This document shows, piece by piece, positions 1-21,934 of a stretch of DNA of 21,934 bases (position 1 is the first letter of the stretch; every line of letters starts with the position of its first letter). This stretch comes from Vibrio cholerae ATCC 14035 (GTDB lineage: Bacteria > Pseudomonadota > Gammaproteobacteria > Enterobacterales > Vibrionaceae): contig NZ_JHXR01000031.1 in NCBI RefSeq assembly GCF_000621645.1, forward strand, positions 1 through 21,934. The letters run 5' to 3'. The position numbers were made by a program, and so were the translations under genes. The notes beneath the pieces are model-generated. The model was not told the origin of the DNA, made no database searches, and saw only the letters and a program-made list of their open reading frames with translations.

Positions 1-340
<340 letters not shown>

Positions 341-2152
341 AATCTTGCTGAGCGATTCACAAATAAAAAGTGGAAGAACAAGCTTTATCTTTATCCCATC
401 GATGTCCGTTCAGCAAGAGGCTCTCGATTTGTAGCCGAAGCTGTTTGTAAGGCTTTTAATACTGCTATTGATGATGGCTTCATTGAATACGAACACAAAT
501 TCTCAATTGAAAATATTGATGAAATCACAGGTGGTACTGCATTCCGTGAGTGTGCTGAGTACTTAGAGCGGAATAATAAAGTCATGGTTGTCTTTTTCGA
601 CCAATTCGAAGAAGTTTTCATGAAAGAAGAGCTTTTCTCTCTATTCCGCTCATTTAGAAGATTCGCACTTGATGTTTCGGCAGAGAAGACCAATGTGGTT
701 GTCGGCTTCTCTTGGCGTACAGGGATATTTTTAGGAGATGATAATCCAGCTTACGGCCTGTGGCATGACTTACGTGATCATCGCACTGAAAAACGCTTGA
801 AGACATTTGATGAAAAAGATTCAAGAAAACTGATTTCCACATTCGAAGCAGAAGCTGACATTACCCTCACCAAGCCTTTAAAGGCACGCTTGATACAGCA
901 AGCTCAAGGTTTTCCTTGGTTCTTGAAAAAGCTATGTATCCATCTTTTCAAGAAGATAAAAGAGGGCAACTCTCAAGAAGAGCTACTTATCAGCCAGATG
1001 CAAATAAAGAATTTGTTTGAAGAAGATCTAGATCGCCCATCTCGTGAAGTTGATTGTTTAAAATTTGTTGCTAAAAAGTCCCCTGTAGACAGATATGAAG
1101 CAACCAAAGAGTTTGGTGATAAGACGGTTTCTCAATTGATTTCTGACAGACTGCTAATTAAGACAGGTGAGAAAATCTCGGTCTATTGGGACGTGTTCAG
1201 GGATTATTTAACTACAAATGAAGCTCCAGTCATATCTTGGGCATTTATGCCTAACTACGGTACAAATATGTCTCTAAAGCTTATTGAGCTTATAAAAGAT
1301 GATGCTGCTTCGATAGATGAGTTGGTTGAGAGGACTAGTTATAGTAAAGGGACAATACAAAACATTTTTATTGACCTTTCATCATTCTCATTGGTTGTTA
1401 AGACTAGTGATGATAAGTACAAGCTGAACTGCGATATTGACGAGATACCTGAAAAAGTGCGCACCCAAATGTTGGGACATACGATCTATAAAGAATCTAT
1501 GTCTGCATTTAAAGCAGGCAACAAGTCGTATATCTCTATCGATGATATAGCTCAGATAACAAATAGCGCATACTCTTCCGAAGCAGGTAGAGCACATGAT
1601 CAGTATGTAAATCGAATTATTTCGTGGCTAAGGTATTCAGGACTAATCAGCCTCTTACGTGACAAAGTTAGGGTTTATGATGCAAATAATTATTCCCCTG
1701 ATTTCGGTGAGATAACAGGGGGCAGAAATAAATCTAGTCTATTCTTGGCTGCTAGCAACTTTGAAAATGCAGTGCTACTTATTGATAAGTTGATTAAACA
1801 AGGCTCTATCGAGCAATCTGAACATGGGGCTAGGAATGTTATTGCTGATTTAGTCGCTCTTGGAATTTGCCGAAGAGTGAGTGGTAACAAGATAGAGTTA
1901 GTAAAAACCAGCGATCCCGACCTGACAATTGAGCAACATCTAGCAATACAAGTTTTAAGTGCTGATACTGTAATACTGCTTGATGCGTTGGTTCTGAAAT
2001 ACGGTGATGACTTAAACACTCTTGTTGAAAAAATGTCGCATGAATTAGGTAAGAAGTGGAAGCCTGCATCGGGGCAGAGATATGTAAGAGCTTTATTGCG
2101 TTATCGTAATTTAGCAAAAAATACGATAGCAGCAAATATGGAGAACGACTAA
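341..2152 (+). pseudogene. 5'-truncated STAND/AAA+ (ATPase_2/ORC-Cdc6-like) NTPase with winged-helix-like C-terminal modules
   Basis: The ORF-track start at 329 is a TTG inside the IS3 end, and there is no ATG before the Walker-B-like VMVVFFDQFEE. No Walker A is present, presumably lost or separated by the IS. The STAND-style arm LKTFDEKDSRKLI...AQGFPWFLKKL follows. The C-terminal ~350 aa contains three wHTH-like stretches (KFVAKKSPVDRYEATKEFG.., IDELVERTSYSKGTIQNIF.., ARNVIADLVALGICRRVSGNKIELV). Family call is from motif memory only. Confidence 0.5.
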
Positions 2153-2252
2153 ATTAAAATGTTTAAAAGCAGCCCAAGTGGATTAGTCTGGATTCGACCC
2201 GCCGCTCCCAAGTCATTATACAATCAAATCAGATTTGGCTGGTTACCCTAAC

Positions 2253-2314
2253 CTAACTCATTTCTGTCCAGAACCTTCACAGATGGCACTTCGAAACTCA
2301 GAAGTGCCCCAAAA
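2253..2314 (+). repeat. Intergenic motif copy A: CTAACTCATTTCTGTCCA, an 8-bp hairpin, then GTGCCCCAAAA
   Basis: The 18-mer matches 5678-5695 at 17/18 positions. Hairpin GGCACTTC(2285-2292)/GAAGTGCC(2301-2308). TGCCCCAAA follows, as in copy B. Confidence 0.6.
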
Positions 2315-2532
2315 TGTTTTAGGTCAGTTTTTCTGTACAGCATTCATTTTGGTATTTGACTTATTTTTCCTTATGCCAAAACTCTAGCTATACGGCCAAA
2401 TTTGCTCAGCCAGTAGACTATATCTACGTATATCAAATCGATGTCTTTGTAATCTCTACACCTTCCCCACAATTTAGCACACAGGTAATATGATACAATC
2501 ATCGTATTGTGCGGTTTTGCGGATACATAAAA

Positions 2533-3774
2533 ATGGCAGAGTTGTTTTATCAAGGTAGCAGTGAAATTGATCGAAAAGACTTAGAGAGTCATTTGTCCTC
2601 TTTGTGTCAACTAGAAAACGTAGGGGTATTACTTGGTGCAGGCGCTTCCAAGAGTGCAGGTGGTATGGTCATGAAAGAGATTTGGTTAGACTTTAAATCT
2701 CGAAATGAACCAATGCTTCCGATATTGAGAGATCAGTACAAACTGATTAGCCAAGAGGAGATTGATGCTGGCTCTGTCAATATTGAACTTTTGATTGATG
2801 AGGTGCTTAAAAACAAGAGCGTGATGGATACTTGGCAGCAAGACTCAACTGCTTTGTTTAATGTCTTGGTTGAACTATATCGCTCAGTAACCAAAGCTGC
2901 CTTATTGGTAAATTCAGACTTTCCTGAACTTCACATAGGGAAGAATGAGAAGTTTGATAAACATAGAAATTTACTAGAAAAGCTGCTGTCAAATCGCCAA
3001 CCTGGTCAAGCTGCACCATCCATTTTCACTACAAATTATGATTTAGCCATAGAGTGGTCAGCAGAAGAGTCAGGGATCAACCTCATAAATGGCTTTTCGG
3101 GCATTCATTCAAGAACCTTTCAACCTCACTCCTTCGATTTAGGGTTTCGTAATATAAACGCAGTGGGAGAAGCTCGTTTCGGACATTACAACATGTACCT
3201 ATACAAGCTTCACGGTTCATTGACTTGGATTCAAGATGAAAGCGGGGAAGTCATCGAATGCACTAGTTCAAAAGCTTACCAAGATTTCATTAACCCTCTG
3301 ATAAAAAATAGTAATTTCACTGAGAATCAACGTCTAATTTATCCTGGAGCCAACAAGTACCACCATACAATTGGTTTTGTATATGGTGAAATGTTCCGCC
3401 GATTTAGTGAGTTTTTGACTAAACCACAGACCACTCTATTCGTTAATGGTTACGGTTTTGGAGATTACCACATCAATAGAATTATTCTTGGCGCTTTACT
3501 TAATCCATCTCTTCATATCGTTATCTGCTATCCAGAATTGGCAGAGCTTTGTGCAAACAGTCAGCTTCAAAATGGATTGAGTCAAGCCCAACGATGCATT
3601 GATAAAATAAGAAAAATGAAACTAAATCAAGTCACAATCATAGGCGGCACTGATGCTTACTTTGATAACTTCGTGGATTTGATTCCAAAACCTGTTTTGT
3701 TCCCTAAAAATAATGCAGCCAAAGTGATAGCTGAAGCTATTCAAGACCTTGGTTCAAGTAACAATGGGGAATAG
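2533..3774 (+). CDS. SIR2-family NADase-like protein (SIR2 component of a SIR2-HerA defence pair)
   Basis: Motifs VLLGAGASKSAGG (Rossmann GAGxS), IFTTNYDLAIE and YKLHGSLTW (catalytic His region) match the defence-type SIR2 pattern. ATG 2533 is preferred over the track's GTG 2509. The stop lies 3 nt before the herA ATG. Confidence 0.8.
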   Translation: MAELFYQGSSEIDRKDLESHLSSLCQLENVGVLLGAGASKSAGGMVMKEIWLDFKSRNEPMLPILRDQYKLISQEEIDAGSVNIELLIDEVLKNKSVMDTWQQDSTALFNVLVELYRSVTKAALLVNSDFPELHIGKNEKFDKHRNLLEKLLSNRQPGQAAPSIFTTNYDLAIEWSAEESGINLINGFSGIHSRTFQPHSFDLGFRNINAVGEARFGHYNMYLYKLHGSLTWIQDESGEVIECTSSKAYQDFINPLIKNSNFTENQRLIYPGANKYHHTIGFVYGEMFRRFSEFLTKPQTTLFVNGYGFGDYHINRIILGALLNPSLHIVICYPELAELCANSQLQNGLSQAQRCIDKIRKMKLNQVTIIGGTDAYFDNFVDLIPKPVLFPKNNAAKVIAEAIQDLGSSNNGE

Positions 3775-3777
3775 GCG

Positions 3778-5589
3778 ATGAGCTACAACGATATGTCCCA
3801 AATAGGATACGTAGTATCTCTAGAAGGCACTAAAATTCGGGTAAATCTGTTAGATAGCCATAAAGGACAACTAGCTTCACATAGAGGTGGAGTGAACTCT
3901 GTGTCTCAACCTGGAGACTTAATAGCTTTTGAGGCAGGTAGGCATCTGATAGTAGCACGTGTGACCGATATGTCCTTTGTTGAACCAGAAAAAGCACATG
4001 CTACTAAGTTTGGTACGATGAATGTATCAGACATACCGTTAAGACAATTAGTTTGCCATGCTATTGGGCACATAAAATCAACCGAAGACAGACTGCACTT
4101 TATTTCTGAAAACTGGATGCTACCTCCTTTAGGAGCTAAAGCTCTTCCACTAGATAAAGATCTCTTAAATATTGTGTTTGGCATATCAGAGGAAGAACTA
4201 AAATTTTCCTTAAGGCTTGGCAGCGACGCCAGAACCCGTACAGTAGAAATTCGAGCGGGTGTAAATAAGTTGTTAAGTAGGCATTTAGCGGTACTAGGAA
4301 GTACTGGGTATGGCAAATCTAACTTCAATGCTTTGATTACAAGACAGATAGCAGAAAATTTTCCGAGTTCAAGAATTGTAATCTTCGATATTAATGGAGA
4401 GTACGCCCAAGCGTTTGAAGGCTTGAAAAATGTGCGGCAAACCGTATTAGGGGTAGGCACAAATATTGAGTCTGATGATGTGTTCTCAAAGGAGCACGTT
4501 AACTACCATCGGATACCTTACCAGTCTCTTGGCTGGGCTGGTTTAATCAAACTACTTAGACCGAGTGACAAAACACAATTACCAGCACTACGAAACGCAC
4601 TGCGTTCTTTACCTTTTGTGAAGACAAATCCAGCCAATCCGAATGAAATGTTGGTAGAGCAATATGATTCAAGCTCTGGTATTACAAATAGTTTCGCCCT
4701 AGTAGATGACTGTAGTCCAAACAATCAAGCTAATTTAAGCTCCTGGTTGAATGTTCTTCAACAACAGTATGTAAAGAGGCAAGTTCAATGGCCTCCGTTC
4801 AAGGCATTAGCCAACTTAGTAGCAGAATTTGGCTGTGTGGCTGCGAGTCGAAATGCTGGTTCAAGTGAAAGGAATGCTTTCAATTATGGAAATGTTCTAC
4901 CTCTGATTAAAATTATCCAGCAGCTTTCCGAAGACTCTCGTTTTACAGAAGTATTAGACACAACTGGTGGGCAAAGCATAAATGCAGCGAAGACTTGGGA
5001 CGCTCCTCTACAAGATGAAGTTGACTATATTTTTGGTAAACCAAAAGGAACTCCTCAAGATTGGAATGTTCACATAATCAACTTGAAAGGACTAGCTGAT
5101 GATTTATCCCCGTTAGTTCTAGGCGCTCTTCTCGAAATGTACGCAGAAGTACTCTTTAAGCGTGGGCAAAATAATAGCTACCCAACGTTACTCTTATTGG
5201 AAGAAGCTCATCAATATCTGCGTGACCCTTATGCTGAAGATGCAAATCAATTAAAAGCTTATGAGCGATTAGCTAAAGAAGGTCGCAAGTTCGGTTGCTC
5301 ATTACTAGTTAGTACACAGAGACCATCTGAACTTTCTTCTACTGTTTTGGCCATGTGTTCCAACTGGTTATCATTGAGATTAACTAATGAACGAGATCTC
5401 AATGCATTACGACATGCTATGGAAAATGGAAATGAAACTGTATTAAGCGAAATATCTGGTTTACCTAGAGGAGATGCTGTGGGATTTGGCTCCGCATTTA
5501 ATATTCCAGTGAGAATGACAATTGATGAGGCAGTACCTGGCCCAGCCTCAACAGATGCCAATTTTGCTGAGGTTTGGAGTGATGGGTAA
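3778..5589 (+). CDS. herA: HerA-like (FtsK/HerA superfamily, DUF87-type) ATPase, partner of SIR2
   Basis: Walker A LAVLGSTGYGKSN, Walker B LLLLEEAHQYL and the STQRPSEL motif. The N-terminal SQIGYVVSLEGTKIRVNLLD is barrel-like. Tightly coupled to the upstream SIR2 gene. Confidence 0.85.
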   Translation: MSYNDMSQIGYVVSLEGTKIRVNLLDSHKGQLASHRGGVNSVSQPGDLIAFEAGRHLIVARVTDMSFVEPEKAHATKFGTMNVSDIPLRQLVCHAIGHIKSTEDRLHFISENWMLPPLGAKALPLDKDLLNIVFGISEEELKFSLRLGSDARTRTVEIRAGVNKLLSRHLAVLGSTGYGKSNFNALITRQIAENFPSSRIVIFDINGEYAQAFEGLKNVRQTVLGVGTNIESDDVFSKEHVNYHRIPYQSLGWAGLIKLLRPSDKTQLPALRNALRSLPFVKTNPANPNEMLVEQYDSSSGITNSFALVDDCSPNNQANLSSWLNVLQQQYVKRQVQWPPFKALANLVAEFGCVAASRNAGSSERNAFNYGNVLPLIKIIQQLSEDSRFTEVLDTTGGQSINAAKTWDAPLQDEVDYIFGKPKGTPQDWNVHIINLKGLADDLSPLVLGALLEMYAEVLFKRGQNNSYPTLLLLEEAHQYLRDPYAEDANQLKAYERLAKEGRKFGCSLLVSTQRPSELSSTVLAMCSNWLSLRLTNERDLNALRHAMENGNETVLSEISGLPRGDAVGFGSAFNIPVRMTIDEAVPGPASTDANFAEVWSDG

Positions 5590-5677
5590 TCATCAAGTTG
5601 ATTGAATACTAGAACTAGACTTTTTGCTAATTACCCAAATTCAGCTTATCCGAACCAGATGGTGTAGAGCAGTAAAT

Positions 5678-5738
5678 CTAAGTCATTTCTGTCCATCTTC
5701 GAGCTAGCTGATTTGGCTAGCTCAGATCTGCCCCAAAG
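5678..5738 (+). repeat. Intergenic motif copy B: CTAAGTCATTTCTGTCCA, an 8-bp hairpin, then CTGCCCCAAAG
   Basis: Matches copy A at 17/18 positions. Hairpin GAGCTAGC(5701-5708)/GCTAGCTC(5716-5723) has a different sequence but the same position and stem length as in copy A. TGCCCCAAA at 5729-5737. Confidence 0.6.
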
Positions 5739-5847
5739 CGAGTTACAATCAGGGGCAAAAAAAATTATTTACAGGGTCGCTAGATATCACACATTTTTTG
5801 AGTCAGTCTTCTACTAGACTCCATCGGTGTTTGTGTACAGATGCATA

Positions 5848-7224
5848 CTAGTTATGAGTAACGAATCCCAGTTCACCAATGGAGTCCCTAACAGCCGCCA
5901 TATCTTCTTTAGCGAGTAACTCGTGATCTAAAGCCAATACCAACCTCTTCTTGGCACGAGTAAGAGCGACATAGACCTTTTTCCATTCTTTATTAAATCG
6001 GTTTGCTTCGCTAATAGCATTTTGGGTCAAGTATTTTAGGGTATTAGAGCTAAGTATGATTACACACACATCAGCATCCAATCCCTTGATAGATTCGATA
6101 CTTTGGACTTTGAATTGAACGTCATGTCCCGTACAAGAATTGCACAGCTCAAGTAATTGGGCTAAGTGTTGTTTACTAAGTGTCAAGCCATGACTGGTTT
6201 TTAGCCTATTGATAGCAATTCTTGCACCGACTTCGGCGACATCGTCCATAAAGTCAGAAAAAGCTGCTTTAACAAACAAAGCTTTGTCTTTCTTGTGGTT
6301 AGAATCACGAATCATTTCCTCGATCTCTCGTGGGAATGCGTGTTTGTGTTTAGACGAAGTGGTATAGCGACCATTCTTTTTGTCGATACAAACAAGTTGT
6401 TTTGTATCTAAGTAGTTCGTTAGTAGCTCGTCATATCGTCCGTCCGTCGATTCAATGTACATGAGTTCACCAACCATTTCTGATAGTGACTCTTGTTGTT
6501 GACCTTCATAACAGAAGCTGTTTGAGACCGCTAGTATCTCTGTGGGTACTCGTCTGGTTTGATTGTTGATCGGTAGTATAGTCGCGTATTCTTTTGGAGC
6601 TACTTTTCGAACGAAAGCATCAAGATCTTGGGGAAACTTGATGGCTTGTTTTGGATCTCCGATCATATACACATCAATATCGTTGCACCCTAGAACTTCG
6701 AAAAAACGGAGTGCATCTTTGTCTAAGTCTTGGACTTCATCGATGAATATCTTGTCAAAGCAGCTTCCTAGAATAGCCAATAGTCTGCGGACTTTTGCTT
6801 TCTTCGCTCTGTTATTGTGCTTGCTGATGGTTTCATCAACAATTTGTTTAGCGATGTTGTATACGCTCTCGGCATGAATGACGTTCTTATCTTTTAATCG
6901 TTTTAAGTGCCAGTTTTTGAATCTAGCATCGCTCGGTAACATCATTATTGATGCGTCGTTATACACATCTCCGAGAGTGAATGACGAGAATGGGTAGATG
7001 ATTTCGTTTAACAAGAAGCTATGTACGGTCTGTATACAGAGATTCGACGGAATAAAGCCATGCTGTTTGATTATCTCTTGTTCTATCTTCGCTGTTGCAG
7101 AGTTTGTGTACGTCAGTGCAAATGTCTTTTTGTGACTAGTACAAGCTTCGATGTGCTCTATCAAAGTCTTTGCTAAGCCATAAGTTTTCCCAGCACCTGC
7201 ACCAGCAATCTGTACTTCTATCAT
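5848..7224 (-). CDS. gajB: Gabija GajB, UvrD/PcrA-like SF1 helicase
   Basis: IAGAGAGKTYGL (Walker A), IFIDEVQDL (motif II) and VYVALTRAKKRLVL (motif VI). There is a 4-nt ATGA overlap with the upstream gajA stop. Confidence 0.8.
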   Translation of the reverse strand: MIEVQIAGAGAGKTYGLAKTLIEHIEACTSHKKTFALTYTNSATAKIEQEIIKQHGFIPSNLCIQTVHSFLLNEIIYPFSSFTLGDVYNDASIMMLPSDARFKNWHLKRLKDKNVIHAESVYNIAKQIVDETISKHNNRAKKAKVRRLLAILGSCFDKIFIDEVQDLDKDALRFFEVLGCNDIDVYMIGDPKQAIKFPQDLDAFVRKVAPKEYATILPINNQTRRVPTEILAVSNSFCYEGQQQESLSEMVGELMYIESTDGRYDELLTNYLDTKQLVCIDKKNGRYTTSSKHKHAFPREIEEMIRDSNHKKDKALFVKAAFSDFMDDVAEVGARIAINRLKTSHGLTLSKQHLAQLLELCNSCTGHDVQFKVQSIESIKGLDADVCVIILSSNTLKYLTQNAISEANRFNKEWKKVYVALTRAKKRLVLALDHELLAKEDMAAVRDSIGELGFVTHN

Positions 7225-8918
7225 GATACCGCCTCGATGACCTCAGCGATGTGAGCTGGTAACTTGATATCCAGTGGATTCTCTTCATCAACCATCGCAT
7301 CACATACATCAAGCATTCTTGCTGTCTTACCATTAATCATGTGCTTGGATACTGCGTCGAGGTCGCCTTCCATTTCGAATAAATCATTTAGTAAAGCTAG
7401 GTTGTCTTCTGCTTCTACTAAATCAATTTCAAGTGTGTAGTTTGTTGTTGTTCTTACAGTGACATTCGCATGCGCTGTGTCATAGGTATCATGTTTGGCT
7501 TTAGCCGCATCTGAATTGTCATAATCACGGACAACACCAATTTTCTTATTCTGGTTATCTTTGTTCAAGGCTAGCCATATATCTAAGAAAGTGGCGTAAC
7601 CACGTTGACCAATTGGAATAATATCGATGTCGTTGAGGGCTGGTTGTTTAGACAGATAAGTGCTGATTAGCATTTCTTCAGTCGGCCCCTCTACGAGAAT
7701 TACTTTGTTCGCAAACAGCAGCTTTAAGATGTCGAAGTTAGGTCTCTTTCTTAGGTAGTCAACTAGCTTAGTTGGAGTATCAGACAGACTAATTGCTTTC
7801 TCGCCAGTAAACGCCAACACATTAGAAAGCTTCAACTTGTTGATGATCGATGGGTTATGGGTCGAAATGATAGTTTGTACAAGCGAGCCGCTGTTGCTTG
7901 AGCTTTTCTCAATGAAGTCTCTTACTAAACGAAGGTTGTTAACGCTCAAGTGTGCTTCTGGTTCTTCTATACAGCACAAGTTGAATGTATCACCACATGA
8001 CTTGTAGTAAGCAAACAGGATGAGTATGTAGATAAGATTTCGTTGCCCTAAGCCTTTTTGGTACAGAAATTCATTACCGTATTTCAAAGTGATGTTCGAT
8101 AAGATGTTCTTCAAATTAGGCAGGTTAGGAGTGCACTCAAGCTGTTTGATAATACTGTCGTAATTCTCAAAATCGTCATTAGCTCCAATGACTTTGTCGA
8201 ATGTTTCAGTCTTTTCAATAGCACTAAAGAACTCAGAGTAGGCTGTATTGATCTGACCTTTGTCGTCATCGTTGAGAGTGTTCATAAGCAGCTTGGTGAA
8301 AATGCTATTGGACTTCATTGAACTGCTTTCTGAGAAGTCATCTCGCTCTGCATTGATACTATGGATACTGACGTGTTTTAAGTCACTGTATGCGATAGGC
8401 TTTTCGTTGTTCACAGATACGACTTGGTAGTCGTAAAGCTCAACGGGTAGAGTAAACCAGTTAATATCATCTAAAGTCTTACCAGCGAGCGATTTCTTTA
8501 CAACCTCAAGCAAGTCTTTGTCGTCTTTAGGCTTAAAGTCGTATCTAATTTTGTATGTTTCTTCGCCTCCATCAGCAACAATCCACTTAGCCAACAGAGC
8601 TGTTTCATAAGCATCTTTCGGATCTGCGAACTCTACGGTTACGGATACTTTAGGGATCTTTGTAAGCTGATTATCTTCAGTGTCATCATCGACAACAGAC
8701 TTTAGAAAATCAATCACGGCATCTTTGTTAATGTCTGAGACACTCAATCGCTTCTGGTTGAAGTCTATTTGGTTGCCGCTTAACGGTAACGAAAGTGCGG
8801 TGAAAAAGTTCGTCTTACCAGTATCGTTTTCACCAATGACAACTGTTAGCTGCTGAAGCTGTGCTTCGAAAAAGCGGAAGCTGCGGTAGTTTTTGATCGT
8901 TACCTTTTTGATGTACAT
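7221..8918 (-). CDS. gajA: Gabija GajA, OLD-family ABC-ATPase/TOPRIM nuclease
   Basis: KKVTIKNYRSF..VVIGENDTGKTNFF (Walker A), CCIEEPEAHLS (Walker B/D-loop), VILVEGPTEEMLI and VRDYDNSD (OLD-type TOPRIM). ATG 8918 has AGGGAA 7 nt upstream and is preferred over the track's GTG 8939. Confidence 0.85.
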   Translation of the reverse strand: MYIKKVTIKNYRSFRFFEAQLQQLTVVIGENDTGKTNFFTALSLPLSGNQIDFNQKRLSVSDINKDAVIDFLKSVVDDDTEDNQLTKIPKVSVTVEFADPKDAYETALLAKWIVADGGEETYKIRYDFKPKDDKDLLEVVKKSLAGKTLDDINWFTLPVELYDYQVVSVNNEKPIAYSDLKHVSIHSINAERDDFSESSSMKSNSIFTKLLMNTLNDDDKGQINTAYSEFFSAIEKTETFDKVIGANDDFENYDSIIKQLECTPNLPNLKNILSNITLKYGNEFLYQKGLGQRNLIYILILFAYYKSCGDTFNLCCIEEPEAHLSVNNLRLVRDFIEKSSSNSGSLVQTIISTHNPSIINKLKLSNVLAFTGEKAISLSDTPTKLVDYLRKRPNFDILKLLFANKVILVEGPTEEMLISTYLSKQPALNDIDIIPIGQRGYATFLDIWLALNKDNQNKKIGVVRDYDNSDAAKAKHDTYDTAHANVTVRTTTNYTLEIDLVEAEDNLALLNDLFEMEGDLDAVSKHMINGKTARMLDVCDAMVDEENPLDIKLPAHIAEVIEAVS

Positions 8919-9055
8919 AAGAATTTCCCTAAAAAGCACACAAGTGCATATGCCACTAATATACTACAAGTCATGTGGTTACTGTATTGTTCCAACTACT
9001 TGTTGGGGCCTAAGTGTGATCGCACGTAACTCGGAAATGTCCAATTGTGTGTAAT

Positions 9056-9418
9056 TCAAAGTAAAGGAGAACTGCCCATTACGATCTCGAACTTCGTAAA
9101 CAACGCTATTGGTCGAGATTCCATTCCCCTCACATCCAGATAAGCAAAGCCCTTAGATGAAAGAGCTTCGAAAGCATCAGTAACATCCTTGATACTACGC
9201 CCACTCATTTCAGCAAGTTCATCAAGATTGTTTGGCTTCTCGCGAGCAATCAAATTCAACAGTTCAACATTTTCGTTAGACAAGAGTTGTGAAAGCGCAG
9301 CCAGTGACTCAAACAAAAATTTTGGGTAAGGTTCTTCAGGCGTCACTTTTCCTTCTGCAATGCGAATCATGCGCTTACGAGCAAGCTCTTCTGATAGAAT
9401 GCCGATTTTTGCTTTCAT
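9056..9418 (-). CDS. Small winged-HTH DNA-binding protein (MarR/ArsR-like, antitoxin-type regulator)
   Basis: ...LSQLLSNENVELLNLIAREKPNNLDELAEMSGRSIKDVTDAFEALSSKGFAYLD is a wHTH pattern. SD-like AGGAGTGAGGA ends 4 nt before ATG 9418, so the track start at 9445 is less likely. Confidence 0.65.
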   Translation of the reverse strand: MKAKIGILSEELARKRMIRIAEGKVTPEEPYPKFLFESLAALSQLLSNENVELLNLIAREKPNNLDELAEMSGRSIKDVTDAFEALSSKGFAYLDVRGMESRPIALFTKFEIVMGSSPLL

Positions 9419-9573
9419 ACAATCCTCACTCCTAATAGTCGCCATCTAAATCGACTGAATAATCACCGACGATCACATCTAATTCTTTTTTCATTTCTTG
9501 GGAAGGAGCAATCAACAGAAGTGGTTCTCACACGAAGTTTCTGTTAGTCCACTGATCTTTTCTTTTTCGCGCT

Positions 9574-9777
9574 TCATTGCTGGATACTCCCATTTTTTAT
9601 TGACGCAATCACTTTTAATAAATCGGCCGTGATTGCTGAACATTTGTCATTCATAAAAAACGTTACTTCATCTCCAAATTTCATCGTTACGATACCGCTT
9701 TTATCGACACTTAACAGCGCGAAAGACTGCTTCAAGTCGAGAGTCGTGTTACTTCCATTGGTCGTGGTTTCAGCCAT
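9574..9777 (-). CDS. Hypothetical 67-aa protein, 61 nt downstream of hipA
   Basis: ATG 9777 is preceded by GAGGGG. No recognisable domain. Co-oriented with the hipA operon. Confidence 0.4.
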   Translation of the reverse strand: MAETTTNGSNTTLDLKQSFALLSVDKSGIVTMKFGDEVTFFMNDKCSAITADLLKVIASIKNGSIQQ

Positions 9778-9838
9778 ATTTCCCCTCACTGCTAACGAGT
9801 ATGTTTACAACACGGGCAACCATTGTTACACCAGATGT

Positions 9839-11158
9839 TTACTTAATTGTTCTGTTTAACTTTTCAACGATTTCAGTGGCATGTTGAAATATTGCATCCT
9901 TTACCAACGCAAACTCCTGTCCAGGGAATCTTTTGTCTATAGAACTCAGTGCGCTACTAAATTGAGCGAGAAAGGCATAGAAGATTTCATGGCATTCAGC
10001 ATTACTGATACCGAACTGACTCGCTGTCTGCTCTATATGCCGTAAGCAAATCTTGCTGATATGGTATTTGTATCCTCGTGATGCTTGCAGTCCCATTGCT
10101 AGTTTTAGCTTGCGCTTATTTAACCCTGTAGCACTGACAGCAGGGTAAGCTGATAGCAAATCGTAGAACGGTGCAAGTTTATAGTATCCGCCAGTATCAA
10201 TATGCACGGAAAAATTCTTGAGATGACCGTCAGTGGCACCAAGAAGGCACTGTAAAATCATGAATTTAAAAAAGTCATGATTGTTCGCCTTGCTTTGCGC
10301 AGAGAGACTTAAAACATCAACAATTTTGGAGACACTTAGGTTGTTCTCCGATTGATATTTTTGATGTTCAGGTACACCCAAAATCTGGCAGAAATCTTCT
10401 TGGTGTCTACGAGTCACAACTCCATCACCAAAACATCGGTCGAACCGTTTTACTGCAAGGGCTTTAGTTCCTGATTCTGCGGTTATTATCTCAATGTCGG
10501 GGACTTTAAAACCAAGTTCCTTTGCTATTTGAGTACAGATGAATTCATTCTCAATGCTGCTACTCATATCTAGCACGGAGTTACTTTGGGTAATCACATC
10601 CATCGGATACTTAACTATGTGACTACTGAACGCGGTTCCCTGTGGGACATACCACCTACCATTTGTTTTCATCAGCGTGGTTTTTCTTTGTGTACCAGAT
10701 ATACATGGCCTGTAGTCACCAAAACATGGAAGAAATGACTTACGCTGAGTAACGAGTTCATTTAATTCACTTGCCGAGATCTCTCGATATTTCCACCCTA
10801 TCTTTGGCGGCTCCCTACTCTCAGTAAATGAAATGCCGCCCGTGCAATCGTGACCAACTTTTGAGAGTAAAGTGAATACATCGTTGGATTGCACACCCAC
10901 CGACTGAGCAAGACTGAATCGTTCTTCTTTCAAGTCAGGAAGCAGGTTGTGAATAAAATTCAGTGCGTAAAATGATGCACATTCTCCCTTTACGAGCGGC
11001 AGGCTTAACGAAAGCGGAAAGGCTGAATCATATGCTAACCACTCATCAGAGTATGAAAATGATAAGTTGGTCTTCGACTGTTGGACAAACTGCCCCACAA
11101 GCATGTTGTTATTTGTGGCATGTGCGTAAAGTATAGGATTATGCAAATTAGCTCCCAC
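9839..11158 (-). CDS. hipA: HipA-family serine/threonine kinase toxin
   Basis: Collinear with recalled E. coli HipA: PLSLSLPL, NLLPD, ISGTQRKTTL (cf. VAGAQEKTAL), ALAVKRFDR, LLGATDGHLKNFSV (catalytic loop), LAPFYDLLSAYP, LKLAMGL. The start is GTG 11158 (11-nt overlap with the upstream ORF) or TTG 11146 (SD GGGAG 5 nt upstream). Confidence 0.9.
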   Translation of the reverse strand: MGANLHNPILYAHATNNNMLVGQFVQQSKTNLSFSYSDEWLAYDSAFPLSLSLPLVKGECASFYALNFIHNLLPDLKEERFSLAQSVGVQSNDVFTLLSKVGHDCTGGISFTESREPPKIGWKYREISASELNELVTQRKSFLPCFGDYRPCISGTQRKTTLMKTNGRWYVPQGTAFSSHIVKYPMDVITQSNSVLDMSSSIENEFICTQIAKELGFKVPDIEIITAESGTKALAVKRFDRCFGDGVVTRRHQEDFCQILGVPEHQKYQSENNLSVSKIVDVLSLSAQSKANNHDFFKFMILQCLLGATDGHLKNFSVHIDTGGYYKLAPFYDLLSAYPAVSATGLNKRKLKLAMGLQASRGYKYHISKICLRHIEQTASQFGISNAECHEIFYAFLAQFSSALSSIDKRFPGQEFALVKDAIFQHATEIVEKLNRTIK

Positions 11159-11687
11159 TTTCTTCTAGTTGGGCTGTGTTCTTGTAGAGGTTAATTGCAT
11201 TTTCTACTGCCAGCATTTCGGCTTTGATATCCAATCTGCGATTGTCATGTTCTGAGATGTATTGTTCTATGCATGGCCTAAGCTCGGAGTATTGCGCACA
11301 CAACCGATTGAAATGCTTCCATGCCCTTTGATGAAGAGAATTGGACTCTGACAGCTCTGACTGTTTATCTTGCAAAATCGTCAAGAGACTTTCTTTTTTG
11401 AGGGAAAGGTAATTGGAATCCTCACTGTAATTATCGTAATCAACAACCTCCCAATCGGTATGGTTGAACATAAAACCTTTGGAAAACTTCTCATCGCCGC
11501 GTTTATCGAAGCCGCATGAGAGGATTGCGCCGATAAGCGACATTTCCTTCAATTTTTTTTCGACGTATTCATCTGATAAGTATTCTTTCTCATCACAGTC
11601 TATTGGAAAGGACTTTAAGTCATTGGCAGAGAAATGTTCATTGTAATAAATGGCGAGAAATAACTCTTTTCTGATCTTTACCTTCAT
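11148..11687 (-). CDS. Hypothetical 179-aa protein occupying the position normally held by HipB
   Basis: Long ORF abutting or overlapping the hipA start, which suggests translational coupling. No HTH or other motif I recognise. The C-terminal third looks helical or coiled-coil-like. No clear SD at ATG 11687. Confidence 0.55.
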   Translation of the reverse strand: MKVKIRKELFLAIYYNEHFSANDLKSFPIDCDEKEYLSDEYVEKKLKEMSLIGAILSCGFDKRGDEKFSKGFMFNHTDWEVVDYDNYSEDSNYLSLKKESLLTILQDKQSELSESNSLHQRAWKHFNRLCAQYSELRPCIEQYISEHDNRRLDIKAEMLAVENAINLYKNTAQLEESGS

Positions 11688-11793
11688 GTGTTCAAAAAAC
11701 GGTCTTTATTGATGGTTTTGAGGATTATAGTCCGTGGAGTTATATGCCGCAACTGTGCAATTGTTCAACAAATTAATTTCATAAATAAAAAAC

Positions 11794-12003
11794 ATGAACA
11801 AGAAGCTTGCAGCACTTGTGGGCAAACGCATTGCAAAAATGAGAAAATCCAAGGGGTTAACTCAAGATAAACTCGCGTTGCTCGCAGAGATAGATAGAAG
11901 TTATGTGGGACGCATTGAGCGCGGTGAAGTCAATATCACGGTTGAGAAGCTGTATCAGATTGCGGACACTTTGGGCTGTGATGTGAAGGAACTTCTGCCT
12001 TAA
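11794..12003 (+). CDS. XRE/Cro-C1 family HTH regulator (HipB-like), divergent from the hipA operon
   Basis: VGKRIAKMRKSKGLTQDKLALLAEIDRSYVGRIERGEVNITVEKLYQIADTLGCDVKELL is a classic HTH_3 fold pattern. Confidence 0.8.
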   Translation: MNKKLAALVGKRIAKMRKSKGLTQDKLALLAEIDRSYVGRIERGEVNITVEKLYQIADTLGCDVKELLP

Positions 12004-12219
12004 TGAGTTAGGTTTGTATGTGGTTTGGACTGAATCAATTGGAGTGTATTCTAGGGATAGGGCTGTTTTTCACAGCTATGTTGCGGAGAGTTCAATGACC
12101 ACGAAAGATCATGGGGCAATCTCATCTCTACTCTCTGCTTTTTGGCTACAGCGTATTAGCTAATAGAGTCAGCGAAGGAATCACTGACTCTAGGTTGAGT
12201 TCAAAACGCGAAGAATATA

Positions 12220-12722
12220 TCAAGCGAAATAAGCGTCATAATGTGGCTTATCATTCGTTTCAATAGCAGTGCAGATTATGTCCCAAATAGCCGCCAATTG
12301 TGGCTGTACGGCTTCAGGAAGTTGTGTACCAAGCTCCATCGACTTCGCATGGCATTTTTCATTCATGTACTCATACAAGGCGTTTGCCTTCACTTCAGCG
12401 TTATCAATACCTTTCAAAAAATTAGGGGCGATATGATCTGTCCCTTGCTTTCTGAAATCAGTCAGGTTAAACCTGAACGAAAAATACACTTCCATTATTT
12501 TTCTGATATACGACTGAACAGCAATAGCGTCACAGTTTTGTGGTTGCGTGACAGCTTCTTTGATTTTACTGATTAGATAAGCGTATTCAGACCTATGGTT
12601 CTTCAATAAGTCAGGCAACTGGTCAATTTGCGAATGATCGCCTTTACGGTTAATTAAGAAGTACTGCGAACGTTTTTGGTTGCCTTCTTTTGCACAATAG
12701 TAAGACATCCACTTCTTCACTA
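12220..12722 (-). pseudogene. C-terminal half (166 codons) of the IS-split type III toxin-like gene
   Basis: The first 12 codons of track ORF 12220..12756 are IS-derived. From 12720 downward the frame continues that of 13817..14245 once the IS is removed. Domain unknown and helical-looking; SYIRKIMEVYFSF and YEYMNEKCH weakly recall C-terminal tails of AAA_13/HEPN-type proteins (memory only). Confidence 0.6.
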
Positions 12723-13816
12723 TACCAGTGATCATTGAAGATGCTTGATTTCTCATAAAATCAGGATCATGCTACGCTCCATGAAAATAACACTGACTCC
12801 CCAACAGAAACTACAACTCGAAGAGATGCACGATTCCACTCGTGATGGTCGAGTACGTGACCGCATCAAAGCGGTCTTACTTGCGTCTGAAGGTTGGAGT
12901 CAGGCGATGATTTCTTAAGCTCTTCGCATTCACGAATCGACTGTTGCACGTCACCTCAGCGACTACGTGCTTTCTGAAAAACTCAAGCCTGAAAATGGTG
13001 GAAGCCAAAGTAAGCTTTCTGCTACCCAAACCATGCATCTAATCGAGCATTTGACTGAAAAAACTTATTTCCATACCCATCAAATCGTTGCTTACGTCGA
13101 GGCTGAATTCGCCGTTCGCTACACAGTTGCAGGCATGAATAAGTGGTTACATCACCACGGTTTTTCATACAAAAAGCCCAAAGGTGTACCGCACAAGCTA
13201 AAACCTGAAGAGCAGCAAGCATTTATCGAGTATTACAACGAGGTGCTTAAGTCCAATGATGCACCAGTGCTTTTCATGGATGCTGTTCATCCGACTCAAT
13301 CAACAAAGCTCAGCTATGGCTGGATCCGTAAGGGGCAGGATAAGCTTATTGAAACGACAGGTAGTCGTACTCGAGTGAATTTAATCGGTGCTCTACCCCT
13401 GAAAGAGATTAGCGACACGATCACCGATACTTATGAGACGATAGATAGCGAGAGTATTGTTCGCTTCTTTTGGAAGCTCAAGAAAGAGTGTTATCCACTA
13501 GAGCAAACCGTGCATATTGTGCTTGATGGCGCAGCCTATCATCGGTCAGAAATGGTGAAGAATGCGGCAAAAGTGCTCAATATAGAGCTTCATTACTTGC
13601 CACCATACAGTCCAAACTTAAATCCGATAGAGCGGCTTTGGAAAGTAATGAATGAGCATGTGAGGAACAATGTCTATTTTCCCTCCAAAGCAGCATTCAC
13701 CTCTGCTATCAAAAAGTTTTTTGATGTGACGCTAGCAGAAGTTGCAGGCTCACTCGCATCCAGAATTACGGACAATTTTCAGATATTGAAACCTGCATCT
13801 TCAAGTTGAACGGGTA
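12723..13816 (+). mobile_element. IS630-family insertion sequence, 1094 bp, flanked by a TA target duplication
   Basis: Imperfect terminal IRs (19/30): left TACCAGTGATCATTGAAGATGC.., and right, reverse-complemented, TACCCGTTCAACTTGAAGATGC... TA at 12721-12722 and 13817-13818. Encodes an IS630/Tc1-like transposase. Confidence 0.8.
12781..13809 (+). pseudogene. IS630-family transposase with an in-frame nonsense codon
   Basis: The ATG 12781 frame (MKITLTPQQKLQLEEMH..RDRIKAVLLASEGWSQAMIS) hits TAA at 12916-12918. The same frame continues ALRIHESTVARHL... to 13809. The DDE region includes LHYLPPYSPNLNPIERLW. Confidence 0.8.
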
Positions 13817-14245
13817 TATATTGGCATCGTTGCGCTTTACTGCATCAATATATTTTTCAACATACTTCTGAAATTGACTGGTTATATGTTCTTCTTTGCC
13901 GATGAGTTTTTTACCAGACTTCTTATTTCGTAAGACAAATACATCATCAGTAACATGGCTATCATCTCTGATTAAGAGTGCCTTTGAGTAATCCAGCCCC
14001 ATGCCTTTGATGGTTCGATCTTGGCGGTTCACCTCTAAGATATATGAGGCATTGTGCTTGATATATGATCTTACAGGAATGGCGAATGTTAATCCGTTAA
14101 TGGTAATTTTAACAATGCCATGACCTCTGGTTTTACTGCTATTCCATGTGCCTAACTGACTATCAAAATCCAAATCTTGTTCTACTTTGGGGTTGTCTAC
14201 ATAGAAAGATTGATCTAATTTTTTTAGTTCCATATCCGATCCCAT
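13817..14245 (-). pseudogene. N-terminal half of the IS-split gene; ToxN/AbiQ/TenpN-like type III toxin domain (tentative)
   Basis: The ORF begins 5-17 nt after a terminator that follows tandem repeats. FYVDN near the N-terminus and GIVKITINGLTFAIPVRS resemble the recalled ToxN segment GIVLEIQGHKYLAPLTS. The last 16 codons of track ORF 13766..14251 are IS-derived. Confidence 0.55.
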
Positions 14246-14249
14246 ATAC

Positions 14250-14281
14250 AAAAAAACCCTGACTTGAGTCAGGGTTTTTTT
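14250..14281 (-). terminator. Rho-independent terminator (symmetrical) between the repeats and the toxin ORF
   Basis: CCCTGAC(14257-14263)/GTCAGGG(14268-14274), 4-nt loop, flanked by A7 and T7 runs. Confidence 0.8.
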
Positions 14282-14291
14282 GTAGATAATA

Positions 14292-14390
14292 CAAGGAATT
14301 TAGGTTTTTTACGTGGGGATGTTCCTACCGCCACAACAAACAAGGAATTTGGTGTTTTTTACGTGGGGATGTTCCTACCGCCACAATCTA
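14292..14390 (-). repeat. Two head-to-tail ~49-50-nt direct repeats; candidate type III antitoxin RNA
   Basis: CAAGGAATTT at 14292 and 14341. An identical 32-nt core TTTTTTACGTGGGGATGTTCCTACCGCCACAA occurs twice. The repeats lie between a putative promoter and the terminator, upstream of the toxin-like ORF. Confidence 0.6.
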
Positions 14391-14397
14391 CACTTAT

Positions 14398-14426
14398 GCT
14401 TTAGTACTCGTAGCCACTGCTGTCAA
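14398..14426 (-). promoter_or_regulatory. Putative sigma70 promoter driving the repeats and toxin
   Basis: On the minus strand: TTGACA (14426-14421), 17-nt spacer, TAAAGC (14403-14398). The -35 is perfect and the -10 is weak. The predicted start falls just before the first repeat. It lies ~40 bp from an IS remnant, so it may be a hybrid promoter. Confidence 0.4.
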
Positions 14427-14466
14427 GCACTTTTAAGCCATATCTATCAGAGAGTTACTTTGATCA

Positions 14467-14870
14467 AATAGTCGTCGTATAACCCAACCAACTGATATGA
14501 ATACTATACCAATATTTGATGTAGCCCAAGCTTTCTTTCACATCATTGTGATAAATGATTTTTTCTATAGAAACTGCGCCTTTTGCTATACCTAATCTCA
14601 TAGCTGGCGTTTTTCCATCTTTCCCCTAAGGACAAAGTTGTAAAATAATCTATACAAATCAGCAAGTTTAATATACATGTCGGTCTTATATGGACTGTAT
14701 CCATACCATACCCTCCTGCTATTCGTGCCACTGGAAAATGGTCGTTCAAACACGCTTACTCTACGTCTAGCCTGCATGAAGAATCTATCAATACCATGCA
14801 GGCTGGCATTGGAAACCAATGCTGCCAACCTTATATCATCGGATTTGAGAATAATGGCTGTGCAGCGAAG
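14467..14870 (-). pseudogene. Decayed DDE transposase C-terminal remnant (IS1-like)
   Basis: There are two minus-strand frame segments. One reads ..HGIDRFFMQARRRVSVFERPFSSG..LYRLFYNFVLRGK (cf. recalled IS1-type IERFN..LRQRVSRLVRKTLSFSK). After a frameshift the other reads GKDGKTPAMRLGIAKGAVSIEKII (cf. ..TPAMAAGL..W..EELL tails). No start codon, and the N-terminal part is absent. Confidence 0.45.
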
Positions 14871-15000
14871 TTACTGCAAAAAGGGTTCTTGCAGAAATTG
14901 ACCTGATGCCACCACTTGGTGCAGGGAGTATTAAAGTGTCTGAGAAAGATTTTTTACTCACAAAAAAGCCCCCATATACAACCATAACATACTGTATATA

Positions 15001-15125
15001 TACCCTTCCTACTTGAAGCTGCAGCGGTGTTGGATGCATTCGTTCACCCCAATCACATAGCTTTATCTATGCTCATGGGGATTCACTCATTTGCCGCCCA
15101 CCTGCAACTTCAAGTTGTTTGGGTA
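15001..15125. mobile_element. 125-bp MITE related to the IS630-family element at 12723-13816
   Basis: Its ends are TACCCTTCCTACTTGAAGCTGCAG.. and ..CTGCAACTTCAAGTTGTTTGGGTA. They are inverted repeats of each other (~21/29) and match the IS right end CTGCATCTTCAAGTTGAACGGGTA. Flanked by TA (14999-15000 and 15126-15127). No coding capacity. Confidence 0.7.
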
Positions 15126-15314
15126 TAAAGCCATAGAACAGATTGAATTGATAGAAAGGCTGACCAGCATTAGTCCTAGCACCCTTGAAAATACCGAAAT
15201 TTTTTATCGATTTTATGTTTTTAAACATGCATATGCCCCCAGAAAGACCAGGGTATTGTACTACGTGTTAAGCGCTTTCCAACGCAACTTGTTTGTTATT
15301 CTTATTTGTTGGCG

Positions 15315-15584
15315 ATTCAAAGTAAAAGGGAGCTGCCAATAACGATCTCGAATGTCGTAAACAACGCTATTGGTCGATATTGACCTCTAAATACGCAAAA
15401 TCCTTAGATGAAAGAGCTTCCAAAGTATCAGTAACATCCTTGATGCTGCGCCCACTCATTTTAGAAAGTTAGTCAAGACGGTTGGGCTTTTCGCGAGAAA
15501 TCAAATTCAGTAGTTCAACATTTTCGTTAGACAACAGTTGTGAAAGCACAGCTAGTTTATGCAAATTATATCTCCAGTGACTCA
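15315..15584 (-). pseudogene. Degraded, 5'-truncated paralogue of the wHTH regulator at 9056-9418
   Basis: Aligns with 9054-9311 at roughly 85% in the alignable blocks. It has a ~10-nt deletion, a ~21-nt insertion (15555-15573) and an in-frame stop (CGT CTT GAC TAA, versus LDEL in the intact copy). Confidence 0.8.
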
Positions 15585-15957
15585 TGTTGAAGGAGGAGTG
15601 TTTGCGTAATCATTGTTGCATGGATTGAATTGTCAATCATGATAAAATCTCATGTTCAACTTTATAAAAATTCAATATCTGAAATTAGTAATCATATGAG
15701 TTATCTATTACTCTAAGCTTTGGCAGGTATTAGCCGTCTATACATCCGATGCATACTAGTTTAACAATGTCAGTTTGCCATTTCTTAAATGGTCTAAAGG
15801 AATAAAAAATTAGATAGACCGAAAGTAAATGTGAAAAATTTAGACGCTTAATTGAGTTATGAGTGTTTTCATGTGGCTCTAAGTGTAATTGCTTGTTAAT
15901 AAAGCCTTTTGTCCTCACTTGTCTAGTTTTTTTACGTTTTATTTCCCAACTGTATGG

Positions 15958-16124
15958 TTATGACGCGCAGCGGTAAGAGAGAACGAACGCTCAAACGACA
16001 CTGCTTTTCGAGTGGGAAGTCGAGCCAGTAGGCCAACAGTGCTCTCAAGTCCGAAGACCTGCCAGCAACTGAGTTATGCAGTGGTATTGCACTCGGTAGG
16101 ATTCACGCGATTTAGGACAACATA
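15958..16124 (+). promoter_or_regulatory. btuB leader with cobalamin riboswitch elements (3' two-thirds recognisable)
   Basis: TGACGCGCAGCGGTAAG (15961-15977), GACACTGC, GTGGGAAGTC (16012-16021) and the B12 box AGTCCGAAGACCTGCC (16048-16063) are collinear with the recalled E. coli btuB leader. Confidence 0.75.
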
Positions 16125-17960
16125 ATGCAAAAATCAGCACTGGCGATCGCTCTAGCATCGCTGCTTACCCCTATCTCTTATTTACACGCCAACGAAGCAC
16201 AACCTCAAGAAACGGTTGTTGTGACGGCAAATCGTTTTGAGCAAAAGGCCAGTTCAACTTTGGCGGATGTGGAAATCATTACCCGCCAAGATATCGAACA
16301 AACTCAAGCTAAGACATTGCCTGAGTTGTTACGTAGATTAACGGGTGTTCAGATCACGCAAAATGGTGGACGTGGTCAGTTAGCCTCTTTATTCGTACGT
16401 GGAACAAGTTCAGATCAAGTATTGGTATTAGTGGATGGAATTCGTTTTGCTCGTGCTGCAAAAGGAGCGGTCGATTTCAACCAAATTCCACTAACTTATG
16501 TTGACCGTATTGAGTATGTGCGTGGCGCTCGAGCTTCGTTATATGGATCTGAAGCGATTGGTGGTGTCATTAACATCATTACTAAAGCTCGTTCACAACA
16601 ACAAGGCACAACCGTAAGTGCTGGACTGGGTTCATTGGATTACCAAGAACTCAGTATTGCTTCTGGGGTTGCGATTGGTGAAAAAGGCCAGATGAATGTG
16701 GCTTTGGGCACAGAGAGTGATAAAGGGTACAACGTTCGTCCAGTTCCTGGAGTGAATGATGGTGATCGTCACGGTTTCAGGTCAGATAATGCGTTGTTGG
16801 GTTACGTGCACCAATTTGATGAGTCTTGGTCTTTGTTTGCCAATGCCCGCGCTTATGAAAATATTTATCAGTACGACAACAGCTATGGTACTCGTGACTA
16901 TAAAGAGGCAGAAAAGGATGACCTTTCTTTTACAATTGGTACTCAGTATCAAAGTGAACGTTGGGTATCTGAATTGCAGCTAACTACCCAGAAGCAAAAA
17001 TCATGGGATTACACCCAGTCTAAGGGAAAATACTCGGACACATCGGATAATCTTGAACAACGAAATATCCAGTGGATTAATCGCTATTTGGTCAATGATG
17101 TGTGGACGTTCGCTGGTGGTGTGGACTGGCGAGACGAGTCGTATATTGATAAAACAGCGGATAAAGAGTTTGACCGCAGCAACACTGCTGCATTTGCTGT
17201 GGTTGCTGCTGAGTGGCAACAATGGCTGTTGGAGGCAAGTCTACGCTTTGATGATAACCAAGAGTATGGTTCGCAAACTACCCACAACATTGCTCTAGGG
17301 TATCAGTTTATCCCTGAGTTCGGGGTTAAAGCATCTTATGGCTCAGCATTTAAGGCTCCCAATTTATATCAACAGTACGATCCGTCTTATGGCAATGTTA
17401 ATTTACAACCGGAAGACGCAGATTCAGCAGAGTTGAGCTTCTACGGCTTATTTTCAGGTATTAAATGGTCTATCACTGGCTATGATTACAAAATCAATAA
17501 CCTGATCGATTACAACTCAACAACGAAGAATTACCAAAACGTAATAGGTGAGAGCAATATAAAAGGAGTTGAGTTTACAGCCGAGTTTGCCACTGGAATT
17601 GTGCAGCACCAGTTAAGTGTTGACCTCAAAGATGCCGATGATAGTAAAGGGAAAACATTACAGCGTCGTGCTGAGCATATGTATAAGTGGAATGCGCTAG
17701 TGGCTTTCGAACAAGTGGATTGGTCAATTGGTTACCAATATGTAGGTAAACGCCCAGATTTGGACTACAACACTTACCCCACTCAAAACATAACACTTGA
17801 TGCGTATTCTCTCGTTGATACCTCAGTTAGCTACTATGTCACAGACTCGACGACTATTAGCGCTCGAATTGATAACTTATTAGATAAAGAGTACGAAACC
17901 GCCAATGGCTACCCTGCTGCTGAGCGCGCGTATTATCTTAATATTGGTTATCAGTTTTAA
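16125..17960 (+). CDS. btuB: TonB-dependent vitamin B12 outer-membrane transporter
   Basis: Signal peptide, TonB box ETVVVTA, plug and beta-barrel motifs, and a terminal ..YYLNIGYQF. Preceded by the B12 riboswitch. Confidence 0.9.
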   Translation: MQKSALAIALASLLTPISYLHANEAQPQETVVVTANRFEQKASSTLADVEIITRQDIEQTQAKTLPELLRRLTGVQITQNGGRGQLASLFVRGTSSDQVLVLVDGIRFARAAKGAVDFNQIPLTYVDRIEYVRGARASLYGSEAIGGVINIITKARSQQQGTTVSAGLGSLDYQELSIASGVAIGEKGQMNVALGTESDKGYNVRPVPGVNDGDRHGFRSDNALLGYVHQFDESWSLFANARAYENIYQYDNSYGTRDYKEAEKDDLSFTIGTQYQSERWVSELQLTTQKQKSWDYTQSKGKYSDTSDNLEQRNIQWINRYLVNDVWTFAGGVDWRDESYIDKTADKEFDRSNTAAFAVVAAEWQQWLLEASLRFDDNQEYGSQTTHNIALGYQFIPEFGVKASYGSAFKAPNLYQQYDPSYGNVNLQPEDADSAELSFYGLFSGIKWSITGYDYKINNLIDYNSTTKNYQNVIGESNIKGVEFTAEFATGIVQHQLSVDLKDADDSKGKTLQRRAEHMYKWNALVAFEQVDWSIGYQYVGKRPDLDYNTYPTQNITLDAYSLVDTSVSYYVTDSTTISARIDNLLDKEYETANGYPAAERAYYLNIGYQF

Positions 17961-17983
17961 ACTTAGACACTGTCTTTAATCAC

Positions 17984-18017
17984 AAAAGCCAGTCAGAACA
18001 TCTGACTGGCTTTTATT
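17984..18017. terminator. Bidirectional Rho-independent terminator between convergent btuB and the protease gene
   Basis: GCCAGTCAG(17988-17996)/CTGACTGGC(18002-18010), 5-nt loop, AAAA upstream and TTTT downstream. Confidence 0.85.
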
Positions 18018-18032
18018 GTTTAATGCGTCATG

Positions 18033-19640
18033 TTAGTAGCGAGCCACCAAACTGACATTGTTAAACTCAGTGGTGCCATAGAGTGTAATGAAGTGGCGAC
18101 CTTCTCGGGTATTCGGGAAGGTACAAACTTCATTATTGCCGTTGCGATAAGATGCGCAATCCCAAGCAAACGGTTCTGGCTCAATACCTAGACGAACATA
18201 GAGATCAAGATTACCCGTACCTCCGTTGGTCTCGATACTCAAGCGACGACCTGCAGGCACATCAATATAGAATTTTTTCAATTCACCTTGCTTGCCACTG
18301 ATGCCTGTAACCACTTTACCATTAGTCAATTGGCTGTCAGGCTGCGGTTGTGGCTCTGGTTGCGGATTTGGCTCAGGATTCGGAGTGGTATTGTTATCGG
18401 TCAAACTATACAGCAGCTTATTTGGTGTTCCTTGAGTGTCGCTGACTTTGCCTTTGGTTGATCGGTCGCTAAGCAGCGTTTTGATTTGATTCGGAGAGAG
18501 GTTCTTATTCTCTTGTAAGTACAAGGCTGCGACACCAGCTACATGGGGTGAGGCCATAGACGTACCACTCATAGTCGTCGTGCCACCTTTATGCGACGCC
18601 GAAGTGACGTCAGATCCTGGTGCGAAGATCTGTACACAATTACCCCAGTTCGAGAAGTTAGAGCGACCATCATTATTGGTCGTTGAACCTACAGTGATAC
18701 CACTTGGTTCACGTGCAGGGGATACTTGGCAAGCATCTTTATTATCGTTACCAGCAGCAATGACCGCCGTGACTCCTCTTTGGACGAGTCGAGCCACTGC
18801 TTGATCCATCGCCTGAGATATCCCTCCCCCTAAACTCAAATTGGCAACAGAAGGGCCGGACGCGTTTTGAGCCACCCAGTCAATACCACGGGCGATCGCT
18901 TCAGTTGAACCACTACCATCACATCCCAGCACTCGCACACCAACTAAGTTAACGTTTTTAGCTACACCGTATTGAGCGCCCCCGATAGTGCCTGCCACAT
19001 GTGTACCGTGGCCTTGGCAGTCACTGGCATCATTATCGTTATCGATAAAGTCATAGCCGGATTTTGCTCGTCCACCAAATTCAGGATGGTTGAAAGCAAT
19101 ACCGGTATCGATCACATAAGCGGTAACGCCACTGCCATCATAGTTGTAGTTATAACTACGATTGAGCGGTAGATCGCGCTGATCGATGCGGTCGATTCCC
19201 CAGGTTACGTTATCTTGAGCCGCATTTGCTGATGCAGAGATGATCGGATTAACCGTAATAATTTGGTTTTGCTCGATATAGTCGACGTTAGGATCGGCAC
19301 GAAGAGCTTGTAGTTGCTCAGCCGTTAGCTCTGCAGAAAAACCGCTTAACGCACTATCAAAAACATTTTTGATTTCGAGTGCATGCTTATTGGCTAATGC
19401 ATTGACAGATCGTTGAGTAAATTGTTGGAAAGCTTGCAAATCATTACTCATGATTGTCGTTGGTTGCTTGAGTACAACAATGTATTGATTTTTAATGCCT
19501 TTCCCTGAAGCGGCTTTCATCAATGGTGCTAATTGTTGAGGAGATGATTTGCCAACAAGCTGATTGGGTTGGGCAAGTGCTGAGGTTGCTGCGACGGAAA
19601 ACGTCGAAACAATGCATAAGCTTAAAAACTTTTTAAACAT
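18033..19640 (-). CDS. Secreted subtilisin/proteinase K-like (S8) serine protease with an N-terminal propeptide and a C-terminal pre-peptidase-type domain
   Basis: Catalytic triad contexts AYVIDTGI, HGTHVAGT and GTSMASPHVAG. Signal peptide MFKKFLSLCIVSTFSVAATSALA. ATG 19640 has AAGGAA upstream; the track's longer start at 19748 is unlikely. A Pro-rich linker precedes the C-terminal beta domain. Confidence 0.9.
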   Translation of the reverse strand: MFKKFLSLCIVSTFSVAATSALAQPNQLVGKSSPQQLAPLMKAASGKGIKNQYIVVLKQPTTIMSNDLQAFQQFTQRSVNALANKHALEIKNVFDSALSGFSAELTAEQLQALRADPNVDYIEQNQIITVNPIISASANAAQDNVTWGIDRIDQRDLPLNRSYNYNYDGSGVTAYVIDTGIAFNHPEFGGRAKSGYDFIDNDNDASDCQGHGTHVAGTIGGAQYGVAKNVNLVGVRVLGCDGSGSTEAIARGIDWVAQNASGPSVANLSLGGGISQAMDQAVARLVQRGVTAVIAAGNDNKDACQVSPAREPSGITVGSTTNNDGRSNFSNWGNCVQIFAPGSDVTSASHKGGTTTMSGTSMASPHVAGVAALYLQENKNLSPNQIKTLLSDRSTKGKVSDTQGTPNKLLYSLTDNNTTPNPEPNPQPEPQPQPDSQLTNGKVVTGISGKQGELKKFYIDVPAGRRLSIETNGGTGNLDLYVRLGIEPEPFAWDCASYRNGNNEVCTFPNTREGRHFITLYGTTEFNNVSLVARY

Positions 19641-20032
19641 GATAAGTTTCCTTAAAAAGTGAATAAAAATGGTTGGGTCGTGGCTCACAACAATCATGTT
19701 GAGCACACCAATAACGATCTCATCCTTGGATGAAAAGAAGTTATTCATGAAAACTACTTATGTTTCCACGTGGGGAGGTTAAGTTTGTATTGTTCGTTTT
19801 TTGTTCTTCTTTTGTAAGATTAATGACAGGAAAGAAAGGTTCTTCTTATTGATACATATAGAATTTTTACTCTAATGCTAATGTGGTTCAGGATTAAGAA
19901 TTGAAATGTTGGTAATGTGTCAAATAATGAATTTTGAATTAGATTTTTTAATGCTATATATCTGGGGTGGATTGCCTAATGTAGCAGCGAGAGTATGATT
20001 TCTCCGTTTTTTCTAGTTAGGTTGTCGCACTC

Positions 20033-20830
20033 GTGTCATCTCCATCTTTTCCTCGTGTTCTGATTTTCGATTCTGGTGTGGGTGGTCTTTCCGTATATCG
20101 AGAAATTGAAGCCCGCTTGCCGCAATTAAACTATATCTATCTGTTTGATAACGCGGCATATCCTTATGGTGAGCTGACCCAGGAAACACTGATCGCACGA
20201 GTTGATACGCTGGTTACTCGAATGGTTGAACAAGAGCGAATCGATCTTGTGGTCATCGCTTGTAATACCGCGAGCACCATAGTGTTACCCGTATTGCGCG
20301 CCAAACTCACGATACCTGTGGTCGGGGTTGTGCCTGCAATTAAACCCGCCTCCCTGATTGCTAGCAAGGCGATTGGGCTTATCGCGACGCCAGCCACAGT
20401 GAAACGGCAATACACTCAAGAACTGATCCGTGACTTTTCCGCCAACAAAAACGTTGAGCTATTGGGGTCTACACGCTTGGTTAATATGGCTGAAGAGAAA
20501 TTGCGTGGTAAGCCTCTCGATCTCGAAGAATTAGCCAGCATATTGCAACCCCTGAAGAACACGATTGATGTCGCCGTTTTAGGCTGTACTCACTTTCCCC
20601 TGATTAAAGAAGAGATCCAGCAAGTACTTGGAGAGCAAGTGCAACTGATTGATTCTGGTTTGGCCATTGCGCGCAGAGTGCAGGAGTTGCTGGGAATAGA
20701 GCAAGCGGTTGGTGCAAAGCAAAAGCATCGAATTTATGCAAGCGCACCACCATGGGAGGAAAGTGCGCTGAACATAAAGCTTGAACAGTTAGGTTTTAAT
20801 CCTGTTCAGCCATTTCTTCATCCGATTTAG
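20033..20830 (+). CDS. murI: Glutamate racemase
   Basis: [20 protein letters not shown] and LGCTHFPL (the two catalytic Cys motifs). GTG start. Confidence 0.9.
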
Positions 20831-21254
20831 GATCATTCGCAATGCGAACTTTTAACGTTCGCTGCATATATTCCTTTTCGTTGAGTGCATCAATGGCTGT
20901 TTGAGCTTGGCTTGCGGCTATCACCACAAATCCAAACCCTCGCCGTTTACCTGTTCGTTTGTCTTTCATTAAACGCACCGCAAAGACCTCGCCAAACTCG
21001 GCGAACAGCTCTTTAACGTGCGATTCATTGGCTTTATAGGGCAGATTGCCCACATAGAGTGTTTTCGTGGTGGAAGACGCCTCTTCATCTTCGCTTGATG
21101 AAAGAGTGGGGTGAGTAGAAAGTTTGCAAATTAAAGCCGTTGCAACCACACCAATTAGAAAAGCGAAAGAAGAGTGTAGAGTCAATTGCGATAAAATCCC
21201 GGCACCAATAACGGCAAGCAGGGCAATCCATAACATCGATTTGTCAGATTTCAT
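20796..21254 (-). CDS. RRM-type RNA-binding protein with a hydrophobic N-terminal extension
   Basis: RNP2 LYVGNL and RNP1 RGFGFV. The N-terminal ~50 aa contain two hydrophobic segments ([28 protein letters not shown]). Confidence 0.8.
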
Positions 21255-21451
21255 ATTGAATTACTACGCATCAGAGAGAAAGAAGATTCACGGTCTATCG
21301 ATGAATTAACAAAATAGACACAGGAATCTTACGTATATGCTTGATATTTTTCCAATCGAATGGTGTGACCCCCCTCAAATGTTGAAATTTTATTCGAAAA
21401 ACATTCCATTGTTGTCTTTTTGAGCGAACGATTTTATTTGTCAAAAAAAGC

Positions 21452-21479
21452 TTGTCATAAAACTCTGTCTCCCTATAAT
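21452..21479 (+). promoter_or_regulatory. rrn P1 promoter
   Basis: cTTGTCA, 16-nt spacer, TATAAT, GCGCC discriminator and an A/T-rich UP-like region upstream. Near-identical in layout to the recalled E. coli rrnB P1. Confidence 0.8.
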
Positions 21480-21555
21480 GCGCCCTCACTGACACGGCGT
21501 GAGATTCAAATCACAAAGTGAAAGCAAAAGAGAAGAAAAAGTTAGAAAATAACGT

Positions 21556-21583
21556 TTGACACTCAACTGAATAAGCGTAATAT
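21556..21583 (+). promoter_or_regulatory. rrn P2 promoter
   Basis: TTGACA, 16-nt spacer, TAATAT, about 100 bp downstream of P1. Confidence 0.6.
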
Positions 21584-21629
21584 ACGCAGCCCTAGCGAAT
21601 TGAGCTTAAAAGCGATTTCGATAGGAAAA

Positions 21630-21641
21630 GCTCTTTAACAA
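21630..21641 (+). promoter_or_regulatory. rrn leader boxA antitermination element
   Basis: GCTCTTTAACAA matches the boxA consensus TGCTCTTTAACAA. Confidence 0.75.
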
Positions 21642-21825
21642 TATAAACCAATCAATCTGTGTGGGCACTCGTTGATGATAATCAAAAAGATTTATCAATG
21701 AACTGAGTGACCATTTGAATGAGCAATCATTCAGCACAGTCAATTCAACATTACTTCGCTTTTTAATTAAGCAAAGAATGTAATCAGTATTCATTGAGCC
21801 GAAGCGAAAGCTTCAAAAAACTTTT

Positions 21826-21934
21826 AATTGAAGAGTTTGATCATGGCTCAGATTGAACGCTGGCGGCAGGCCTAACACATGCAAGTCGAGCGGCAGCACA
21901 GAGGAACTTGTTCCTTGGGTGGCGAGCGGCGGAC
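21826..21934 (+). rRNA. rrs: 16S rRNA, 5' end (continues beyond the window)
   Basis: AATTGAAGAGTTTGATCATGGCTCAGATTGAACGCTGGCGGCAGGCCTAACACATGCAAGTCGAGCGG is the canonical gammaproteobacterial 16S 5' end. Confidence 0.95.

Follow-up and report, generated by a model that had tools for sequence, protein, structure and literature searches.

We analysed a 21,934-nucleotide stretch of Vibrio cholerae ATCC 14035 DNA (the window), in which a first-pass annotation had placed a type III toxin–antitoxin-like locus on the minus strand and had reconstructed its toxin, by removal of an insertion sequence (IS) in silico, as a double-length protein of 305-309 aa. The features at this locus, in order of coordinates, are:

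12163-12722, minus strand: 3′ remnant of an AAA_13 gene (PF13166, PADLOC PDC-S06, homologues)
12723-13816, plus strand: IS630-family IS, 1094 bp (terminal inverted repeats, DDE_3 and HTH_33 domains)
13766-14233, minus strand: tenpN′, a truncated open reading frame (ORF) of 155 aa (NF047358 match, alignment to intact homologues)
14252-14281, minus strand: intrinsic terminator between tenpI and tenpN (RNA fold, conserved position)
14291-14386, minus strand: tenpI antitoxin, two tandem 49-50-nt repeats (TRF and conservation)
14398-14426, minus strand: putative tenpIN promoter, TTGACA/17 nt/TAAAGC (read from the sequence)
14431-14998, minus strand: pseudogene remnant, the C-terminal part, degenerate and frameshifted, of a conserved hypothetical gene of ~600 aa
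15001-15125, minus strand: ERIC-type MITE, 125 bp (Rfam RF02818; TA flanks at 15126-15127 and 14999-15000)
15127-15309, minus strand: 5′ remnant of the AAA_13 gene (tblastn, blastn)

The IS630-family element has imperfect terminal inverted repeats of 24 nt and is flanked by TA at 12721-12722 and 13817-13818. Its transposase carries DDE_3 (131 bits) and HTH_33 (73 bits) domains and is interrupted by an in-frame premature TAA at 12916-12918; the copy of the element in a related locus, L059, encodes an intact transposase of 344 aa with Gln at the stop position. The MITE matches Rfam family RF02818 (V_AS5) with 102.9 bits (gathering score 96), folds as a long hairpin (z = -5.9) and is multi-copy, with 104 places in 66 plasmid-collection records (Vibrio, E. 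coli, Salmonella, Klebsiella). Its terminus, TACCCAAACAACTTGAAGTTGC, is similar to that of the IS630 element, TACCCGTTCAACTTGAAGATGC. The pseudogene remnant is the native upstream neighbour of tenpIN and is contiguous with the intact module in V. metschnikovii (L063). Its conceptual peptide is 43-64% identical to plasmid hypothetical proteins (best E about 1e-24), and a Pfam search with the region upstream of tenpI and with its 608-aa homologue returned no family.

The toxin gene is a truncated tenpN

The 155-aa product of tenpN′ matched the NCBIfam TenpIN profile NF047358 with 91.4 bits (cut-off 90) over profile positions 1-126 of 141, and the 305-aa reconstruction matched it with 90.7 bits over residues 6-148; an intact TenpN, P0041, covers positions 1-141 of 141 with 108.8 bits. 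Identity of TenpN′ is 53-67% to annotated TenpIN toxins and 96% to the homologue P0002. The profile match, the repeats, the terminator and the gene order all fit TenpIN, which bears out the earlier reading of a type III locus cut by an IS630-family element. The proposed ToxN-like character of the N-terminal half held in part: the half was recognized by the TenpIN profile, but Pfam gave no ToxN/AbiQ profile match (ToxN_toxin) to the 305-aa reconstruction at E <= 1. A PDB sequence search with intact TenpN returned nothing relevant and no solved TenpN structure. The best structural matches to an AlphaFold2 (AF2) model of a close TenpN homologue were ToxN (2xd0_A, 7d8o_A) and AbiQ (4glk).

Alignment to intact homologues placed the conserved tenpN start at the ATG at 14233 (MELKK), not at 14245, and reduced the part of the ORF that derives from the toxin gene from the ~145 aa first proposed to 139 aa. 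After its 139 TenpN codons (14233-13817) the ORF runs for 16 more, encoded by the IS, to a stop; the part up to 13817 shares 98.6% identity with the intact homologue in L001. Close relatives whose TenpN is intact (96-99% identical) have LNSFEYRFTTLVNYHTELGL and a stop codon after ...NDANI, as found in L001, L063 and P0041. Intact TenpN is 159 aa long, and tenpN′, cut at codon 139, is without the conserved last 20 residues.

The missing segment holds five of the 26 invariant alignment columns, including Thr, Leu, His and Glu, together with nearly invariant Y, R, Y, L, G and L, and the AF2 model places these 20 residues at pLDDT 81-91. Since TenpN′ has lost them, and with them the invariant Thr, Leu, His and Glu, the toxin is, judged from its sequence, most likely inactive; the surviving tenpI RNA would then be without a partner. 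The exact truncated protein is deposited as ABQ22065.1 and under other entries in V. cholerae, and about 185 contigs carry the truncated allele.

The antitoxin repeats and terminator are conserved

The two tandem 49-50-nt repeats and the terminator that had been read from the sequence are real: TRF reported a period of 50 with 1.9 copies (95% matches, score 176), and both the letters and the RNA fold show the terminator, a CCCTGAC-TCAA-GTCAGGG hairpin with a T-run after it. The repeat core, GTGG(C/T)GGTAGGAAnATCCCCACG...AAAAAC..AAATTCC, is almost invariant 5′ of every tenpN homologue examined, a conservation far beyond chance. As anticipated for a type III locus, tandem repeats were kept upstream in all tenpN loci examined, and every homologous locus compared has like 2 x 49-50-nt repeats and a terminator ahead of the toxin gene. 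A search of Rfam gave no match to a tenpI family, the sole significant match being V_AS5, which is the MITE.

We found that the repeats are enclosed by an outer helix, GUAGAU (14391-14386) with AUCUAC (14287-14282), which shows compensatory changes among homologous loci. The helix GUGG.GG/CCCCAC inside each repeat pairs in 100% of cells across 19 sequences. In AGGAA/UUCCU the four inner pairs show no variation at all, and the end pair fails in 7 of 19 sequences in repeat 1 and 3 of 18 in repeat 2. Because the inner helices are invariant, covariation provides no evidence for or against a pseudoknot.

The position of the terminator is kept across homologous loci and its stem sequences differ. 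A simple consensus promoter/terminator scan flagged neither this terminator nor the tenpIN promoter, and the terminator call rests instead on the RNA fold and conservation. The promoter proposed earlier remains putative. Both hexamers are present, TTGACA at 14426-14421 and TAAAGC at 14403-14398, 17 nt apart, and homologous tenpIN loci have promoter-like hexamers at the matching position, but the putative -10 hexamer matches the consensus at just 3 of 6 positions and escaped the scan. The intact V. metschnikovii tenpIN has TAAAGT at the corresponding -10 position; the tenpI repeats, outer helix and terminator of the window are identical to those of that locus.

The downstream half belongs to an AAA_13 ATPase gene

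Removing 1096 bp in silico (the TA-flanked IS630 element and one TA) does leave a frame of 305 aa without a stop, joined as ...NDAN-I-VKKW..., as had been reported. From this frame came the proposal that the ancestral gene encoded a two-domain type III toxin of 305-309 aa, later split by a simple IS630 insertion. The open frame, the TA on both flanks of the IS and the terminal extensions reported for some TenpN proteins (PMC12283969) are in keeping with such an ancestor.

The C-terminal half, described at first as an unrecognised helical domain, corresponds to the final 166 codons of an AAA_13 gene for a protein of 737 aa. Residues 145-274 of the reconstruction match positions 578-697 of 713 in Pfam PF13166 (AAA_13; E = 1.5e-15), PADLOC matches this segment to the C terminus of PDC-S06, and it is 88-95% identical to the C terminus of 737-aa AAA_13 ATPases. 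The 3′ remnant starts with the TA of codon 571, continues through codons 572-737 (stop at 12220-12222) and includes ~57 bp of downstream DNA. The other end of the same gene also lies in the window, ~2.4 kb upstream on the same strand: this 5′ remnant comprises ~80 bp of upstream DNA and codons 1-34 (CDS start 15228), ends at the TA at 15127-15126, and by tblastn is 85-94% identical to residues 1-34 of 737-aa homologues. By blastn, 15126-15309 matches loci L002-L012, and 16244-15126 matches L068 at 96%.

L068, from V. cholerae LT897797.1, has an intact AAA_13 gene at the same btuB / HTH / HipA chromosomal site. Exactly 1608 bp of it (L068 8104-9711) are missing from the window, and the 3′ remnant is contiguous with L068 9712-13058, so that the window has kept the two ends of the gene and lost codons 35-570, the ATPase core among them. 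This informative locus was reached through the AAA_13 homologue P0068; another homologue, P0057, lies at a different chromosomal site and was uninformative as a guide to the ancestor. One source names a member of the AAA_13 cluster 'wobble nucleotide-excising tRNase'.

Proteins that cover both halves were absent from 5.8 billion clusters, and the search for uninterrupted homologues thus found none carrying both in one protein. TenpN homologues in the cluster search are 167-188 aa as called, some of them with extended start calls. A downstream TenpN ORF was present at 20 of 33 tenpI-core loci, and these ORFs, which come from metagenomes and one viral contig, are all 159-174 aa and none longer. 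Intact TenpN stops 20 aa past the junction, and intact alleles of the two halves exist separately (L063 for tenpN, L068 for AAA_13). With both ends of the ATPase gene located, the C-terminal half being its 3′ end, we give the ancestral double-length toxin practically no credence. The result goes beyond two separate genes in intact homologues: the halves belong to unrelated genes. The in-frame join follows from both TA targets lying at codon positions 2-3, a 1-in-3 coincidence, and the 305-aa frame is a by-product of two targets that share codon phase by chance.

A 2403-bp unit with IS630-type ends replaces the middle of the ATPase gene

The DNA between the two AAA_13 remnants is a block of 2403 bp (15125 to 12723) that contains the ERIC-type MITE, the pseudogene remnant, the tenpI promoter, repeats and terminator, tenpN codons 1-139 and the IS630 element. 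It has the MITE at its left end and the IS at its right, so that IS630-type ends bound a discrete unit, and it occupies the place of the 1608 bp of the AAA_13 gene. Its outer flanks are codons 34 and 571 of that one gene, each at a TA of the intact gene, and all four junctions lie at a TA adjoining an element terminus. In L059 the block is 99.3% identical to that of the window and identity ends exactly at both block ends. Its flanks differ in L059-L062, giving constant boundaries in several contexts in other strains, although the right-hand flanks of L061 and L062 come from short-read assemblies and might be chimeras joined at a multi-copy IS. The V. metschnikovii locus L063 has an intact tenpIN without MITE and IS, in DNA that is otherwise 99.6% identical.

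We conclude that the locus is very probably a decayed TenpIN module carried in an IS630-bounded block of 2403 bp, which replaces the middle of an unrelated defence-type ATPase gene. The unit would have formed when a MITE and an IS630 element inserted into TA sites that flanked a V. metschnikovii-like tenpIN. The resulting unit may have entered the AAA_13 gene by IS630-type transposition or by recombination via IS or MITE copies, and the 1608 bp would have been lost when two element copies recombined. Identical junctions would be left by transposition plus deletion and by double recombination. An inside-out transposition, in which the inner ends of the MITE and IS attack a circular tenpIN donor, was rejected because the MITE-adjoining TA-TATACAG is not contiguous with the post-IS tenpN sequence TA-CTCAATAG.

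Probable decay of the module and alternative readings

According to published work on the family, the repeats of an intact locus are transcribed from the promoter, and read-through into tenpN is limited by the terminator. Pseudoknotted TenpI RNA keeps the TenpN endoribonuclease inactive until phage infection frees it. A module of this kind might still operate in the window if the 155-aa TenpN′ kept its RNase activity and tenpI were still needed, a reading that we consider quite unlikely. TenpN′ does pass the NCBIfam cut-off (91.4 versus 90 bits), and the truncated allele is spread over those ~185 contigs. Also in favour of this reading are the identity of the repeats, outer helix and terminator to the intact V. 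metschnikovii locus and a compensatory C-G to A-T change in the terminator stem of other block copies. An active TenpN from P. luminescens is just 143 aa long (PMC3401426), but the comparison with it is misleading because the NF047358 match of TenpN′ ends at position 126 of 141. The missing 20 residues, with their invariant T, L, H and E and their confident model, also argue against activity, as does a -10 hexamer weaker than that of the intact locus. Other copies of the block count against it as well: L061 has lost one whole tenpI repeat, and L059, L060 and L062 have a mismatch in the outer helix.

An orphan antitoxin, in which the mobile tenpI RNA neutralises plasmid- or ICE-borne TenpN or blunts TenpIN abortive infection in trans, would give the repeats a role without the toxin. 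Thirteen of the 33 tenpI-core loci have no tenpN (tblastn, E <= 1e-3), including L047, which ends at the repeat and is uninformative. Several orphan copies come with a promoter and a terminator of their own. A single unit sits within a region of phage genome, and the 2403-bp unit itself is found in several contexts. Yet tenpI in the V. cholerae copies bears no sign of selection, given the repeat loss and stem mismatches; processing of TenpI would, as in ToxIN and CptIN, normally require the toxin itself; and recent decay is the simplest reading. A single repeat was moreover not antitoxic in P. luminescens (PMC3401426). We therefore regard an orphan antitoxin as unlikely. The wider proposal makes the block an active composite transposon whose orphan type III antitoxin RNA is expressed and gives the host a portable immunity to TenpIN addiction or abortive-infection modules that come in; it appears similarly improbable. 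Its parallel cases would be the tenpI copies without tenpN that lie beside umuDC-type genes (an ICE- or plasmid-like setting), within defence clusters and in one phage genome region.

Implications

A decayed, IS630-bounded TenpIN module offers no new extended type III toxin architecture. The locus carries a caution for method: an open frame after IS excision is no proof that the flanks were once one gene. The caution is strongest for TA-targeting IS630 elements, because a 2-bp duplication cannot reveal mismatched flanks. The tenpIN catalogued for V. cholerae is the truncated allele and probably dead, which bears on alignments and on experimental testing. The site is also a case of defence-island remodelling, in which a MITE/IS630-bounded block disrupted a second defence-type gene, the AAA_13 ATPase.

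Comparison with known systems

The V. cholerae tenpIN locus is already known, having been catalogued in 2012: those of O395 and MZO-3 are in Table 1 of Blower et al. (2012, NAR 40:6158, PMC3401426), which with Nadig et al. (2025, Sci Rep 15:26624) describes the TenpIN family. Repeats in the family are 39-57 nt in 1.9-3.0 copies (Blower et al. 2012), a range that includes those of the window (49-50 nt, 1.9 copies), and the terminator before the toxin gene is shared. The window matches the description of E. coli TenpIN cluster 2 in having a duplicated UUGU where the repeats join, an A-stretch and two complementary stems, and the layout of the repeat, with its putative pseudoknot and A-rich stretch, agrees with Nadig et al. 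(2025). Two features set the window apart from described TenpIN systems: an IS630 element interrupts the toxin gene at codon 139 of its 159, and a MITE-IS630 block surrounds the locus. Neither is mentioned in the main text of the two papers.

The operon logic is shared with ToxIN/AbiQ (ToxN_toxin, PF13958), and the predicted fold of the TenpN homologue aligns at a TM of about 0.5. Sequence identity of TenpN to ToxN/AbiQ is 12-14%, the likeness being confined to the modelled fold, and the tenpI repeats are longer and fewer than those of ToxI. The C-terminal half of the reconstruction belongs with AAA_13 / PDC-S06, as the last 166 residues of an ATPase whose first 34 residues are also in the window and which has no connection to a type III toxin.

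IS630-family elements and ERIC-type MITEs with shared termini are described in Photorhabdus (BMC Genomics 2018, PMC6267812). Like MITEPlu5 and the 'CCC-type' IS630 elements of that genus, the elements of the window lie in TA targets and have termini starting with TACCC, and a 125-bp hairpin-forming MITE and the similarity between MITE and IS termini are likewise shared. The window differs in that one MITE and one IS bracket a cargo of 1.2 kb, tenpI and tenpN′.

The open frame joins two unrelated genes

The first-pass annotation had read the locus as a double-length toxin gene cut by an IS630-type element, and deleting 1096 bp in silico does leave a 305-aa frame that stays open. This toxin is no real feature: the frame unites two unrelated genes over a mobile element. 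In profile searches, residues 6-148 of the reconstruction matched NCBIfam NF047358 (type III toxin-antitoxin system TenpIN family toxin; model positions 1-133 of 141) and residues 145-274 matched Pfam AAA_13 (PF13166; profile positions 578-697 of 713), the C half also matching the C-termini of PADLOC PDC-S06 models, which are 730-790 positions long. A search of 5.8 billion protein clusters gave 23 matches, none spanning both halves. The TenpN homologues among them are 167-188 aa as called, with start calls extended in some; the closest (P0002, 96% identical) runs on after ...AVKRNDANI with LNSFEYRFTTLVNYHTELGL and then a stop. The single C-half match, a partial AAA_13 protein (P0001), reads ...FEFFNLVKMWMSYYR... 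across the supposed junction. The two halves agree in frame because both TA targets occupy codon positions 2-3.

A truncated tenpIN locus

The layout that the first-pass annotation described on the minus strand of 12220-14426 was confirmed, with two details corrected. Tandem Repeats Finder reported a sole array, at 14291-14386 (period 50, 1.9 copies, 95% matches, score 176). The putative promoter at 14426-14398 reads TTGACA, 17 nt, TAAAGC, with the -10 agreeing at 3/6 positions only. The terminator hairpin CCCTGAC-TCAA-GTCAGGG and its U-run lie 3' of the repeats, are recovered in an RNA fold of 14250-14398 (z = -3.6, a value for the whole segment) and are followed by the ORF; a simple consensus scan flagged neither promoter nor terminator. 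The -10 region (14398-14404) varies, being GAGTAC-TAAAGC in the window, TAAAGT in the intact V. metschnikovii locus and GAGTAT-TAAAGC in L059 and L060, two further copies of the locus. The ORF is real, but its conserved start is the ATG at 14233 (MELKK), and its TenpN-like part is 139 aa rather than the roughly 145 aa proposed. The type III assignment was right, and the family is TenpIN.

Window 15000-13817 is 99.6% identical to DNA of V. metschnikovii with an intact tenpIN (L063), a shared stretch that takes in an upstream pseudogene remnant, the promoter, repeats and terminator, and tenpN to the IS junction. Past this junction L063 continues with the remaining 20 tenpN codons, a type I R-M system and then the same HTH, 179-aa, HipA and HVO_A0114 genes. 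Since L063 has neither the IS630 element nor the upstream MITE, it represents an empty site for both. Intact TenpN matches the TenpIN model over its full length (1-141, 108.8 bits), and the real 155-aa ORF of the window matches positions 1-126 (91.4 bits). Across 22 aligned homologues, L, T, L, H and E of the missing tail are invariant, and its Y, R, Y, L, G and L nearly so; judged by this conservation, the window toxin is probably inactive and its antitoxin redundant. P0002 as modelled by AlphaFold2 (mean pLDDT 76, with 81-91 in the C-terminal blocks) had its best structural matches in ToxN (2xd0_A, 7d8o_A) and AbiQ (4glk), with MazF/Kid next. The predicted fold is therefore ToxN-like, as had been guessed, although by family the protein is a TenpN, and the ToxN/AbiQ profile was unmatched in a Pfam search of the reconstruction.

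A MITE-IS630 block splits an ATPase gene

A genome scan with P0001 returned 11 loci with 737-738-aa AAA_13 genes (Photobacterium, Enterovibrio, Vibrio, Shewanella and others). The window retains two pieces of such a gene, both on the minus strand and in the correct order; codons 35-570 (1608 bp) are absent, and a 2403-bp block stands there instead.

Features of the split gene and the block
15309-15126, minus strand: AAA_13 5' piece, matching the first 34 codons and upstream DNA of homologues (tblastn, blastn)
15001-15125: ERIC-type MITE at the left end of the block, 125 bp, hairpin-forming, with TA flanks
12723-13816: IS630-type element with 24-nt imperfect terminal inverted repeats, a DDE_3 + HTH_33 transposase and TA on either side
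12722-12163, minus strand: AAA_13 3' piece, matching the last 166 codons of homologues (tblastn, blastn)

The left junction reads ...GGCTT-TA then TACCCAAAC... and the right ...CACTGGTA then TA-GTGAAG..., and both TA dinucleotides are present in intact AAA_13 genes. V. cholerae LT897797.1 (L068) has an intact 737-aa AAA_13 gene at exactly the window's chromosomal site, in the order RRM protein, murI-type racemase, subtilase, btuB, HVO_A0114 fragment, AAA_13, HTH, 179-aa gene and HipA. Window and L068 share 96% and 90% identity in the two flanks, and L068 8104-9711 is precisely what the window lacks. The window itself was assigned to Vibrio cholerae by exact-sequence look-ups, with O395 and M66-2 proteins among the accessions.

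Further copies of the block were retrieved from other V. cholerae assemblies by look-up of the window's own truncated ORF. Identity to strain MZO-3 (L059; 99.3%) spans 15127-12721, beginning and ending precisely where the block does, at its TA flanks, and the DNA beyond differs on the left in L059 and L060 and on the right in L059, L061 and L062. Constant ends with differing flanks thus define a discrete unit with an IS630-type end on each side; it is a composite transposon or else a segment that has been exchanged via its terminal repeats. One tenpI repeat is lost in L061, and L059, L060 and L062 have a mismatch in the helix enclosing the repeats. The window transposase carries an in-frame nonsense change, CAA to TAA, at 12916-12918, where L059, L061 and L062 have CAA (Gln) and L059 encodes an intact 344-aa protein; the window's IS630 copy is probably non-autonomous.

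The MITE (fold z = -5.9) was found at 104 places in 66 records from Vibrio and enterobacteria, and it ends in TACCCAAACAACTTGAAGTTGC, which is similar to TACCCGTTCAACTTGAAGATGC at the IS630 terminus; a like relation links ERIC-like MITEs and 'CCC-type' IS630 elements in Photorhabdus (PMC6267812). It also matches Rfam V_AS5 (102.9 bits; gathering score 96). Because the V_AS5 match at 14998-15128 ('Vibrio RNA AS5', Rfam type antisense RNA gene) is an ERIC-type MITE, TA-flanked and ending in IS630-like termini, what the family describes may be a mobile repeat in its various copies, not an RNA gene in its own right. Segment 14431-14998, which precedes the tenpI promoter, holds a frameshifted C-terminal remnant of a ~600-aa conserved hypothetical protein; it matches no Pfam family, and its identity to plasmid-encoded hypothetical proteins (Pseudomonas, Marinobacter, Rhizobium and others) is 43-64%.

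We infer that the MITE and IS630 inserted at TA sites flanking a tenpIN locus that resembled the V. metschnikovii one, and that the IS broke tenpN at codon 139. The 2.4-kb unit would then have entered AAA_13 in this lineage of V. cholerae, and the 1608 bp between the two TA sites would have been deleted. The likeliest cause of the deletion is recombination between a pair of element copies, such as the unit sitting at one TA and, at the other, a solo IS630 or MITE. Alternatively, the 1608 bp may have been replaced by double crossover with pre-existing solo copies, a route that predicts the same junctions as recombination between element copies.

The surrounding defence island

Window 2509-11158 is a defence island.

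Genes of the defence island
2509-5589: SIR2_2 protein and HerA-type ATPase
5848-7224: UvrD-type helicase
7221-8939: AAA_15 + OLD-TOPRIM ATPase
9056-9445: HVO_A0114 wHTH gene
9839-11158: HipA

The helicase and the adjoining ATPase look like a Gabija-like pair. HipA is followed by a 179-aa gene and an XRE HTH gene. The cargo between this HTH gene and tenpIN differs among related strains: it is AAA_13 in the window, a type I R-M system in both L001 and L063, and other genes again in L059. Just upstream of the AAA_13 5' remnant lies a fragment of an HVO_A0114 gene (15316-15556), which shares 83-84% identity with the one at 9055-9305; L068 has a 65-aa HVO_A0114 ORF at the equivalent position.

The tenpI antitoxin RNA with and without its toxin

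Two 49-50-nt repeats with a nearly invariant core lie upstream of every tenpN homologue examined (Microbulbifer, Pantoea, Morganella, E. coli, 19 metagenome loci and one viral contig), followed by a terminator whose stem sequence varies between loci. Pairing in the within-repeat helix GUGG.GG/CCCCAC holds in 100% of cells. AGGAA/UUCCU has four inner pairs, all invariant, so covariation is no test of them. Both repeats are enclosed in nearly all loci by a helix, GUAG(N2-3)/(N2-3)CUAC (window 14386-14391 with 14282-14287), which also appears in the minimum-free-energy fold and shows compensatory changes (alignment A2, columns 8-13 and 116-121): one pair is CG in 10 sequences, UA in 4 and AU in 2, and another is UA in 15, CG in 1 and UG in 1. 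Contigs of short-read assemblies often stop within the repeats (L001, L013, L014, L062).

tenpN was absent from 13/33 loci with the tenpI core motif (whole locus, tblastn, E <= 1e-3), all metagenomic (L028-L031, L035-L038, L041, L042, L047, L049, L056); L047 stops at the repeat and is uninformative. Their repeats are 84-94% identical to window 14250-14390, and several copies come with promoter-like hexamers, an outer helix and a terminator of their own. The copy adjoins umuD/umuC-like genes in L031, L035, L038, L047 and L049, and a 379-aa gene, Fic-like by sequence reading alone, in L029, L036, L037, L042 and L056; in L030 it lies within an R-M/defence cluster. A lone tenpI-like unit at ~5020-5065 of L041, a TARA scaffold, sits in a phage genome region with DNA polymerase, ATP-dependent ligase, primase/helicase, exonuclease and endolysin genes by PHROGs, and is a candidate phage-borne pseudo-antitoxin. 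A Pectobacterium phage reportedly carries a pseudo-ToxI, which would be its analogue.

Comparison with known type III systems

The toxin resembles ToxN/AbiQ in the predicted fold of its close homologue P0002 but belongs to the TenpN family. The tenpIN locus of V. cholerae is already in the literature, being listed for O395 and MZO-3 by Blower et al. 2012, and the window's repeat length and copy number lie inside the TenpIN ranges given there (39-57 nt, 1.9-3.0 copies; PMC3401426). Its layout, A-stretch and duplicated UUGU at the repeat junction agree with published tenpI (PMC12283969).
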